Assembly: GCA_046483495.1 (NCBI GenBank)
Contig: JAWODC010000044.1
Span: forward strand, 166,247-230,246
Reading direction: 5' to 3'
DNA from: Desulfobacterales bacterium
Lineage (GTDB): Bacteria > Desulfobacterota > Desulfobacteria > Desulfobacterales > UBA5616
DNA: 64,000 bases
The position numbers were made by a program, and so were the translations under genes. This document shows positions 1-64,000 of this stretch, one piece after another; position 1 is the first letter of the stretch; every line of letters starts with the position of its first letter. The notes below the pieces were generated by a model. The model was not told where the DNA came from and ran no database searches. It saw only the letters and a program-made list of their open reading frames with translations.

Positions 1-349
1 TCTTCCTCAAATTTGTCAAGAACACGTCGGCGTGCTGAATCAAACGGTGAAATATGCGCCTGCCCTCATCGGTCTGGATATCCAGGCATATTCCTTTTTT
101 ATTACGATTTGACAGTTCGAACAAAAAGCTCCAATCAGCATCCGCTAGCATATCGAATTTTACAGCGCCCAATCCTTTTTGCAGCCGTTCGGGGTCGCCT
201 TCCAGGGATTCGACCTTGATCACCTCGGCTCCCATATCACCGAGAATGGCGCTTGCACCGGGGCCGGCATGCCAAATCGCGTATTCCACCATCCGGATTC
301 CCTCCAGGGGCCGGGGCATGGCGCTGCGGTGGTTCTGATCATCGAACAT
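1..349 (-). CDS. Family III CoA-transferase (CaiB/BaiF), N-terminal part, runs off left edge
   Basis: Not in the ORF track because it is truncated. Manual minus-strand translation gives MFDDQNHRSAMPRPLEGIRMVEYAIWHAGPGASAILGDMGAEVIKVE...ELSNRNKKGICLD...HADVFLTN, matching the CoA-transferase III N-terminal motifs. A GGAG RBS lies upstream; alternative start at 319. Confidence 0.88.
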   Translation of the reverse strand, partial: MFDDQNHRSAMPRPLEGIRMVEYAIWHAGPGASAILGDMGAEVIKVESLEGDPERLQKGLGAVKFDMLADADWSFLFELSNRNKKGICLDIQTDEGRRIFHRLIQHADVFLTNLRK

Positions 350-483
350 CAATTTTCTCCAAGAAATGAATGTAAGCGTTTCCAGCCTCGCTCTAAATAC
401 AATCCGAGTTTCTGCGTGTCAAGCCGAACCCCATAAATGGATTTTTTTGGAGGTTGAAATCTGTTATAGTATTTGGGTGGTTG

Positions 484-573
484 GGATCGTTTAAATCGTT
501 AGGATCGTTAGGATCGTTAGGATCGTTGGTATCGTTGGTATCGCTGGTATCGCTGGGGTCACTGGAATCGTTA
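484..573. repeat. Degenerate 9-bp tandem repeat (GGATCGTTR/GTATCGYTG), about 10 units
   Basis: ggatcgttt aaatcgtta ggatcgtta ggatcgtta ggatcgttg gtatcgttg gtatcgctg gtatcgctg gggtcactg gaatcgtta. Confidence 0.9.
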
Positions 574-631
574 TGGTGGTACAGTTTCGTTTTTGACCGG
601 ATGGATTTTGATATCGATTCGTAATGATATA

Positions 632-1114
632 ATGGAAAATGTAAAACGGTATTTGGAAGCAGAAGGTCTTCTCAGCTCCTTTTTTTCACGATTCAATTAT
701 TGCATCCCCTATTGTATTGCACCGCCGGGGCGGGCTCGGATTCCCACACCGGCCTGCTGCAGGAAACCGTACTACAAAGAATACGATACGGACCATCCCG
801 CGTTTGAATTGTTGAGGCATCAACGGGAAAAACGATACGGACGGCCGGAAGATTTTTTTTATACGAAACGGATCAGCCCCTGCGAATACCACACCCTGCA
901 CGGGTGCCGGTTGAAAACCCACAAAAGTCCGGTGTGCCTGAGCTTTATGTGCCGGGAAAGCATTTCCTTTTTAAGGGAGAGTTACCGTATCTTCGGCTAT
1001 GATTATCTGGGTGTTTATTATGCCTTGGAATGGATTTTGACCGGAACATTCACAGAAGAACAATTCACTGCATTCAAAAACACCTGTATTCACATGTTGG
1101 AAGGATTGGAATGA
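632..1114 (+). CDS. Hypothetical Cys-rich protein (possible Zn/Fe-S binding, YkgJ-like pattern)
   Basis: ORF 593..1114 with likely ATG at 632. Cys pattern CxxxC..CC..C..C..PxCxxFxC. Confidence 0.6.
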   Translation: MENVKRYLEAEGLLSSFFSRFNYCIPYCIAPPGRARIPTPACCRKPYYKEYDTDHPAFELLRHQREKRYGRPEDFFYTKRISPCEYHTLHGCRLKTHKSPVCLSFMCRESISFLRESYRIFGYDYLGVYYALEWILTGTFTEEQFTAFKNTCIHMLEGLE

Positions 1115-1188
1115 ACCTCGATCGAATGTTGCATTCGATAATGTTGCCGATCGATTCGTATGGTTTTCCGATCCCATTTCTCCCGGCA

Positions 1189-4100
1189 TTACCCGCGTTC
1201 TTTCAATCTTCGGCTGTGATCGAGCATCGGTTCGAAGAATCGAATAGCTGTCTGCTGGAATGTTCCTGATGACAGGAGGGATTCGAAATGGTGCGGCAAA
1301 AAGCATGTTCGAATGTAGGGATCTTCGGATTCACCTCGAAGAAATGCACTTCCGATCCATTTTGCCCGAGCCGCTTTCACCGCGGAAGCTTCCGGTAATC
1401 GTCTGCCGATGCGGTAATCCGCATAGGCAAACGATGTTTCCGGGAAAAAAACCAGAGGGCGCTTCATGCCTTCCCGATACAGCATTACCAGATCGGAAAG
1501 CAGATCAAGGGCATTCAGCGGCTTTTGAAAGGTCCAAATGACATCCTTTCCAATCAGAATGGTCTTATCAAACCCGCCGTCCGTTTCAGCGGCGCAGCAG
1601 ACGATATGTGCAATCCATGCATCGACGATATATCCCGCCTTGATGTTTGTACAGGAAGCCTTCACCCGATCCGCCGCATACCGTTCGTCAATATGCCCGG
1701 TAATCGTATATTCACCGACGGCCAATCGGAAAGGCAGGGCCTCTTCCGACGGTCGGTCCAGGTGCTCGTTGACCTTTCGGCGAAATTCCGCCACATCTGC
1801 GGCAAGACTGCTGAATGCCGCCATGCCGGTGCTGCCGTGCGGAATTCTTCCGGCAGCCGCTTCAAGTTCCAGGCGGTGCAGCAGGTTCTCGTTTTCTCCG
1901 GATGCGCGAAACAAGTCCTGCTCCAGACAATACCGATCCAGACCGTTGAGTTCGAAAAGCTCTTTTTCATCACAATCCCACAGTTCATCGTCCAGATGAA
2001 TGCCCAGACGCTCCTGAAGAAAAAACCGTGCCGGATGCTTGAAAAAACGCGACAGCGATTCCAGCGCTATGATATTGGAGGCATTCGCCGGCACGGGCAG
2101 TTCATCCCGGATAAAGCCGCATTGAACCGGTCCGCTTTTCCGGCGGTCCTCGGCCGCGCGACAGGCGTTGAAATCCTCTTCTGAATAGCTGAACAGATTC
2201 GGGTCACCTGAAAAATACCGCTCGGAGAATGCTTGCAGGGGATGGTGAACCCGAATGTCGGATTCGGAGCAATTACATCCGTCAATCAGATAATCCATAA
2301 GGTCGCTGACCACCACAGAAGGAGGAATTCGCGTGTTGTCGAATGGACTTTGCCCCACATAGCTGATATGGAGTCTTTCTTCGGCGGACATAAGCGCCTG
2401 CAGAAAAAGGTATTTGTCATCATCCCGCTTTGTTCTGTCCCCCGGCCTCGGATTCGCCGCAATCCGATCGAAGCCGAGTGGCGCTTCATTTCTCGGAAAT
2501 GCATCGAAGTTCATCCCGATCAGGCAAACAACATCAGCCGGTATACTTCTCAACGGCAGCATGGAACAAAAGGTCACACCCATTGATCCACCTCCCGCTT
2601 TTTCGCCTCTTTTGGCCAGATACTGCTGCAAAAAAGACTTGACCACCGATAACGGTATGCACCGGCTGCATCCGGAAACCTCAAAAGCAGTCGAGAGGCG
2701 TGCCAATGCCTGAAACACGATACGGCTGTCTTCTTCATATTGCGGATTGCCGCCAAAAAATGCCTCGAGCAATTCCTTCAATACCTCGACCCATTGACCG
2801 AGGGTCCGTTTTTCTTCCAAATCGCTTTTGGCCTTTACCAGTCTTTCAAAAAATTGGAGAAAATTGCCTAATACGCGTGTTTCTTCCCCTTCGATATCAT
2901 CATATGGCAGAATCCCGGCAAACAAGTGACGATTATCTCCCGGCATGGCATAGCCCAGCAAAAGCCTGTCCAAACCCGCGCGCCATGTGTTTTCGTTCAA
3001 TTCCGGGAGACCCAGTTCCGCTCGGTGAGTCCCGTCGATGCCCCACTTGATGCGGGTCCCGTTCAGCCATTTTTCAATCAGGGCCGAATTCTGCTCCCCG
3101 ATTCCAAAGGTTTCCATGATGCCGGGGATGTCCAGCAATCGCATTACCTCTTTGCGGCCGAAACGGCTGTCTGAGATGTCAAGCAGTGACATGAACCCAT
3201 TCACCAGGCGATTCCCGGTTAATACGTTTTGATCCCATATACGGAATGGAATTCGAATACGCCCATCCGTTTGCGCATCGAAAACCGCGTGTATAAAGGG
3301 AGCGTACGCGTCAATATCCGGCGCCATCACCAGAAAATCGTTCGGTGCAAGTGACGGGTTCTCTTCGATCATTGCCAGTATCTCATTATGAAGCACTTCG
3401 ATTTCCCGAAGGGGTCCGTGACAGGAATGGATCCGGATGTTTAACGGAATTTGCGCGGCGGCGCCCCCCGGCACCGCTGTCCCTTCCATGCCGCAGCCCC
3501 CCGTCCGATCCCGAAGGTTAAGCATATCGGATTGCACACATCCTAAAACAGTACCTTCACCGATATCCTCGAACATATCGAAATCGACGGCTACCAGTTC
3601 GCTGATGCGGGAAAAAAATTCTCTGCCCATGGCCCCGAAATTGCCAAGCAGGGGATTTCCTTTTTCCAGGTGGTCGTCATATGTGCCACGACCTTTCAAT
3701 CTGTCCTGAATATGCCTGATTTCCTTTTCAGTGACGATATCGGACCAATATTCACGACACGGATTGAGAAGAAAGAGATTAATGCGGATGTGATTGGAAA
3801 GAGCGTCCAATATCTCCAGATGAAAAGAAGTCAGGTAGGAAACACCGAATACGGAAACCCGGTGCGGGAGAACGCAGGTGCGGCATTCACTCCGCTTGGA
3901 AAGCGCATCAAAAAACCGCCTGCGAAGACCGGCACGATGATGGTTTTCGTTTCCCCGTGACAAGCGCCGCCACAATTCGGCCTGCCAGTGCTGATCGAAA
4001 CCCGCCTCCCAGGAGGACATCATTTCGGGACGAAACAGCAGATACCGATTGTAAGCATCGGCAAGTTTGCCTGATAATCGGTACAGCTTCATACCGGTGG

Positions 4101-4458
4101 GATCATCCGCCAAATACCCCCTGATCTCCCGAAAATCGTTTTGATTCAAGAGCGACGGAAGGGTGTTCATGATGTGGAAGGTCAACATGTCCGGTTCGAA
4201 CAGCAGGCCGGATTGGGGTTTCAAACCAGCATTTTCAAACAAAAACCATAAAAAATCATGAGGAAAATAATAGGTGATATTGGCGCAGACAGCATTCATC
4301 TCCGCCAACTTCATGGAGACCCACTGTTCCATGCCCCGTCCATGAACGACGATCACTTCCGGGGCCAACGGATTTTCGGTGGGTTCGGAAACAATTTCGG
4401 CCAGCTTCTCCGACAATCGCTCCAATCGGTTACCGGCATAAATAAAGAGTTCCTTCAT
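1189..4458 (-). CDS. recC: Exodeoxyribonuclease V gamma subunit
   Basis: 1089 aa. N-terminal GNRLERL...PEVIVVHGRGMEQW, NPCREYW, NPLL..G..GREF, HSCHGPLREIEVLH, VMAPDI, WRAGLDRLLLGYAM, HPLQAFS are typical RecC motifs. Confidence 0.95.
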   Translation of the reverse strand: MKELFIYAGNRLERLSEKLAEIVSEPTENPLAPEVIVVHGRGMEQWVSMKLAEMNAVCANITYYFPHDFLWFLFENAGLKPQSGLLFEPDMLTFHIMNTLPSLLNQNDFREIRGYLADDPTGMKLYRLSGKLADAYNRYLLFRPEMMSSWEAGFDQHWQAELWRRLSRGNENHHRAGLRRRFFDALSKRSECRTCVLPHRVSVFGVSYLTSFHLEILDALSNHIRINLFLLNPCREYWSDIVTEKEIRHIQDRLKGRGTYDDHLEKGNPLLGNFGAMGREFFSRISELVAVDFDMFEDIGEGTVLGCVQSDMLNLRDRTGGCGMEGTAVPGGAAAQIPLNIRIHSCHGPLREIEVLHNEILAMIEENPSLAPNDFLVMAPDIDAYAPFIHAVFDAQTDGRIRIPFRIWDQNVLTGNRLVNGFMSLLDISDSRFGRKEVMRLLDIPGIMETFGIGEQNSALIEKWLNGTRIKWGIDGTHRAELGLPELNENTWRAGLDRLLLGYAMPGDNRHLFAGILPYDDIEGEETRVLGNFLQFFERLVKAKSDLEEKRTLGQWVEVLKELLEAFFGGNPQYEEDSRIVFQALARLSTAFEVSGCSRCIPLSVVKSFLQQYLAKRGEKAGGGSMGVTFCSMLPLRSIPADVVCLIGMNFDAFPRNEAPLGFDRIAANPRPGDRTKRDDDKYLFLQALMSAEERLHISYVGQSPFDNTRIPPSVVVSDLMDYLIDGCNCSESDIRVHHPLQAFSERYFSGDPNLFSYSEEDFNACRAAEDRRKSGPVQCGFIRDELPVPANASNIIALESLSRFFKHPARFFLQERLGIHLDDELWDCDEKELFELNGLDRYCLEQDLFRASGENENLLHRLELEAAAGRIPHGSTGMAAFSSLAADVAEFRRKVNEHLDRPSEEALPFRLAVGEYTITGHIDERYAADRVKASCTNIKAGYIVDAWIAHIVCCAAETDGGFDKTILIGKDVIWTFQKPLNALDLLSDLVMLYREGMKRPLVFFPETSFAYADYRIGRRLPEASAVKAARAKWIGSAFLRGESEDPYIRTCFLPHHFESLLSSGTFQQTAIRFFEPMLDHSRRLKERG

Positions 4459-4648
4459 AGAGGAATGTTTCTATTTTAAAATATCGTTGAGGAATTTGCA
4501 GCAGCGCTGCATTGAACCCAATCGTTTAAACCAACGGGGTTGTTTTCGGAAGGGTATACACTATCCTCGACCGATTGATCAATCACTGAAAAAAACGGGC
4601 GGGGTGATAACATAAAAGAAGGGTCTTGATTTTTGGAAGATTTTTATT

Positions 4649-4795
4649 TAGTGTCCATCCAGAAATGAGAAAATTCGATTCAGTTCAAGGCGGCTGACAA
4701 ATTTTAACCGCATGAATACATTGAGTATTTTGAGGATTAAAATTTTTCGGCCAACGCCGAAATGGAGCGAATCAGCCATTTCTGGATGGACACTA
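4649..4795. mobile_element. MITE-like non-autonomous element, 147 bp, 19-bp perfect terminal inverted repeats
   Basis: TAGTGTCCATCCAGAAATG (4649-4667) and its reverse complement CATTTCTGGATGGACACTA (4777-4795). TATTTA direct repeat at 4645-4650 and 4794-4799. No ORF. Related copies at 47911 and 48034. Confidence 0.75.
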
Positions 4796-4810
4796 TTTAG
4801 GTTGTTACAA

Positions 4811-4990
4811 CAGTCGCTCGGCACGAGCTATTAAGGGGAAACCCTGTGAAATTCAGGGACGGGCCCGCCACTGTGACCCCGGTCCGGTAAAACCGGTTTG
4901 GTTGACGGGAACGCTTTTTGTCGTTGTACGCCTCTGTTTCAAGCGACGAAAAAGAGCCGGGCAACCGGGGAAGTCAGAAAACCTGACTGA
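4811..4990 (+). ncRNA. Cobalamin riboswitch
   Basis: Conserved cores AAGGGGAA, GTGAAATTC, GGGCCCGCCACTGTGA and B12-box-like AAGTCAGAAAACCTG, located upstream of a btuFCD-like operon. Confidence 0.9.
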
Positions 4991-5067
4991 ATGAGACCTT
5001 CAACCGCAGGGTCTCGCTGATAAGCACCTCCGCGGACCGAGGAAGAGAACGTATCTTGGGGAAATAC

Positions 5068-5102
5068 AGCCCGGATCGACGCCGTTGGTCCGGGTTTTTT
5101 TT
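5068..5102 (+). terminator. Intrinsic terminator in riboswitch leader (expression platform)
   Basis: Hairpin cccggatcga...ttggtccggg followed by T8, just before the btuF start. Confidence 0.7.
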
Positions 5103-5112
5103 GGAATAGGAT

Positions 5113-6021
5113 ATGATGCCGGCTCCCAACAAGAATGTATGCATCGCATTGGGCCTGATGATCGTCTTCATTGCTCAATCGGCTGTTGTGTATGCCGACC
5201 GGCGGGTCACCGACCAGCTTGGACGGACGATAACCTTTCCGGACAACCCCAAACGCATCGTTTCCATGGCTCCCAATATTACGGAAATCATGTATGCGTT
5301 GAACCAACAGCATCGGCTGGTCGGTGCAACGCTTTTTTCGGATTATCCGCCTGAGGCCGAAGAAATTCCCAAAGTCGGCTCGTATGTCCATTTGGACATC
5401 GAACGAATCGTCGCACTGCAACCCGACCTGTGTTTTGCCACGAAGGACGGCAATCCCATTGAAGTTGTGGGCATGCTCGATTCAATGGATATTCCCGTCT
5501 ATGCCGTCAATCCACGGAATTTGGATACGGTGATGAAAACGCTGCTGGAAATAGGCGCCCTGTTGAATGCGGAAGCAAATGCTCAACGGGTCGTCTCTCA
5601 GATGAAAAAGCGAATACAACGCGTGACGAAACGTGTCGCGCATGCCGATTCGCGACCGAAGGTTTTTTGCCAGATCGGCATCAATCCGATTGTCTCCGCG
5701 GGAACCGATACCTGCATTCACGAACTGATCGAAATGGCGGGCGGGAAAAATATTGCCGAAGGGCCTGTTCCTTATCCACGGTTTTCCCGCGAACAAATTC
5801 TCAGCCTGGCGCCGGATATTTTTATCATTACTTCCATGGCCAGGGGCGCCGTATTTGAATCGGTTCAATCCGATTGGAAAAAATTCCCAAGCATACCGGC
5901 CGTTCGCAACCATCGCATCATGCTGGTCAACTCCAACATCCTGGACCGGCCCACACCACGGCTCGTAGACGGCCTCGAAATGCTTGCCCGGATCATCCAT
6001 CCCGTTATATTCAAGGAATAA
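5113..6021 (+). CDS. btuF: Cobalamin ABC transporter periplasmic binding protein
   Basis: Signal peptide, PKRIVSMAPNITE, ERIVALQPDL, RPTPRL; downstream of a cobalamin riboswitch. Confidence 0.88.
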   Translation: MMPAPNKNVCIALGLMIVFIAQSAVVYADRRVTDQLGRTITFPDNPKRIVSMAPNITEIMYALNQQHRLVGATLFSDYPPEAEEIPKVGSYVHLDIERIVALQPDLCFATKDGNPIEVVGMLDSMDIPVYAVNPRNLDTVMKTLLEIGALLNAEANAQRVVSQMKKRIQRVTKRVAHADSRPKVFCQIGINPIVSAGTDTCIHELIEMAGGKNIAEGPVPYPRFSREQILSLAPDIFIITSMARGAVFESVQSDWKKFPSIPAVRNHRIMLVNSNILDRPTPRLVDGLEMLARIIHPVIFKE

Positions 6022-6028
6022 AAAGACG

Positions 6029-7039
6029 ATGCGCCGCTCAAATCCAGCCGTTGTAAACCGTTTGCTCCCGGTTCTGATACTGTCGGGAGCCTTGCTTGCA
6101 GCGGCCATGGTGGTCGGCATTTCGCTGGGGTCCTCCCAGAACGTTTTTCCGGCCATTCTGAATGCCGTTTTCAAAAAGATCGAACTGGATCCCCTGACCG
6201 AGACCATTATTTGGCGAATCCGGTTTCCCAGGGTGCTGCTGGCCGCCCTTGTGGGTGCGGTTCTCTCTTTGGGCGGATTGGTATTTCAGGCCCTGCTGAG
6301 GAATCCGCTGGCGGAGCCGTATATACTCGGCATATCCGGAGGATCGGCGATCGGCGCGATATTAGGCATTCTCATGGGGTTGGCCCGTTTTCCGGGAGTT
6401 TGCCTGACGGCATTCATCGGAAGTATGGCGACGCTTGCCCTGATTTTAATCATGTCTTCGGGACAATCCCTCGTCAAGCGCGATGCTCTGCTGTTGTCCG
6501 GTGTCATGGTGAACGCTTTTTGTTCCGCCGTGATTATGTTTCTGGTTTCCATGACGCATGATGCCAGGCTGCACAACATCATTTTTTGGCTGATGGGCGA
6601 TCTTTCCATGAGCAGTTTACCTCAAATCGGGATATTAGCGGCCGTCAACATCCCGTGCTTCGTCCTTATTTTCGCCTTGTCCCATAAAATGAACCTGCTG
6701 ATAATGGGGCGGGAAACGGCCCGGACCATGGGCGTACACTATACTGCTGTTGCGCTTACGCTGTTGATTGCCACGTCGTTTACAGTCAGTGTAACGGTTT
6801 CCTTCTGCGGGCTTTTAGGCTTTGTAGGGTTGGTGATGCCCCACCTGCTGAGATTGGTGTTGGGGCCGGACCACCGCATTCTCGTACCGGCATGCCTGTT
6901 GGGCGGTGGCGCATTCATGATCATATGCGATACGCTGGCGCGTGTTCTTCCCCGCCAGGGGGAAATGCCGACCGGTGTCATTACCGCCATGATCGGGGCG
7001 CCTGTCTTCATTGTCCTGTTGAAGAGATCGAGATCATGA
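6029..7039 (+). CDS. btuC: Cobalamin/FecCD-family ABC permease
   Basis: IRFPRVLLA, QALLRNPLAEPYILGISGG, FVGLVMPH, GEMPTGVITA. Likely ATG at 6029. Confidence 0.9.
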   Translation: MRRSNPAVVNRLLPVLILSGALLAAAMVVGISLGSSQNVFPAILNAVFKKIELDPLTETIIWRIRFPRVLLAALVGAVLSLGGLVFQALLRNPLAEPYILGISGGSAIGAILGILMGLARFPGVCLTAFIGSMATLALILIMSSGQSLVKRDALLLSGVMVNAFCSAVIMFLVSMTHDARLHNIIFWLMGDLSMSSLPQIGILAAVNIPCFVLIFALSHKMNLLIMGRETARTMGVHYTAVALTLLIATSFTVSVTVSFCGLLGFVGLVMPHLLRLVLGPDHRILVPACLLGGGAFMIICDTLARVLPRQGEMPTGVITAMIGAPVFIVLLKRSRS

Positions 7040-7836
7040 AAAATCCGGTGATCGACATTAAAGACATCGCGTTTTCTTACGAAAATGAACCCATTCTAAA
7101 CGATATTACCTTCAGGGTTGCGCCCAATGAATTTTTCATCATCATCGGCCCAAACGGATCAGGCAAATCGACTCTTTTGAAGCTGATTTCAGGCCTTCTC
7201 GAGCCGCTATCCGGCCATATCGATATCGGGAGCATACCACTGAAGCACTACTCCAGAAAGGCCCTCGCCCGAAAAATCGCCCTTGTGCCGCAAATCTCAT
7301 CCGTGGATTTTCCCTTCACCGTTTTGGAAGTCGTCCTCATGGGGCGGGCACCGCATCTGGGCATGCTGGGGCTCGAGCAAAAACAGGATGTCGAGATTGC
7401 CTGGCGCTCTCTCGAATTTACCGGAATCGCTCCGTTGGCATACCGGAAGGTGACCCGGCTAAGCGGCGGCGAACAGCAGCGGGTATTTATCGCGCGGGCC
7501 ATTTGCCAGGAGCCCGAAATTATTCTCCTGGACGAACCTACCGCCGCTCTCGATTTAGCCCACCAGATTCGGGTGATGGACTTGATGGAGCAGCTCAAGG
7601 CGGAAAAAGGGATTACGATTGTCATGGTATCGCATGATGTGAATCTCGCCGCGATGTATGGCGAACGCCTGCTGCTGTTAAAATCAGGACACATTGTCCG
7701 GGCCGGTCATCCCCGCGAGGTGATTACGTACGATATTCTTGAAAAAGCCTACGGGTGCACTCTGCTGGTGGATGAAAGTCCTCTGGGAAATTTTCCAAGA
7801 ATAACGCAGGTTCCTAAAAAATACCTCGCCCCGTAA
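7036..7836 (+). CDS. btuD: Cobalamin ABC transporter ATP-binding protein
   Basis: Walker A GPNGSGKS, LSGGEQQR, LLDEPT. ATGA overlap with the permease stop. Confidence 0.9.
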   Translation: MKNPVIDIKDIAFSYENEPILNDITFRVAPNEFFIIIGPNGSGKSTLLKLISGLLEPLSGHIDIGSIPLKHYSRKALARKIALVPQISSVDFPFTVLEVVLMGRAPHLGMLGLEQKQDVEIAWRSLEFTGIAPLAYRKVTRLSGGEQQRVFIARAICQEPEIILLDEPTAALDLAHQIRVMDLMEQLKAEKGITIVMVSHDVNLAAMYGERLLLLKSGHIVRAGHPREVITYDILEKAYGCTLLVDESPLGNFPRITQVPKKYLAP

Positions 7837-7840
7837 TTTT

Positions 7841-7930
7841 CGACCCCGATCCCGACCCCGATCCCGATCCCGATCCCGACCCCGATCCCGATCCCGATCC
7901 CGATACTGATCCCGATACTGATACTGATTT
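7841..7930. repeat. 6-bp tandem repeat (CGATCC/CGACCC/YGATAC), 15 units
   Basis: Read directly; contains 8 GATC sites; immediately after the btuD stop. Confidence 0.95.
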
Positions 7931-8030
7931 TTTAAAGTATTATCTGTTCCGATTGGTTGACGGATACCCGTAAGTAATCGTGATGTATGGGATATCAACT
8001 CGGCTTGTAGTCATCGGCCGGGATTTTTTC

Positions 8031-8082
8031 TTGACAAGGCGGCACGGAGTGTATATTTTTAAAAATCGAGCGCTCGCTCATT
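8031..8082 (+). promoter_or_regulatory. Sigma70-like promoter with adjacent palindromic operator
   Basis: TTGACA at 8031, TATATTTT at 8052-8059, inverted repeat GAGCG-N2-CGCTC at 8068-8079. Confidence 0.55.
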
Positions 8083-8111
8083 TATGGTTAAGTATCTGTG
8101 AACACTAATTT

Positions 8112-9587
8112 ATGAAAGGATGGCTGTTTACCATGCCTCGCAATGACCTGGAGAGAATGTTTGCACCGAAATCCGTCGCCGTCGTCGGCGCCAAACAGAT
8201 AGACCCGACCCTCCCCTACCTGGGAATGTTCGGCGCGATTCAACAATGCGGCTACAAGGGACGGCTTTACCCCATCAATCGGAATCTTCCGGCAGTAAAC
8301 GGTGTAAAAGCCTATCCGAATCTGATGTCCTTGCCGGAACCGGTGGACCTCGTAATCATTTCAGTGCCGGCACCCGCCGTTCCCGATGTTCTTAATGATT
8401 GCGTCGCTTCGGGCAACAAAAATATTCACATTTTCACAGCGGGATTCAAGGAAACCGGAGAGCCCGACGGGCTGAGATTTCAAAAAGAAATTGAAGAAAT
8501 AGCGGTGTCGAACGACCTCCGGGTGATCGGACCCAACTGCATGGGCATTTGTGTTCCGGAACTTCGATTGGCAACCTGGAACAATCCCGTCGATGTCACC
8601 GGTCCTGTCTCATTCGTCAGCCAAAGCGGCGGACACGCCCAGGATTTTTCCAATTATGCAGCGGATTTGGGCATCGGATTCAGCAAGATCGTCAGCTTCG
8701 GCAATGCTCTGACCCTCGACAGCACCGACTTTCTCAATTACCTTGCCCAGGACCCTAAAACAGAAATTATTGCCATGTATCTGGAAGGGGTGAAAGACGG
8801 CCGCAAACTGATGGACCAGATCAAACGCATCAATCCCGTCAAACCGGTGGTCATCATAAAAGGCGGATTAACGAAATCCGGCACCCACGCAGTCGCATCC
8901 CATACCGGCTCCATGGCGGGGGAAGAACAGTTCTGGAGGGCGTTTTTCCGGCAAACCGGAGCGATTCGCGCGCATTCACTGGAAGACATGGCCCACACGA
9001 TTCTCGCCCTGCTCCGTCTTGACCGCACTCAAGGCAAAGGGGTGTGTGTCTTTGGCTCCGGAGGTGGAGTCGTTGTAGCCATATCGGATGCCTGCAGCAG
9101 GATCGGCCTGGATCTTCCGCCCTTTTCATCCGAGATGCAGCAGTCCTTGAGAAAATTTATTCCGGAAGCCGGAAACATGATCAAGAACCCTCTGGACGCC
9201 CATCAGATTATATTGGAAGCCGACAAATACCTGGCAAAAACGCTCGATTTGATTCATCGAGCGCCGGATATTCACATGGTGATCATCTCCCTGCATACCG
9301 ACTGGATGGGGCCGCAATTAATGCCAAAAGTGGTCTCCGCAATTAAAACGATCGTCCCGGCGCATCTGAAGGAAAAGCCTTTCGTAGTGTGCTGGCGTCA
9401 GACACGACGGGATCAGGAAACACGACTGGCGGCCATGCGTTTGGAAAAAGAGCTTTCAGAATCAGGAATACCGGTGTATCGCAGCTTCGAAGATGCCGCA
9501 CTCGCCCTTGCGCGATTTTCCGACTACCACCTTTACTATGCGGGAGGGGGGGAATCGGGCACCGAAAAGATTAGAATGGCATCGTAA
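8112..9587 (+). CDS. Acyl-CoA synthetase (NDP-forming) alpha-subunit-like CoA-binding protein
   Basis: FAPKSVAVVGA, GPNCMG, SQSGG, MYLEG and the phospho-His motif SHTG. No ATP-grasp domain. Start 8112 or 8133. Confidence 0.88.
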   Translation: MKGWLFTMPRNDLERMFAPKSVAVVGAKQIDPTLPYLGMFGAIQQCGYKGRLYPINRNLPAVNGVKAYPNLMSLPEPVDLVIISVPAPAVPDVLNDCVASGNKNIHIFTAGFKETGEPDGLRFQKEIEEIAVSNDLRVIGPNCMGICVPELRLATWNNPVDVTGPVSFVSQSGGHAQDFSNYAADLGIGFSKIVSFGNALTLDSTDFLNYLAQDPKTEIIAMYLEGVKDGRKLMDQIKRINPVKPVVIIKGGLTKSGTHAVASHTGSMAGEEQFWRAFFRQTGAIRAHSLEDMAHTILALLRLDRTQGKGVCVFGSGGGVVVAISDACSRIGLDLPPFSSEMQQSLRKFIPEAGNMIKNPLDAHQIILEADKYLAKTLDLIHRAPDIHMVIISLHTDWMGPQLMPKVVSAIKTIVPAHLKEKPFVVCWRQTRRDQETRLAAMRLEKELSESGIPVYRSFEDAALALARFSDYHLYYAGGGESGTEKIRMAS

Positions 9588-9816
9588 AAGTCATGTGGAG
9601 GATGCGGCCTCCGTACCCTGAGGGAATACGGCCGACAACCGTCACGTGAATAACTTCAGAAAATCCCAAGTCGGGGCCTTCCGGCTTTTTTTGATGCGGA
9701 AGGCCGTCTTTTCTCGTGTCAAACGTAAACCGAAGTAAAAGATATTGCTTTTTACGGGAAAGACGTATTTAAAAAGAAAGTATATCCCTTCACCTGTCAA
9801 ACCAAGGAGACGCTGT

Positions 9817-11010
9817 ATGGACTTCTCTCTGTTGTTTTCCCCGGTTTACATCGGCAAAAAGAAGCTCAAAAACAGGATTGCCTTAGCCCCGACCGGCATG
9901 GGAACCGCCGATGACCATGGCGGGGTAACGGATCAGACCCTGTGCCATTATACGGCACGCGCAAAGGGCGGTGTCGGGATGGTCATCGTCGAACACACCA
10001 TGGCGAATTTAAAATACGGTCTGGAAGGCATCGGCGCTCTGGCCTTTCATCGTGACCGGAACCTTGCGGGAATGTATGATCTCGCCAATGCAATCAAGGC
10101 GTTTGACGCCCTGGCCGTAGTCCAGTTAAGCATAGGTTTGGGACGAGAGCCGGGTCCGGGGCTCGACTCCTTCGGCCCTTCCCCCGTTCCCGTTGAATTC
10201 GCCGCCGGCAGCATGCCCAAGGGGCTTACCGTTTTCGAGGGAATTACCGCACCACCGCCGCGGGAATTGTCGATTCAGGAGATAGAAGAGCTCGAACATC
10301 TGTATGTGGCCTCCGCCCTGCGCATTCAGTCGGCCGGTTTTGACGGTATTGAAATTCACGGCGGCCACGGCTATGCCCTGTCCGCCTTTCTTTCGCCTCA
10401 TGCAAACCGGAGAAACGATCGATACGGAGGATCATTCGAAAAGCGGATGACGCTGGCCTTGAATCTGGTTCGAAGATGCCGAAAAGCTCTGGGTGACCGG
10501 TTCATTCTCGGGTTTCGCATCAGCGGCGATGAACATATTCCCGGCGGACGGAGTTTATCCGAAACATGTGAGATCGTACAAATCCTCGAAAAGGAGGGCA
10601 TCGACTACATCCATCTCACCTCCGGCACCCTTGAATCCAAGTGTTTTACATTTCCGGACAAAAAATCGGTCCTGTTGCCCGAAGCGGAATCGGTCAAGAA
10701 GTCGGTAAGCATTCCGGTCATCTGTCCGAATATCCATGATCCCGATGTTGCCGTTGATGCCGTCAAGAGCGGAAAAATCGATGTGGTGTCCTTGTCACGC
10801 AGCCTTCTGGCGGATCCGGAATGGCCGACCAAGGTTAAAGAAGGCCGCATACAGGACATTCAAAAATGCATTTTGTGCAATACATGCCTCAAGACGCTCT
10901 TTACCGGATTTCAAACCCGGTGCGCCGTAAATCCCAATGTCGGCAGAGAGCGATTTATGCCGGAATACTTCCCGCCGGTGCGAAAACGCGGCGAAACAAT
11001 TCCCCATTAA
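9817..11010 (+). CDS. NADH:flavin oxidoreductase (Old Yellow Enzyme family) with C-terminal 4Fe-4S motif
   Basis: LKNRIALAP, ARAKGGVG, GFDGIEIHGGHGY, NRRNDRYGGS, CILCNTC..CAVNP. AGGAG RBS before ATG 9817. Confidence 0.9.
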   Translation: MDFSLLFSPVYIGKKKLKNRIALAPTGMGTADDHGGVTDQTLCHYTARAKGGVGMVIVEHTMANLKYGLEGIGALAFHRDRNLAGMYDLANAIKAFDALAVVQLSIGLGREPGPGLDSFGPSPVPVEFAAGSMPKGLTVFEGITAPPPRELSIQEIEELEHLYVASALRIQSAGFDGIEIHGGHGYALSAFLSPHANRRNDRYGGSFEKRMTLALNLVRRCRKALGDRFILGFRISGDEHIPGGRSLSETCEIVQILEKEGIDYIHLTSGTLESKCFTFPDKKSVLLPEAESVKKSVSIPVICPNIHDPDVAVDAVKSGKIDVVSLSRSLLADPEWPTKVKEGRIQDIQKCILCNTCLKTLFTGFQTRCAVNPNVGRERFMPEYFPPVRKRGETIPH

Positions 11011-11029
11011 CCCTTAACTACTTTGTTTA

Positions 11030-12139
11030 ATGCCGGCAGTTATGAAAACGACCCATTGCATGATGTTTCAGGACGCCGCTCTTTTGCGCGGCATCGAACC
11101 GAAGAGCATCGACCTGGTGGTGACATCCCCGCCCTACCCCATGATCGAAATGTGGGATAATCTGTTTGCGATGCAATGCCCACGCGTCGACACGGCACTT
11201 GAAAAACGCCGGGGTAACGAGGCCTTCGAGCAGATGCACCGAGTGTTGGACAACGTGTGGAAAGCGCTTTACCCCGTGTTGAAGCCCGGCGCAATATGCT
11301 GCATCAATATCGGTGATGCCGTCCGGACCATCGATAATGTTTTTGCCCTTTACGCGAATCACACTCGAATCGCCCGTTCCATGGCAACGAACGGTTTTAC
11401 ATCCCTGCCCTGCATCCTTTGGCGGAAACAAACCAATGCGCCCAACAAGTTTATGGGATCCGGAATGCTGCCGGCCGGCGCGCATGTCACATTGGAGCAC
11501 GAATACATTCTGATATTTCGTAAAGGTGGAAAACGGGAGTTCACAACCACGGCTGAAAAGCAACTACGACGGGAAAGCGCCTTTTTCTGGGAAGAGCGCA
11601 ACACCTGGTTTTCGGATGTCTGGATGGATATCAAAGGGGCTTCCCAATCGCTCGTTTCAAAGACGGCGAGAAGGCGAAGCGCCGCCTACCCTTTCGAGCT
11701 TGCTTATCGCCTGATCAATATGTTTTCCGTTAAAGGCGATACAGTACTGGATCCCTTCATGGGCACCGGCACCACCCTGCTCGCCGCCATGGCATCTTGC
11801 AGAAACAGCTTGGGTGTTGACATCGCCCGTGAATTCGGCAACGATACGGCATCAGCCGTCCGCGGCATCGTAAAGGCAGCCAATGACCGCATCCGGCGCC
11901 GGATAGAGAATCACCTGGCATTCATCGAAACCCGAAAAGAGCAAAAAAAGGAAATCAAGCATCTGAACAGGCCTTACGGATTTCCCGTCGTTACCTCCCA
12001 GGAAAAGGATCTTTTTTTTAACACATTGACGCAGGCGAAAGCCGTGGGAAGCGACCGTTTCGAAGTAAAATACTCCGAAGAACCCGACCGGACAATCCGA
12101 GCCTACTACGGCGATCTATTCCTGCATGCAAAAAACTGA
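11030..12139 (+). CDS. Orphan site-specific DNA methyltransferase, beta class (probably N4-cytosine)
   Basis: Motif IV VTSPPY near the N-terminus, motif [10 protein letters not shown] near the C-terminus. Confidence 0.88.
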
Positions 12140-12225
12140 CGACATGCACATGCACGTTTCAGACACGTGACCATCATATCGAGGGAGACATTACAGCTTC
12201 TTTATTCGAAAAAGGAGGAATCACC

Positions 12226-12993
12226 ATGCAACTATCGGGCAATACAGCCATTGTCACCGGCGGTGCAAGCGGACTGGGTGCCGCTACCGTCCACCTGCTG
12301 CACCGGCACGATGCCAATGTCATGATCGCGGATATAAACGGCGCCGGCGCCGAATCGCTGGCTGAAAGGCTCGGCGAGCGCGCGGCCTGTTGCCGGGTGG
12401 ACGTCACCCAAACCGACGAGGTTCAGGCATGCATTCAACAAACCATGGATGCCTTCGGGGCGATTCATATCCTGGTAAACTGCGCCGGCACGAGCTTCCC
12501 GATGAAAACCGTCGGAAAAGACGGCCCCCATGACCTGGGCGTCTTCAAAAAGGTGGTCGAGATCAATCTGTTCGGCACGTTTGATTTTCTCCGGCTGTCG
12601 GCGTTTCACATGCAGGCGAATGAACCCAATGCGTATATGGAACGGGGGGTGATCGTCAACACTGCCTCGGTTGCCGCATTTGACGGCCAAATCGGCCAGG
12701 CATGCTATTCGGCATCCAAGGCGGGCATAGTGGGAATGACCCTGCCCATTGCCCGCGACCTCGCCCGGAGCGGCATCAGAGTCTGCACCATAGCCCCCGG
12801 TTTATTCGATACGCCCCTTTTAGCGGCGCTTCCCGAGGAGGCCAAAGCATCTTTAGGCAAACAAACTCCCTTTCCCCCCAGACTCGGAAGGCCTGAAGAA
12901 TACGCTCACATGGCAAAAGCGATTATCGAGAATCCCATGATGAACGGTGAAACGATACGGCTTGACGGGGCCATCCGCATGGCTCCCAAATAA
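12226..12993 (+). CDS. 3-hydroxyacyl-CoA dehydrogenase type II (HSD17B10-like SDR)
   Basis: [45 protein letters not shown]. Confidence 0.92.
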
Positions 12994-13084
12994 CGCGTGG
13001 TGCATCGGTTGCGGGAACCAAAGAACATTTCCATGCAATTGTGTTCGGATCCAAAAAAACGATGCCCATATCAGGAGAAGTAAA

Positions 13085-13828
13085 ATGGCAGATTTGATTT
13101 TACGGGAAGATAAAGACGGCTTGGCCGCGCTGATGCTGAATCGGCCGGAAAAACTCAACGCATTGAATGTCGACCTTTTTATTGAACTGCGGAAGCACAT
13201 CGAAGATATCGAAAAGCAGATCGATACCATCGGCTGCGTGGTCGTTAGGGGCAACGGCCGGTGCTTTTCCGCCGGACACGATCTCAAGGACCTGGGCGCC
13301 GGTGAAAAGCCGCCTTCCGAGCACTTTCAGTCGGAAACCGTTGCGCGGCTGGCGAACCTGCCCCAGCCGGTGATATCCGCGGTTCACGGCCACTGCTACA
13401 CCGGGGCACTGGAACTGGCCCTGGCCGGGGACATCATCATCGCTGCGGAGTCCGCCCTGTTCGCCGATACGCACGGCCGGTGGGCATTGACGCCGATCTG
13501 GGGCATGAGCCAGCGCCTGCCCAGAAGAGTCGGGTCGGCAAAGGCGCGGGAAATGATGTTTACGGCCAAAACGTATACCGCACGGGAAGCGCTGGCCATG
13601 GGACTTGCCAATATATGCGTGCCGGATGACCGCTTCGATGCCGAAACTCAGGTGCTTGCGTCATCCATTTTGGCGAATTCCTGGTTTTCCAACCGCGCCA
13701 ACAAGAAACTGCTGAAAGAGACGGACGGCATGCCGCTTGCAGAAGGGCTTCGGTACGAAGTGGACCACAACGAGGGTCATGGCCCGGATGCATTCGAGCG
13801 CATGAGCGCTTTCGGCAAAAAGAAGTAA
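13085..13828 (+). CDS. Enoyl-CoA hydratase/isomerase family protein
   Basis: LNRPEKLNAL, FSAGHDL, GALELALAGD. AGGAG RBS before ATG 13085. Confidence 0.9.
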   Translation: MADLILREDKDGLAALMLNRPEKLNALNVDLFIELRKHIEDIEKQIDTIGCVVVRGNGRCFSAGHDLKDLGAGEKPPSEHFQSETVARLANLPQPVISAVHGHCYTGALELALAGDIIIAAESALFADTHGRWALTPIWGMSQRLPRRVGSAKAREMMFTAKTYTAREALAMGLANICVPDDRFDAETQVLASSILANSWFSNRANKKLLKETDGMPLAEGLRYEVDHNEGHGPDAFERMSAFGKKK

Positions 13829-13858
13829 AACCGCACGAAGGTGATTATCCCGCTGAGA

Positions 13859-13898
13859 TCGTCCGGCCGCGTAACGGGCAGCGGCCGGACGAAAAAAA
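13859..13898. terminator. Intrinsic terminator between convergent genes
   Basis: tcgtccggccgc...gcggccggacga stem, with an A-run on the right side only. Confidence 0.65.
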
Positions 13899-13937
13899 TC
13901 CGACAGTCGTGTTAGAATCCGGTGTCCTTCTATTCGT

Positions 13938-16385
13938 CTACGGCTTGGCCATTGACGGGCTCAACACCGGTTCATCGGAAGCAGACGCCACCGGCTGGAC
14001 AGCTTCATCCTTGATCAGATAACGCGCCAGTGCAGGCAGGAGAACCATGGCGCCCACCATATTCCAGAGAAACATGAAGGTTAACAAAAATCCCATGTCC
14101 GCCTGGAATTTAATCGGCGAAAACGCCCAGGTCGCCACACCGATGGACAAGGTGATGCCGGTAAACGAAACCGCCCGGCCCGTGGTATTCAACGTCCGGT
14201 AGTAGGCGGCGGTCAGTTTATGACCTCTTTCCCGGTAATATAAAAGCCGATTGTATATATAGATACCGTAATCCACACCGATGCCGACACCCACCGCAAT
14301 GACGGGAAGGGTGGCCACCTTGATGCCGATGCCCGTTTTCGCCATCAGCGCCTCGCACAATACAGAGGTTAAAACGAGCGGCGTAACGACGCATATGGCG
14401 CCCCTGAAGTTGCGATAGGTCACCAGGCAGACCAGAAAAACGACGGCGTAAACCAACATCGTCAACATCACGAGCGCTTTTTCCACCTCGATATTCGTGG
14501 CCGCTTCGATGCCGGCGTTCCCTGCAGCCATGAGGAACCGGTATGTATCGGTGTCGTATTCTTGAGAAAAGGCTTCAACAGTCGCTACGACTCGTTCCAG
14601 CGTCTCCGCCTTGTGATCATCCAGAAACACCATGATCGGTGTCAGGTCACCGGTCTGCTTTTGAAAATCCGTAGGGATCTTGAGCACCATGTTGTCGAGT
14701 GCGACCTTGCTTCGAGGCAACGCCGTCCATTTGAGATTGCCTTCCATGAAGGCCGAATTGAGCATTTTCAAAAAGGCTACATGGCTTTTGACCATTTGAA
14801 CGCCTTTCAGCCCCGACAGCTGCCACACCAGTTTGTCCGTCGCCACCACCACTGGATATGAACTGTTGCCCGCCGGCGGTGTTTTCAGCATCACCACAAA
14901 GACATCGCTGCTGGTCGAGTAATGTTCGTTCATGTAGGCATTATCCCGGTTGTACCGCGAATCCGTCCGCAATTCAGGGGCCCCGGGATCCAGGTCGCCG
15001 GTTTTTAAATCCTGCCGGGCCCAGAGGCCGCCCGCAAGCCCTATGATAGCCAGGGCGATGGCCACATTTGCATATCGCGTTTGCGTGAATTTCGACAAAA
15101 ACACCCATGCGGGATGGTCGGTGCCGGCCTCTCGCTTTTTCAACAATTCGATCGTTTTTTGACTGATGCCGGAATAGGACATCAGGATAGGCAGCAAGGA
15201 CAAATCGGTAAAGGCCACAACAGCCACACCGATACTGGCGCCGACGGCGATATCCTGGATAACACCGATGCGTATGGACATCAGTGTGGCAAATCCGATA
15301 CAGTCGGTCAGCAGCGCCGCCAGGCCGGGTCTGTATATCTGACGGTAAGCCAGCCGTGCGGCTTTCAGCTTGTCGGCACCGCCGATCATTTCATGGGCCA
15401 TGGCATTGAACATCTGAATACCGTGGCTGACGCCCAATGCAAACATCAGAAAGGGGACCAGCATGGAATAGGGATTCATGCCGTAGCCGAACAGCCGCAT
15501 GATGCCCAATTGCCATATGACAGCCACTATAGAGGAAATGGCACGCATGGCCGTGCTCTTGACGCACCTCGAGTTAAACCACAGCAAAAATAAGAGAATG
15601 AAAAAGGCGATCAAGAAAAATAGAAGGACACGGGTCGATCCCTCGATCAAATCACCGACGATTTTGGCGAACCCGGTGATGTGGATCTTGATCGTGTCGC
15701 TTTGGAAACGGGTCCTGAGATCTTCGAGCTTTTGTGAAAAAACCTGGTAATCCAGCGGCTTGCCCGTCTCGGGGTCAATATCGTACAGGGGTGCTACAAT
15801 GACGCTGGATTTGAAATCGTTGGCCACGAGGCTGCCGACCTCACCGGATTTGAGAACATTCAACCGAACTTGGTCGAGACTGGCCTGACTGCCGTTGTAC
15901 GTCGGTGGTATGACCTCCCCACCTGCAAATCCCTCTTCGGTCACTTCCGTCCAACGGGTGATCGGTGTCCAAAGAGACTTGAGGCCGCTTCGATTCACGC
16001 CGGAAACATAAAAGACCTCATCGGTCATGTTTTTCAGGACTTCCATGTATTCTTCGGTATAAATATCCCCCTGGGTGGTCTCCACGCAAATGCGCACACG
16101 ATTGCCCAATCCCCTGAGGTCTTCCTGGTGGGCAATGTAATTTTTAATATAAGGATGATAGGTTGGAATCATCCTCAGAAAACTCGCCTCGGGTCTCATC
16201 TGCAGCATGTGATACCCGAGGAAAACGGTGATCAGTGTGAATACGGCCAAAAACAGCGGACGATTGGCAAACAGCAGCCGCTCGAGCAAGGGGGCGCTGT
16301 CCAGGTATGAATCCCCTTCATATTCATAGGCATCGTCGTTTATGTTCAGGTCATTACCCAATGATGTATTCTTCTTCCGGGTCAT
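13938..16385 (-). CDS. RND/MMPL-family transporter
   Basis: 815 aa, two TM repeats, GVSHGIQ and GIGVDYGIY motifs; last gene of the DUF1302 module. Confidence 0.9.
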   Translation of the reverse strand: MTRKKNTSLGNDLNINDDAYEYEGDSYLDSAPLLERLLFANRPLFLAVFTLITVFLGYHMLQMRPEASFLRMIPTYHPYIKNYIAHQEDLRGLGNRVRICVETTQGDIYTEEYMEVLKNMTDEVFYVSGVNRSGLKSLWTPITRWTEVTEEGFAGGEVIPPTYNGSQASLDQVRLNVLKSGEVGSLVANDFKSSVIVAPLYDIDPETGKPLDYQVFSQKLEDLRTRFQSDTIKIHITGFAKIVGDLIEGSTRVLLFFLIAFFILLFLLWFNSRCVKSTAMRAISSIVAVIWQLGIMRLFGYGMNPYSMLVPFLMFALGVSHGIQMFNAMAHEMIGGADKLKAARLAYRQIYRPGLAALLTDCIGFATLMSIRIGVIQDIAVGASIGVAVVAFTDLSLLPILMSYSGISQKTIELLKKREAGTDHPAWVFLSKFTQTRYANVAIALAIIGLAGGLWARQDLKTGDLDPGAPELRTDSRYNRDNAYMNEHYSTSSDVFVVMLKTPPAGNSSYPVVVATDKLVWQLSGLKGVQMVKSHVAFLKMLNSAFMEGNLKWTALPRSKVALDNMVLKIPTDFQKQTGDLTPIMVFLDDHKAETLERVVATVEAFSQEYDTDTYRFLMAAGNAGIEAATNIEVEKALVMLTMLVYAVVFLVCLVTYRNFRGAICVVTPLVLTSVLCEALMAKTGIGIKVATLPVIAVGVGIGVDYGIYIYNRLLYYRERGHKLTAAYYRTLNTTGRAVSFTGITLSIGVATWAFSPIKFQADMGFLLTFMFLWNMVGAMVLLPALARYLIKDEAVQPVASASDEPVLSPSMAKP

Positions 16386-16391
16386 TACGGT

Positions 16392-17582
16392 TTATCCTTT
16401 TTCTCTGCGGATTGGATCATTGAGATCTATTCGGGTATATCCTCTCAATCCAACCACCATAAGAACGTTTTCTTCGGGCTCTGCCAGAGAAATGCTCCCC
16501 GGAAAACGCACCGGAAGGCGGCTGAACGTTTTTCCGCCGTCAATGCTACGCATGACATATCCATCGACTCCGGCGATGCAAAGAGAGCCGTCTGAAAGAA
16601 GTAAGCCTCCGGAGATGGATGCGGTCATTCCGGTATCCAGCGCGGACCATGTTTCTCCCCTGTCACGGGACATATACATGTGCCCCCGCAGCCCGTATGC
16701 GGCTACAAAGCCGCCTCCAGGATCTGCGACTATGCCGAAGAAGGATCCTTCATAAGGCGATTCCAAGGCCTTCCAGGTTCTGCCGAAATCTTCGGAGCGA
16801 AACAGCATACCCCCCTCCCCCGCCATGAACAAATCACTGCCGCATCGGGTGATACCGTAAAAATGATACCCATAGGGGTTATAGATTTGATCCAGCAGCG
16901 GTTTCCAATGTTTCCCACCGTCATCCGTCCTGAAAATCATGCCGAATGAACCGATTACGAGTCCTTCCCGCTCATTTTTGAACCAAACATCCATCAGAGG
17001 CCGCGTCGGGCCTTCTTCCACCGCCAGTTCGACATCGCTGAGAAAAAATCCGAGATCTTCAATTTCAATTTTGAGCGTTTCTTTAGCATCTTCATCGAGC
17101 CCGGAATTTTCGTCCTCCAGCATGGCGGTCTTTTCGCGAATCATCTGCTTTAATTGCGCGAAGATAAGATCATTGATTTTTCGGCCGTCCAACTGCTTGA
17201 CCCATGTTCGGCCGCCGTCTTCAGAGTGCAAAATCACCCCGTCGTGCCCGACGGCCCATCCCTTTTCAGTCGTAGGGAAGTGAACCGCCGTAAGCGTGAC
17301 ACTGACCGGAACATCCGCCTGGTCCCAATCATTGCAGGCGGAATCCGACCTTAAAATAAACCCGCGTTCTCCGACCGTGAATATTTTACCGTTTACACAC
17401 TGGATATCCATCAATATCGAATTCGCCGCCCTTTCCGATTTTTCCGCCGGCATTTCCAGCAGGTCGCCGGGGTCCTGCGCAAAAACCGGTCCGGCGATAA
17501 AGAGCATGAACAATCCAATGAACAGTCCCGGCCATCGTCCACCACTTCCTGTAAATCGCTTTCCCGCGTATCTAATCGTCAT
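16392..17582 (-). CDS. YCF48/BNR-repeat beta-propeller protein
   Basis: Signal peptide, repeated SxDGGxTW (BNR) motifs, GWAVGHDG. Confidence 0.9.
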   Translation of the reverse strand: MTIRYAGKRFTGSGGRWPGLFIGLFMLFIAGPVFAQDPGDLLEMPAEKSERAANSILMDIQCVNGKIFTVGERGFILRSDSACNDWDQADVPVSVTLTAVHFPTTEKGWAVGHDGVILHSEDGGRTWVKQLDGRKINDLIFAQLKQMIREKTAMLEDENSGLDEDAKETLKIEIEDLGFFLSDVELAVEEGPTRPLMDVWFKNEREGLVIGSFGMIFRTDDGGKHWKPLLDQIYNPYGYHFYGITRCGSDLFMAGEGGMLFRSEDFGRTWKALESPYEGSFFGIVADPGGGFVAAYGLRGHMYMSRDRGETWSALDTGMTASISGGLLLSDGSLCIAGVDGYVMRSIDGGKTFSRLPVRFPGSISLAEPEENVLMVVGLRGYTRIDLNDPIRREKG

Positions 17583-17681
17583 TATTTACTTTCCCATTCA
17601 TGTAATTATGCCGTCTGCCTTCGATGCGTCTCGCGGCCTCCCATCGTTCCGGAAAACCGGAGACGCATGCCTTTTTGTCGG

Positions 17682-19076
17682 CTATCGTTTTCCAATTTTA
17701 CGAACGTTTTCCGGTGTCAGTACGTCAGGCGGCACATCCTCCCACCACAGGACTTTGCCTTGGTCTTCATAACCGTTAAGCATTCCGCTTGTGGCATAAC
17801 TGTCCGTCTGGAAATCATAGAGTGCGTAGCAGCGCTGCACCCAGCAGGGCATCGCATAATTGGCATATTGGGCGTTCATATGCATCCGCCAGAGGTTGCC
17901 GCGCGTATCGTACTTGTCATGCAGTGAATTGTTCCAGGAATCTTCATCCATATAAAGGACCCGTTTGCCGTAGCAATGGCGTTTGCCCTCTTTGAGGGTG
18001 GCCTCCACGACCCATGTCCGGTGCAGCTCCCAGCGGAAATATTCCGGATTCCAGTGGTAAGGCGTCAACAGATCGTCAACAGGCGCCAAATCGATTTGAT
18101 AGGAATTATAGCCGATAAAAATTTCCTTTTTCCCCAGCAGCTTCCAGTCGAACCGGTCGATCTGACTGTTGAACATATAGGCATCGTCATAAGTGGCCAA
18201 TCCGCCGTAGGAGGGGTTGGGCGTGTCGTAGGCGATGCTCGGGGCGCGCCTCACCCGGCGCTGTCCGGGCATGTACTGCCAGTTCCCCTTGTCCGCGATC
18301 CGGGTATAATCTAAAGGCGCTATGGACAGAATGATTTCACCTTTCCGGCGGGCAGGCTCGAAGTACTCGATCAGCACGCCTGACAGCCACCCGCTCCAGG
18401 TCTCGAGGGACCCGTCTTTGTCATAATATGGAACGTCGAAGGTGTAATACGCACCGCCGCCCACCGTCTTGCTGCCGTTGGCATGCACCAGCCAGCACCG
18501 TGTGAGCTCGCCGTGGTCCCCGCCGCTCCAGCGGCATTGATGATTGAAAACCACCTCCGCCCCGTGCTTGGGAATGGGAAACGGGACGCCGGCATATCCG
18601 CCGCGGGCACCGTTCTTGTCCTCGGTCAGTTCGAAGGTCAGGGCGTTCTGGTACGTGTTGTCATACACCCACTGGGGTGCGGCAAACGTTCGTCGGCTGG
18701 GGTACACATGCATTTTCCAGGTCTCGGGGTATTTCTTGAACATCTCCTTCACGCCATCGGAAAGCTTGTCCGCGTATTCGCCCATGTTTTCGGCGGTGAT
18801 GGTGAACAGTATTTCGTCATCGGCGAAGGGGTCGGGGAAGGTTCCGCCCGAAGCCGGGTCGTACTGTACATTGTCCGGAATGGCGGTCAAACCGCCCTCC
18901 CACGCGGGAATCGTGCCATCGGCATTGCCCGCCCGCTCGGCCCCCGTGGGGGTCAAATCCTTTTTCAGGCGCTCCGCCTCTTCTACCGATACCTTGGCCT
19001 GGAGCGGCAGTGCCGCCCACAAAAAACCGATTACCAGAAGCAAAATACTTATTTTTTTCCTTACGTTTTGCATCAT
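17682..19076 (-). CDS. DUF1329 periplasmic protein
   Basis: LTPTGAERAGNADGTIPAW, PFPIPK, GQRRVRRAP, RWELHRTWVVEATLK, DEDSW. Confidence 0.9.
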   Translation of the reverse strand: MMQNVRKKISILLLVIGFLWAALPLQAKVSVEEAERLKKDLTPTGAERAGNADGTIPAWEGGLTAIPDNVQYDPASGGTFPDPFADDEILFTITAENMGEYADKLSDGVKEMFKKYPETWKMHVYPSRRTFAAPQWVYDNTYQNALTFELTEDKNGARGGYAGVPFPIPKHGAEVVFNHQCRWSGGDHGELTRCWLVHANGSKTVGGGAYYTFDVPYYDKDGSLETWSGWLSGVLIEYFEPARRKGEIILSIAPLDYTRIADKGNWQYMPGQRRVRRAPSIAYDTPNPSYGGLATYDDAYMFNSQIDRFDWKLLGKKEIFIGYNSYQIDLAPVDDLLTPYHWNPEYFRWELHRTWVVEATLKEGKRHCYGKRVLYMDEDSWNNSLHDKYDTRGNLWRMHMNAQYANYAMPCWVQRCYALYDFQTDSYATSGMLNGYEDQGKVLWWEDVPPDVLTPENVRKIGKR

Positions 19077-19108
19077 TGAATCCTCCGTGTTTAAAAACGA
19101 TTACATCG

Positions 19109-20668
19109 TTAAAAGGTGTACTTCAGGTCCACACCGATAAAGTCGCGGTCTGCCAGACCGTACCGGTTGTTATTGAAATACGCCACATACTTGAGATTGG
19201 CCTTGTAGACGTTCTTCCAGGTGAAGTTGACCCCGATGGACCCGCTGTCCTGACCCTCTTGAAACGTGTTGTTCGGGGATGAGCCGTTGGGAAAATACTT
19301 AAAATTGATGGGGAATTCCACGTCGAGATTGGGAATCAATTGGTAGTACTTCGGGGTGACGGCCAGCGCCAATCCCCAGGAAAAGTCACTGGGTTCCATG
19401 TCATCGTTGTCCAGCCCCTGGACCTTGTTCATCCCCACCTCGCCGGCGATGGTCACGTCATCGAAAACGGGATTCTGGCCTAAAAGGTAGAGCCAGGACA
19501 ACTGGGCCTGGACCATGTTGCCGGGTTCGTACACAAACGAGGTGATGTTGATCGGATAGTCCTTGCGATAGGTGATTTCACCGCTGACCTGAACCTGCCC
19601 GACCAGCGAGCTGAAGCTGGCGCCGTAAAGTTTGATGTCTTCTCCATAACCCAGATAGTATCTAAAGGTAAAAGGATCTAAGAGCACCATCGGAGCCTTT
19701 TCGTGGTAATTGATATAATAGAAGCCGAATTCGGTCTCGAGCAGCTGATGGGAACGGTACATCAACATAAAGCCGTATTGGCCGCCTTCACTCGGATCGT
19801 CATCGTTTCCTCGACGGATTAAAATAGGTGCTCCTGTTTCCGGGTTCACACCGGCAATAATAGCGTAACCGGCCTGATCCAGCATATCGGTAGTGCTGAA
19901 GTAGCTTCCGGATTCATTCAGAATGTGCTCCTCCCATTCCCATTGGTAAAAGGCCGCCATGGAAAGGTTGCTCAAAAGGTCCATGCGCATGGATACCGAC
20001 TCCGACGGCAGGTAGATCTCCCGCAGCTCCACTCCGGGGACATTGGCCGCCGTGAGGTCCGCATGGCTCATGGCCGATGCGACACCGCCGGACAGATAGA
20101 GCTGCTCGCCCCATGCGATCACCTGCTGGCCCACCCGCAGATCCACGAGACGGCTGAGCAACTCGAAGTTGGCATAGGCGAAATAATCCAGGATGTCTAC
20201 GTCGTATCCCATCACCTCCTCGAGTTCGTCGTCGAACTCGTCCGGTTCGTCTATGGCGCCCGCCAGAAAGTTATTGTTGAATGGGTGTTTGGCCAGACCA
20301 GGATTGGAGTTTTCGTTCATGTAGACAAAATCGTAGAACGCCCGGGGCCGAAGAAAGACACCGACATTCTTGTGCTGAATGTCGATGTCGGCGATGGCGC
20401 TGAACCGGTTGTTGATCATGTCCCACTGGTCGAAGTTCCATCCGCCGTCATCGCTGTTTATACCCCCGGGAAGTTTCATCGCCACATTGTCCAGATCGCG
20501 GTCCTCCACCCGCCATCCGCCGGCCCAGGACAGGGTCACGTCGAAATCGACGATGGTGTCCCTGCTTAGACCGAACCGCATGGCGTCCGCCGACCCACAC
20601 ACCAGGAAAACACCGAAAACCAAAACAACAAAACCTAACATGTTTCTTCGATTCTTTTTGTACCTCAT
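19109..20668 (-). CDS. DUF1302 outer-membrane beta-barrel protein
   Basis: NSDDGGWNF, RVGQQVIAWGE, YQWEW, C-terminal DRDFIGVDLKYTF ending in Phe. AGGAG RBS before ATG 20668. Confidence 0.9.
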   Translation of the reverse strand: MRYKKNRRNMLGFVVLVFGVFLVCGSADAMRFGLSRDTIVDFDVTLSWAGGWRVEDRDLDNVAMKLPGGINSDDGGWNFDQWDMINNRFSAIADIDIQHKNVGVFLRPRAFYDFVYMNENSNPGLAKHPFNNNFLAGAIDEPDEFDDELEEVMGYDVDILDYFAYANFELLSRLVDLRVGQQVIAWGEQLYLSGGVASAMSHADLTAANVPGVELREIYLPSESVSMRMDLLSNLSMAAFYQWEWEEHILNESGSYFSTTDMLDQAGYAIIAGVNPETGAPILIRRGNDDDPSEGGQYGFMLMYRSHQLLETEFGFYYINYHEKAPMVLLDPFTFRYYLGYGEDIKLYGASFSSLVGQVQVSGEITYRKDYPINITSFVYEPGNMVQAQLSWLYLLGQNPVFDDVTIAGEVGMNKVQGLDNDDMEPSDFSWGLALAVTPKYYQLIPNLDVEFPINFKYFPNGSSPNNTFQEGQDSGSIGVNFTWKNVYKANLKYVAYFNNNRYGLADRDFIGVDLKYTF

Positions 20669-21388
20669 TTTTTTCTCCTCTTTTTTGGGTTTGGTTTTAT
20701 GTCTTCTCCGCATTAGAGATGCAAGGGAATTGAAACAACACCTAAGTCAAAAAAAATGAGCAAAAAAACAAATGCTTGCAAAAAAAGATACCACCATCAC
20801 CCTCCCTGCCACCATGGCACCGGCTCGTTTGGTGCGATGTTTAAGGCAAGCCCATCCGAGTACCCGTTCGATGACACATATGTGTTTGAAAAAAGGCAAA
20901 ATACGAAAGATCGATGGAAAGCGGCAGGTGAATGGGGGAAGCCGATAACAGTCGCTTGAAGCATTGACACACCGTTGATTGTTTTTATTTCAACTTTCGG
21001 AATAAAAAAATTCGGTTGGGTCATTCGATATAAAAGCCGAAAGTTTACATGGTATCGCAAGGCATACCGGAATATATCCGACAACATTGAAATGAAAGCG
21101 ATAATTGCCATTTGCATCTATGGGTTGATTCTTAGTATGTTGATTTTGTTTAGTCAATATTAAATTATGAATCAGATACAAAAAAATAAACTATTCATTT
21201 ATATTTAGAACTTATTTGATAAAATAAACTGATATATATCCATTGTGGATGCATCAGCACAGAAAATCTTTAATTTCGATGTGAAATACGAGATGGTCGT
21301 TCGCCGGTTTGGGATGATCCAAACCGCCCTGTCATGACCCCCGAATATTGAAATGAAAGCCGAGCCGAATGTGTCGGATAAGGATCGA

Positions 21389-22402
21389 TTATTGAACCGA
21401 TCGAAGAAACGTGCGCAGGTTGACTTTTTTGTGGGTGATGCCGAGCTTTGCCCTGATGTTGCGGCGATGAAATTCGATCGTGCGCAACGAAAGATTCAGG
21501 ATATCGGCGATTTCTTTGTTGACCTTTCCCTGGGTGATCAGGTCGGCCACCTGGATTTCCATCGGCGACAGGCTCAAGTGGTAAGTGGATAATTTTTGCA
21601 TCAGCGGGGACATAATGTGTTCGATGTTATTCTCAAGGATATCCAGATAGGCCTTCTGCCGTTTTTTCGGGGATATTTTTCTCAGCTTTTCCAGTGTCGG
21701 CAGAACCAGGTTTCTCAAATTCAGTGCAACCTTTTCTTCGAGTTCGGCCTTGTCCGCATCCCGCTTTTCCAGCAGCACCTTGAGCGCGATATTGGCTTCA
21801 TGCAAATGGGCGGTGCGCTGTTCGACGGTTTCCTCCAATTCCTGGTAGGCTTTCCGGAGCTTTTCCTCGGCCGCTTTGCGGTCCGTAATTTCCCGGCTGA
21901 CTCCCAGGATCAAAGAAGGTTCATCTTTCTCATTGAAAAGAAAACGTGCCTTCAATTCCACCCAAACGGTTCTGCCGCTTTCGTGCCGCTGGCCGACCTC
22001 GAGCTTGAACGGAGAATCCTGGGGCCTGTCGCAATTTTTCAACAGCGATAAAATATCGGCCATAAACCGCCTGAATTTGGTTCTTTCCTCGACAATAATG
22101 ATATCCTCCCACTCCAGGTCCATGGCCCTTTCAGGACAATACCCGAGCAGATGTCGAATGGAGGGGCTGATAAAGGTGAATTTTTCAGCGTTGAAGTCAA
22201 ACATCCAGATAACATCGGAGACATTATCGGCAAATAATTTGTACTTTTTTTCCACTTCATCGAGCTGCCGTTTCAGTTTCCGGTTTTCACAAATCAACTG
22301 TCGCCCGGTCTTCTCGTAATCCTTCATATCGTCTGGTCCATTCCCGATCATTCTTGCACAATTGCCGCGTTCCTTTTTTATCATGTTTGTAAAATAATTC
22401 AA
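21389..22402 (-). CDS. PAS-domain LuxR-family transcriptional regulator
   Basis: PAS/PAC (DVIW..WVE..GVSREITDRK), coiled coil, LuxR HTH (LSPMEIQVADLI..NKEIA..TIEFHRRNIRAKLG). Start uncertain. Confidence 0.9.
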   Translation of the reverse strand: MNYFTNMIKKERGNCARMIGNGPDDMKDYEKTGRQLICENRKLKRQLDEVEKKYKLFADNVSDVIWMFDFNAEKFTFISPSIRHLLGYCPERAMDLEWEDIIIVEERTKFRRFMADILSLLKNCDRPQDSPFKLEVGQRHESGRTVWVELKARFLFNEKDEPSLILGVSREITDRKAAEEKLRKAYQELEETVEQRTAHLHEANIALKVLLEKRDADKAELEEKVALNLRNLVLPTLEKLRKISPKKRQKAYLDILENNIEHIMSPLMQKLSTYHLSLSPMEIQVADLITQGKVNKEIADILNLSLRTIEFHRRNIRAKLGITHKKVNLRTFLRSVQ

Positions 22403-22631
22403 CTCTTCCTTACAGCTCGAATGATTGAACTTTCCTTGCCGCTCTCCGGTCCGGGCGCAGGCCTTTCAAACTCATTTTTCGCTACGGGGTTTTACTGCCA
22501 ATTCCCCAAGTTTTTACCGGCGTTGACCGGCTCTAACCAGCATTCTATAAGAAAATATCATTTAGTTTCTTCAACCCCGGCAATTCAGTTTGGGTCCATC
22601 CGGAAATCGAAACATGGAAAGGAGTTTACAG

Positions 22632-23858
22632 ATGGGAGTAAAAAGAAGAAGGCTGAACAGCTTCAGGTGTTCGGTCGGTTTAATCGCTTTGATCCTTGTG
22701 TTTTCCGTCCCCGCACTCGCGGAGGAACCCAAGGCCGGCGACGTGGTCGATTCGAGCAATATCGAACAGTATTCAGACTACCTGCCGTCCTTTTTGGCCC
22801 GTTTCGTCAAGGATGGATGGGGCTTTGAAAAACCCGTCGTCATTCACGTCACCAACCCCAAACCCTGGCCCATAACCAAGCGGTTTGCAGAAGCGACGAA
22901 AAACAACATCGGGAAGGTCACGCTCACATCCGACGGGCTGCTGGAGGACTACGAAGAAATCGGGCTTCCGTTTCCGAATCCTCAAGAGCCGGATCTCGCT
23001 TTGAAAATCATGTGGAACCGGTATTACAAGGATTTGCCCGACGACTGGAGCCTGCCCGTATCGTTCAAGTCATACACAAGGCGCAAGGGCGGCGCCGTTA
23101 ATTATTCCGACAGCATTTACGATGCACTGCAGTTCTCCGGGCGAACCTATGTAGAACCCTATCCGGTGCTCCCGAATCCGCACGGGTTGCGCCAGGCGAC
23201 CCTGTCCAATTCCCTTACTCCGCCCAACAAAGACATGGCGACATTGACCTGGCGGTATGTAGAGCCGCTCAAAATGGATGACATGTGGACTTATGTGCCG
23301 ACATTGAGAAGGACGCTTCGTATGGTTTCATCGGAAAGGGCCAATCCGATTCGGGGCCTCCCATTGACATGGGACGAACTTTTCGGGTTTGACGGCAAGG
23401 TGCCGCAATTTACCTATAAATTGTTGCGAGAGCAGAAAATTCTGGTGCTGGCCGACCAGAATAAGACAGGAGACGACATTCCGCCCGGATACGAAATTCA
23501 TCCGGTGCTGTTCGGAGAAGACGAACCCTACCAGGTGATGGATACGTATGTCGTTTCCATTAATTCTAAAGATCCGAGATATCCGAATTCGGACTGGCAC
23601 CTCTGGGTGTCGAAAAGGAATTACGCCGGCATTTACGCGGAAACGTACAACCGGCGCGGCGAATTCTGGAAAGGCTACTTCCAGTCCTTCCAGGTTCGTC
23701 CTCTCGGCGATACGGGGGAGCAGTTTCCGATCAGTATCTGCAGCGGCGTCTGTGATTTTATTACCCAGTACTGGTATTTTTCATGGACTGGTGAACTCAA
23801 CATGAACACGGGCCTCAATCCGATTCAGTTCGATCCGGGTTCATTGGGAGCCTATTGA
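22632..23858 (+). CDS. Divergent DUF1329-like periplasmic protein
   Basis: Signal peptide, GDVVDSSN, GLPFP, DDMWTYVPTLRR, YNRRGEFWK. AAGGAG RBS. Confidence 0.75.
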   Translation: MGVKRRRLNSFRCSVGLIALILVFSVPALAEEPKAGDVVDSSNIEQYSDYLPSFLARFVKDGWGFEKPVVIHVTNPKPWPITKRFAEATKNNIGKVTLTSDGLLEDYEEIGLPFPNPQEPDLALKIMWNRYYKDLPDDWSLPVSFKSYTRRKGGAVNYSDSIYDALQFSGRTYVEPYPVLPNPHGLRQATLSNSLTPPNKDMATLTWRYVEPLKMDDMWTYVPTLRRTLRMVSSERANPIRGLPLTWDELFGFDGKVPQFTYKLLREQKILVLADQNKTGDDIPPGYEIHPVLFGEDEPYQVMDTYVVSINSKDPRYPNSDWHLWVSKRNYAGIYAETYNRRGEFWKGYFQSFQVRPLGDTGEQFPISICSGVCDFITQYWYFSWTGELNMNTGLNPIQFDPGSLGAY

Positions 23859-23914
23859 TTTTCCCCCTGAACTTAAAGAATGTTTTTCATTTTTGGATGG
23901 ACATTGAAGACCTG

Positions 23915-23955
23915 TCTCCACCACTGCGGGGCCTAAACATCCACGGTGGTGGAGA
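23915..23955. terminator. Stem-loop between convergent genes
   Basis: gtctccaccactg...cggtggtggagac; no clear T tail. Confidence 0.45.
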
Positions 23956-23994
23956 CTACGAATATGAATAAGTGCGAATAAGAAATGCACCCCA

Positions 23995-24627
23995 TCAGGC
24001 ACGGAAAAGAAATTCCCTCAAACCGTTTCTATGGATAAACGATTTAACCGGCACAAACGGCTGCATGAGTTCGAATATATCGCGATTCTCGCGTTTGGCT
24101 GCCGGAAGCCTGATGTGACACTGCGCTCGCAGGCTGACCGTATACTCCTCTCCCAATACGAAACTGTTCACAGGACCCGGCCCGGTGTCCTGATCGGCGG
24201 CAAATAACACGACATACCCCCGGGGCTTCACCATCTCCCCGCACCGGCAAATCAGTTTTGCGGCATCCCGGTTTTGAAGACGGTCCACGATATCCCAAAG
24301 TAAAATGCCGCTGAAAACGTCATGCGGGTAATCCAGTTGATCCCAGGCCCGATTCAGCCTTTTTCCGGTCTCGAGGTCCTTGATGACGGCACGGTAAAAA
24401 TCATGAACATACAGTTTCCGAACCTTTTTGGAGATAAAATCGATATTTTCGCCGCACACCGGCCCCAGATCGAGTATGGTCGTTTTTGGCGGCGCTTCAA
24501 GCAATTCCATAAACAGTTTCAGGGCATTGCTTTTGAAAGACTCCGGCAATCGCGTATTCGGCACGCATTTTGGATCACTGTTCAGCATGAGAGAGCCAAT
24601 CCGTCCACTACTTCCGCTTATCCGCAC
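23995..24627 (-). CDS. Class I SAM-dependent methyltransferase-like protein
   Basis: ILDLGP, FSGILLWD, VKPRGYVVL. Start uncertain (possibly 24588). Confidence 0.65.
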   Translation of the reverse strand: MRISGSSGRIGSLMLNSDPKCVPNTRLPESFKSNALKLFMELLEAPPKTTILDLGPVCGENIDFISKKVRKLYVHDFYRAVIKDLETGKRLNRAWDQLDYPHDVFSGILLWDIVDRLQNRDAAKLICRCGEMVKPRGYVVLFAADQDTGPGPVNSFVLGEEYTVSLRAQCHIRLPAAKRENRDIFELMQPFVPVKSFIHRNGLREFLFRA

Positions 24628-25117
24628 CGGCCGCCAAAGAGACCGAATCCTGTTCTATTTCGCCGGATTTGGCGTCCATCGGTTTTATCAAGGACTCCAC
24701 CTTTTTGTTGGTATCCCGCGCGATATCGATAACAGCCTTGATGATGGCACCGTCTTCCACGGATATCCGCTTGGCATGGATTTCACCGGTAAAATCGGCC
24801 TCCTTGGTGATCTTCACCCGGTCCAAAGCATGAATATTCCCTTTCAAACGCCCGCCGACGGTAACATTGCCCGCCCTTATCTCTGATTCCACGCTTCCCT
24901 TGGGGCCGATGGTAAGGTGAAACTTGTCCAGATCGATACTCCCTTTTACGGTCCCTTCGACAACCAGGTCTTCATTCCCCTGAATGCCGCCTTCGATGAC
25001 AATCTGTTTGCCGATCACGGTTTTCCCGTTTTGGACAACGGGGCTAGGCACAACCGGCGGAAAGGGTTCGGGTTCTACAGTGCTGTCCATGTCCTGATGC
25101 TTGTTTTTTTTCAGCAT
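24608..25117 (-). CDS. Bactofilin (polymer-forming cytoskeletal protein)
   Basis: TVIGKQIVIEGGI..DLVVEGTVKGSI..LTIG..V..EI.A..V.V.G...GNI.A beta-helix repeats. Confidence 0.92.
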   Translation of the reverse strand: MLKKNKHQDMDSTVEPEPFPPVVPSPVVQNGKTVIGKQIVIEGGIQGNEDLVVEGTVKGSIDLDKFHLTIGPKGSVESEIRAGNVTVGGRLKGNIHALDRVKITKEADFTGEIHAKRISVEDGAIIKAVIDIARDTNKKVESLIKPMDAKSGEIEQDSVSLAAGADKRK

Positions 25118-25342
25118 GGTTTTATCCTTTCATGGGTATAAAGAAGAAAACATCCGTTGCAAACCGACAATGAATACGGCTGCTCCAGGCAGGGTTGTTA
25201 ATTTCCTGGTTAAGAAAGGGAAAGGGGATTGAGTGCCGACGCTCACGATAATCCGTCAACAGCCGGTCACGACGTCACACGTCGTGCAGCCGCAATGCTG
25301 ATTATCAAATTGCGGGCATCCTACAAAATAAATGAGATATTT

Positions 25343-28300
25343 TCAATGAATTTTATGCGGGTGTATCCCGAGCTTTCTCATTCGGCTGTACAGAGTGGTC
25401 CGCTTCATGCCCAACAGGTCGCCGGCACCTCCCTTTCCGCCGATTTTCCCATTGGTTTTTTCAAGAATATGCCGAATGTAACGCCGTTCAAGTTCTTCAA
25501 GAGAGGGGGTTTCGCCTAAAAGTCGGTCGGGTACGGCTAACCGGTATTTCGGTGCGTTGTCTTCGCTCGTCTGTGGAACCGGTTGTCCGGCTTTCAATTG
25601 GGCAAAATCCATTTTTCCGTTGGACGACAGCAGCACAGCCCTTTCCAATACATTTTTCAATTCCCTGACATTGCCCGGCCAGGGATAACGGGTGAGCGCC
25701 TCCATGTCGTCGGGTAAAATGGACAGTCCTTCCTTGCCGTACTTAACGGCATACTGAGACAAATAATGTCGGGCTATCACGACAATATCGTCAATTCTTT
25801 CCCGCAGCGGCGGAATTCGAATGGGCATCATGTTCAGGCGATAAAACAGATCCTGACGGAACCGCTCTTCGGTTACTTCTTTCTCCAGTTCACGGTTGGT
25901 GGCGGCAACCAGCCGAAAATCGGAGGTCAGGGTGCGGGTCCCTCCAACCCTGACAAACGTCTTTTCCTGCAGAAAACGCAGGAGCTTTACTTGAAAAGCC
26001 GGGGGAATTTCACCGATTTCATCCAACAAAAGGGTTCCGTTGTGCGCCAGCTCGATCCGCCCCCGTTTCTGCTGATCGGCACCGGTGAAGGCGCCTTTTT
26101 CATACCCGAACAGCTCGCTTTCAAGCAGGTTTTCCGGAATGGCGGTCAAATCAACCACCTCGAAAGGGCCGGGTTTGCGCGGACTGATTCGGTGAATCTG
26201 CCGCGCCAGCACCTCTTTGCCCACACCGGTCTCGCCCTGGATCAACACGGTCGTGTCCGTAGCCGCGACCTGCTCGACTTCGGCCAAAAGCCGTGTCATT
26301 CCCTTGCTTTTAAAAACCAGCGCCTCTCGCTGCAGCTGTTCGATCTGTACGGTTTGCGCGGATGATCGAATGCTGGTTTCCTTTTTAAGATGTTCGAATT
26401 CGACAAACTGCTCGATGTGATCGTCGAGAAAACGGGTCAACCGGGTCATTATCCGGTCATCCAATAAATGAAACCTGTTTTCAAGATAGGTGTTGTCAAA
26501 GTAATATACGTCGGCTACTCGACCGTATTTAACCACGGGAAGGCATATCATTTCACGGATATAAGGATATCGCCGGGTGTCTTCGTCACCGGGTGCGGGT
26601 TCGAACCTCCGGGCACTTTGGGTCTTTACGGCGTTTTGCATCACCTCGAGAACGGGGCTGAAATCCTCTCCCGACACGTCGAAATCCGTCATGTTGTATC
26701 CGGTCCGGAGCCGTACGTTTTCGCCGGACGGCGGGTCGACCTTGAAAACCGCCCCCCGTTCCGCCTTTAAAAGTCGGCATGCATATTTTAAAATGCGGGA
26801 CAGGATCCGGTTCGCATTATCGCCGACGGTTTCAAATTCAAATACCGTAAAACACCGGGCCACGAAACTCCTGTACTCACGGACGGTTTTTTCCGATTCA
26901 TTCCGGCGGTCCAACAATTGGGACAAATCCTCGGGGAACATAAATTCCAGGTCGTGCTGCAGGAGAGTGTCATATGCGGATTCGGCCAGAAGGCGCGCCT
27001 GGAGCATTTTGTTTTCCAGAATTTTGAGCCGAACGAGTTCGAGTTGTGTCTTGGATTTTTCAATCGGATCTCCCGACTGTTCCAGGTATTTTTTGCTTTT
27101 CTTGAGATGCGATCGTGCGAGATCGAGCGAATCATTGCGTCGAAAGGCGGATTTGGCCAGTATCCGGTATGCAGCGCCTTTGGCATGAATGTTGGGCGCC
27201 TTCTGTATCCACTCGATCTCGCTTTTTAGATTCAATCGCGGATTCACCGGCAATCCCCTTGCCTCCATTTCAAAAATCATCTCCAGTATGTGCGGAGCCG
27301 TATACAATCGTGCAAACCCGTCCGTTCCGCCGATGATGGCGGGCCGCTCCATTTGCGTTCGCGCCTCATCGATACGTCCCTCGATGAAGCGTTGAAAGAT
27401 CAGACTGCCTTCCGCAATGGTTATGGCAAACGTATTGCTTGTGCGAAGCGCTTCCTTTTTCGCCATGTCCAGCTGAAATGCCGCCTCTTTGTATTTGCCA
27501 GCCATCTGAAGAACGGCACCCAAAATGGCTCGAATGGTGGTGGCCAGTGCATTTTGGGAGCGCCTGGCGGCCACACGCATGGAACTGGCGAGACCTCCCA
27601 CGGCATCGTGGAAATGGCCGAGGTTGGCTACACACCATCCCAGCAAAAACGGCATGGGGAGTGGACCTAAGCTCATGCTTTCACCGCCCTGCATCTCGAA
27701 ATCGATATTTGCACGCTCCAGATACGGTTCCGCTTCTCTGAACATGCCCTTCAAGAAAAAATTCAATCCCAGAAATGCGGCCGACCGGTTCAAAATATCC
27801 TCATCCCCGAGCTCTTCGACCTCTGCCAATCCCTCGGAAAGCGCCTTGGAGGCGTCTTCATGCTGCCGTGCAATATGCAGAAAAATGGACAGGTTGAGGT
27901 TGATCAAGGCATGAGAGCGCCGGTCACCCAACCGGCCGGCCATGGAACGCGCCTTTTTCAAGAAACGGGGCAGTTCCATAAAACCGGTTCCTAAGGATAG
28001 GCAAAGGTCGGAAAGTTTAAGGGTGGCCGATATAAACATTCGGTCAAAGCGCGGATCTTCCGATATTTCGTAAAGTTTTTTTACCACATTCCAGAGATGA
28101 TGCATGGCCAGGTGCTGGTCCCCCGATTTCAGAGCCTTTCTGGCCTGATTGATTTCCAATTCCGCAATGTCGGTAATCCGGCCGGTTTTATTCAGCAGTC
28201 CCCTTACGACGTCCGAATCGATATGGTCGATCATATCGAGTTCGAGAAGCCGATCGACAATCTCGGATAACCGCCGGCTGTTATTAAATGCATCGATCCT

Positions 28301-28525
28301 TTTCTTGAGCGGTTTCGGCAGGTCGGGTGAAATGCTGAACAGGTTCTTGCCGATTTCCCTGATCAATGCCGGATGGCGATGATGCCCCAACAGTTCCATA
28401 AACGGCGCCGGTAATATAGGGGAAAGTTTACCCGCCGTTTCGAGAGAAACCGGTTTTTCAAGCGCATACAAAACCGATAAAAATTTCAACTGTTCATCGG
28501 AAAGGTTAAGGGATTGACTGTCCAT
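25343..28525 (-). CDS. Large sigma54-dependent activator (helical/TPR-like sensor, GAF, AAA+, HTH)
   Basis: GETGVGKE, ESELFGYEKGAFTGA, LLDEIGE, RQDLFYRL, WPGNVRELKN, C-terminal HTH. Confidence 0.93.
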   Translation of the reverse strand: MDSQSLNLSDEQLKFLSVLYALEKPVSLETAGKLSPILPAPFMELLGHHRHPALIREIGKNLFSISPDLPKPLKKRIDAFNNSRRLSEIVDRLLELDMIDHIDSDVVRGLLNKTGRITDIAELEINQARKALKSGDQHLAMHHLWNVVKKLYEISEDPRFDRMFISATLKLSDLCLSLGTGFMELPRFLKKARSMAGRLGDRRSHALINLNLSIFLHIARQHEDASKALSEGLAEVEELGDEDILNRSAAFLGLNFFLKGMFREAEPYLERANIDFEMQGGESMSLGPLPMPFLLGWCVANLGHFHDAVGGLASSMRVAARRSQNALATTIRAILGAVLQMAGKYKEAAFQLDMAKKEALRTSNTFAITIAEGSLIFQRFIEGRIDEARTQMERPAIIGGTDGFARLYTAPHILEMIFEMEARGLPVNPRLNLKSEIEWIQKAPNIHAKGAAYRILAKSAFRRNDSLDLARSHLKKSKKYLEQSGDPIEKSKTQLELVRLKILENKMLQARLLAESAYDTLLQHDLEFMFPEDLSQLLDRRNESEKTVREYRSFVARCFTVFEFETVGDNANRILSRILKYACRLLKAERGAVFKVDPPSGENVRLRTGYNMTDFDVSGEDFSPVLEVMQNAVKTQSARRFEPAPGDEDTRRYPYIREMICLPVVKYGRVADVYYFDNTYLENRFHLLDDRIMTRLTRFLDDHIEQFVEFEHLKKETSIRSSAQTVQIEQLQREALVFKSKGMTRLLAEVEQVAATDTTVLIQGETGVGKEVLARQIHRISPRKPGPFEVVDLTAIPENLLESELFGYEKGAFTGADQQKRGRIELAHNGTLLLDEIGEIPPAFQVKLLRFLQEKTFVRVGGTRTLTSDFRLVAATNRELEKEVTEERFRQDLFYRLNMMPIRIPPLRERIDDIVVIARHYLSQYAVKYGKEGLSILPDDMEALTRYPWPGNVRELKNVLERAVLLSSNGKMDFAQLKAGQPVPQTSEDNAPKYRLAVPDRLLGETPSLEELERRYIRHILEKTNGKIGGKGGAGDLLGMKRTTLYSRMRKLGIHPHKIH

Positions 28526-28602
28526 GGGGGAGTCTTCCTTTTCAATGTTTCAAAAGGTTGAAAACATCATACGACCGTTTACACCGCAAAACAAGGAAAA
28601 AG

Positions 28603-28774
28603 TTGTCATTGCGACAGTTTTGTTTAAAAAACAACTAAAAAGTGTCAATATTTAAACACCTAATGACCTGATTTTCTCCAAACCGGTATTCCATCTCAAT
28701 TTGTATGTATTTTAAAGAGGTTAGCTTCAGAATACAATTTATAAAAAAATATAAAACATGGCACATTTTATGCA
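28603..28774 (+). promoter_or_regulatory. Sigma54 -24/-12 promoter with candidate upstream activator sites
   Basis: TGGCACATTTTATGC at 28759-28773 (GG-N10-GC). TGTC-N5-GACA palindrome at about 28604 and GTGT-N10-ACAC at about 28642. AT-rich spacer. Confidence 0.75.
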
Positions 28775-28906
28775 TTTATATTTTGATAATGTATCAAGAT
28801 CATATTCTGAATGTCATACGGTTGCCATTTCAATCTGAGTCCGCTTCAAACGTCCTGATCCATTGTTCCAAGCATCTTTTAATCCGCATCAGAAAGGGGG
28901 AACACC

Positions 28907-30592
28907 TTGAAAGAAGTCTATGATGTCGTCATCATCGGAGGCGGTACAAACAGTCTCAGTATCGCCGGTTACCTGGGGAAATGCGGGCTTTCTGTTTGCA
29001 TTCTCGAAGCCCGCGGCGAATGCGGCGGGGGAGCGGAAAACACGGAGCCCATGCCGGGATGCAAAATCGACCCCCATGCGACGTATCTTTACGGCGGCGC
29101 AGCTCCCGCATTCGAGCAACTCGAACTTCATAAATTCGGCTTCCGAATGGTTCACTACAATGTCATGGGAGGCGGCGTGACATCAGACGGCAACGGCCAC
29201 CTTGCGGGTGCCCGAAACCCCGCCATTTTGGAAAAAACCGTCCGAAAACTTTCAGAAAAAGACCTCAAGACTATGGAACAGATGTCCGTGAGTTTCGGAG
29301 AATCACAAAAACTGGCGGAACTGCTGAGGTCCATTTACTGGACGCCTCCGCCGCCGCCCCACATTCAGCTCGGCGCGGAAGATCTGCCCTGGGCAAAAGT
29401 CTTCCGAAAACATCAGCACCCGCTGTATGACGATTCCTGGAATACCATGTCAACCATGGAACTTCTCGATTCGCTGTTCGACAATGAACAGATGAAAGTT
29501 TCATCGGCCATGGCCACATGGTACAACGGTCCCCACCCCAACTGGAAAGGAACGGCCATTCCGGGGTACTGCTGCAATCACCTGGTCGGATACAGCAGTG
29601 GAAAACCCAGGGGCGGCATGCATTCCCTGACCCACGCGCTGGTCCGATGCGCCATGCATTACGGCGCCAAAATCTACACCAACAGCAAGGTGGAAGAAAT
29701 CATCGTTGAAGACCGGGAAGCCAAGGGCGTCATTCTTGCCGACAATGCAACGGCCAAGAGCCGGAAGATTTACGCGGATAAAGCCGTTCTTTCCAACACC
29801 CACGTAAAACCGACCTTTCTCGAGCTGATTCCCGGCCGCGAACTGGACCCGATGTTTTTGGAGCGGGTTGAGGGAATCAACCTGAAAGGCGGCAGCCTTT
29901 TCGTCCTTTCCCTGGTTACCCGTGAAATGCCCAAATACAAGGGTGACGCCGAAGATATTTTTTCAAACGGCTGCTATCCTTCCTGTACATGGATCAATCT
30001 GGATTCACGGGAAGCCATGTACAATATGGAGCGGGTGGTGTATGCCTTGAATACCCATCCCATGCGCAAAGAGGATATGACATTGGCCTTCTTGAACCAT
30101 GATGTCTATGACAAGTCCTGCCAAACGCCGGAAGGATATCATGTTTTCACCCCGATTTATCTCCAGGTTCCGCCGCCGGAATACCATCGGGACGGCCCGA
30201 CCGCTGTAAATGACGCCAAATGGGACATCGTCGAGGTGATGCTGGAAAAGATCCGCGAGGTGGCCCCCAATTTGACGGACGACAAAATCGTCGCAAAATT
30301 CGTGAATACACCCTACGATTCTTCCTTGCGAAACATGGGCTTTGTCGGCGGCAACTGGATGGGCATCAGCCAGGAAGAAGAACAGTGGTATGTCAAAAAA
30401 CCGTTGCCTGAACTGTCGCGGTACCGGACGCCGATCAAAAATCTTTATTTGTGCAATCACTCCTCGTATCCCGGCGGACTGGCCCTGCAGGCGGTATCGT
30501 ATAATCTCATGCACATCCTGATCGAGGACTTAAAGCTGAAACCGGGCGAATGGTGGTATCCCTCACCCGACTTTATCCCGTCGGACGCCTGA
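28907..30592 (+). CDS. Phytoene-dehydrogenase-like FAD-dependent oxidoreductase (COG1233), paralog A
   Basis: DVVIIGGGTN, ILEARGECGGG, PRGGMHSL, YRTPIKNLYLC..SSYPGG. TTG start with AGGGGG RBS. Confidence 0.88.
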   Translation: MKEVYDVVIIGGGTNSLSIAGYLGKCGLSVCILEARGECGGGAENTEPMPGCKIDPHATYLYGGAAPAFEQLELHKFGFRMVHYNVMGGGVTSDGNGHLAGARNPAILEKTVRKLSEKDLKTMEQMSVSFGESQKLAELLRSIYWTPPPPPHIQLGAEDLPWAKVFRKHQHPLYDDSWNTMSTMELLDSLFDNEQMKVSSAMATWYNGPHPNWKGTAIPGYCCNHLVGYSSGKPRGGMHSLTHALVRCAMHYGAKIYTNSKVEEIIVEDREAKGVILADNATAKSRKIYADKAVLSNTHVKPTFLELIPGRELDPMFLERVEGINLKGGSLFVLSLVTREMPKYKGDAEDIFSNGCYPSCTWINLDSREAMYNMERVVYALNTHPMRKEDMTLAFLNHDVYDKSCQTPEGYHVFTPIYLQVPPPEYHRDGPTAVNDAKWDIVEVMLEKIREVAPNLTDDKIVAKFVNTPYDSSLRNMGFVGGNWMGISQEEEQWYVKKPLPELSRYRTPIKNLYLCNHSSYPGGLALQAVSYNLMHILIEDLKLKPGEWWYPSPDFIPSDA

Positions 30593-30750
30593 TCGTAACC
30601 ATACAAGTCGTTTTGACCGCACGCGAAATGAAAAACGCCGGAATCCTTCGCCGAAGATTCCGCAAGATTTTCGATCGGCGGAGTCCGGCAAACCGGGCCC
30701 GGCGAACGAAGAAACCGATGCCAACAACCGCTGTTTAGGAGGAAAACATT

Positions 30751-32424
30751 ATGCCAGTAAATAATCATCCCGGAAATGCTTCGTGGAAATATGACCTGCC
30801 GACGATTCCCAGGATGCCCGATGAAATATCGTGCGATGTCGCCGTAATCGGGGGAGGCCCCAATGGTTTGATTACAGCCGCATACCTGGCGAAAGCCGGC
30901 TTGAATGTGGTGCTGCTGGAGAGGCGGTATGAATTGGGGGGCGGCTTGGCCACCGAGGAAATCCTGTTTCCGTCTTACTGGGCAAACACCCATGCCACCT
31001 ATCATCTGATGGTGGATTACATGCCCGCCATATCGGATTTCGATCTGGCCAATCATTCCCTGCAATTTGTAAAGCCCCATCGCCAAACCGGCATCATTTT
31101 CAAAGATGGAAACTCCTGGATCATGTCGGACAAAATTCAGGACACCGCCGACCAGATTATGAAATATTCACGCGAAGATGCCGTTTCTTTCGAAAAATAT
31201 TCGAGAATGTTCATTCAAATGGTCGACGAGATCCTGGCCCCGGCCACCTATTACCAGCCCCTTCCGCCGATCGAACTGGCCGTAAAAACCGAACGCACAC
31301 CGATTGGGAAGGAAATGATGAAGCTTGCCGAGGACAGCCCGGTGGAAATTATCGACCGCATGTTCAAAGATGAACGCGTCAAAGCCCTCTTCTTGTATGT
31401 GACCTGCATGTGGGGTCTGGCGCCGAATGAGCCGGGCCTCGGCTACATGGTCCCGCTGCTCATGATCCGGAGCGGCATGAATAAATGCATCAGCATCGGG
31501 GGATCGCATAAACTGGCCAGCAGTCTTTCAAAAGAGATCATCAAGAACAACGGCCTGATTCTGGAAAACGCCGAAGTCACCAAAATAATCATGGAGGGCG
31601 GCAAAGCCGCCGGTGTTGAAATATTTGACGGCATGATCGTCAAAGCCAAAGCCGTCGTGTCCAGTCTCGATCCTAAAACGACCTTTCTGAACTTAATTGG
31701 TGAAGACCATCTTCCCCCTGCCCTGAAAAATTACGTAAACAACTGGGCCTGGGATAAAACCAGTTTTTTCACCACCCATGTCGCGTTGAAAAATCCGTTA
31801 AAATACAGGGCGGACGAACGGGAAATCGACAAGACCTTCATGAATATCGTCGGGATCGATTCGTACAATGAACTCGTGGACATGGCGGAAACCATTCGAT
31901 CCGGGAAAATCGGACCCATAGCGGGGCACTGCTCCGTGGAAACGATTTACGATCGAACCCTGTCACAGGTGCCCGGACATCACACGGCCTTTTTTCAAAT
32001 GCTGGTGCCGGGAATCGTCGAAGGAGGATGGGAAGATCAAAAAGAGCAGATCGAAAGCCGAATCATGGAAACCTGGGGGGAATACACCCACAATCTCAAC
32101 GGCGACAACCTGGTTATGGCATCTTCCGAGAGTCCGTTGGATATCGAACGCCGGATCCCCTGCATGAAGAACGGTTCGATTAAGCATGGCGAATACAATC
32201 CGCTGCAAATGGGCTATTTCAGGCCCAATGATTTATGCTCCCGAACAACAACACCCATCGAGGGGCTTTATGTCAACGGCGCCTCCACCTATCCCGGGGG
32301 TCTGATCATCGGAGGTCCCGGGTACATCGCCGCCAACAAAATTGCTGAAGATATGGGCATTTCCAAGTGGTGGAAGTATTCCGACAGCATCGAGCGTTAC
32401 GTAAAGCAATATATCGATGATTGA
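30751..32424 (+). CDS. Phytoene-dehydrogenase-like FAD-dependent oxidoreductase (COG1233), paralog B
   Basis: DVAVIGGGPNGL.AAYLAKAG, LERRYELGGG, GGSHKL, TPIEGLYVNGASTYPGG. AGGAGG RBS. Confidence 0.9.
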   Translation: MPVNNHPGNASWKYDLPTIPRMPDEISCDVAVIGGGPNGLITAAYLAKAGLNVVLLERRYELGGGLATEEILFPSYWANTHATYHLMVDYMPAISDFDLANHSLQFVKPHRQTGIIFKDGNSWIMSDKIQDTADQIMKYSREDAVSFEKYSRMFIQMVDEILAPATYYQPLPPIELAVKTERTPIGKEMMKLAEDSPVEIIDRMFKDERVKALFLYVTCMWGLAPNEPGLGYMVPLLMIRSGMNKCISIGGSHKLASSLSKEIIKNNGLILENAEVTKIIMEGGKAAGVEIFDGMIVKAKAVVSSLDPKTTFLNLIGEDHLPPALKNYVNNWAWDKTSFFTTHVALKNPLKYRADEREIDKTFMNIVGIDSYNELVDMAETIRSGKIGPIAGHCSVETIYDRTLSQVPGHHTAFFQMLVPGIVEGGWEDQKEQIESRIMETWGEYTHNLNGDNLVMASSESPLDIERRIPCMKNGSIKHGEYNPLQMGYFRPNDLCSRTTTPIEGLYVNGASTYPGGLIIGGPGYIAANKIAEDMGISKWWKYSDSIERYVKQYIDD

Positions 32425-32441
32425 TCGTCGAAACGGATCTG

Positions 32442-32492
32442 TGCCGCCCTTCCCCGGTTGGGGTGAGGGCGGCAGAGGATAGCGGTTTTTTT
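32442..32492 (+). terminator. Intra-operon hairpin, possible partial terminator
   Basis: tgccgccct...agggcggca stem with T7 at 32486-32492. Confidence 0.5.
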
Positions 32493-32536
32493 GTGCCATT
32501 TTTCACTCACTAGGTTGAAATGGAGGATTTCAGCGC

Positions 32537-32827
32537 ATGAAGATGTGGTCCGAAGGCCTGGGGAAAATCCAACTCGAAGTCGATTTTGCCCGATATTGGG
32601 TCGATAACGAAGAAAGCGGCACCGTGATCAAGGGTGTTACGGTTCAACCGGTCCAGTGGGATTTCAAGGCGACATTCACGAACAAAGACATTCCCGGCCT
32701 ATTGAACATCTTTTTCAAGCCCACGACATGGTTTTTCATCCTGCGAAATATTCACATGGTTTTTGTGTTCCTTTTTGAAAAGGCATTCAAACGCGATCGA
32801 TACGCCGTGGAGGTGAAAGCGAAATGA
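32537..32827 (+). CDS. Small hypothetical protein (paralog of next gene)
   Basis: GGAGG RBS; MKMWSEGLGK..G....PVQWDF....DI.GL.N.IF..FEK shared with 32824..33159. Confidence 0.8.
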   Translation: MKMWSEGLGKIQLEVDFARYWVDNEESGTVIKGVTVQPVQWDFKATFTNKDIPGLLNIFFKPTTWFFILRNIHMVFVFLFEKAFKRDRYAVEVKAK

Positions 32828-33159
32828 AAATATGGTCTAAAGGCCTCGGAACGATGGTCCTGAACATGGAATTCAGGCATTACTATGTCGAGATAAAAGA
32901 CGGGTGTCTCCTCATCAAGGGCCGAATCGAAGATCCCGTTATGTGGAATTTCGTCATTACGATAGAAAAAGAGGACATCCGCGGGTTGGCCAATGTCATC
33001 TTTAAGGGACGCTTCCTGGCTTTTTTGGGAAAAAATCTGCATTATTTCGCTGTTTTTTTCTTTGAAAAGCTATTCAGAAGAAGCGCCTACGCACACCCGG
33101 AAAGGGACATCGAATTGCCGGAAGATGTGTATTGCATTCAGAGCAATCCGGCTTCCTGA
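32824..33159 (+). CDS. Small hypothetical protein (paralog of previous gene)
   Basis: ATGA overlap, GGAGG RBS; MKIWSKGLG..KG....PVMWNF....DI.GL.N.IF..FEK. Confidence 0.8.
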   Translation: MKIWSKGLGTMVLNMEFRHYYVEIKDGCLLIKGRIEDPVMWNFVITIEKEDIRGLANVIFKGRFLAFLGKNLHYFAVFFFEKLFRRSAYAHPERDIELPEDVYCIQSNPAS

Positions 33160-33165
33160 AGGATG

Positions 33166-33810
33166 TCAGACCAGCCAGGCGACGGAATACAGCGCCAGAT
33201 TTCCCGATGCGTGGATGACAATGGGAGTCAGCAGGTTCTTTTCGACTTCATAGGCGACCGCGAAAAGGATGCCGCCGATGATTTGGGTAACCGGAAAAGG
33301 GGCGGCGACGGCGTGGGCCGCCACGAACACCGCCGTACTCAGCAAAACAGCGGGTATGATACCCCATCGTCTGAAAAAGCCGTAGCAGATTCCCCTGAAA
33401 AAAACCTCCTCGGCCACCGGACCGATGATGCCGCCGACCATCATGAGCCGAACCAATGTTTGGGTATCCCCCGGCAGGGGGTGATCCAGCAGCCCGGCCG
33501 TGTTCACACCCAGCAGCATTAAAATCCCGCCTGCTGTTAGTACGGCAAGGGCAAAAGCAATCGACCATAAAACCCCTCTTCGAAGTCCGTCAAGCAGCTC
33601 GGATTTTTTTATGCCAATGGCGGACAAATCGTTTTTCACGTAAATGACCAGGAAGATGATCAGACCGATCTGCAGGCACCTGGCAATAGCCAACATCGCC
33701 GTCCGGTCGAATTGGACATATCGCATGGCAAAACCCATGCCCCCTTCGACGATGAGAACGCCGGCCGATGTTATCAGGAGAAGGCGGAGGTCGATAGTTT
33801 CTGTTTCCAT
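33166..33810 (-). CDS. CPBP/Abi-family intramembrane metalloprotease
   Basis: PVAEEVFFRG, FVAAH, HASGN motifs. Confidence 0.88.
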   Translation of the reverse strand: METETIDLRLLLITSAGVLIVEGGMGFAMRYVQFDRTAMLAIARCLQIGLIIFLVIYVKNDLSAIGIKKSELLDGLRRGVLWSIAFALAVLTAGGILMLLGVNTAGLLDHPLPGDTQTLVRLMMVGGIIGPVAEEVFFRGICYGFFRRWGIIPAVLLSTAVFVAAHAVAAPFPVTQIIGGILFAVAYEVEKNLLTPIVIHASGNLALYSVAWLV

Positions 33811-35369
33811 CCAAGTTCCCTCAAGGCCCGGTAAACATATACCTGGACATACCAATGGCGGGAGTCGGCTAATTTCTTCAACAAAAGGGGAATGAACGCC
33901 CGGTTTCCCCGTTTTCCCAATGCATCGAAGGCCTGGCATGCCACGTTGGGATGCGGGTCATCAGCCAGCATGATCAAATCGTCAAGCGTATGCCTGCTTT
34001 TGCTCCGGCCCAATGCCTTGGCCATCCAGTATCGCACCGGGACGGACGGGTGGTGAAGGTCCACGCGATAATTTGGAATTTTATCGGGTTCAAGATTGTT
34101 TTGATAGAGCATTTTCCACCCGTTGACTCGATCCATGTGGTCACAGGACCCCATCAGGTCGTGGATATCCGAAACATCGTATCTGCCGGACCGGTTCATG
34201 TGAAACATCATCAGCAGCGACAATCCGGTCAGAAAGCAGATAAGAACGGCCGTCAGGACAGACGGCAAGTCGCCGATAATTCGAAAAAACACCAAACGAA
34301 CAGTGGTGTACAGCATGATGTAAAACACGATCGGAAAACCGATCAACAGAGACACCAGGGCAAATCGCCTGAAAAAGGCATATGTGTCGACCGCTTTCGA
34401 ATAAGCCTTGAGATACGTATGGGGACTCGCCTGAAATGCGGCCACCGTTGTCTCAAGAATCGGTGAACCCCGGTTTTGAAAAAAAAGCCGCTCCCCTTCC
34501 ACGCGCAATGCAAGGTCCACCTCAGGAACGTCTTTAAGGGGAAGATAATCCAGGGCGATACACGTGTTTTCCATTCGGTGACGCAGGTTTGCCGTCATAT
34601 TTCCGTCGATCACCACCGTTTTGATCATCTTCTGCTCAGGTGATGCAAACACAGCGGCGGGATACAGGGTGTATCGATAATAATAGGCGGTGATCTTTTC
34701 ACCGACCGGGTTCGAAAGCAGCATGCCGTCCCTGAAATCGATGAACATGCGCCGGTCCAGTTGCGCAGTCCAGGCAATGGCCAGCACCAAAATCGCCGTT
34801 GTATGGCAAAGGGCCACCACCGCCGCCTTCCGCACCGGCCGTCGCGGAACGCTGATCAGGGAAACCATGAAAACCGCAGGGGGGACGAACATAAAATAGG
34901 CTGCGGCCATTCCAGTGCCCCCTTGCAAGACCACGAACATCAACACCAATACCCAAACGATCCCGCCAAGAACGGATACCCATTTTCGCCGCTTCACGAC
35001 ATGGATCATCACACAGGCACATAAAAACGACAGAAGCGAGAGGAAGGCACCGACCGTAACGGTGAAAAAGAGCCCTCCCCAGAACGCGGAACTTACCTCG
35101 TTCAGCAGGGCCAGCGTGTCCGCGTTCGGGACGGTCAGATAACCGGCATCGGCAATCATTCGCATGTTACGATACAGCCGGTCATTAGACAGGTAGACAT
35201 GTAGTGTCGATATGATTTGGGCAACGGCCATACCCGCCGCCAAGGCTGCAGCGGCGGGTGCGGCTTTTATACCGGCACGATGGGTCGCGGTTCGGCATCG
35301 ATGATTGTCTACGGCATGTTCAGTCAACGTAATCGATCTAAAGAGGGTTAAAAGCCGATGGCGGCGCAT
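33774..35369 (-). CDS. Multi-TM membrane protein with C-terminal HEAT repeats
   Basis: Several hydrophobic helices; VRYWMAKALG, DPHPNVACQAFDALG, HWYVQVYVYRAL. Start uncertain. Confidence 0.75.
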   Translation of the reverse strand: MRRHRLLTLFRSITLTEHAVDNHRCRTATHRAGIKAAPAAAALAAGMAVAQIISTLHVYLSNDRLYRNMRMIADAGYLTVPNADTLALLNEVSSAFWGGLFFTVTVGAFLSLLSFLCACVMIHVVKRRKWVSVLGGIVWVLVLMFVVLQGGTGMAAAYFMFVPPAVFMVSLISVPRRPVRKAAVVALCHTTAILVLAIAWTAQLDRRMFIDFRDGMLLSNPVGEKITAYYYRYTLYPAAVFASPEQKMIKTVVIDGNMTANLRHRMENTCIALDYLPLKDVPEVDLALRVEGERLFFQNRGSPILETTVAAFQASPHTYLKAYSKAVDTYAFFRRFALVSLLIGFPIVFYIMLYTTVRLVFFRIIGDLPSVLTAVLICFLTGLSLLMMFHMNRSGRYDVSDIHDLMGSCDHMDRVNGWKMLYQNNLEPDKIPNYRVDLHHPSVPVRYWMAKALGRSKSRHTLDDLIMLADDPHPNVACQAFDALGKRGNRAFIPLLLKKLADSRHWYVQVYVYRALRELGWKQKLSTSAFS

Positions 35370-35402
35370 TTTTCTGGAGCCTGTTCGCCGCTGTCCGGCC
35401 CC

Positions 35403-36197
35403 TTATTTCTTTCCGGTCATTGCCATGACTTCTTTCCTGCTTCCCAGGCTTCCCGTATTCAAGGAACTGCCGCCGTCAATGGGAATGCAGGCGCCATTGA
35501 TATAAGCGGCAAAATCCGATGCCAGAAATGCGATCAGGCGTCCGACCTCTTCCGTTTTTCCGATTCGCCTGGCGGGGATCATGGCGACGGCGGCGGTCAA
35601 GATCTCCTCCGGCATCATGCCCACCAGCTCCGTTCCGATCATACCGGGCAGAACGGCATTGCAGGTGATGCCGTCCCTGGCATGCTCCAGCGTGACCGTT
35701 TTGGTCAGTCCCAGCAACCCGGATTTGCTCGCGGCATAACCGATCTGCCTGTGAAGACCGCCGGTGGCCGCGCCGGAGGACATGTTGATGATCCTGCCCC
35801 ATTGTTTTTCGATCATCGGCCCGATAACTTCCTGGATCATGTAAAAGGCGCCGGAAAGGTTGACGGAAATTTCTTTTTGCCATGCCTCATGGGACATTTT
35901 TGTCAGCCGTGCAATATTGGCGACGATTCCTGCATTATTGACCAGGATGTCAACCTCCCCCAACGCATGTCGAATCACGAGAACGCCGTTGTGAATGCTT
36001 TCAGGATCTGAAATATCCACCGTGGCGGATGTCGATGCCCTTCCGATTTTTCGTATGTCTTCCGCGGTCTGTTCCGCTTCGGGCAGGATGTCCGCAACCC
36101 CCACATCTGCACCTTCTTGGGCAAGCACATGGGCAATCGCCCGCCCGATTCCTCGTGCCGCGCCCGTTACAAGCGCGATTTTTCCTTTCAACAGCAT
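35403..36197 (-). CDS. FabG-like short-chain dehydrogenase/reductase
   Basis: TGAARGIG, NNAG, YAASK. GGAGG RBS before ATG 36197. Confidence 0.9.
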   Translation of the reverse strand: MLLKGKIALVTGAARGIGRAIAHVLAQEGADVGVADILPEAEQTAEDIRKIGRASTSATVDISDPESIHNGVLVIRHALGEVDILVNNAGIVANIARLTKMSHEAWQKEISVNLSGAFYMIQEVIGPMIEKQWGRIINMSSGAATGGLHRQIGYAASKSGLLGLTKTVTLEHARDGITCNAVLPGMIGTELVGMMPEEILTAAVAMIPARRIGKTEEVGRLIAFLASDFAAYINGACIPIDGGSSLNTGSLGSRKEVMAMTGKK

Positions 36198-36365
36198 GCC
36201 GGATTCCTCCACATTCGCTTTGGTCGGTTAAAAGAAGCGGTTATGCGCCTTCACATTATCCATATCGTGCATTTTTTCAAGCATAAATTGCCGATAACGC
36301 TTTTCATTGCCCGTTCCATTAAAAAACCATTGACTCAACCGGTCGAATTTATTATCAACGGGGCA

Positions 36366-36525
36366 TATTCAGGTGCTCGTAAACGAGCGAAAAGGGAACT
36401 CCGTTAGATTCGGAGACGGGCCCGCCGCTGTAAACGGGGACGAAGGCCGCAGCATGCCACTGGATGCATTTCCGGGAAGGCGCGGCATTTAGGATGATCC
36501 GTGAGTCAGAAGACCTGCCTGAGTA
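36366..36525 (+). ncRNA. Cobalamin riboswitch
   Basis: AGGT..AAAAGGGAA..GGGCCCGCCGCTGTAA..GCCACTG..GGGAAGG..GAGTCAGAAGACCTGCCT upstream of a TonB-dependent receptor. Confidence 0.95.
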
Positions 36526-36579
36526 TCGTTTTTCGCCTTCGAGGACCAGGGCTTAAAGATCAGAGGATAAAACAGGGAC

Positions 36580-36618
36580 ATCCCCGGATCGATGAAAATC
36601 GGTCCGGGGATTTTTTTT
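36580..36618 (+). terminator. Intrinsic terminator in riboswitch leader
   Basis: tccccggatcgat...atcggtccgggga followed by T8. Confidence 0.75.
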
Positions 36619-36654
36619 CTCCGGACCTAAGATGAACGAAAGGAGAAATCGAGA

Positions 36655-38628
36655 ATGAGAAAATGGATTGGAATCGGCACGTTGATTTGGGTCTGCCTGT
36701 TGACCGTTCCGGCATGGGGAAATGATGCAGCCGCTTCCGGCACCCATGAATTAAACGAAGTGTTTGTCACCGCCACACGCACCGAACAGGAACTGGACAA
36801 GATCGGCGGCAGTTCCGTCACGATTATACCGGCCGATGACATCGATGCGAAAAATCGAACGGTCCTGTCCGGCCTATTGGAGGGAGTCCCCGGGCTCGAT
36901 ATCGTTACTTCGGGCGGTCCCGGCACCAACACCACCGTCTTTTTGAGAGGCGCGGAATCAAAAAACACGTTGATTCTCGTTGACGGTATGATGATCAACG
37001 ACCCCTCAAACCCGAATCGCGGCGCCAATATCGCCAACCTGATTACGGACGGCATCGAACGCGTCGAGGTGGTCAGAGGCCCCATGAGTGTGCTGTACGG
37101 CAGTAATGCAACGGCCGGGGTCATCAATGTCATTACCAAAAAAGGATCGGAAAAACCATCCGCTTATGCCGGAATAGAAGGAGGATCATACGACACGTGG
37201 AAGTATTTCGGCGGTGTCGGCGGAGCCTTGGACAGGTTTAATTTTTTTCTGACAGGCGCCTCGATTCAGACGGATGGGTTTTCGGCGGCAAATGACGAGA
37301 ACCCCGACATCCCCCATGCCGGCAATACCGACGAGGAAGACGGATGGGAGAACAACTCTATTTACGGTACGTTCGGGCTTACCGTCACCCCGGATTTTGA
37401 CATCAGCGCCAACCTTCTCTATTTCGACGCCGAGGTAAAATTGGATGACTGGAACTGGTTTGCAGGCTATGCCGGTGATCGTTTCGATACGGACCCGGTC
37501 ACTTTTCTTCCGGTGGCCTCGCCCGACGGCCCAACGAAATATGAGACGGATAGCGATTACACCGGAGGCAGAATCAATGCTCATAATTTCTTTTTTCAAA
37601 GGCGGCTTGAATCGACCCTGTCCTGTTATGCCTCCCGAACGTCATCCGATACCGTTGACAACGACGGCAGTCCCTGGTTCGACTATGAAGGCGCGATAAA
37701 GGAATGGTCGTGGCAGGGCGGATTCAGTCTCGGAAAAAGCAACCTGGTCAATATCGGCTTGACCTATTTCATCGAAGAGATGGACAGCGATTCGGATAAC
37801 ATCCACGAGGACGCCGACACGAAAAGCATTTGGGTTCAGGATCAGCTGTTTTTCGGAGATAATGTCGTCGTAACAGCGGGATTGCGAAACGATCATCATG
37901 AAAACTTCGGCAATCATCTGACCTATCGGCTCGCACCGGCTTACTATTTCAATGATACCGTGATCAAAGCAAGTTATGCGACAGGGTTTCGCTCTCCTTC
38001 TTTATACGAGCTGTATTCCGCTTTCGGCAATGAGGATCTCGATGCGGAGGAAAGCTACGGATGGGATATCGGCATAGAGCAGGTCATCAATGCATTTCAC
38101 TTCGGTGTGACCTATTTTGCCTTGACATTCGACAATAAAATCGCCTGGGATGCGAATCGCATTATCCCGGGTTCCCCATTCCCGGGAGGATATAACCAGG
38201 TGGAGGGTGAGACCAAAACCAAAGGCGTCGAGGCCTTTGTCAAATACAGTCCGGCAGTTTGCCTGGACGTAACCTTAAGTTATACATATACAGACGCCGA
38301 AGACCCGAAAGGCCGCCTGGTCAGAATACCGTACAACAACTATCATCTGAACACGATGTACCGGTTTTCAGACCGCGGCAGCTTAAACCTCGATATGTTT
38401 CACGTTGGAGAACGGCTTGCCGTCACCGGTGCAGCAGACAAAAATGGAAATCCGGTCCAAGACCTGGATGCCTATACATTGGTCAACCTGTCAGCACAGT
38501 ATGACGTCACGGACCATTTTCAGGTATACGGCCGTGTCGATAATCTGTTCGATGAATTTTACGAAGAGGCATGGAGCTACGCGACGCCCGGGTTGTCCGG
38601 ATATGCAGGCATTAAAGTTCGGTATTAA
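36655..38628 (+). CDS. btuB: TonB-dependent cobalamin receptor
   Basis: Signal peptide, VFVTATR, plug with IERVEVVRGP.S.LYG..A..GVINVITK, C-terminal beta strand; under a cobalamin riboswitch. Confidence 0.88.
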   Translation: MRKWIGIGTLIWVCLLTVPAWGNDAAASGTHELNEVFVTATRTEQELDKIGGSSVTIIPADDIDAKNRTVLSGLLEGVPGLDIVTSGGPGTNTTVFLRGAESKNTLILVDGMMINDPSNPNRGANIANLITDGIERVEVVRGPMSVLYGSNATAGVINVITKKGSEKPSAYAGIEGGSYDTWKYFGGVGGALDRFNFFLTGASIQTDGFSAANDENPDIPHAGNTDEEDGWENNSIYGTFGLTVTPDFDISANLLYFDAEVKLDDWNWFAGYAGDRFDTDPVTFLPVASPDGPTKYETDSDYTGGRINAHNFFFQRRLESTLSCYASRTSSDTVDNDGSPWFDYEGAIKEWSWQGGFSLGKSNLVNIGLTYFIEEMDSDSDNIHEDADTKSIWVQDQLFFGDNVVVTAGLRNDHHENFGNHLTYRLAPAYYFNDTVIKASYATGFRSPSLYELYSAFGNEDLDAEESYGWDIGIEQVINAFHFGVTYFALTFDNKIAWDANRIIPGSPFPGGYNQVEGETKTKGVEAFVKYSPAVCLDVTLSYTYTDAEDPKGRLVRIPYNNYHLNTMYRFSDRGSLNLDMFHVGERLAVTGAADKNGNPVQDLDAYTLVNLSAQYDVTDHFQVYGRVDNLFDEFYEEAWSYATPGLSGYAGIKVRY

Positions 38629-38857
38629 TATCCTATCGAGAAATGGGTGAGATATTTTGACCATTCGCCGGGAGATGAGTGAGCCGGGCGGGACGGGATG
38701 CGGGCTTGAATCAAATTTTTTTGCCCTGTGTTGCAGTCATGAAGCCCTTCCGGCAAATTTGTGCGGCGGTCCAAACCGATCGAATCAGGAGACGATCAGG
38801 GGGCATGGTGCAACATGCCCCCTTTCGCTGTTGCCGACAATCAGCTTTACATCCGCT

Positions 38858-39328
38858 TCAGGACCTCAGGGTGGCCGTCAACCTCAGCGGGTGCAGCATC
38901 ATGTCGAGGGCGTCGCCGATGCTCGTACACACCACGTCCCCCGCCATCACTGTTTCGACCGCAGCGCCCTCCCCTAAAATGACGGCAACGCCAAGCGCGG
39001 ACTCTTTCAGCATCAGCCGGTCGTTTCGCCCATTGCCGACGGCGACCGTGAATCGGGCCTCCAACGACCGGACATGGTTCAGCTTGGCTTCGGCCTGATT
39101 GCCCACCGGCAGAACCGTCACGGTGCCGGCTATACCCGCCATTCCGGATTGAACCCGCCCGAAGGTATCCGCGGTAACCACATGAATATCGAGGTCCCTG
39201 GACAGCAGCTCGAGTTTTTCACGGACACCCTCGGCAAGCCGCCCGTCAACCGCCAGCGTTCCATTGTAATCCAACACCATATGCCGCAGCTGCAGTACCC
39301 GGTATCCGGGAATGTCGATTTCGATCAT
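38858..39328 (-). CDS. Soluble P-type-ATPase-like HAD phosphatase
   Basis: LDYNGTLAVDG, TADTFG, GNGRND, RLTATLRS. Confidence 0.88.
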   Translation of the reverse strand: MIEIDIPGYRVLQLRHMVLDYNGTLAVDGRLAEGVREKLELLSRDLDIHVVTADTFGRVQSGMAGIAGTVTVLPVGNQAEAKLNHVRSLEARFTVAVGNGRNDRLMLKESALGVAVILGEGAAVETVMAGDVVCTSIGDALDMMLHPLRLTATLRS

Positions 39329-39350
39329 GATGTGCCCTCCCCTATTGTTG

Positions 39351-39448
39351 GAATCGTTTGGATCGTTGGGATCGTTGGATCGTTAAGACCGTTGGGATCG
39401 GGATCGATTACTTTCCGGTTTGATTTCGATACCGATCCCGATTTCGAG
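39351..39448. repeat. Composite 9-bp and 6-bp GATC-rich repeat
   Basis: gaatcgttt ggatcgttg ggatcgtt ggatcgtta agaccgttg ggatcg ggatcg ... cgatac cgatcc cgattt; same units as at 484 and 7841. Confidence 0.8.
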
Positions 39449-39663
39449 TTGGGTCCGAAGGATGGGGCCGTGTGCCTGTGTGGGGCTGCGGCTAATCCAT
39501 CCCGCAAAGCAACGCTTTCAGCCTTCAATTTCAGCTTTGAGCCATCGTTCTTGCCCATAACCCATCGCCCCTCCCCAATTCCCCCTTCCATCTCATAAAT
39601 CCATTGACTTTAAAAGCAATTTACGGTTTCCTGTATTGAAAATACACATGAAAGGAACCCATT

Positions 39664-40029
39664 ATGAACGATTCAGTACGAACAGAAACGATCGATTTCA
39701 GCGTCGACAAAAATAACCTCTATCGAGAGGAATCCATCACCGATCTTAAAGTCGCTTCCATTCGCCGATTGGTTCCCGTCAAATCCGACGGTTCGGAAGA
39801 CAACGAACGGTCGCCCATTTTTATGGGGCACACGCAACTCATGTCGCAGCAAGGCCCTGTTCCCATTCAGGCGAGGCTCACGTCCACCGAGCTCGAGGGC
39901 GCCATCGCCGAATTTCCGGCCGCGATGCAAAAGGCGCTGGATGATGTCGTCGAGAAAATTCAGCAGCTTCAGCGGGAACAACAAATACAGCAGATGGACA
40001 AATCCCGCATCATTGTGCCCGGGAGATAA
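39664..40029 (+). CDS. Conserved-looking hypothetical cytoplasmic protein
   Basis: AAGGA RBS; NLYREE.ITDLKVASIRRLVPV..DG..D, C-terminal SRIIVPG. Confidence 0.75.
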   Translation: MNDSVRTETIDFSVDKNNLYREESITDLKVASIRRLVPVKSDGSEDNERSPIFMGHTQLMSQQGPVPIQARLTSTELEGAIAEFPAAMQKALDDVVEKIQQLQREQQIQQMDKSRIIVPGR

Positions 40030-40257
40030 CCCGATATATTTCCCGGGCTGCCGGCATTGCAGGCAATCCGCCGACGATTCATTGTTTACCGGCGTTCGGA
40101 CCGGTTCGAGCATCCGAAGTGCATGCCGCAGCCGCCCCCGCAATTTTCTTGCTTGACAACCCACATCCGAATTCATTATATTCCGCGAACGCTTGGAATT
40201 GCGACATTTGCAAACCGCACCTCGACCGTCGCCTTACATTAAGGATTACATTTTCCA

Positions 40258-40950
40258 ATGACTTCAGCACATCAGCTTAGACCGCCGGTACGTCTCAAAG
40301 GGGTCGGCGACAGTTTGTGGGTGACACTGGACGCATCCCTTTCCGTTGAAACCATCCAGATCGAATTGAAAAAAATTTTCGACCGCCTCAACCATTCCGC
40401 CATCAACACGCGGATCGTCCTGGATCCCGGAGATGCCGGCGACCACGAGGATTTGATTTCCCGCCTGGGCGCTTTTTTAAAAGATCGTTATCATGTCCGC
40501 AGCGTCAGCCTGCCGCCCCCCAAGAAATCACCCCGGACGGCAAAAATCAGGCATCGGGACATGACGGATTCATGGCGGTACCGTCGCAGCGATGCATTGT
40601 TCATGAGAGGCCGTGTCCGATCGGGACAAACGGTGGAAGCCGGCAGGCATTTTATTCTGATGGGGGATGTGAATCCCGGCGGACAAATCCTTGCCGGAGG
40701 CGATATCGTCATTTTAGGCAGCCTGCGGGGTACGGCCAAAGCCGGTTATCCCGAAAATCAAGATGCTGTAATTCTGGCGCTTGATTTTCGCCCGACCCAG
40801 GTGCAGATCGGTGAGATTGTCGCTGCCGGCCAATCGGTCGCAGCGGAAAAGACAACCGAGTATGCGTATGTGAATAACGGTGTTATCGTGGTTGAAGACT
40901 ACCTCGAATCCGACCCCTTCGGCAAAATTCCCTGGCCGGAAATTCGATAA
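40258..40950 (+). CDS. minC: Septum site-determining protein MinC
   Basis: RVRSGQ, GDVNPGG.I.AGG.IV.LG.LRG.A.AG, PTQVQIG. Confidence 0.93.
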   Translation: MTSAHQLRPPVRLKGVGDSLWVTLDASLSVETIQIELKKIFDRLNHSAINTRIVLDPGDAGDHEDLISRLGAFLKDRYHVRSVSLPPPKKSPRTAKIRHRDMTDSWRYRRSDALFMRGRVRSGQTVEAGRHFILMGDVNPGGQILAGGDIVILGSLRGTAKAGYPENQDAVILALDFRPTQVQIGEIVAAGQSVAAEKTTEYAYVNNGVIVVEDYLESDPFGKIPWPEIR

Positions 40951-41034
40951 TCCGTTTCGGATCACGAAATGCACCGACTTCCAAATGCGAATCAGAATAC
41001 ATTTAATCAGACACTTAGCAAGAGGGTGAAGAGC

Positions 41035-41835
41035 GTGGGAAAAACAATTGTCATTACATCGGGCAAGGGCGGTGTGGGCAAATCCACCACTACGGCCAAT
41101 ATCGGCGCGGCCCTGGCTATAGAGGGCAATCGCGTCGCTGTAGTGGATATGGATATCGGACTCCGTAACCTGGACGTCATTCTGGGCCTCGAAAACCGGA
41201 TTGTCTTCACCGTCGTCGATGCCGTAAAAGGAAGGTGCCGCATCAACCAGGCGGCGATAAAGGATCGCAAGATCGAAAACTTCTACTTAATACCGGCATC
41301 GCAAAGTGATAACAAGGATATTTTAAGTCCGGAAGAAATGGTTGAATTCTGCGACCAATTGCGAAAAGAGTTCGATTATATTCTAATGGACTGCCCGGCA
41401 GGGATTGAACGTGGATTCGAAAACGCCGTATCGGGAGCGGATGAGGCGATTGTCATCTGTACACCGGAAGTTTCTTCAATCCGTGATGCCGATCGCATAA
41501 TCGGCCTGCTGTACTCCCGATCCATCAGTCCGAAATTGATTGTAAACCGGATCGTTCCCGAAATGGTGGCGAAGGGCGACATGCTGAGCCACGAAGATGT
41601 GGTGGATGTTCTTTCAATCGAACTGCTGGGACTGATTCCCATGGACGACCAGGTGGTGATATCCACCAATACCGGATCGCCCCTCGTTACCCAAAAAGGC
41701 TCTATAGCCGGGGAAGCCATGTGGCGTATTGCCATGCGTCTCAATGGAGAAGCAGATCTCCCCATACTCATGCCACAAATGAAATCGATCGGCTTCTGGA
41801 AAAAGATCGGCATGAAGCTTGCCGGAAAACAGTAG
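41035..41835 (+). CDS. minD: Septum site-determining ATPase MinD
   Basis: TSGKGGVGKST, DIGLRNLD, DCPAGIE, SIRDADRIIG. GTG start. Confidence 0.96.
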   Translation: MGKTIVITSGKGGVGKSTTTANIGAALAIEGNRVAVVDMDIGLRNLDVILGLENRIVFTVVDAVKGRCRINQAAIKDRKIENFYLIPASQSDNKDILSPEEMVEFCDQLRKEFDYILMDCPAGIERGFENAVSGADEAIVICTPEVSSIRDADRIIGLLYSRSISPKLIVNRIVPEMVAKGDMLSHEDVVDVLSIELLGLIPMDDQVVISTNTGSPLVTQKGSIAGEAMWRIAMRLNGEADLPILMPQMKSIGFWKKIGMKLAGKQ

Positions 41836-41934
41836 TCCGGCAAATGACAGGGGACGCATTTGATCTTGTGAATAGGCCTGACAATTACCGTCCCGAAGTT
41901 TCTTCGAGATATCATGCATACAGGGGAAATAAGG

Positions 41935-42210
41935 ATGCTGAACAGTCTGTTCAAAAAGCTGACACGCAAAACGAAAAGCAGCGATCTGGCCAAAAAAAGG
42001 CTCCAGTTTGCGTTAATTTACGACCAGATGGAAGTTTCAGAAGAAACGCTGCACAATCTTCAGCGAGATGTGGTAGAAGTCATATCCCGATATTTTGAAA
42101 TCGATGAATCGGCCATAAAATTGGATATCGAACGGGGTCGGGATGCGTCGGCCCTCGTGGTAAACACGCCCATTATACGGGCGACCCGTCTCAGGCCCGG
42201 TTCGGCCTGA
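41935..42210 (+). CDS. minE: Cell-division topological specificity factor MinE
   Basis: S...AKKRLQ, VISRY, LVVNTPI; follows minD. Confidence 0.93.
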   Translation: MLNSLFKKLTRKTKSSDLAKKRLQFALIYDQMEVSEETLHNLQRDVVEVISRYFEIDESAIKLDIERGRDASALVVNTPIIRATRLRPGSA

Positions 42211-42376
42211 ACATCATCCCGGTTTACGATAAAAACGCCTCGGATATAGACTTTTGCCGCAGAAAACGTACTGCGTTACAGATGTACATATACAGGCAAC
42301 ATTCCGAAACGGACGGCATCATCCGATTGCACCCGCATGGTTTTTTTCAATCCCGGAAGGCACCATGCCGATTCGA

Positions 42377-43477
42377 TTAACGACAAGTCTCCTCCATTAA
42401 AAGTAAAAAGGCATCTTCCGCATCTTCCTCAAGACTGCGCATTTCTTCGATGCTTACAGCTGAATAAATCTTTTTCTGTATCGTTCTCAGTGTGTAAAGA
42501 GCTCGGTTTTTTTCATCCGGGCTCGAATTGCAGGCAGCTAAATGGTGCTTCATTTCATCGATAAGGCGGTTGGTTTCAGACAGGCTGCGGTGTCGCTGCT
42601 GATGTTTTTTTTCCCTGTTTATTCGATCGATATGGGGGGTAATGGAATCGGCGATTTTTTTTGCCTCCTCGACTCGATCGAACGGCGATTCCGATAAGCA
42701 TAGTCGCTTCAGCCGTTCGGCCCTAAACGCCACATCCGGTAAGCGCTTTAAATCGGGCAGAAGCTTTTCCACGGCATCAGCGGTTTTAACAACATATTCC
42801 CACGTATCTGCATAGTCCGTATAAAATGTTTGATAAACGCTGATCTCACCGGAAAGGGAAAGGATTTCTTCACGGTGGTCGTAAAAAGAGCTGATCAGTG
42901 AATAGGGATCTGATCGTTCGGAAATTTTTTGCAGCAAAGCAAGTCTGTCGGTAATCGCGTTTTTTCCGGGGAAACCCGGTCTCTCCGATTCCTTCCGATA
43001 GAATATCAGGCGTTCTTTCCATGCTTTCATCGTTTTTGACAGTAATCTTGAAAAGGTATACTGATCCCCGGCCTCCAGGCTCAAGGTATTCCCGGCTATC
43101 CTGCTGTAAAACGACCTGACCTCCTGGAAAATGCCGTGATCGACCCATTTATTTGTGACAACGACACATTCAGTATCCGGCCTTTCAAGCAAAACCTTTT
43201 TCACTTCACCGGCTTTCAACGGACGACCGTCGATTCTGAAGTGAATTTTTTCATCATTCGCAAGCCAAAAGATGATCTGTAGAACATCCGAGCCGCTCAA
43301 GCCGATTTGCTTTGAAATGTACTCGATAACGTTACCGAGCGGAATTTCACCGTAGTGTTCTTCAAACATCTTCAAGCAAGATTCCACTGCTGCCATATGG
43401 GCGATTAAATCGCAATCGAAACCCAAGGGGATCTGTTTCATTCCCAGACTGATCTTTTGGATGTGATGTTTAAGCAT
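42377..43477 (-). CDS. Hypothetical helical protein resembling the BrxC C-terminal region
   Basis: FPGK..I, FY......WE, SPF..V.E, N.ALY.L..I.K.I...SI resemble the BREX BrxC tail (recalled, not searched). No P-loop. Confidence 0.6.
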   Translation of the reverse strand: MLKHHIQKISLGMKQIPLGFDCDLIAHMAAVESCLKMFEEHYGEIPLGNVIEYISKQIGLSGSDVLQIIFWLANDEKIHFRIDGRPLKAGEVKKVLLERPDTECVVVTNKWVDHGIFQEVRSFYSRIAGNTLSLEAGDQYTFSRLLSKTMKAWKERLIFYRKESERPGFPGKNAITDRLALLQKISERSDPYSLISSFYDHREEILSLSGEISVYQTFYTDYADTWEYVVKTADAVEKLLPDLKRLPDVAFRAERLKRLCLSESPFDRVEEAKKIADSITPHIDRINREKKHQQRHRSLSETNRLIDEMKHHLAACNSSPDEKNRALYTLRTIQKKIYSAVSIEEMRSLEEDAEDAFLLLMEETCR

Positions 43478-43531
43478 TGTAAATCATATTCCTTGTTGAC
43501 CCGCATTTTTTTTGCTTATAGCATGATTTCG

Positions 43532-44908
43532 ATGAAAATCCAAAAAACGGACAAAATACCGGCCAATGTCACGGAAATTATATTGGAAAGCATTTCCGAC
43601 GGCGTATTCACCGTCAATCGGGATTGGCGCATCATGTCCTTCAACCGTGCGGCCGAGGTGATCACGGGCATTTCCCGCAGTGAAGCCATCGGCAGGCATT
43701 GTTGGGAAGTGTTTCGTTCCAACATGTGTGAAGGCGATTGTGCTCTTAAGCGAACGATGAAAGAAGGAAAATCCCTGGTCAGCACCTCGACCTACATCAT
43801 CAACAGCAAAAAGAAAAAAATTCCCATTTCCGTATCCACTTCACTGTTGAAGGATGAAGACGATACTATTATCGGCGTTGTAGAAACCTTCCGGGATTAC
43901 AGTTTGGTCGAGGAACTGCGGAAAGAACTGGATGCCCGGTTTCGGTTGGGCGATATTATCAGCCGCAGTCCGATCATGCAAAAAATGTTTCAAATTCTCC
44001 CCCAGATCGCAGAAAGTGAAAGTACGATATTGGTTCAGGGGGAAACAGGGACAGGAAAAGAGATCACCACCAGGGCAATTCACAGCTTGAGCCCGAGAAA
44101 AAACAATTCCTTTACCGCCATCAACTGCGGAGCGCTTCCGGACACCTTGTTGGAATCCGAACTGTTCGGATACAAGGCCGGTGCATTTACCCACGCGGTA
44201 AAGGACAAGCCCGGCCTGCTTGCCGTAGCCGACGGCGGCACTATTTTACTTGATGAGATCGCTGAAACAAGCCCCGCATTTCAGGTAAAACTTCTCCGGG
44301 TCCTTGAAGAACGGGAATTTCTGCCGCTGGGGGCCGTAAAAAAAGTAAAAACGGACATCCGGATTATAGCCGCAACCAACAAAGATCTTCTAGAAATGGT
44401 AACGGCCGGAAAATTCCGGCAGGATCTGTATTACCGCATCAATGTCGTTCATCTGAATCTTCCGCCGTTGCGTGACCGCATGGAGGATATACCACTCCTC
44501 ATAGACCGGTTCATTACCAAACTAAATCATATACGCGGAAAATCGGTCAGAGGCGTGGACCCGGAGGTGCTTGAAAGATTGATGTCCCATAATTTTCCAG
44601 GCAATATCCGGGAGCTTGAAAACATTATCGAACATGCGTTCGTGCTTTGCTCCGAGGGAAATATCGGGCTTCGCCATCTCCCGGGAAATCTTGCCGCACG
44701 TTCACCCGCACCCGCAGAACCCGCCCAGGAAGAAAACCCTCTCCAGTCTGCGGAAATACATGCCATCAAGGCGGCCCTGAAGCGGAATAACTATAATCGA
44801 AATGCGACAGCCAAAGATTTGGGCATCCATAAAAGCACCCTTTTCAGGAAAATAAAAAAATTGAGAATACAGTTGCCCATGGTGGACGGCCGGCACCATA
44901 CGGTTTAA
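43532..44908 (+). CDS. PAS-containing sigma54 activator, OrpR-like
   Basis: PAS domain with C-x8-C-x3-C (CWEVFRSNMCEGDC), GETGTGKE, GAFTHA, HTH; upstream of an ORP-type operon. Start 43523 or 43532. Confidence 0.88.
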   Translation: MKIQKTDKIPANVTEIILESISDGVFTVNRDWRIMSFNRAAEVITGISRSEAIGRHCWEVFRSNMCEGDCALKRTMKEGKSLVSTSTYIINSKKKKIPISVSTSLLKDEDDTIIGVVETFRDYSLVEELRKELDARFRLGDIISRSPIMQKMFQILPQIAESESTILVQGETGTGKEITTRAIHSLSPRKNNSFTAINCGALPDTLLESELFGYKAGAFTHAVKDKPGLLAVADGGTILLDEIAETSPAFQVKLLRVLEEREFLPLGAVKKVKTDIRIIAATNKDLLEMVTAGKFRQDLYYRINVVHLNLPPLRDRMEDIPLLIDRFITKLNHIRGKSVRGVDPEVLERLMSHNFPGNIRELENIIEHAFVLCSEGNIGLRHLPGNLAARSPAPAEPAQEENPLQSAEIHAIKAALKRNNYNRNATAKDLGIHKSTLFRKIKKLRIQLPMVDGRHHTV

Positions 44909-44930
44909 GGTTTCAGTTATGCACCTTCAG

Positions 44931-45156
44931 TGTTGCATTTACGCAATATGGTTTTCCTCCCATACCCTGCATTAACAGGCGGTTTATTCGAAAATGCACC
45001 GTTTTTTTCGGCGTTGCATTTCGGGTTGTCAATTTTATCTCATTGATTTTATAATTTATTTTTGATAAAAAAAACAGGTGTGCAAATCTTGAGAAAGAGT
45101 TTGAGATACGAAGCCGTGTGTTGCCCCTGCCGTTCGGATGTGGCATATGATTTGCT
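44931..45156 (+). promoter_or_regulatory. Sigma54 promoter and candidate UAS
   Basis: TGGCATATGATTTGC at 45141-45155 (GG-N10-GC). TTGC-N6-GCAA-like palindrome at about 44933 and a repeated GTTGCATTT at about 45013. Confidence 0.8.
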
Positions 45157-45185
45157 ACAATCTGCGACACGGAGGGATTGCATTT

Positions 45186-45983
45186 ATGAAAGTCGCATTA
45201 ACGGTGTGGGAAAATCGAATTTCACCCGTATTTGATTCCGCACGCACTCTGCTGATAGCGGAAATCAAAGATAAAAAAATCGTCAAACGAGATTACGAAC
45301 GGCTTAATCCCGAGTTGCCCACGACATATGTCGGCAGGATGACCGATTCGGGGATATCAGCTCTTATTTGCGGCGCCATTTCTCAGGTACCGGCCGGCAT
45401 TATAGAAAGTGCAGGGATCAAGCTTATTCCCTTTGTGTCAGGGGATGTGGAAGACATTCTAGCCCATTATTCGAAAGGAATGCCCATATCTCCGAAATTT
45501 TCGATGCCCGGATGCAGCGAATCGCTTCCTGAAACAGCCGGGACGGTAAAACCGAATAGTGAAAAAAGGGAGCATCGATGCCGGGAAGCTCTGCCGGCGA
45601 TGGGAAAAAAAATGATATCGATATTAGTAGTCAGTCCAAAACGTGATTTTTTTTCGGAGCTTTCTTCGCAAACATTGAATCGAAAAGATGTGCTCGTTTC
45701 GCGAGTGAGTACCGGCGAGAAGGCATTGGTGATGGTTTCCGGCCACCCCTATTCCCTGGTGGTCGTCGACGAAAAACTTCCAGACATGGCAGGGCTCGAA
45801 TTCGTGGAAAAGACCGTTGCAACCAACCCCATGATCAATTCCGCCCTGGTGAGCCGCCTTTCCGGCGGTAAATTTCATGAAGCGAGTGAAGGGCTCGGCA
45901 TTCTTATGCAGCTTCCACCGGAGCCGGATGCCGGCCATGCAAAAGACTTGATCACCCGGCTTGAGAGTATCTTACAACGATAA
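45186..45983 (+). CDS. NifB/NifX-like domain fused to a receiver-like domain
   Basis: MKVALTVWENRISPVFD..LICGAIS..FSMPGC, then ILVV..LVVVDEKLPDMAGLEF. Confidence 0.75.
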   Translation: MKVALTVWENRISPVFDSARTLLIAEIKDKKIVKRDYERLNPELPTTYVGRMTDSGISALICGAISQVPAGIIESAGIKLIPFVSGDVEDILAHYSKGMPISPKFSMPGCSESLPETAGTVKPNSEKREHRCREALPAMGKKMISILVVSPKRDFFSELSSQTLNRKDVLVSRVSTGEKALVMVSGHPYSLVVVDEKLPDMAGLEFVEKTVATNPMINSALVSRLSGGKFHEASEGLGILMQLPPEPDAGHAKDLITRLESILQR

Positions 45984-46072
45984 CTTGCAGTCCTTTCCGG
46001 AAGAACCGGGCCGGCTGATAAGCGGCCATCCACAAATGAGAACACGTCGTGGGCACTGATAAGGAGTTTAAC

Positions 46073-46909
46073 GTGAAAATCAGCATCGCCAGTGGAAAAG
46101 GAGGAACAGGGAAAACAACGATTGCCGTAAACTTGGCGGTTTCCATACCGGAGGACGTCCAGTTGCTGGACTGCGATGTGGAAGAGCCGAATTGCCATCT
46201 GTTCCTGGACCTCGAAACGGAAACATGTGAAAAAGTGTTTGCCCCTGTTCCCCATATTGATTTGGATAAATGCACATTTTGCCGTAAATGCGCCGATATC
46301 TGCAGATTCAAGGCGATTGCCGTCCTTGAAAAAACGGTGCTCACTTTTCCTGAGCTCTGCCACAGCTGCGGCGGCTGTATGGCCGTATGCCCGGAAAATG
46401 CGGTAACCGAAGTCGGACGGGAACTCGGTGAGTTGGAAACGGGGAAGTTTAACCATTCGTCTTTCGCCCATGGACGCCTTAGAGTCGGTGAAGCCATGGC
46501 ACCGCCCCTGATAAAAAAGGTAAAATCGTTTATTCGCACGGAAGCGGTCAACATTATCGACGCCCCGCCTGGAACTTCCTGCCCGGTTATTACGACCATC
46601 AAGGATACGGATTTTGTCCTTATGGTCACTGAACCGACCCCCTTCGGGCTCCACGACCTCAAGCTTGCTCTTGGAGCGGTTCGGTTATTGGGAATACCCC
46701 ACGGACTGGTAATCAACCGTGCCGGAATGGGTGACGAACGCGTAGAAGCGTATGCACGAGAAGAAAATTTGCCGATCCTGATGCAGATTCCCTTTGACCG
46801 CCGCATCGCCGAAACCTATTCCAGGGGTAAGCTCATCGTTGAAGAAATGCCGGAATGGAAAGAACGATTTACGGCATTGTTTGACAACATTCGTAAATGG
46901 GTCCGATAG
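46073..46909 (+). CDS. MinD/ParA-like ATPase with 2x[4Fe-4S] insert (ORP complex type)
   Basis: ASGKGGTGKTT, DCDVEEPN, CTFCRKCADIC, CHSCGGCMAVCP, DAPPGTSCP. Confidence 0.9.
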   Translation: MKISIASGKGGTGKTTIAVNLAVSIPEDVQLLDCDVEEPNCHLFLDLETETCEKVFAPVPHIDLDKCTFCRKCADICRFKAIAVLEKTVLTFPELCHSCGGCMAVCPENAVTEVGRELGELETGKFNHSSFAHGRLRVGEAMAPPLIKKVKSFIRTEAVNIIDAPPGTSCPVITTIKDTDFVLMVTEPTPFGLHDLKLALGAVRLLGIPHGLVINRAGMGDERVEAYAREENLPILMQIPFDRRIAETYSRGKLIVEEMPEWKERFTALFDNIRKWVR

Positions 46910-47024
46910 ATGGAACCGTTACCCCCTTATATCGACCAATCGACGGAACTTATCATCAGCGCGCTTGATCTTGAAATAAAAATGATTAATTTATTAATTG
47001 ACTATACATAGGTTTACAATTGAA

Positions 47025-47909
47025 ATGAGAGAACTTGTAATATTAAGCGGCAAGGGCGGAACCGGCAAAACGAGCATTACGGCAGCCTTTGCGGCGCTTT
47101 CGAAAAATCGTGTAGTGTGCGATGCGGACGTGGATGCGGCGGATCTCCACCTGCTCATGGAACCGGACATTCAACAACGTACGGAATTCGTATCCGGTAA
47201 CGTGGCTGTTATCAATCCCGAAAAATGTACCCAATGCGGTCTTTGCAGGGAAATGTGTCGATTCGATGCCGTAAAGGATGATTTTCATATCGAGGAGATC
47301 GATTGCGAAGGATGTGGGGTGTGCGTTGATTTCTGTCCTGAAGAGGCCATTGATTTTCCGGAAAACACATGTGGTGAATGGTATATATCTGACACCCGAT
47401 TCGGACCGATGGTCCACGCACGTCTCGGAATTGCGGAAGAAAATTCCGGCAAACTCGTGACCCTTGTCCGCCAGGAGGCGAAAAAACTGGCGGAACAAAA
47501 CCATATCGATTTGATTATCACCGACGGCCCGCCGGGAATCGGATGTCCCGTTATTGCCTCGCTCGGTGGTGCATCGGCCATGCTGATCGTAACTGAGCCG
47601 ACGGTTTCCGGCCTGCACGACCTGAAGCGGGTCGCGCAATTGGCAGACCACTTTAAAGTGCCTTGCATGGTCTGCGTCAACAAGTACGATTTAAATCCGG
47701 CACAAACACAGGAAATCGAGCGGACGGCCAGGGATCAAAACCTGTCGATCCTCGGACGGATTCCTTTTGACCCGGTATTTACAGAATCGATGGTTTTCGG
47801 GAAAACCATCATTGAATATGCCGGTGCATCGGATGCGTCAGCATCTGTAGAAAAAATTTGGGATCAAATCTGTTCATCACCGGCTATGAAAAACGGGCGA
47901 TCGGAATAG
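47025..47909 (+). CDS. Second MinD/ParA-like ATPase with 2x[4Fe-4S] insert
   Basis: SGKGGTGKTS, DADVDAADL, CTQCGLCREMC, CEGCGVCVDFCP, DGPPGIGCP. Confidence 0.9.
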   Translation: MRELVILSGKGGTGKTSITAAFAALSKNRVVCDADVDAADLHLLMEPDIQQRTEFVSGNVAVINPEKCTQCGLCREMCRFDAVKDDFHIEEIDCEGCGVCVDFCPEEAIDFPENTCGEWYISDTRFGPMVHARLGIAEENSGKLVTLVRQEAKKLAEQNHIDLIITDGPPGIGCPVIASLGGASAMLIVTEPTVSGLHDLKRVAQLADHFKVPCMVCVNKYDLNPAQTQEIERTARDQNLSILGRIPFDPVFTESMVFGKTIIEYAGASDASASVEKIWDQICSSPAMKNGRSE

Positions 47910-47910
47910 C

Positions 47911-47967
47911 TGGTGTCCATCCAGAAATAGGCAATCGCGTGAAAGGGCCATTTCTGGATGGGCACCA
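47911..47967. repeat. Internally deleted copy of the MITE-like element
   Basis: tggtgtccatccagaaat...atttctggatgggcacca. Confidence 0.75.
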
Positions 47968-48033
47968 ACTAAAAAGATGAAAATGGCATCATTGCCTTTT
48001 TTGATTTGACTAACCATTGAATTTTGGTAAAAA

Positions 48034-48116
48034 GTGTCCATCGGCAAATTGCATGTTTGAGGATGATTGACTTTTCCCAAAGCATGAATGGCGTGCTCAA
48101 CGTTTCCGATGGACAC
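48034..48116. repeat. Degenerate copy of the MITE-like element
   Basis: gtgtccatcggcaaa...tttccgatggacac; interior retains tttgaggat. Confidence 0.6.
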
Positions 48117-48145
48117 CGAAAATCGTAATAAAGGAGACATCATTT

Positions 48146-48532
48146 ATGAAGAACGGCAGAATAGCGATACCCTCCATGGGCGAAGGAGGATTGGACGGAC
48201 AACGATCGGGACATTTCGGTCATTGTGATGTATTCACCTTCGTGGATGTGGAAAATGGGGCAATAAAAGAGGTGTCGACACAACCCAATGCATCTCATGT
48301 ACAAGGCGGATGTATGGTTCCGGTCAATCTGCTGGCCGAAAATCGTGTTGATGCGCTGATCGTGGGCGGAATCGGAATGCGACCGCTGATGGGATTCCGA
48401 CAAGTCGGAATCGATGTCTATTATGACGGCGAGCGGCCTGAAATCCGTCTGGTTGTGGAAGATCTCATTTCCGGGAATCTACCGATGATCGACGATTCAC
48501 AGGTATGCGGCGGCGGCGGCGGAAGAATGTAA
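48146..48532 (+). CDS. NifB/NifX-family protein
   Basis: RIAIP, SGHFGHCD.F, HVQGGC, GGIGMRP. Confidence 0.88.
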   Translation: MKNGRIAIPSMGEGGLDGQRSGHFGHCDVFTFVDVENGAIKEVSTQPNASHVQGGCMVPVNLLAENRVDALIVGGIGMRPLMGFRQVGIDVYYDGERPEIRLVVEDLISGNLPMIDDSQVCGGGGGRM

Positions 48533-48545
48533 GGAGGTATACGAA

Positions 48546-48905
48546 ATGAAAATCGCAGTCACATCCACAGGAAAAAACCTCGATTCATCGGTGGACCCCA
48601 GGTTTGGAAGAGCCGCTTATATCCTGATCGTGGATAATGACACCATGGAATTCGAAGTTCTGGACAATGCTGAAAATGTAAATGCGTTTAAAGGCGCCGG
48701 CATTCAAGCAGCCGTATCTGTAGGACAAAAAGGTGCCGGTGTTCTCATGACCGGGTACTGCGGGCCGAATGCTTTCAGGACCCTTCAGGCAGCCGGTGTA
48801 AAGGTGGTCAACGATGTCAGTGGAACCGTCCGAAGCGCGGTGGAGGGATTCAATGCCAATAAAGTTTCCTATTCCGACGAACCCAACGTCGATGGTCACT
48901 GGTAA
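48546..48905 (+). CDS. Orange-protein-like NifB/NifX-family protein
   Basis: KIAVT..LD..VDPRFGRA, GAGIQAA, TGYCGPNAF..LQAAGVKV closely resembles Desulfovibrio ORP. Confidence 0.88.
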   Translation: MKIAVTSTGKNLDSSVDPRFGRAAYILIVDNDTMEFEVLDNAENVNAFKGAGIQAAVSVGQKGAGVLMTGYCGPNAFRTLQAAGVKVVNDVSGTVRSAVEGFNANKVSYSDEPNVDGHW

Positions 48906-49327
48906 CGTGGAACCCGACCGCCCGACAATCAATTCCAATAATTTTTACCCCAACGAATAGGCGCGGCGGTTCCCCGCGCCTATTTTTTCGATTATCCGAT
49001 CCATCGGCGCACCGCTTTCGCGCACTGTAATTCCGTTCTTCAAATCTTTTCTTGAAAAAACAAATAAATAGTAAGATAAAAAGAAAAAAGCATTTCTGTA
49101 TGATTTTCACCGGATTCCGCTTCCATCAAACCCAAAAGGAGCCGCCATGCCTTTCAGCACCGGGTCCCGAATCAGGCCGAACACGCCGAAAAAAAACCAC
49201 CCGCTTTTGACACGTGGATTAATACGCCTGAAATCAGGTGTTTTGCCGGTTTTGTCTGAAGCGATACGCGAACCTGTTTACACCGGGCATACAGGTTGAT
49301 ATCCCCCCACAAACCGAGGAGGAGAAC

Positions 49328-50164
49328 ATGCCGATAACCGATCAAGCGATTAAAGACCTGAAGGAAAAGGCCAAAGCGTTGAGAAAGGACATCATCGATA
49401 TCACCGGATGGGCCGGCGGAGCTCACATCGGCGGTGCCCTGAGCGTTTTGGACATGTTGGTGATCCTATACGAAAAGTATTTGAATGTAGATCCGAAACG
49501 GCCCCATTGGGAGGATCGTGACCGGCTGGTGCTGAGCAAGGGGCATGGCGGGGTCGGATATGCGCCGGTTTTGGCACGGAAAGGTTTCTTCGATTTTGAT
49601 CTGCTCAAGGAATTTAATAAGTTTATGTCGCCTTTCGGCATGCATTTGGACAGTCTCAAAGTGTCCGGCGTCGATGTTTCCACCGGTTCCCTGGGGCATG
49701 GTCTTCCCATGGCAGTAGGTCTGGCACTTGGGGCCAGAGTTCAAAAAAAGAATTGGATGACATACTGTATCCTGGGAGACGGCGAATGCAATGAAGGAAC
49801 GAACTGGGAAGCCGCCATGGCTGCCGGCCATTACAACATTACCAATTTAATCACGCTTGTGGATCGAAACCGGTTAATGATCGACGGCGCCACCGAAGAC
49901 ATCCTCGGTCTCGAACCCTTCGCCGACAAATGGAAAGCCTTCGGCTTCCACGTAAAAGAGGTGGACGGACACAGTTACAAAGAGCTGTCTTCAGCGATCG
50001 ATGAAGCCCTGTCGGAAAAAAGCGCTCCCGTGGTTATCATCGCCCACACCGTAAAAGGCAAGGGCGTGGATTTCATGGAAAATGACGTTAAATGGCATTA
50101 TGGCGGACTGGATACGGACCTGATTGAGAAAGCCAAGCAATCCGTAGATAGAATGTATGGATAA
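49328..50164 (+). CDS. Transketolase-like protein, N-terminal (ThDP-binding) subunit
   Basis: HIGGALS, DRLVLSKGH, TGSLGHG, GDGECNEG..N, TVKGKG. GGAGGAG RBS. Confidence 0.92.
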   Translation: MPITDQAIKDLKEKAKALRKDIIDITGWAGGAHIGGALSVLDMLVILYEKYLNVDPKRPHWEDRDRLVLSKGHGGVGYAPVLARKGFFDFDLLKEFNKFMSPFGMHLDSLKVSGVDVSTGSLGHGLPMAVGLALGARVQKKNWMTYCILGDGECNEGTNWEAAMAAGHYNITNLITLVDRNRLMIDGATEDILGLEPFADKWKAFGFHVKEVDGHSYKELSSAIDEALSEKSAPVVIIAHTVKGKGVDFMENDVKWHYGGLDTDLIEKAKQSVDRMYG

Positions 50165-50181
50165 TCGGAAAGGAGGACCCT

Positions 50182-51192
50182 ATGCCCGAAGGTTTAACCT
50201 GGAATGTCTACGATGCCGACTCGATGACACAGGCCGAAATTTACGGCGAAGTGCTCTGCAGGTTGGGAGAGGAAAATCCAAAGATCGTTGCGCTGTCTGC
50301 GGATATGGCAAAATCGACGAAAATCGGCAAATTCGGAGAAGCATACCCCGACCGGTTCTTCAATGCCGGCATTGCCGAACAGAACATGTTCGGCATGGCC
50401 GCGGGTTTGGCGAAGTCCGGCCTGATTCCGTTTGTTTCCACAATGGCGGCGTTCACCGCGATGCGTGCGGTGGAACAGGTCCGAACCGATATTTGCTACC
50501 AGAACCTGGACTGCAAAATCATCGCCACCCATGCAGGAACCTCATTCGGAGCGGCGGGAACCACCCACCACTGCACCGAAGACCTCGCCATCATGCGCTC
50601 TTTTGCCAACATGACGGTAATCGCCCCTGCTGACGGCATAGAAACCGCCAACGCCGTCAGGGCGTGCGTCGATTATCCGGGCCCGGTGTATATTCGTATC
50701 GGCCGCGGATTCGAACCGCGGTATTATCCGGATGAAGATTATGGGTTCGAGATCGGCAGGGCCGTGGAAATCAACCCGGGAACCGATATCACGCTGATCT
50801 GTTGCGGCATAACCGTTCTTCAGGCTGCAGAAGCGTCAAAGGTATTGAAGGAGCAGGACGATCTGAGTGTGAGGGTCCTGAACATACACACCATAAAACC
50901 GATCGATGAAAAGGCCGTTCTTTCCGCCTTGAATGAAACCCGACGCATCATCACCTTCGAAGATCACAATGTACACGGTGGGCTCGGCAGTGCCGTGGCC
51001 GATGTTATCGCGTCGAGTGGAAAGGGCTGCGCTTTTGAAAAGATCGGCATTCCCGACTGTTACTGCGTTGTCGGATATCCGGAGGATCTATACTGCCATT
51101 ATAAACTGGATACGGACGGCATTGTTGAAAAAGTGCGCGAAGTTATGGGGCGCGAATTTGAAGAAGACGACGACTGGGAAGACGAGGTATAA
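50182..51192 (+). CDS. Transketolase-like protein, C-terminal (Pyr/C) subunit
   Basis: GIAEQNM, THAG, THH..EDLA, YIRIGR, IKPID, GGLGSAVA. Confidence 0.92.
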   Translation: MPEGLTWNVYDADSMTQAEIYGEVLCRLGEENPKIVALSADMAKSTKIGKFGEAYPDRFFNAGIAEQNMFGMAAGLAKSGLIPFVSTMAAFTAMRAVEQVRTDICYQNLDCKIIATHAGTSFGAAGTTHHCTEDLAIMRSFANMTVIAPADGIETANAVRACVDYPGPVYIRIGRGFEPRYYPDEDYGFEIGRAVEINPGTDITLICCGITVLQAAEASKVLKEQDDLSVRVLNIHTIKPIDEKAVLSALNETRRIITFEDHNVHGGLGSAVADVIASSGKGCAFEKIGIPDCYCVVGYPEDLYCHYKLDTDGIVEKVREVMGREFEEDDDWEDEV

Positions 51193-51193
51193 T

Positions 51194-51970
51194 ATGGCAA
51201 GCGCATCGGAAATTATGGCGGCACGAATTTATTTGAATGCGGTTTTCCCCGTGATGAAGGTCATGCTGGCCGATGATCCCGACATGAGGAAAAAATTCGA
51301 AGGGGTAACGGCAGATGTTCAATTTTCGGCACACGATGACACCGGCGACATCGGTGCCTATCTTCAGTTTAAAAACGGTGAACTGGATATCATGCAGGGA
51401 TTCAGCAGTGACCCCGCCATCACTTTTTCCTTTAAGAGCATCGCCAAAATGAATAACATGCTGGCGGGAAAACCGGTTCTGCCGAAAATTAAAGGAATGT
51501 TACACTTCCGCCTTTTGATGAAGGTCTTTTCCCTTTTGATGAGCTTGAAAATACTCATGCCGGATGCGCGTCCCAAAGAACCGGAAAAAAGGCGGCTCAA
51601 GGTCAAGATGACCCTCTACATGATCACAACAGCCCTTTCCCAGTATAACAAGGGGGGTGATCCTGAAATGACCAAATGGACCGCCAAGCAGCCGGAACGG
51701 ATCTACCAGATGTCGGTTCAAGGCGAAGATATCGCCGCTTATCTGCGGGTAAAAGCCGGAAAATCAAAAGCCGGGAGGGGTATTTACACCCGGCGGAGAC
51801 CTTTTGTACATATGAAATTCAATGGTGTGGACGGTGCTCTTCCGGTGATTCTGAATGAAGTGGGGATGGTGGAGGCTGTTGCCGGTGGTTTGCTTTCCAT
51901 TGAAGGATCACCTGAATACGGCGGTGATATCGGAAATTTTATGACCCGTATTCAAAACCTGATTTCATGA
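51194..51970 (+). CDS. Hypothetical protein with probable tandem SCP2-like domains
   Basis: Two approximately 110-130 aa halves with VQF/YQM..AYL.(F/V)K.G..G....P.(I/V)..F pattern; second half ends AVAGGLLSIEG. Confidence 0.6.
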   Translation: MASASEIMAARIYLNAVFPVMKVMLADDPDMRKKFEGVTADVQFSAHDDTGDIGAYLQFKNGELDIMQGFSSDPAITFSFKSIAKMNNMLAGKPVLPKIKGMLHFRLLMKVFSLLMSLKILMPDARPKEPEKRRLKVKMTLYMITTALSQYNKGGDPEMTKWTAKQPERIYQMSVQGEDIAAYLRVKAGKSKAGRGIYTRRRPFVHMKFNGVDGALPVILNEVGMVEAVAGGLLSIEGSPEYGGDIGNFMTRIQNLIS

Positions 51971-52007
51971 CCCAGGAAAACAGAATAAAATCATCGAGGA
52001 GGAAATT

Positions 52008-53243
52008 ATGTTCGACGTATTGATGACACCGGAACAAAAGGCATTGCGGGAAGAGGTGCGGAATTTGGTGAAAAGCATTCCCAAGCAGCTGCTTCTGGAT
52101 ATGGACGCGGATAGAATCAGCTTTCCCACGGAGTTTTTGACCGAAGCCGGAAAACGAAATCTCCTGGGCCTGCGGTTTCCGGTCAAATGGGGGGGGCGCG
52201 GGCTGACATGGGATGAAGAACTGATTGCTTTGAATGAAATTGCCACACTCGGCATCTGTTTTGCCTGCCAGTACAGCCTGGTTTCCATTGTAGGCGAAAC
52301 CATCAATGTTTACGGAACCGAAACCCAAAAAGAAAAATATCTGAAACCCACACTTGAAGGAAAGCTCTATTGCGCCGAAGCCCTTACCGAGCCTCGAGGC
52401 GGCAGCGACTTTTTCGGTGCCGTGTCCACGGCCCGCCGGGAAGGCGATCATTACATTCTGAATGGTCAAAAGCGATTTGTCGTAGGCGCCGAAGGAGCGG
52501 ACTATTTTGCCGTATATGCGAAGACCGACCCGGATGCGCCTCCACATCAATCCATCAGTCTGCTGATCGTGGAAAGAGGGGAAGGCGTTGTGGTTAAGCA
52601 TGTTTATGGTTTAATGGGGGCGCGGGGAAACGGCACCGGACGCCTGGTATTTCGGGACGTGGTCGTACCCGCCGAAAATGTTATCGGTGAAGCAAACCAG
52701 GCGACCAAGATCTTCTGGCGGATGATGATCCCTGAAAGGCTTCTTTCCGGCATCACGAGCAGCCGGGCCGCCCTCGAACTGGCCGTCCGTTATGCCAACC
52801 GGCGAAAAGCCTTCGGTCAGCCCATTCGTAACTATCAGGGCATCAATTTCAAAGTGGCCGACTGCATTACAAAACTTGATGCCGTCACGGCATTCGCTCA
52901 CACCGTAGGAAAAATCGTTCAACAGGAATTGGGCAGTACGGGGTATCGGCGGCGGTTGGTCTCGGAGGTCAAAAAATTTTCCACGCAAGCGCAATGGGAA
53001 GTCTTGAACGACTGTATGCAGATCCTCGGGGGTATCGGCTACACCAACGCTTTCCCGATTGAAAGGGAGCTTAGGGGGGCTCGGTTGTCTACGATATGGA
53101 CGGGAACCACCGAGATCCAAAATATGATCATTCAGCATGAGTATTTCAAAGAGGTGCTCCAACGAGGCATCGAAGGAAGGAATATCGAGGCGGATGTTCC
53201 GCTGACGGAAGAGGAGCTTGCTGAAGAACGCATTTATGAGTAA
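52008..53243 (+). CDS. Acyl-CoA dehydrogenase
   Basis: ALTEPRGGSD, LNGQKRFV, RKAFGQPI..YQ, QILGGIGY, IWTGTTEIQ. Confidence 0.93.
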   Translation: MFDVLMTPEQKALREEVRNLVKSIPKQLLLDMDADRISFPTEFLTEAGKRNLLGLRFPVKWGGRGLTWDEELIALNEIATLGICFACQYSLVSIVGETINVYGTETQKEKYLKPTLEGKLYCAEALTEPRGGSDFFGAVSTARREGDHYILNGQKRFVVGAEGADYFAVYAKTDPDAPPHQSISLLIVERGEGVVVKHVYGLMGARGNGTGRLVFRDVVVPAENVIGEANQATKIFWRMMIPERLLSGITSSRAALELAVRYANRRKAFGQPIRNYQGINFKVADCITKLDAVTAFAHTVGKIVQQELGSTGYRRRLVSEVKKFSTQAQWEVLNDCMQILGGIGYTNAFPIERELRGARLSTIWTGTTEIQNMIIQHEYFKEVLQRGIEGRNIEADVPLTEEELAEERIYE

Positions 53244-53363
53244 TCAGGCCAAACCCCTTTCGCTCGTCGCACTCGTGAGGCCCGTCTCGTGTTAACAAAT
53301 CGGGCCGGATGAATTCCGGCCCGATTCTATCATTTATTAACCATAACAGGAAATGCTGATCGA

Positions 53364-53858
53364 TCAGCAGCAACCCGGCTCGCAGCCCCCTTCCGAGCAA
53401 CCGGCACAGCCGCTCTGCTGTGTCGGCGTTTCAGATATGCCCACAACTTCGATATCGAACGTTAACGCCTGCCCTGCCAGAGGATGGTTTAAATCCAATA
53501 TGACTTTTTCTTCGTCTACAGAAATGACCTGTGCCGGCACCTGTTGACCGTCCGGCGTTTGAAGTCCTACAATCTGCCCTTTTTTAGGATCGACCTCGGG
53601 CGGGACATTGGACCTGGGGAAATCATGCAATAAACTGTCATCTCGCTGTCCGTAGGCGTCTTCAGGTTCGATGGTAATTTTTTTCTTTTCGTTAATCGTC
53701 ATTCCCATGAGCGCCTCCTCGAACCCCTTGATCACCTGCCCCGCTCCCATTTTCACTTCCAACGGTGGGCGGCCGGAGCTGCTGTCAAAAACTTCCCCGT
53801 TTTCAAGGGTGCCCGTATACTCGACGCTGACATAGGCTTCATTTGCAACTTTTTCCAT
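53364..53858 (-). CDS. slyD: FKBP-type peptidyl-prolyl isomerase with Cys-rich tail
   Basis: VSVEYTG, FDSS, PEDAYG, DLNHPLAG..LTF, tail GCAGCSEGGCEPGCC. Confidence 0.85.
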   Translation of the reverse strand: MEKVANEAYVSVEYTGTLENGEVFDSSSGRPPLEVKMGAGQVIKGFEEALMGMTINEKKKITIEPEDAYGQRDDSLLHDFPRSNVPPEVDPKKGQIVGLQTPDGQQVPAQVISVDEEKVILDLNHPLAGQALTFDIEVVGISETPTQQSGCAGCSEGGCEPGCC

Positions 53859-54094
53859 ATTTTTCTCCTTGGATTGGTTTTACCACCTAATCTAGCCATC
53901 ATAAACCGAATAGTCAAGGTAAAATAGTTTTCCTAAATTGGAGGCGTTTTCAGGGTCGATCACGACATGATCCGGGGACGCAGGATGGGCGTAAAAACAG
54001 CCCATCCTAAGAGTGGCAGGATTTTTTCAAAAAACGGCTTTTGGTTCAGAGCGCTGCTGCTCCTCGCCAAAAGCCGCTTTGTTGTAAAAACCGG

Positions 54095-55003
54095 TTATTT
54101 CTTTTCTTCAGCCGCGAGCGCGGCGAACATGATCTCATTGACGTCATTGTAATACCTGGGACTATCCAGGCTCATGATATCCGACCATTTTTCCGCAACC
54201 TGTTCCACGGTGGGCATTTCAGGGAAGAGATGGCCGGGGCCGGACAGCACCTGGGATCGGCTGAAATATCCGGCGAATGCATTGAGATAGATACCGGATT
54301 CCTGGCACTGCTCCGATACCAGGTACATGACACCGGGGGTGATGTACTTGACATCGAGTTTTTGGAACATCTCAGGCGGCATGACATCTTCGGTTAAACG
54401 GGTTCCCGCGCTGGGCATCAGCAGGTTGGTTTTGATGTTGTATTTGGCGCCTTCCAGCTTGAGCACGTTCACCATTCCGGCCATACCCGCTTTGGCCGCC
54501 GCATAGTTGGTCTGTCCGAAATTTCCGAACATCCCGGAGCCCGATGACGTCAGCACGATCCGGCCGTACTTATTTTCTCTCATATTGATAAATGCCGGTC
54601 GGGTCACATTGAAGGTTCCCTTCAAGTGGACAGCAATTACCGCATCCCATTCCTGCTCGGACATTTTCGCAAAGGACTTGTCTCTAAGTATACCGGCATT
54701 GTTGATCAGGATGTCCACCTTGCCGTAATTATCGACCGCCGTCTTGACGATATTCTCACCACCTTCTGCGGATGCAACATTATCATAATTGGCAACCGCC
54801 TCACCGCCGGCGGCCTTGATTTCCTCGACTACACTGTCTGCCGCCGATGTAGAACCTGCTCCCGAGCCGTCGCGGGCACCGCCTAAATCGTTGACCACGA
54901 CTTTGGCGCCCCTCTGGGCCAAATTAACGGCATAATCCTTGCCCAGTCCCGCCCCTGCACCGGTTACGATGGCGACTCTTCCTGTAAAATCAATTTTTGC
55001 CAT
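54095..55003 (-). CDS. MFE-2/HSD17B4-like SDR (3-hydroxyacyl-CoA dehydrogenase)
   Basis: TGAGAGLG, VVVNDLGG, NNAGILRDKSF, GNFGQTNYAAAK. Confidence 0.9.
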   Translation of the reverse strand: MAKIDFTGRVAIVTGAGAGLGKDYAVNLAQRGAKVVVNDLGGARDGSGAGSTSAADSVVEEIKAAGGEAVANYDNVASAEGGENIVKTAVDNYGKVDILINNAGILRDKSFAKMSEQEWDAVIAVHLKGTFNVTRPAFINMRENKYGRIVLTSSGSGMFGNFGQTNYAAAKAGMAGMVNVLKLEGAKYNIKTNLLMPSAGTRLTEDVMPPEMFQKLDVKYITPGVMYLVSEQCQESGIYLNAFAGYFSRSQVLSGPGHLFPEMPTVEQVAEKWSDIMSLDSPRYYNDVNEIMFAALAAEEKK

Positions 55004-55171
55004 GATGACCTCCTCCTCTGGTGATTTAATGATGTAATGTGTAATGAATGGTTATTGGATGCAGTGTAACGCTGAAATACTGTCAAAAAGCATGGGTGAT
55101 GTCAAGCAAAAGCAGGCATCCGGCTTTTTTATCATGCGCCGCCGCACCCTCTCTGCCGCTGAACTTTTCCA

Positions 55172-55200
55172 TTGACAAAGAACCGTTTTTAGTTTATAAA
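55172..55200 (+). promoter_or_regulatory. Sigma70-like promoter
   Basis: TTGACA-N17-TATAAA upstream of the riboswitch. Confidence 0.6.
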
Positions 55201-55269
55201 ATGTAAAATTCTGTATAGTATTGATGAATCGATCCTGGAATGAATTTCTTGGAATGGGTTTTTGAACTG

Positions 55270-55372
55270 GTGATAAAGGCAAAATCGCTGAAAGGCGATG
55301 ACGCAAAACCACGGGTCTAAAGCGGTGTTTAAGGGTTTTGCCCGAATACTGTCAAGATAGCCGGGTTGCCGT
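55270..55372 (+). ncRNA. c-di-GMP-I (GEMM) riboswitch
   Basis: AAGGCAAA-ATCGC-TGAAAG-GCGAT-GACGCAAAACCACGGGTCTAA...GATAGCCGGGTTGCCG. Confidence 0.9.
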
Positions 55373-55380
55373 TTTTTTCT

Positions 55381-55412
55381 GCCTTCGGGTCGGCACCCGA
55401 AGGCTTTTTTTT
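55381..55412 (+). terminator. Intrinsic terminator (riboswitch expression platform)
   Basis: gccttcgggt-cggc-acccgaaggc followed by T8. Confidence 0.85.
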
Positions 55413-55476
55413 CGATGCATGATGCCGCCCGGCCTTGGATGGATACCGAACCCTTTATACGTAAAGGAGGTGGATC

Positions 55477-56019
55477 ATGATCGAGACAAAATACTTAAAG
55501 GACAACTTGAAAAATGTGGATCAACTTGCCGCCATCCCGGTATTTAAGGATATGGAGACAAAAAAGCTGGCTTCCCTGCTTAAAGTCAGCAAAATACGGC
55601 AATATGAAGCGGGAGAGGCCATTATCAAAAAAGGGGAAGATGACCCTTGGATTTATTTTTTGCTCCAGGGGGGTGTCGTTGTAAGAAACAAGGGCTATGT
55701 GATTGCACGAATAGACACACCGGGCCATATCTTCGGAGAAATGAGACTGACGGACGGCGGAGATCGTTCGGCGTCGGTATTTGCCGAAAAAAAAACCATT
55801 TGTCTCGCCGTGAATCTCGACGCCGAAGACCGCCTTGGCTCGGAAAGTGAAAAAGTTCTCCTCCAGGAGATGCTGTTTACGATCATCACGAAGAACTTGT
55901 CGCTTCGTCTGCGTTCCGTCAACGAAAAATTTATTGAAATAAAAGACAACCTTGAATTTTCTGCAGGGTTCGAAGACGACGACGATTCATCCGATGATAT
56001 GTTCTGGGTCGCAGGCTGA
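55477..56019 (+). CDS. Stand-alone cyclic-nucleotide-binding (CRP-like) domain protein
   Basis: YEAGEAIIKKG, YFLLQGGV, FGEM....G.RSASV. No HTH; acidic tail. Confidence 0.88.
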   Translation: MIETKYLKDNLKNVDQLAAIPVFKDMETKKLASLLKVSKIRQYEAGEAIIKKGEDDPWIYFLLQGGVVVRNKGYVIARIDTPGHIFGEMRLTDGGDRSASVFAEKKTICLAVNLDAEDRLGSESEKVLLQEMLFTIITKNLSLRLRSVNEKFIEIKDNLEFSAGFEDDDDSSDDMFWVAG

Positions 56020-56163
56020 TCCGCGCCGATCCCGGTCCGATCGCATCTTTGCTTCGGTTTCCCGATAACGAATTACGGGGTCGTTTCGATACTGCACGAT
56101 CGTTATGCATCCAGTGCGCATCATTCATGCATTCGGCGACCCCACCAGACGGATGGAAACGGA

Positions 56164-56832
56164 TCATTTTTTTTGCTTTTCCATGATCTCAATTTTCCGT
56201 TGAACTTCAGCTAACCTCCGGTTTAGGGAATCAGCCTCGCTCTTCAGGCTTTCTACATCATCGACCGCACCGATACTCGTATTCTGAGGCAAACGTTTCC
56301 CCTGGATGCCGTCACCGGAAAAACCGAATCGGCGCATACCGCCTCCGCCCATACCCCGGCATCCCCCCATGCCTCTTCCGCGACCGCCGCCTAGGCCCAT
56401 GCCTCTCCCTATTCCACCACCGCCGGGGGTGTTCCCCCCATCGTAACCGCCGGATGAACGTCCGCCCGTTTTTCCGGTATCGGCAACACCCTGCTTCACA
56501 CCTTTATTTTCGGTCAATTCGCCGCGTTTGTATTGTTCCACCGCGCTTCGGACGGTTCCCGAGCAGTCGGTAATGACGGAAATACCCGCTGCGGATAATG
56601 CCTGCATTGAATTGGGCCCGCATTTCCCGGTCAACACGATGCGCGCACCTTTTTCGGACACCAGCATGGCCGATTGAATCCCGGCACCATTCGACAGCAT
56701 TTTGTTTGTGTTTTCAACGACCTCGAAATTCATGTCCTCCGGGTCGACAAGTAAAAAATAAGAACATCGGCCGAAGCGGGCATCCATGGATGCGTCCAAA
56801 GAGGTCCCCTCCGCGCTGACTGCGATTTTCAT
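56164..56832 (-). CDS. NifB/NifX (ORP-like) protein with Gly/Arg-rich linker and coiled-coil tail
   Basis: KIAVS..DARFGRC, GAGIQSA, TGKCGPN, GRGMG repeats. Confidence 0.88.
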   Translation of the reverse strand: MKIAVSAEGTSLDASMDARFGRCSYFLLVDPEDMNFEVVENTNKMLSNGAGIQSAMLVSEKGARIVLTGKCGPNSMQALSAAGISVITDCSGTVRSAVEQYKRGELTENKGVKQGVADTGKTGGRSSGGYDGGNTPGGGGIGRGMGLGGGRGRGMGGCRGMGGGGMRRFGFSGDGIQGKRLPQNTSIGAVDDVESLKSEADSLNRRLAEVQRKIEIMEKQKK

Positions 56833-56863
56833 AAGTTCACTTCCTTTCTTATCAAAAATTGAA

Positions 56864-57700
56864 TTACAACGTAAACGTCATGCCCACCTCGCCCGGAACA
56901 ACCCGGCTTCCCAGACGGCTCACGAGGCGGGCAACAGCCGTCTTGCCGGTGCAGTGGCAGGGAATCACGATGTCCGGCTGCAGATCGCATAATTTTTCGA
57001 TGGTGCGGTCCAGCCTTCGGCGGTCTGCATTGATCAGGTGAAACCCGCCGATAACCGCCCGGATTTTCATGCCGCCGTTCATATGTCGAATATGATGCAG
57101 GGTATTAACGATCCCCGCATGTGAACACCCCAGACACACGACAAGCCCGGCATCGGTTTGAATCCAAAGCGCCATGTCATCATCGATCAAGTCCGGCTGC
57201 CGCCCACCCGGATCCTCGTAAAACGGCCCTCCAGTGTCTTCATAGATGGTCTTGCGCGGAATGGGGCCGGTAATTCCGATTTCTTTTGAAAGCCACACGG
57301 GGTGCTGAACCCAGTGCATCTGTTCGACCGGAAGCCGGTCCAGAACCGCCTTTGAGGCCGACGGCATTTGAATCGGTCTCGGTATGCCGTCCCGAATATT
57401 GTAGCGCGGGTTGACAACCCCCGGATGGCCGTAAACATGCACGGAAGGTGCCTGTTGAACGGCTTCCGGTATGCCGCCGGTATGATCGAAATGCCCATGA
57501 CTAAGCACAAGCACCTGAATGAGGTTCAACTCGAGCCCTAAAATTTTAGCATTTCTTTCAAATGTATCCCCTTGGCCGGTATCGAAAAGGATATGCCGGC
57601 CGTTCACCCGAATCCACATCGATAAGCCATGCTCTGAGAAAAGTCCGGCCGCCGCCTGGTTATCCGCCAAAATCGTAATGCCGTTTTTATCGCCCCTCAT
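56864..57700 (-). CDS. MBL-fold metallo-hydrolase (COG1237-like)
   Basis: EHGLS, LFDTG, SHGHFDHTGG, GCSHAG, GGFHL, PCHCTG. Confidence 0.9.
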   Translation of the reverse strand: MRGDKNGITILADNQAAAGLFSEHGLSMWIRVNGRHILFDTGQGDTFERNAKILGLELNLIQVLVLSHGHFDHTGGIPEAVQQAPSVHVYGHPGVVNPRYNIRDGIPRPIQMPSASKAVLDRLPVEQMHWVQHPVWLSKEIGITGPIPRKTIYEDTGGPFYEDPGGRQPDLIDDDMALWIQTDAGLVVCLGCSHAGIVNTLHHIRHMNGGMKIRAVIGGFHLINADRRRLDRTIEKLCDLQPDIVIPCHCTGKTAVARLVSRLGSRVVPGEVGMTFTL

Positions 57701-58569
57701 CGTTGATCTCCATTAAAAGCGCCGCTCCGGGTCGCCACATGCGTTCCAAGTGGAACACGGGCGTGCTCGGCAATGACCGGGCATTTTGCCTTGAAGAGAA
57801 ACAGTATCTTTTTTGGGACTTCGCTGAGGGTCTCGTAATTTCCCTGGCCTTTGGCGATAACGATATCGGCCGCTTCGAACCGCTTTATAAACTCCGGGCT
57901 GCAGTCATTTAACAGTGTACCCGGTGAATCGGAGCCGTTATCGATGATCTCGACCATGTCTGCAAGCCCGGCAGCCGATGCATCCGACCGAACAGCGTCA
58001 TTGAGCACCGGACCTCCCCGGACGGCAACCGTTACACGTTCCGGTGAAAGCTCTTCGATCAGCAGGCGATCAAAAACGATCTCACCTGCATTATCGGTCA
58101 GGTAGAGAATACGGTCGACCCCTGAAACAGCATCGGCAAATCCATTCCGCTCTCCAAAGAAAGGCTCCGTCAGCGCCTGTGTAATGGATTCGCGGATTTT
58201 GGACTCCGGCACATGGCCGTTGACGCCCATATCGATTATATTTCCGGCGATCGCCAACCGCACGGCCGCAATCAGGGGGTTTCCGGAAGCGGTCACTTCG
58301 GCTTTCAATTCGGGAAACAGCCCAAGCGCCATACGGTTATGCACGTCTTTTATTTCCCGGTATGGATCGTCGATACCCGTAACCTTCCGAATGCGCCGAT
58401 GTATCCGCTGGCCCATAACAGGCGGCGACGGGTTCATATCCATGCTGCAAGTCCACTGAAGAACATCCCGAAGGACCCGCTCATGCTGTGCGGGATCGTC
58501 GATCACCAGTCGTACCGCCTCCAGTGCCTGGCGTATCAGGCACGGTATACAATCAAGATACGTGTTCAT
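57697..58569 (-). CDS. ARMT1/DUF89 damage-control phosphatase family protein
   Basis: DCIPC, AIAGNIID, DNAGEIVFD, KGQGNYETL. Confidence 0.9.
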   Translation of the reverse strand: MNTYLDCIPCLIRQALEAVRLVIDDPAQHERVLRDVLQWTCSMDMNPSPPVMGQRIHRRIRKVTGIDDPYREIKDVHNRMALGLFPELKAEVTASGNPLIAAVRLAIAGNIIDMGVNGHVPESKIRESITQALTEPFFGERNGFADAVSGVDRILYLTDNAGEIVFDRLLIEELSPERVTVAVRGGPVLNDAVRSDASAAGLADMVEIIDNGSDSPGTLLNDCSPEFIKRFEAADIVIAKGQGNYETLSEVPKKILFLFKAKCPVIAEHARVPLGTHVATRSGAFNGDQR

Positions 58570-58631
58570 AAACCGCCATTGACGTGATAGGGGCAAGCGG
58601 CCGTATACCGGCCGCTTGCCTGCACGGTTGA

Positions 58632-60179
58632 TTATTCCGCATCTTTTTTCGATTGGAGTTCATCAAGACGCTTATTGATATATTCCATTTCCGATTGCAA
58701 GGCGTCGGCTTGGTTTTTCAAGGCCTGCTTCTCTGATTCCGCGTCAGGCCCCCCGTATGGCTCGGCATAGCCGTAAGGTGCTCCGTATCCGCCGAATCGC
58801 ATCCACCCCGGCTGTCCGGTGGCGCCCATAAACGGTCCTGCCAGGGCTACCAGGAATTTGGGAGTGTCCACCTTGGGGTTGTGAAAGTTCCCCTGAATAG
58901 CTTGTTCAACTACCGCGCAACCCTCAGAATCAACCACGGCCACCTTCAGGTCCTGGAACTGTGAGTTCGCATAATCAATACCACCCTCCAGCGCGATTCG
59001 GCTTTTTGCAGTTGAGAAGGCTACATCTTGGGCCTTGGCTACACCATCTGAAAAGTCCCATTTTGAAACCAATTCCCAGATCTGGGTCTGCTCACCGGTA
59101 TGAGCGAAGAGACTGCCAAAGCCGTAGCCTCTGGTAATGGTGACTCCCAGCGGACCTGCCACGAAAAAGGCCGCCGCATCCACAAGCTGAAACTGCTGGG
59201 TGGACTCATAGTTAGCCAGCTGTTCGTCAATATTTAATCCATACAGAATAATATCTGTTCCTGTAATCTCTGCCTGGCCATTCAGGCTGGCCACCATTTC
59301 AGAGGATGTTTTGCCGGAGAAATTGAGCTGGGTGATGAATGTGGCTGTACCTTCAGCCCCTTTCTCCTTCCGGAAGGTTTTAATGAACCGTTCGATCTGG
59401 AAATCGACCAGTTCAAGCTCAAGGGAATGACGGGGATGGGATCCGGCAAAATCGCTCTTCATCCAACCTGCAAACTCCCCACCGAGCAACCGTCCGGTCA
59501 CTTGGCCGATCATTATTTGCTGACTTTGACCGGATATTTTGGCCTTTACTCCGGTCGCTTCCAGATTCGAGGAGGTGATTTGGCTGCAGGTCAGATTGCT
59601 GTGGAAGTCCGGCAGATTCAATTGAGGTCTATCCGCCTGGGATGGACTCCATTCCAGGTCGTGTCCGGTCCAGTCACAATTTTCAACTGTTATCCGTTTG
59701 TCGGAAATTTGGTCGGTGAAGGACAGGTTGAGATCTGAAACCGTAAAACTTCGTATGGTCAACGGTTGTGCCTGCCCTGATTCCTCAGGCTCATGGTCGG
59801 GAATAAAGTTGAATATTTCTTTTTCAATCCGCTCCAAGCGGAGGTTCGGTTCCACCAGATCAAGAGAGGCCAATTCCAGCTGGCCACGGATCATGGGCAT
59901 TATCCGGACCCGGACTTCCAATGCCGAGGCTTTAAGCCACTCAGAATCGCCTTTGCTGATGCAAAAATCCTCGAACCGCAGTCCGGGTAAAGGCCACAGC
60001 AGGACCCGGGACGAGCCTTGGACTTCTGCTTTCATTCCCAGAGCCTGGGAGGCGGTTTTCTCCAGATGACCTTTGAAGTCGTCAGAATCAATAAACAGCC
60101 AGGCAAGTAAAACAAGCAGGCATCCTGCCAGGAACAGCCCGACAAGGATAAACAAGAATATTCGTGCAATCTTGGGCAT
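58632..60179 (-). CDS. AsmA-family protein with an apparently chimeric DUF5320-like C-terminus
   Basis: N-terminal TM anchor plus AsmA-like beta-rich body. The last approximately 63 aa (ATGQPGWMRFG..EKQALKNQA..L..I.KRL) look like a DUF5320 tail. Confidence 0.75.
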   Translation of the reverse strand: MPKIARIFLFILVGLFLAGCLLVLLAWLFIDSDDFKGHLEKTASQALGMKAEVQGSSRVLLWPLPGLRFEDFCISKGDSEWLKASALEVRVRIMPMIRGQLELASLDLVEPNLRLERIEKEIFNFIPDHEPEESGQAQPLTIRSFTVSDLNLSFTDQISDKRITVENCDWTGHDLEWSPSQADRPQLNLPDFHSNLTCSQITSSNLEATGVKAKISGQSQQIMIGQVTGRLLGGEFAGWMKSDFAGSHPRHSLELELVDFQIERFIKTFRKEKGAEGTATFITQLNFSGKTSSEMVASLNGQAEITGTDIILYGLNIDEQLANYESTQQFQLVDAAAFFVAGPLGVTITRGYGFGSLFAHTGEQTQIWELVSKWDFSDGVAKAQDVAFSTAKSRIALEGGIDYANSQFQDLKVAVVDSEGCAVVEQAIQGNFHNPKVDTPKFLVALAGPFMGATGQPGWMRFGGYGAPYGYAEPYGGPDAESEKQALKNQADALQSEMEYINKRLDELQSKKDAE

Positions 60180-60644
60180 GGGCAACAAACTCCTTTTTCG
60201 GATCGATCTGCACCATTTTTTCAGACTATGGAGAGTGATGCGATCTCCTCAATGCATAACGTAGTTATTCTATAATTTTCTGGATATCGCCAAAAGCCGG
60301 AAGGATCCCCGAACGGTGTAAATGGTTGATTCCAATATATTTGATCAGTAGAAATCGAAGCTTCGATTATATGTTTCTGTTTATACAACACATTTGGTCC
60401 TGACAAACCTTTTCTTTTACGATACCCAGCGTTTGGTCATTCCATATATCACGTCAATTGCAAGAGATATTGCCTTTTCTTGAAAAAGCATGAACCGGGG
60501 CGCTGTGGTTCCAGCTTTCTTGCATTATCCCCAATTGAATACTCGAATCAAATTGCTAATTACATGGGTATCATGAAATATTTTTCATGTCGAATTTTTA
60601 TCTTTTTGATAATTATTGTTGAGCATTAACCGTACAGGAAACTC

Positions 60645-61808
60645 TCAGGTGTTTTTTTCTATGAATACCTGAATCAGCCGGTTTTCAATGGACTTGAGCA
60701 CGTTATCATCACTGTCGATAATCCCGATGTCTGTATTGATCTGGAATGCAATCGTTACCCCATACTTGGGATAATGCCGCAGGCTTGATACGTATCCCGG
60801 TATCCAGCCGGCATGTCCGTACACGGGGCCAAAAGAACCCCTGGAATAAATCGCCACGCCGGCACCGTATGTTACCTCGGTCGAATCCGGATCCACTGGC
60901 ACTGCACTGAGCAGCTCCGAAAGATAATCGCCGGCCATAACTCTTCCACAAAACAAAGCCGCTCCCCAGCGGGCGAGATCACGAGAGGTGCTGACCAGCC
61001 CTCCGCCAGTCCATTCGACCGCCGGGTGCCAGTGCAAGCGTTTGGCTGTGTCAAGGGTCTTTACAGGGAACCTGAAGGTGTTGTCCGGGCGCATATACCC
61101 CGGGGCCAGTCTTTTCAGGTCACGGTGATCCGCGGAGGAGGTATCCAAAAGTCGAAGGGGAAGCAGAAACCGTTCTTTAATGACATCGAAACAGGGACGT
61201 TTGATGACCGCCTCGATGATCAGACCTGCCAGTATATAGCCGGTATCTGAATACGCCCATCCATTTCCCGCTGGAAAAAGTGCAGGCTCATCCAGTACGA
61301 ATTCGACAAGACGCTCGGGTGGAAAAGGGTTGCCGGTTTCCTGCCATGCCTTTGAAAATGCTTCTGCAAAGGTGTCCATGTGCACATGATCAAGGATTCC
61401 TGCACTGTGTGTGAGCAGATGGCGCAATGTGATCGATTCATGGTTTGGCAACCGCTGGAACCAGTCAAATGTACCGATCCATCGGGAGACAGGCTCATCC
61501 AGGGATAGGCGGCCCTCTATGGCCAGAGAGATGCTCAGGGCCCCCACAAAGCTTTTGCCGATGCTTGCGGAAAGCATGCGGGTGTTGTCTGTCATCGGCA
61601 TGCTTGCCTCGACATCGGCCAGGCCGGAAGCGGCAGTGCCGACAGTTCCGTCTTCCAGAACATAAGCGGCTGTCATACCGGGAAATCCGAACTTTACCCG
61701 CACACGGTCGGTTTCAGTTTGAAACTGTGAGGCGTGATCCGCCGCGGGTGTGTGGATGGCACAGGCTGCGAGCATGGCGGCGCAAAAAATCAAAATGGCT
61801 GCTCTCAT
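60645..61808 (-). CDS. Serine hydrolase / beta-lactamase-related lipoprotein
   Basis: Lipobox LAAC, SIGK, LLTHSAG, YSD, HAG. Confidence 0.88.
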   Translation of the reverse strand: MRAAILIFCAAMLAACAIHTPAADHASQFQTETDRVRVKFGFPGMTAAYVLEDGTVGTAASGLADVEASMPMTDNTRMLSASIGKSFVGALSISLAIEGRLSLDEPVSRWIGTFDWFQRLPNHESITLRHLLTHSAGILDHVHMDTFAEAFSKAWQETGNPFPPERLVEFVLDEPALFPAGNGWAYSDTGYILAGLIIEAVIKRPCFDVIKERFLLPLRLLDTSSADHRDLKRLAPGYMRPDNTFRFPVKTLDTAKRLHWHPAVEWTGGGLVSTSRDLARWGAALFCGRVMAGDYLSELLSAVPVDPDSTEVTYGAGVAIYSRGSFGPVYGHAGWIPGYVSSLRHYPKYGVTIAFQINTDIGIIDSDDNVLKSIENRLIQVFIEKNT

Positions 61809-62593
61809 TCTGAAAGCACCTCTGTCACTGCATTGTGGCGTGAGAACATCGTTTTCCGGTTTAGCCATAGCACAATGGCGGCAACAATCACGAACAGCCA
61901 GGTATCATAGGGCTGCGCATCCGGCCACAGGGGATTGATCAATTGCAGGTGGAAAAAGGCCGGCAACAGAAGACTGCCGCGCGAATGATTGAAAAGCGGC
62001 GTCACGATGAGGCTCAGGGCCAGGGTGCCCACAAGGAAAGGAGTCAACGCCCAGGCGCTTTGGGGTGTACTGCTGAGCATGAACGCAGGCAAGTGCCAGA
62101 CTGCCCAGACAACTCCCAGCACGATGGCCGCCCAGATGGGTGCCATTTTACGTTGTAGCAAAGGCAGGGCCAGTCCACGCCAGCCGATTTCCTCGATCGG
62201 TCCCTTGATAGCCATGAAAAATAGTGCCGACAGATAAGAAGTTACCGATGCAAACGGAAAGAGCGTACCCAGGGCGTCTTTTTTGAACAGTGCTCCAGCA
62301 TAGAACACCAGCGGCACAATAAGAAAAAGCATAACATACCAGTAGACGGACGTCCGCCACAAAAGCAGCCGGGAGAGAAAGCGTCTTATGCCGTTAAAAC
62401 CCTGCCGATAAAAGATTACAGCCAGCGCTGCGATGGCCGGTGCATAAACGGCAAGGTAAAACAGCGGGTGCTGGCCGGTAAGATTTCCAAACAAACGGAC
62501 CATCTTTTCATAGGCAAAAATATAAAGCCCGAGAATACCCCAGGTGATGACAAAGGTCATGGTAAAGAACGGAATCAGATCGGTTTTTCGCAT
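61805..62593 (-). CDS. CPBP/Abi-family intramembrane metalloprotease
   Basis: EEIGWRG.ALP.LQ, WAVWHLP, H...N. ATGA overlap with the hydrolase gene. Confidence 0.9.
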   Translation of the reverse strand: MRKTDLIPFFTMTFVITWGILGLYIFAYEKMVRLFGNLTGQHPLFYLAVYAPAIAALAVIFYRQGFNGIRRFLSRLLLWRTSVYWYVMLFLIVPLVFYAGALFKKDALGTLFPFASVTSYLSALFFMAIKGPIEEIGWRGLALPLLQRKMAPIWAAIVLGVVWAVWHLPAFMLSSTPQSAWALTPFLVGTLALSLIVTPLFNHSRGSLLLPAFFHLQLINPLWPDAQPYDTWLFVIVAAIVLWLNRKTMFSRHNAVTEVLSE

Positions 62594-63004
62594 ATTATAA
62601 ATGCCATATGTGTTAGTATGATTGCCGGCACCCATTGACACCTTTATTGCCTTGGTATCGGTTAACACATCGGATTCTCAAAATAGGATAATCGAAGCTC
62701 AGCGGCGCCCGTCAGGTCTTCCGGTTAAGCGTCCAGGCCTTCTTGCGCCTTTGAGTCTCATATTACGGCATTTTCTTCCCTTACATTGGGCATACGAACC
62801 CGTGCACCATCAGGGGCAGGGTTAATTACGCCCGTGATGTATCAAGCTTCTTCACTGAGCAAAAACGCTGTGCGTTGGCTATATCTTCTGACTGAACCAT
62901 GCCAGGCTGAGCGTACATAATTGTTGCCTGATATACCACAATGAATGTATCGGGAGAGGGTGTATTTGAGATCGAAAATCATCGAGAAGGAAAACTGGGG
63001 AAGG

Positions 63005-63202
63005 TCATTTCCGGCGGCCCCCCTTACCGCCACCGCCGCGACCGCGGCCTCCTCCTGTCCCATTCCTTCGACCTTTACCACCGCCTCGTCCTAAACCTCT
63101 ACCAACATTTTTTCCTCTGGAGGTGTTTTTATTATCAACCTTATTTCTCCCATTGCTTTCGGAGCCATCATGATTCGTTTTATTGTCTGTTTCTTTTTGC
63201 AT
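63005..63202 (-). CDS. Small Gly/Arg-rich hypothetical protein
   Basis: GGAG RBS; GRGLGRGGG.. repeats similar to those of 56164..56832. Confidence 0.55.
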   Translation of the reverse strand: MQKETDNKTNHDGSESNGRNKVDNKNTSRGKNVGRGLGRGGGKGRRNGTGGGRGRGGGGKGGRRK

Positions 63203-63544
63203 GATATCTCCCTTCCTAAGGTATCTCCATTGAACAGCTTGCCCAATGGTAATTCCCTTTTTATGCCTATCGAGGTTTGTCTTAGTTGTTTCTGAATTTC
63301 GATTGGTTTTGCCAACTCAATAATACTTGCATCATATTTGAATTTTATAATTTTTAACAATAATGATGATATTTTGCAATAAAATTGATGGGATTTCCGT
63401 GATAGTCTTGGATTTTAGCTCAACACAGCTTTGGGGTTTCACCTGAGATAAGGGATCAAAATGTAAAAAAATCATGAATAGACGAAGGTGTTGATAAGTC
63501 TGACATTGGCATTTTCTAAACTTGCCCGTTTCACTTCTGACTGA

Positions 63545-63976
63545 TCAGGCAGTGCCGGTAACGGTCACCTCGATGCTCCGGTTGCGCGGGCGGTTGTCAT
63601 GATTGACGGCAACAACCTGCTGCCAGGTTCCGAGTTTTAGAACACCGTTTCTAACGGGCAGAGTTATCGAAGGGCTCATCATAGCCGCCTGGACGTGACT
63701 GTGCCCATTTCCGTCATGCCAGGCTTTTTCATGGGCGTATTCGATATCGGGCGGAGCCAACCGATTGAGCGCGGCTTTTAAATCTTCGATTACGCCGGGT
63801 TCGTACTCGATGGTTGTCAAAGACCCTGTGGACCCGACCATACAGGCGCTGAGAATGCCGGTGGTTATTTCCGAAGCCTTCACCGAACGATTTAATTCGG
63901 TGGTAATATCCATGACATCCGGTTCTGTTTTCAGCTTCACCTCCAGGGTACGACAAAAAATCGAAACCGATTGCAT
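63545..63976 (-). CDS. yjbQ: YjbQ/UPF0047 family protein
   Basis: YAH...HD.NGHSH, LGTWQ, GGAGG RBS. Confidence 0.88.
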   Translation of the reverse strand: MQSVSIFCRTLEVKLKTEPDVMDITTELNRSVKASEITTGILSACMVGSTGSLTTIEYEPGVIEDLKAALNRLAPPDIEYAHEKAWHDGNGHSHVQAAMMSPSITLPVRNGVLKLGTWQQVVAVNHDNRPRNRSIEVTVTGTA

Positions 63977-64000
63977 ACTTTTATCGCCTCCATTTCCAAA

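Follow-up and report, generated by a model that had tools for sequence, protein, structure and literature searches.

A ctmABCD-type flavoprotein cluster in a dsrA-bearing Desulfobacterales genome and the widespread small-protein family of CtmC and CtmD

The window, that is, the whole 64,000-nucleotide stretch of DNA that was analysed, carries two COG1233 flavoproteins (A and B) followed by two small proteins (C and D), the latter being homologous, as judged from profile comparisons, to CtmC and CtmD of the limonene dehydrogenase (ctm) cluster of Castellaniella defragrans. Because the A-B-C-D order equals that of ctmABCD, the layout is not undescribed, and the preliminary description went too far in calling the four proteins an undescribed enzyme complex. 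The architecture is published already; what is less known is the C/D family itself. CtmC and CtmD head a widespread family that tracks these enzymes, which makes their role directly testable. Such a role was not found in the literature searched, which excludes the 2018 CtmAB paper, and only two enzymes of the covalent-flavin heterodimer class, CtmAB and the delta-24 desaturase (delta24-SD), are described in that literature. The window contributes a subclade under sigma54 control in a host with dsrA, a setting in which the available part of a 2025 paper (PMC12583861) doubts that the chemistry can run. Tentatively, and short of being probable, C and D are read here as a dimeric peripheral-membrane adaptor that docks A/B. 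The features of the locus are collected in Table 1.

Table 1. Features of the A-B-C-D locus in window coordinates.
Feature	Position	Strand	Remarks
Sigma54-dependent activator, divergent	25343-28525	-	1060 aa; Pfam Sigma54_activat E 9e-67 and HTH_8
Sigma54 -24/-12 promoter-like site TGGCAC-N5-ATGC	28759-28773	+	1 mismatch to consensus
A, alpha-type (CtmA-like) COG1233 flavoprotein	28907-30592	+	561 aa, TTG start
B, beta-type (CtmB-like) COG1233 flavoprotein	30751-32424	+	557 aa
GC-rich hairpin between B and C	32442-32474	+	fold z -2.4; 4/200 shuffles equally stable; weak
C, CtmC/CtmD-family small protein	32537-32827	+	96 aa
D, second CtmC/CtmD-family protein	32824-33159	+	111 aa; ATGA overlap with C

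A check of the open reading frames bore out the four genes, their sizes and the C/D overlap as first described. A and B are 27% identical over 554 columns, C and D 42% over 90 residues (E 3e-25), and the motifs previously listed as shared are present in both small proteins. The sigma54 site reported earlier is present; taken alone it is not above chance, with 6 one-mismatch matches in the window against 4.35 expected, and it is conserved 5' of the A orthologue in two other genomes (G001 and G003). Both of these genomes also carry a homologue of the activator, divergent and in the same position. A third genome, G004, is without such an activator upstream, and its -24/-12 spacing is one base longer. 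The divergent activator is likely the regulator of the A-B-C-D operon; it was absent from the preliminary description. The hairpin that separates C from B may lower expression of C and D or shield the A/B message. Pfam scans of the open reading frames from 1 to 39 kb revealed neither carotenoid nor ferredoxin genes, in agreement with what had been claimed. The gene 3' of D is convergent and CAAX-protease-like, and the operon holds no ctmE 2Fe-2S ferredoxin or ctmF reductase.

The Pfam matches of A and B are to FAD-binding families only. A is 29% identical to CtmA and likewise to a delta24-SD-alpha relative; B is 37% identical to CtmB and to a delta24-SD-beta relative and 27-28% to the alpha references, where the desaturase references are L138 and L144, which are closely related to the desaturase subunits and stand in for those of Sterolibacterium denitrificans. 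A FastTree tree was built from 121 sequences, namely A and 120 of the 167 collected (at least 505 aa), and its root is not clean. An alpha clade uniting A, CtmA and the desaturase-alpha relatives has a support of 0.995, and A and B each fall in a separate subclade (support 1.0), with CtmA and CtmB outside these. CtmAB has closer relatives than A/B, namely the pairs of loci L053 and L059 (41-47%). The closest pair outside the ABCD group is that of genome G337 (58-59%), which has no adjacent small gene, and plasmid matches to B are distant (at most 30%). Alignment puts His57 of A and His81 of B opposite the reference flavin-binding histidines, and all 129 aligned relatives share His81. Around these residues the consensus survives only in part, the motif being degenerate in both proteins (IDPHA and ANTHA versus G-F-x-x-N-x-H-A). 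In the alpha subunits of three loci with small genes alongside (L032, L053, L064), cysteine replaces this histidine. By these testable features, A and B are assigned to the class of the CtmAB and delta24-SD covalent-flavin heterodimers, and they are orthologous to neither enzyme; the kinship with CtmAB that had been proposed thus stands, with A and B in subclades of their own. CrtI, CrtO and CrtD belong to the same COG1233 fold family, and CrtI binds its FAD non-covalently (PMC11061730, in the part available). A carotenoid enzyme was rejected: CrtO is the best NCBIfam match, yet it scores only 137 and 187 bits against a cut-off of 1000, and the crtI family reaches 41 and 77 bits against a cut-off of 238.

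The reference ctm cluster was locus L070 of C. defragrans DSM 12141, in which genes of 1698 and 1650 bp have the lengths given for ctmA and ctmB in PMC4109377, whose accessible part also reports 27% mutual identity for CtmA and CtmB. After ctmB come two genes that overlap and have 107 and 113 codons, then a 2Fe-2S ferredoxin and a reductase (Fer2 and the reductase were confirmed). The order alpha, beta, small, small and the ATGA overlap of the small genes are the same as in the window. Since C and D are homologous to the CtmC and CtmD that stand behind ctmA and ctmB, the window holds a ctmABCD-type cluster without ctmEFG. In contrast to ctmABCDEFG, no ferredoxin (ctmE), reductase (ctmF) or ctmG follows D. 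The regulators also differ, a sigma54 activator in the window versus a LuxR-type regulator in the ctm cluster, as do the hosts, a dsrA carrier versus a denitrifier.

The second known system, the delta-24 desaturase of S. denitrificans, resembles A/B in being an adjacent alpha/beta pair with 26-27% mutual identity (PMC11061730, available part). The histidine of its alpha subunit is at position 57, the same number as in A. In its near relative L144, as in the window, no ferredoxin gene was seen alongside. The differences lie in the small genes, of which close desaturase relatives (L126, L138, L144, L146, L148) have one upstream and the window two downstream, and in the identities of only 29% and 37% noted above. 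The electron acceptor of the desaturase is left unknown in the accessible text of PMC11061730.

In 2014, no relatives of CtmC and CtmD were on record (E 2.3 and 4.1), and their genes counted as hypothetical (PMC4109377, in the part available). A family profile built without them matches CtmC at E 3e-13 and CtmD at E 2e-9, and hhalign with the C family profile gives 97.6% to CtmC and 97.1% to CtmD. The small genes of the ctm cluster, which the preliminary description had mentioned, are therefore real homologues of C and D, and the family assignment is almost certain. The family comprises 277 matches at 90% clustering and at least 225 clusters at 50% clustering. G7, G9 and W41 are invariant in 140 members and M1, S5, L8, L13, P38 and D51 nearly so; the invariant residues are identical across clades with differing known substrates. 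In the family tree, which rests on 82 columns, C and D group together and not with CtmC or CtmD, though the support is weak (0.68). This grouping suggests repeated duplication of one gene, and the C/D duplication looks independent of that of CtmC and CtmD. Tandem small-gene pairs recur in the family, and one member (P0214) is a natural fusion of two family domains, whose single-sequence fold is uninformative (pLDDT 48). Long members (150-308 aa) differ by low-complexity tails, with Pfam matches in none of the nine scanned. Among the 150 representatives listed, none is long enough to be a flavoprotein fusion except P0140, which is a repeat artefact. C and D have no Pfam, NCBIfam or PDB-sequence match, and a search of the ESM Atlas with C returned unnamed clusters only. 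No alignment column holds cysteine or histidine in more than a quarter of the members. This, together with the coexistence of CtmCD and CtmEF in the ctm cluster, argues that C and D are not electron carriers, and the suggestion that they replace the missing ferredoxin is not supported.

Whether the small family always accompanies COG1233 pairs had been put forward as a check, and the genome sample shows tight linkage. Among 401 genomes sampled from the phylum, in which kin are not independent, a CtmB-type gene (called at E 1e-75) is present in 42, the small family in 41 and both in 36, while only 5 of the 359 genomes without a CtmB-type gene have the small family. In these five, the small gene adjoins an alpha-type gene at a contig end (G041, G347) or stands beside another COG1233 gene (G250), a run of N lies inside the gene (G070), or the match is weak and without the motif (G326). 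Conversely, no small gene was found in six of the 42 CtmB-type genomes (G073, G140, G163, G339, G340, G363), which are 90-99% complete in 50-830 contigs. Of 67 distinct small genes at genome-derived loci, 57 lie at most 600 nt from a same-strand COG1233 gene, a count that is biased towards adjacency, as B served to retrieve some of these loci. Three more lie within 2.5 kb, and seven have no COG1233 gene in the fetched flank, two of them with a beta gene on the same contig at 3.5 and 8.5 kb. Two apparent orphans (G010, G020) were rejected, as both precede pairs. Among 56 metagenome loci with the delta24-SD-alpha motif, some of which share contigs, a small gene is present in 29 (16 on the same strand, 13 on the opposite one), 16 lack one over an upstream stretch of 800 nt or more, and 11 are too short. 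Two carriers of a small gene (L138, L148) have N-termini near-identical by eye to the published desaturase alpha. The A-B-C-D order is conserved in G001, G003, G004, G117, G295 and Castellaniella. Commonly there is a single small gene, the number and position of these genes vary, and one small gene may stand beside several pairs (L134, L175, L190). Consequently, independent occurrence of the small proteins, which had been named as a possible refutation, is rare, while the one-to-one A/B/C/D picture fails. A Burkholderiales sample yielded 1 of 401 genomes, that of Castellaniella.

The predicted model of C (pLDDT 85, pTM 0.62) is built of five strands plus three helices at the C-terminal end. 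Its best fold match is a COMMD chain (Z 4.1, rmsd 2.6, 58 aligned), and weaker likenesses are to Pur-alpha (Z 3.1) and, as the best Foldseek hit, MRP1/MRP2 (E 0.53). None of these is significant, which does not show that the fold is new. The hydrophobic C-terminal helices described earlier do exist in the predictions, but they appear amphipathic rather than transmembrane: 19-residue hydropathy is at least 1.8 in 21 of 140 members and reaches the transmembrane-like value of 2.2 in only 3. On these predictions, the family does not consist of integral membrane proteins. The tails are basic in 124 of 140 members, with a median net charge of +4. A lipid-binding-helix discriminant is passed by 101 of 134 tails versus 6.6% of 2000 control windows from flavoproteins. 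Combined with a favourable interface score, it is passed by 97 of 134 versus 0.8%. CtmC and CtmD themselves fail (0.88 and 1.13), and C and D barely pass (1.38 and 1.36).

According to the docking reading, the divergent activator would sense the substrate and fire the sigma54 promoter, and A and B would assemble, each with a histidine-linked flavin. C and D would pair through their beta-sheet cores, a dimer being suggested by the repeated tandem pairs and the natural two-domain fusion. Their basic amphipathic C-terminal helices would lie on the membrane, while the invariant N-terminal M-x-x-x-S-x-G-L-G loop and P-V-x-W would bind A/B. In this way, the enzyme could meet a sterol or isoprenoid substrate at the membrane and hand electrons on to an acceptor in the membrane, for example menaquinone. 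For a sulfate reducer, this electron step may need reverse electron flow or run as a reduction. A conserved protein-facing N-terminal surface combined with variable basic amphipathic tails fits such a loose membrane dock. The opposite-strand position of 13 of the 29 metagenome copies and the small genes without a COG1233 gene in the flank speak against it and fit a factor of low abundance or one acting in trans. Against docking stand the wholly soluble activity of the desaturase and its enrichment as two bands of about 60 kDa (PMC11061730), the non-detection of CtmC and CtmD in soluble and washed-membrane proteomes (PMC4109377), both as far as the available parts of these papers go, the discriminant scores of CtmC and CtmD, the six CtmB-type genomes without a small gene and the lack of an adjacent one in G337. 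The accessible part of PMC4109377 describes a membrane wash with 1 M NaCl at pH 11, which would strip peripheral proteins, so the non-detection in that fraction does not distinguish docking from maturation. Its limonene-negative mutants include no listed insertion in ctmC or ctmD, in a screen that was not saturating. The wider claim, in which the family serves the entire class of covalent-flavin allylic dehydrogenases as its partner for membrane docking and electron exit, and sulfate reducers thereby run a sterol- or isoprenoid-activating flavoenzyme via the quinone pool (with reverse electron flow, or as a reductase) although such enzymes were believed unable to function in these organisms, is unlikely as it stands.

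Published negatives and stand-alone copies fit almost as well with a maturation factor, which would act transiently in folding, pairing or covalent flavin attachment of A/B and be absent from the working enzyme. This explanation is considered somewhat unlikely. SdhE, which aids flavin attachment and maturation of succinate dehydrogenase, provides the analogy. CtmAB co-expressed in E. coli without CtmCD reportedly contained flavin and showed activity with an artificial acceptor, which speaks against a need for maturation by C/D and likewise against docking. The small family tracks the histidine-bearing heterodimer clade, but the pairs of G140 and L105 keep the histidine with no small gene found, and the three alpha subunits with cysteine in its place do have small genes. 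Maturation would also agree with the hairpin 5' of C, with one small gene serving several pairs, with opposite-strand copies, with invariant residues shared across clades of different known substrates and with the small proteins being unseen in the enriched desaturase and the Castellaniella proteomes, as far as the accessible texts report. Basic, aromatic and sequence-variable tails would be unnecessary for a soluble chaperone. Alternatively, the C/D dimer could be a carrier that lifts a hydrophobic substrate from the membrane to A/B, with cyclodextrin as its stand-in in assays. The hydrophobic helices and the cyclodextrin requirement of the desaturase assay (PMC11061730, available part) are in its favour. 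It is distinctly unlikely, given that limonene and sterol, two very unlike substrates, are handled by enzymes with the same small-protein core alongside and that some of these clusters have dedicated SCP2 genes (L015, L062).

The stable four-subunit complex originally envisaged, with C and D as stoichiometric subunits overlooked on gels for their small size, is doubtful and now seems very improbable. It would account for the conserved A-B-C-D order and the translational coupling of C and D. Against it, the number and position of small genes vary, a single one being common and copies lying apart or facing away. Moreover, the desaturase, a soluble two-band enzyme, was measured at 440 kDa, below the 480 kDa computed for alpha4beta4, so that further subunits could not be accommodated (PMC11061730, in the part available). 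The remaining possibility, that C and D are small nucleic-acid-binding regulators of the operon, is remote. The net positive charge, the opposite-strand copies and the likeness to Pur-alpha and MRP1/MRP2 point that way, but these fold matches are not significant, the small genes frequently sit coupled within the operon, and many loci already have a TetR-, MerR-, LuxR- or sigma54-type regulator (most named by eye).

The host genome is 96.7% complete and has dsrA above the cut-off, in keeping with the anaerobic host proposed earlier, and sources label relatives of C and B as Desulfobacterales or Thermodesulfobacteriota. The host is likely a sulfate reducer. According to the available part of PMC12583861, limonene dehydrogenase requires an acceptor of positive potential, and sulfate reducers may be unable to run it. 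Reverse electron flow or operation in the reducing direction must therefore be considered, and the argument counts against the docking reading. A lipophilic substrate, as first suggested, is likely, and there is an even chance that it is a sterol or other isoprenoid chain. In six metagenome loci (L123, L137, L153, L158, L168, L172), sister-clade pairs (A 37-44%, B 44-50%) adjoin delta24-SD-like pairs, an association that is biased because these loci were selected for the desaturase motif. One of the six has an ethylbenzene-dehydrogenase-type molybdenum enzyme (E 9e-90, below the cut-off). Three of the five glycyl radical enzymes of the genome were scanned and offered no substrate clue. RNA-library contigs from four salt-lake runs of two studies match A, B and C/D, and many do so with at least 99% identity. 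They establish presence in the libraries, which is no proof of transcription. They leave most of the activator and 33.6-34.5 kb uncovered, and such contigs cannot show absence or levels. A DUF1302/DUF1329/YCF48/MMPL cluster situated 5-15 kb upstream is a further hint at the substrate, and beta-oxidation-type genes are also found upstream.

The own genome of the Desulfobacterales bacterium holds only two copies of the CtmC/CtmD small-protein family, namely C and D. The further COG1233 genes that bear the flavin-binding histidine in this genome are not accompanied by a small-family gene at any of their three loci (L001, L002 and L003). In the genome G337, the A/B pair, which is 58-59% identical to that of the window, lies on a different contig from the small gene placed with a GMC-type flavoprotein, and no small-family gene accompanies the pair. 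Weak relatives of the small family occur at loci L187 and L122, and they are possibly a more distant branch with a different partner enzyme. Each of them adjoins an ORF of 420-430 aa whose N-terminus is similar.

Features in the window and in fetched loci (L)
Feature	Location	Genome or contig
Further His-bearing COG1233 genes (four, one pair among them)	L001:7018-10276; L002:6797-8425; L003:7120-8754	Own genome; C52, C45, C18
DUF1302, two DUF1329, YCF48/BNR protein, MMPL/RND transporter, PAS-LuxR regulator	window 13938-23858	
Small-family gene in one operon with 4Fe-4S protein and GMC-type flavoprotein	L050:2056-5474	G337, C24
Weak small-family relatives without the motif	L187:3906-4145; L122:1471-1692	
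Large homologous ORFs of sigma54-activator type, either side of orthologous ABCD operon	L017:7196-10339; 14857-18153	G003
Alpha subunits with Cys at the usual flavin-binding His position	L053:9007-10725; L057:8694-10358; L064:9228-10901	

Upstream of the operon, the DUF1302/DUF1329/MMPL set is preceded by genes for an enoyl-CoA hydratase, an SDR, a flavin oxidoreductase and an acyl-CoA ligase, and the tabulated region is likely a cluster for the uptake and beta-oxidation of hydrophobic compounds. DUF1302 has seven matches in the own genome. This genome also contains more long paralogues of the sigma54-activator type (contigs C7 and C71), as well as five glycyl radical enzymes (contigs C18, C11, C59, C25 and C56), the three scanned of which matched no specific NCBIfam equivalog.

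The Cys-bearing alpha subunits may represent a cysteinyl-flavin variant. In the GxGxxG motif of A (window 28907-28960), serine replaces the third glycine, a substitution common to A and its closest orthologues in the genomes G001, G003 and G004.

Follow-up and report, generated by a model that had tools for sequence, protein, structure and literature searches.

The closest solved structure to both subunits of the enzyme described here is the split transketolase of Carboxydothermus hydrogenoformans (6yaj/6yak), which is divided at the identical point; it differs in keeping ATREAYG and GEDGASHQ and in having no SCP2 partner. A second two-subunit transketolase homologue, DesAB, resembles ours in missing the D469 and R358 equivalents, and the available portions of PMC3735941 and PMC12876203 propose that it cleaves a lipophilic ketol and feeds the C2 unit to the pentose-phosphate pathway. 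A desABCD-type locus (L084) differs in that its neighbours are a 20-HSDH and a symporter, with neither SCP2 nor aminotransferase. Substitution at D469 lets E. coli transketolase accept linear aliphatic aldehydes (PMC3657141; PMC13663882), H100 sets hydroxymethyl donors apart from DXS-type methyl donors (PMC13663882), and the substrate ligands Arg358, Ser385, His461 and Arg520 are listed in near-identical numbering (PMC4601599). A third relevant system is FumI, an aminopentol aminotransferase from Sphingopyxis sp. MTA144 (PDB 6hbs). The available part of PMC3136697 describes how it deaminates a sphinganine analogue to the 2-ketone, with pyruvate converted to alanine, and likens the product to a ketose.

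The locus lies in a 64,000-nucleotide stretch of a Desulfobacterales genome (the window). The four ORFs that a first-pass annotation had read as a tight operon are all present on the + strand, each with a ribosome-binding site, and are separated by gaps of 17, 1 and 37 nt, the tandem-SCP2 gene starting 1 nt past the tktC stop:

49328..50164, + strand: split transketolase N-terminal (diphosphate-binding) subunit (tktN), 278 aa; Pfam PF00456, best PDB match 6yak (E 2e-76)
50182..51192, + strand: split transketolase C-terminal (Pyr + C) subunit (tktC), 336 aa; PF02779 and PF02780, 6yaj (E 4e-78)
51194..51970, + strand: tandem SCP2-fold protein, 258 aa, basic (pI 9.6); from an AlphaFold2 model and SCP2 structural matches
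52008..53243, + strand: acyl-CoA dehydrogenase of isovaleryl/long-chain type, catalytic Glu243 on helix G; from alignment of homologues
53298..53326, + strand: 12-pair hairpin, likely a terminator ending the four-gene transcript; from position

The PP domain and then the Pyr and C domains lie on adjacent genes, which is the layout of a split-type transketolase. Position is the sole argument for the hairpin, because 5 terminator-like sites were observed against 6.1 expected in shuffles. We propose, at a probability of roughly 0.62, that tktN, tktC and the tandem-SCP2 protein would together perform the carbon-cleaving step in an anaerobic breakdown of sphingoid bases (long-chain 2-amino-1,3-diols), a reading built on gene content, folds, residue pattern, co-occurrence and a shared operator.

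Relatives were counted over 80 related loci and over 251 genomes. The locus counts were made by tblastn because ORF clustering lost genes hidden under longer antisense ORFs, and both the co-occurrence and the locus counts are overstated since related genomes are not independent. One 24% aminotransferase match (L052) and three matches in which the second SCP2 had hit the first one (L052, L057, L074) were removed before the loci were counted. Cultured carriers of the module are Desulfosarcina widdelii PP31 and Draconibacterium aestuarii Z1-6, and a plasmid search returned only split transketolases of below 46% identity.

The unusual motifs GAAGTTHH, TQAEIYG, FGMHL and IWTGT all occur in the translations, and the loss of two substrate-binding residues held when the subunits were aligned with the two canonical transketolases of the same genome (C85, C78): the D469 equivalent is Ala125 and the R358 equivalent Ala18. 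The Asp469 of canonical sugar-phosphate transketolases is Ala in all 80 related loci, and the position of R358 is taken by Ala in 56, Arg in 13, Asn in 6, Ser in 3, Lys in 1 and a gap in 1. As judged from these alignments, the substitutions are clade traits, not sequencing noise. The equivalents of H26, H66, H100 (the His of FGMH), H261, E411, H461, H473 and R520 are kept and invariant, and that of S385 is Ser in 78 loci. One of four phosphate ligands (the R358 equivalent) is therefore lost, because those of S385, H461 and R520 are kept. The tktN product carries the ThDP/metal motif GDGE-N, invariant together with the catalytic Glu411 equivalent (42 and 80 rows), as well as His33, His73, His106 and His257 (equivalents of H26, H66, H100 and H261) and the clade-specific Met105 and Tyr258; tktC has a conserved acidic tail ending in WEDEV. 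Loss of D469 is not diagnostic by itself, because it is frequent in the closest clusters of split transketolases (71 of the 144 scored out of 150), and 20 of 133 have lost both D469 and R358.

A plain sugar-phosphate transketolase whose active site is tolerant and whose neighbours are incidental would agree with the intact cofactor site, with most of the substrate residues and with the wide variation of D469 in wild-type split transketolases. We consider this highly improbable, since a check for housekeeping genes found two canonical transketolases with intact motifs, plus DXS, elsewhere in the genome, since the SCP2 gene accompanies tktC in 30 of 30 genomes, and since genes for a sugar kinase, an isomerase or a sugar transporter do not recur among the conserved neighbours of the module.

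The suspected SCP2 fold at 51194..51970 was borne out, and as two domains in tandem. In the AlphaFold2 model (pLDDT 94), residues 134-252 align with SCP2 structures at Z 11.0 (rmsd 2.5, 108 aligned; VIA) and residues 11-122 at Z 9.3 (rmsd 3.2, 109 aligned; VIA); Foldseek matches are almost all SCP2 domains, and the Pfam PF02036 score of 20.0 bits falls below the cut-off of 21.3. The gene adjoins the transketolase in 76 of 80 loci, and it and tktC occur in the identical 30 of 251 genomes. We predict that it is a lipid-carrying partner of the split transketolase. Complex prediction gave a score of 0.57 against 0.01 for the best control; no fewer than 52% of contacts were shared between runs, and the partner pLDDT was 88 or higher. 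Of 157 solved pairs 116 reached the mark, as did 2 of 215 mismatched ones, but scores up to 0.60 at the mark came from only 18 solved pairs and from both mismatches; the result gives weak support to the proposed reading.

In isovaleryl- and long-chain acyl-CoA dehydrogenases the catalytic Glu sits on helix G, not on the YEG loop. The IWTGT of the fourth gene, previously flagged as a catalytic oddity, is thus unremarkable: Glu243 pairs in alignment with the Glu in isovaleryl-CoA dehydrogenase 4kto (YERVV / IGAGT), and 120 of 120 homologues have it, so a non-catalytic variant was rejected. Membership of the conserved unit was not supported either, and the gene was rejected as a core gene, as it adjoins the module in 1 of 80 loci. 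Among the 251 genomes compared it lies beside the module only in this genome (G000) and G072, and the family occurs in 120 of them regardless of the module. By these comparisons it is an ordinary isovaleryl-type enzyme, a local add-on outside the conserved unit.

What stands of the first-pass annotation's functional claim is a non-housekeeping ThDP enzyme whose partner has the SCP2 fold and whose substrate is probably a hydrophobic ketol; a steroid substrate is not supported. A steroid-17,20-desmolase like DesAB, cutting the ketol side chain of corticosteroids, would suit the shared split architecture, the residue losses common to DesB and this enzyme, their common GYPE-LY motif, the ability of SCP2 domains to bind sterols, and a zinc dehydrogenase (cf. 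desABC) that lies beside the module in 6 of 80 loci and beside the paralogue on C18. Identity to DesA and DesB is 36% and 42%, however, the same level as for unrelated split transketolases. In quick-search trees in which DesA and DesB are long branches, both fall outside the clade (SH-aLRT 98-99) and nesting beside the window protein is rejected (p-AU 0.0017), whereas a distant sister placement of DesA is not rejected (p-AU 0.097); orthology was thus rejected at clade level, and distant kinship may still hold. DesB also lacks the S385 equivalent, the locus in the window has no 20-HSDH and steroid symporter operon and no desD-like symporter, and desmolase chemistry has no role for an aminotransferase. 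For the one marker family searched, the best two 3-ketosteroid-dehydrogenase-like matches in this genome score 276 and 248 bits (plus 123) against a cut-off of 788. The HSD17B-like SDRs and DUF1302/DUF1329 module put forward as partners are real genes that are not among the recurring conserved neighbours. We find the steroid reading very doubtful indeed.

The recurring neighbour is instead a FumI-like class III aminotransferase. In most relatives it lies directly upstream of the module with an SCP2 protein of its own; over the 80 loci the neighbours are the aminotransferase in 45, the second SCP2 in 43, alanine dehydrogenase in 14 and aldehyde dehydrogenase in 4. A glycyl radical enzyme pair adjoins the cassette in 7 loci and reaches no curated equivalog. 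In this genome the aminotransferase is on another contig (G000:C93:694-2016), unlinked to the module, and so is invisible from the window alone. FumI 6hbs is the best PDB match of both the cassette enzyme (E 1e-96) and this genome's copy (2e-95), the next family following at 1e-50 to 1e-53, and the enzyme is nearer FumI than GSA aminomutase (324-327 against at most 186 bits). A further 18 of the remaining 35 genomes hold the aminotransferase elsewhere, at 42% identity or more, and 16 of the 35, whose completeness is not established, gave no match. It is found in 25 of 30 module genomes compared with 3 of 221 others; one of the five module genomes without it has a truncated tktN next to a transposase-like gene. 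On this co-occurrence and gene order, the FumI-like aminotransferase is a real conserved partner of the module.

These parts suggest a route from ceramide to a sphingoid base, then to a 2-keto-1,3-diol, and finally to a fatty aldehyde and a C2 unit. The aminotransferase would transfer the amino group at C2 to pyruvate, leaving a 1,3-dihydroxy-2-ketone and forming alanine, from which alanine dehydrogenase could regenerate pyruvate. ThDP would then attack the 2-keto group and the C2-C3 bond would be cut as in the transketolase donor half-reaction, yielding a long-chain aldehyde (hexadecanal if the base is sphinganine). Ala in place of Asp469 would suit a donor with an alkyl tail and no C4 hydroxyl, the tail being carried by the SCP2 protein. 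In the least certain step, the C2 unit might pass to an aldose phosphate, a possible acceptor because three phosphate ligands are kept, or be released as glycolaldehyde. The aldehyde would be oxidised and enter beta-oxidation, a stage at which the neighbouring acyl-CoA dehydrogenase could act. By CIP reasoning, D-erythro-sphinganine would yield a (3R) ketol, which is non-canonical for a transketolase. Wild-type transketolases are (S)-selective (PMC13663882; PMC3657141), so the enzyme would have to be (R)-tolerant, or epimerisation would be needed.

The link to ceramide, the clue that weighs most, comes from regulation. Of the 251 genomes, 14 carry the cassette TetR; it neighbours the cassette in 7 and is divergent from a neutral ceramidase in 5 (ceramidase L186 matches 2zws, E 7e-160). 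A palindromic operator, derived from DNA upstream of TetR, is found upstream of the ceramidase in 4 of the 5 genomes where that gene is unlinked, and upstream of the cassette in 2 of 2 where it is unlinked; the ceramidase of G086 has no site. There are 15 strict sites in 10 genomes versus 4 for the reversed control; two (G059:C24, G086:C967) lack a sensible target, which equals the chance level. In 2 genomes the operator also heads an operon encoding an FLVCR-like amino-alcohol transporter together with a FadL-like porin, and in spirochaetes it lies upstream of an unlinked alanine dehydrogenase (17 sites in 5 genomes, control 1). The ceramidase family is above cut-off in 15 of 30 module genomes, 8 of these matches being divergent (E 1e-29 to 1e-38), compared with 8 of 221 others. 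Neutral ceramidase was rejected as a universal companion, as it is missing from the other 15 module genomes; no match was found in this genome, in G072 or in any of 5 spirochaete genomes. At two of the 14 TetR copies the neighbours are a PLP gene of alanine-racemase fold, an oxidoreductase and an aldehyde dehydrogenase; we presume a likeness of the first of these to SphD from its Pfam fold, not from sequence comparison.

This genome (96.7% complete) has no match to TetR or to PF04734 ceramidase, no second SCP2 and no operator near the operon or the aminotransferase; its one operator-like site in 4.19 Mb (16.6 bits) is unrelated to the operon. The substrate is thus assigned by orthology, at 81-91% identity to regulon members. 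The same chemistry might act on another lipid, a different long-chain amino alcohol or ketol such as 1-deoxy bases, capnine (a sulfonolipid base) or a microbial amino-polyol, or this copy might have drifted to a dehydrogenase-supplied ketol. FumI's proven substrate is a 1-deoxy compound, according to the available part of PMC3136697, 4 of the 6 genomes with the flanking zinc dehydrogenase have no aminotransferase match, and this genome's aminotransferase carries an insertion in addition to lacking regulon markers and an SCP2 partner. We consider this unlikely, although it deserves real weight: the equivalents of H100 and H473, marks of hydroxymethyl donors as opposed to DXS-type methyl donors, are invariant, and the ceramidase link indicates ceramide-derived bases.

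The regulon also bears on direction. Both reactions are reversible, and a ketose phosphate could donate a C2 unit to a fatty aldehyde; amination of the resulting ketodiol from alanine would make sphingoid bases without serine palmitoyltransferase. An in vitro transketolase and transaminase cascade gives (2S,3S)-2-aminopentane-1,3-diol, going by a title cited in PMC3657141, three phosphate ligands are kept, and one genome has the operator 360 bp upstream of a gene resembling serine palmitoyltransferase. Synthesis nevertheless appears quite improbable, since the co-regulated genes are a ceramidase with a signal peptide and uptake proteins, aldehyde dehydrogenase adjoins 4 loci, and no acyl-reductase or N-acyltransferase recurs among the neighbours.

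If sphingoid-base cleavage is taken as the reading, a wider and more tentative picture, which we place a little short of even odds, is a kinase-free, oxygen-independent sphingolipid catabolism spread over at least 6 bacterial phyla. It would join ceramidase and FadL/FLVCR uptake to a FumI-type transaminase and an (R)-selective split transketolase, each assisted by SCP2, with everything under one sphingoid-sensing TetR; it would run as the reverse of the engineered transketolase-transaminase aminodiol cascade, and would be the evolutionary home of FumI. A partial literature search, mainly of open-access journals, found no description of such a pathway.

FumI is alike in being the nearest structure and in acting with pyruvate on a long-chain 2-amino-3-ol; in the portions of its literature available it differs in being known for fumonisin, and no action on sphinganine itself was found there, whereas the homologue here pairs with SCP2 and a split transketolase in anaerobes. 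The Pseudomonas SphR regulon is likewise sphingosine-linked and joins a neutral ceramidase to sphingoid-base genes (sphBCD), as far as the accessible text of PMC11398299, PMC5150637 and PMC3900636 goes. It differs in its regulator, in having no transketolase and in a route that the accessible part of PMC11398299 gives as oxidative and periplasmic, with its product unidentified. Its sphD, a predicted PLP aldolase in the same partial sources, may be compared with the alanine-racemase-fold gene beside two of the TetR copies.

If true, our proposal would put a name to a pathway in anaerobes of sediment, sludge and the gut and supply a set of marker genes for it. The FumI family would gain a native function, and transketolase chemistry a third use on non-sugar substrates. 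The proposal would further offer a natural transketolase that acts on C16 aldehydes, is predicted to be (R)-selective and has its own lipid-carrier subunit, an activity of the kind that biocatalysis groups have pursued via D469 mutation. Familiar routes of sphingoid-base degradation depend either on an oxidase (PMC11398299) or on a kinase and a lyase. In the latter, sphingosine kinase and sphingosine-1-phosphate lyase use ATP and one PLP retro-aldol step, and release phosphoethanolamine. The proposed route would make the same net C2-C3 cut and give the same fatty aldehyde, but would do so without phosphorylation, by PLP and then ThDP.

The four open reading frames proposed in the first-pass annotation were borne out at their positions, with gaps of 17, 1 and 37 nt between them:

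49328-50164, tktN, N-terminal subunit of the split transketolase
50182-51192, tktC, C-terminal subunit
51194-51970, 258-aa ORF with SCP2 fold
52008-53243, acyl-CoA dehydrogenase
53298-53326, 12-pair hairpin

Both transketolase halves had their best match in the split enzyme of Carboxydothermus. Residue equivalents were set by alignment with the canonical transketolases of the window genome. E. coli numbers were transferred through the motifs of one of these (contig C85), and a near-identical residue list in PMC4601599 supports this numbering. Across 80 related loci, the aligned equivalent of D469 is always Ala (80/80), while that of R358 is Ala in 56, Arg in 13, another residue in 10 and a gap in 1. 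The TktC equivalents of E411, H461, H473 and R520 are kept in 80/80 loci and that of S385 in 78/80, and in TktN the ThDP motif is retained together with all four histidines of the catalytic site. The substitutions flagged in the first-pass annotation are genuine, but they are not diagnostic by themselves, since the D469 position is not Asp in 71 of the 144 scored among the 150 nearest cluster representatives. An ordinary transketolase, which could share the retained positions, is nevertheless very improbable: a check for another housekeeping enzyme found two canonical transketolases (contigs C85 and C78) as well as DXS, which leaves the window enzyme available for a different role.

The third gene product consists of two SCP2 domains in tandem (predicted structure, pLDDT 94). 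Its halves gave VIA Z scores of 11.0 and 9.3 against SCP2 structures and Foldseek concurs, confirming the anticipated SCP2 fold twice over. The gene directly follows tktC in 76/80 loci. Of the 251 class genomes compared, the protein is present in exactly the 30 that carry the tktC clade, counting matches of at least 73% identity (the next match lay at 47%). A three-chain prediction (contact agreement at least 52%, partner pLDDT at least 88) scored 0.57 against 0.01 for the best control, within a range (passes at or below 0.60) holding 18/157 solved complexes and both passing mismatches (2 of 215); the model hints that the SCP2 protein may bind the transketolase. TktC ends in a conserved acidic tail (window 51157-51192; e.g. 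DFEEDEDWEDEV in 19/80), a possible docking element facing the basic SCP2 partner (pI 9.6). At three loci (L001:9489-11102, L029 and L031) an amidohydrolase resembling N-acyl deacylases adjoins the SCP2 gene.

The acyl-CoA dehydrogenase was rejected as a member of the cassette. It is adjacent in only 1/80 loci (L002), a match at L026 (27% identity, 4 kb off) not being counted, and its family occurs in 120/251 genomes; it is a bystander. The supposed departure at its catalytic Glu dissolved on alignment, where Glu243 pairs with the Glu of isovaleryl-CoA dehydrogenase 4kto (loop IGAGT) and is present in 120/120 homologues. The SDRs and the DUF1302 module that had been tied to the operon are real genes and do not recur beside the cassette in relatives. 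The stretch at 13938-23858 (DUF1302, two DUF1329, Ycf48-like and RND/MMPL genes), likewise unlinked in relatives, looks like an uptake-type module for hydrophobic compounds.

The gene order in relatives is second SCP2 protein (43/80 loci), class III aminotransferase (45/80), tktN, tktC and SCP2 protein, and the cassette is spread over Desulfobacterales, Bacteroidota, spirochaetes, Myxococcota, Bacillota and others. Neighbours include alanine dehydrogenase (14/80), a TetR regulator (11/80), zinc dehydrogenase (6/80) and aldehyde dehydrogenase (4/80). In the genomes of the other 35 loci an unlinked aminotransferase was found at 42% identity or more in 18 and at 33% in 1, with no match in 16; that of the window genome lies at C93:694-2016 (60% identity). 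Within the class sample the aminotransferase is present in 25/30 module genomes versus 3/221 others, all three of which also carry the second SCP2, and was not found in 5/30 module genomes. In one complete genome without an aminotransferase match (G131), the tktN frame is shortened beside an ORF that we take to be transposase-like (L135:11120-12507), and this module copy is likely decaying. A glycyl radical enzyme with its activase adjoins the cassette alanine dehydrogenase at L005:1704-5013 and six other loci; no equivalog cut-off was reached by this enzyme.

The closest solved relative of the aminotransferase is FumI (324-327 bits versus at most 186 for GSA aminomutase). According to PMC3136697, FumI passes the amino group at C2 of a sphinganine analogue on to pyruvate, yielding alanine and a 2-ketone that the authors compared to a ketose; additional FumI-type enzymes appear in PMC9858248. 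A transaminated 2-amino-1,3-diol is exactly a transketolase donor without the C4 hydroxyl. E. coli transketolase with D469 substitutions accepts linear aliphatic aldehydes, and its stereoselectivity can flip (PMC3657141 and PMC13663882).

We infer each chemical step of the following pathway, to which as a whole we give a probability of about 0.62. Ceramide would be deacylated and the base imported (in relatives only), the FumI-like enzyme would turn the base into a 2-keto-1,3-diol with formation of alanine, and alanine dehydrogenase would regenerate pyruvate. The split transketolase and its SCP2 partner would then cut C2-C3, giving a fatty aldehyde, to be oxidised and then beta-oxidised, and a ThDP-bound C2 unit, to be handed to an aldose phosphate or released. 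Sphinganine would yield a (3R) ketol, against the canonical (S) preference, which is both the cost of the model and its sharpest prediction. The pathway, assembled from known enzyme families, appears undescribed: a literature search covering openly accessible papers turned up no description of it, and PMC11398299 gives the Pseudomonas product as still not identified.

Independent evidence for the sphingoid reading is provided by the TetR regulon. Orthologues of the cassette TetR occur in 14/251 genomes, seven beside the cassette, five in divergent orientation to a gene for neutral ceramidase (64% identity for the G034 copy) and two heading another operon (L204:9133-13751 and L205:2731-7360). 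The latter, in genomes without the transketolase module, also carries the operator and encodes a PLP alanine-racemase-fold protein, a GMC oxidoreductase and an aldehyde dehydrogenase, possibly an alternative cleavage route. The operator palindrome, GTGAGTGA-N4-TCACTCAC, was present upstream of 22/24 TetR genes examined. In held-out tests, it lay within about 200 bp of the ceramidase in 4/5 genomes with TetR at the cassette and the ceramidase elsewhere, and at the cassette in 2/2 with the reverse arrangement. A strict pattern returned 15 sites, spread over 10 genomes (the control gave 4), and 5 of the 15 belonged to the training set: six at ceramidases, five at the cassette, two at an operon for an FLVCR-like transporter and a FadL-like porin, and two unexplained. 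The best matches of this transporter family are choline/ethanolamine transporters, and it is 46-47% identical to the transporter adjoining the cassette in four Bacteroidota loci.

All five spirochaete genomes carry TetR, with 17 operator sites (control, 1): five at the cassette or its aminotransferase half, three at alanine-dehydrogenase-family genes, one at TetR, four at an amidase-like protein and four elsewhere. PF04734 had no match in these genomes. The protein at L234:3526-4518 (also L233, L236, L240 and L069), signal-peptide-like and with the operator upstream, had no Pfam family; the Atlas pointed to permuted papain-like amidases (in second place, with a score of 0.91 and 173 shared), and the protein is a candidate non-homologous ceramidase. 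A biosynthetic direction is kept alive by a single operator in one genome (L238:3178; G288:C81), lying between a divergent hydrolase, 168 bp away, and a serine-palmitoyltransferase-like gene, 360 bp away (L238:3538-4794; match to 8guh, E 3e-120); set beside the ceramidase sites, this direction seems distinctly improbable.

The ceramidase at L186 matches Pseudomonas ceramidase 2zws (E 7e-160). The family is above cut-off in 15/30 module genomes versus 8/221 others, and, matching lifestyle by the acyl-CoA dehydrogenase family, in 14/27 versus 8/93, contrasts that are inflated by kinship of the genomes. Among the 15, eight count as divergent members of the family, one of which was compared with 2zws (E 2e-33). 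A gene of the Lgt family (prolipoprotein diacylglyceryl transferase-like) lies directly 3' of the ceramidase at L186:4365-5147 and at six other ceramidase loci. In the window genome TetR had no match, neither the operon nor the aminotransferase has an operator, and both a PF04734 gene and a second SCP2 are missing; its substrate is therefore assigned by orthology. Another lipid substrate would be compatible with these absences and less so with the regulon of the relatives, and we regard it as rather unlikely.

The first-pass annotation had instead pointed to the steroid desmolase DesAB. A desABCD-type locus (L084), its identity resting on an exact primer match and gene order, was retrieved with the desC primer published in PMC3735941. 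DesA and DesB are 36% and 42% identical to the window proteins, within the 36-47% spanned by other split transketolases. Both fall outside the window clade in quick trees of tktC (SH-aLRT 98; 21 of 49 rows) and tktN (SH-aLRT 99; 8 of 24 rows). With two long branches removed, placing DesA beside the window protein was rejected (p-AU 0.0017), while DesA as sister to the whole clade was not (p-AU 0.097). The window enzyme is therefore not DesAB. The two may be distantly related, and DesAB offers a reasonable precedent for the mechanism; steroid cleavage itself is highly doubtful here. PMC12876203 deals with DesAB alone. The window genome holds a second non-canonical split transketolase (L082; G000:C18:64474-68984), 47-49% identical to the first and sister to its clade in the tktN tree, with Gly and Thr at the D469 and R358 equivalents. 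After it come genes for a zinc dehydrogenase and a GMC oxidoreductase, without SCP2, an architecture reminiscent of desABC, although identity to DesB is 39%. The window system would resemble DesAB in lipophilic ketol cleavage and FumI in the feeding step, and is a member of neither.
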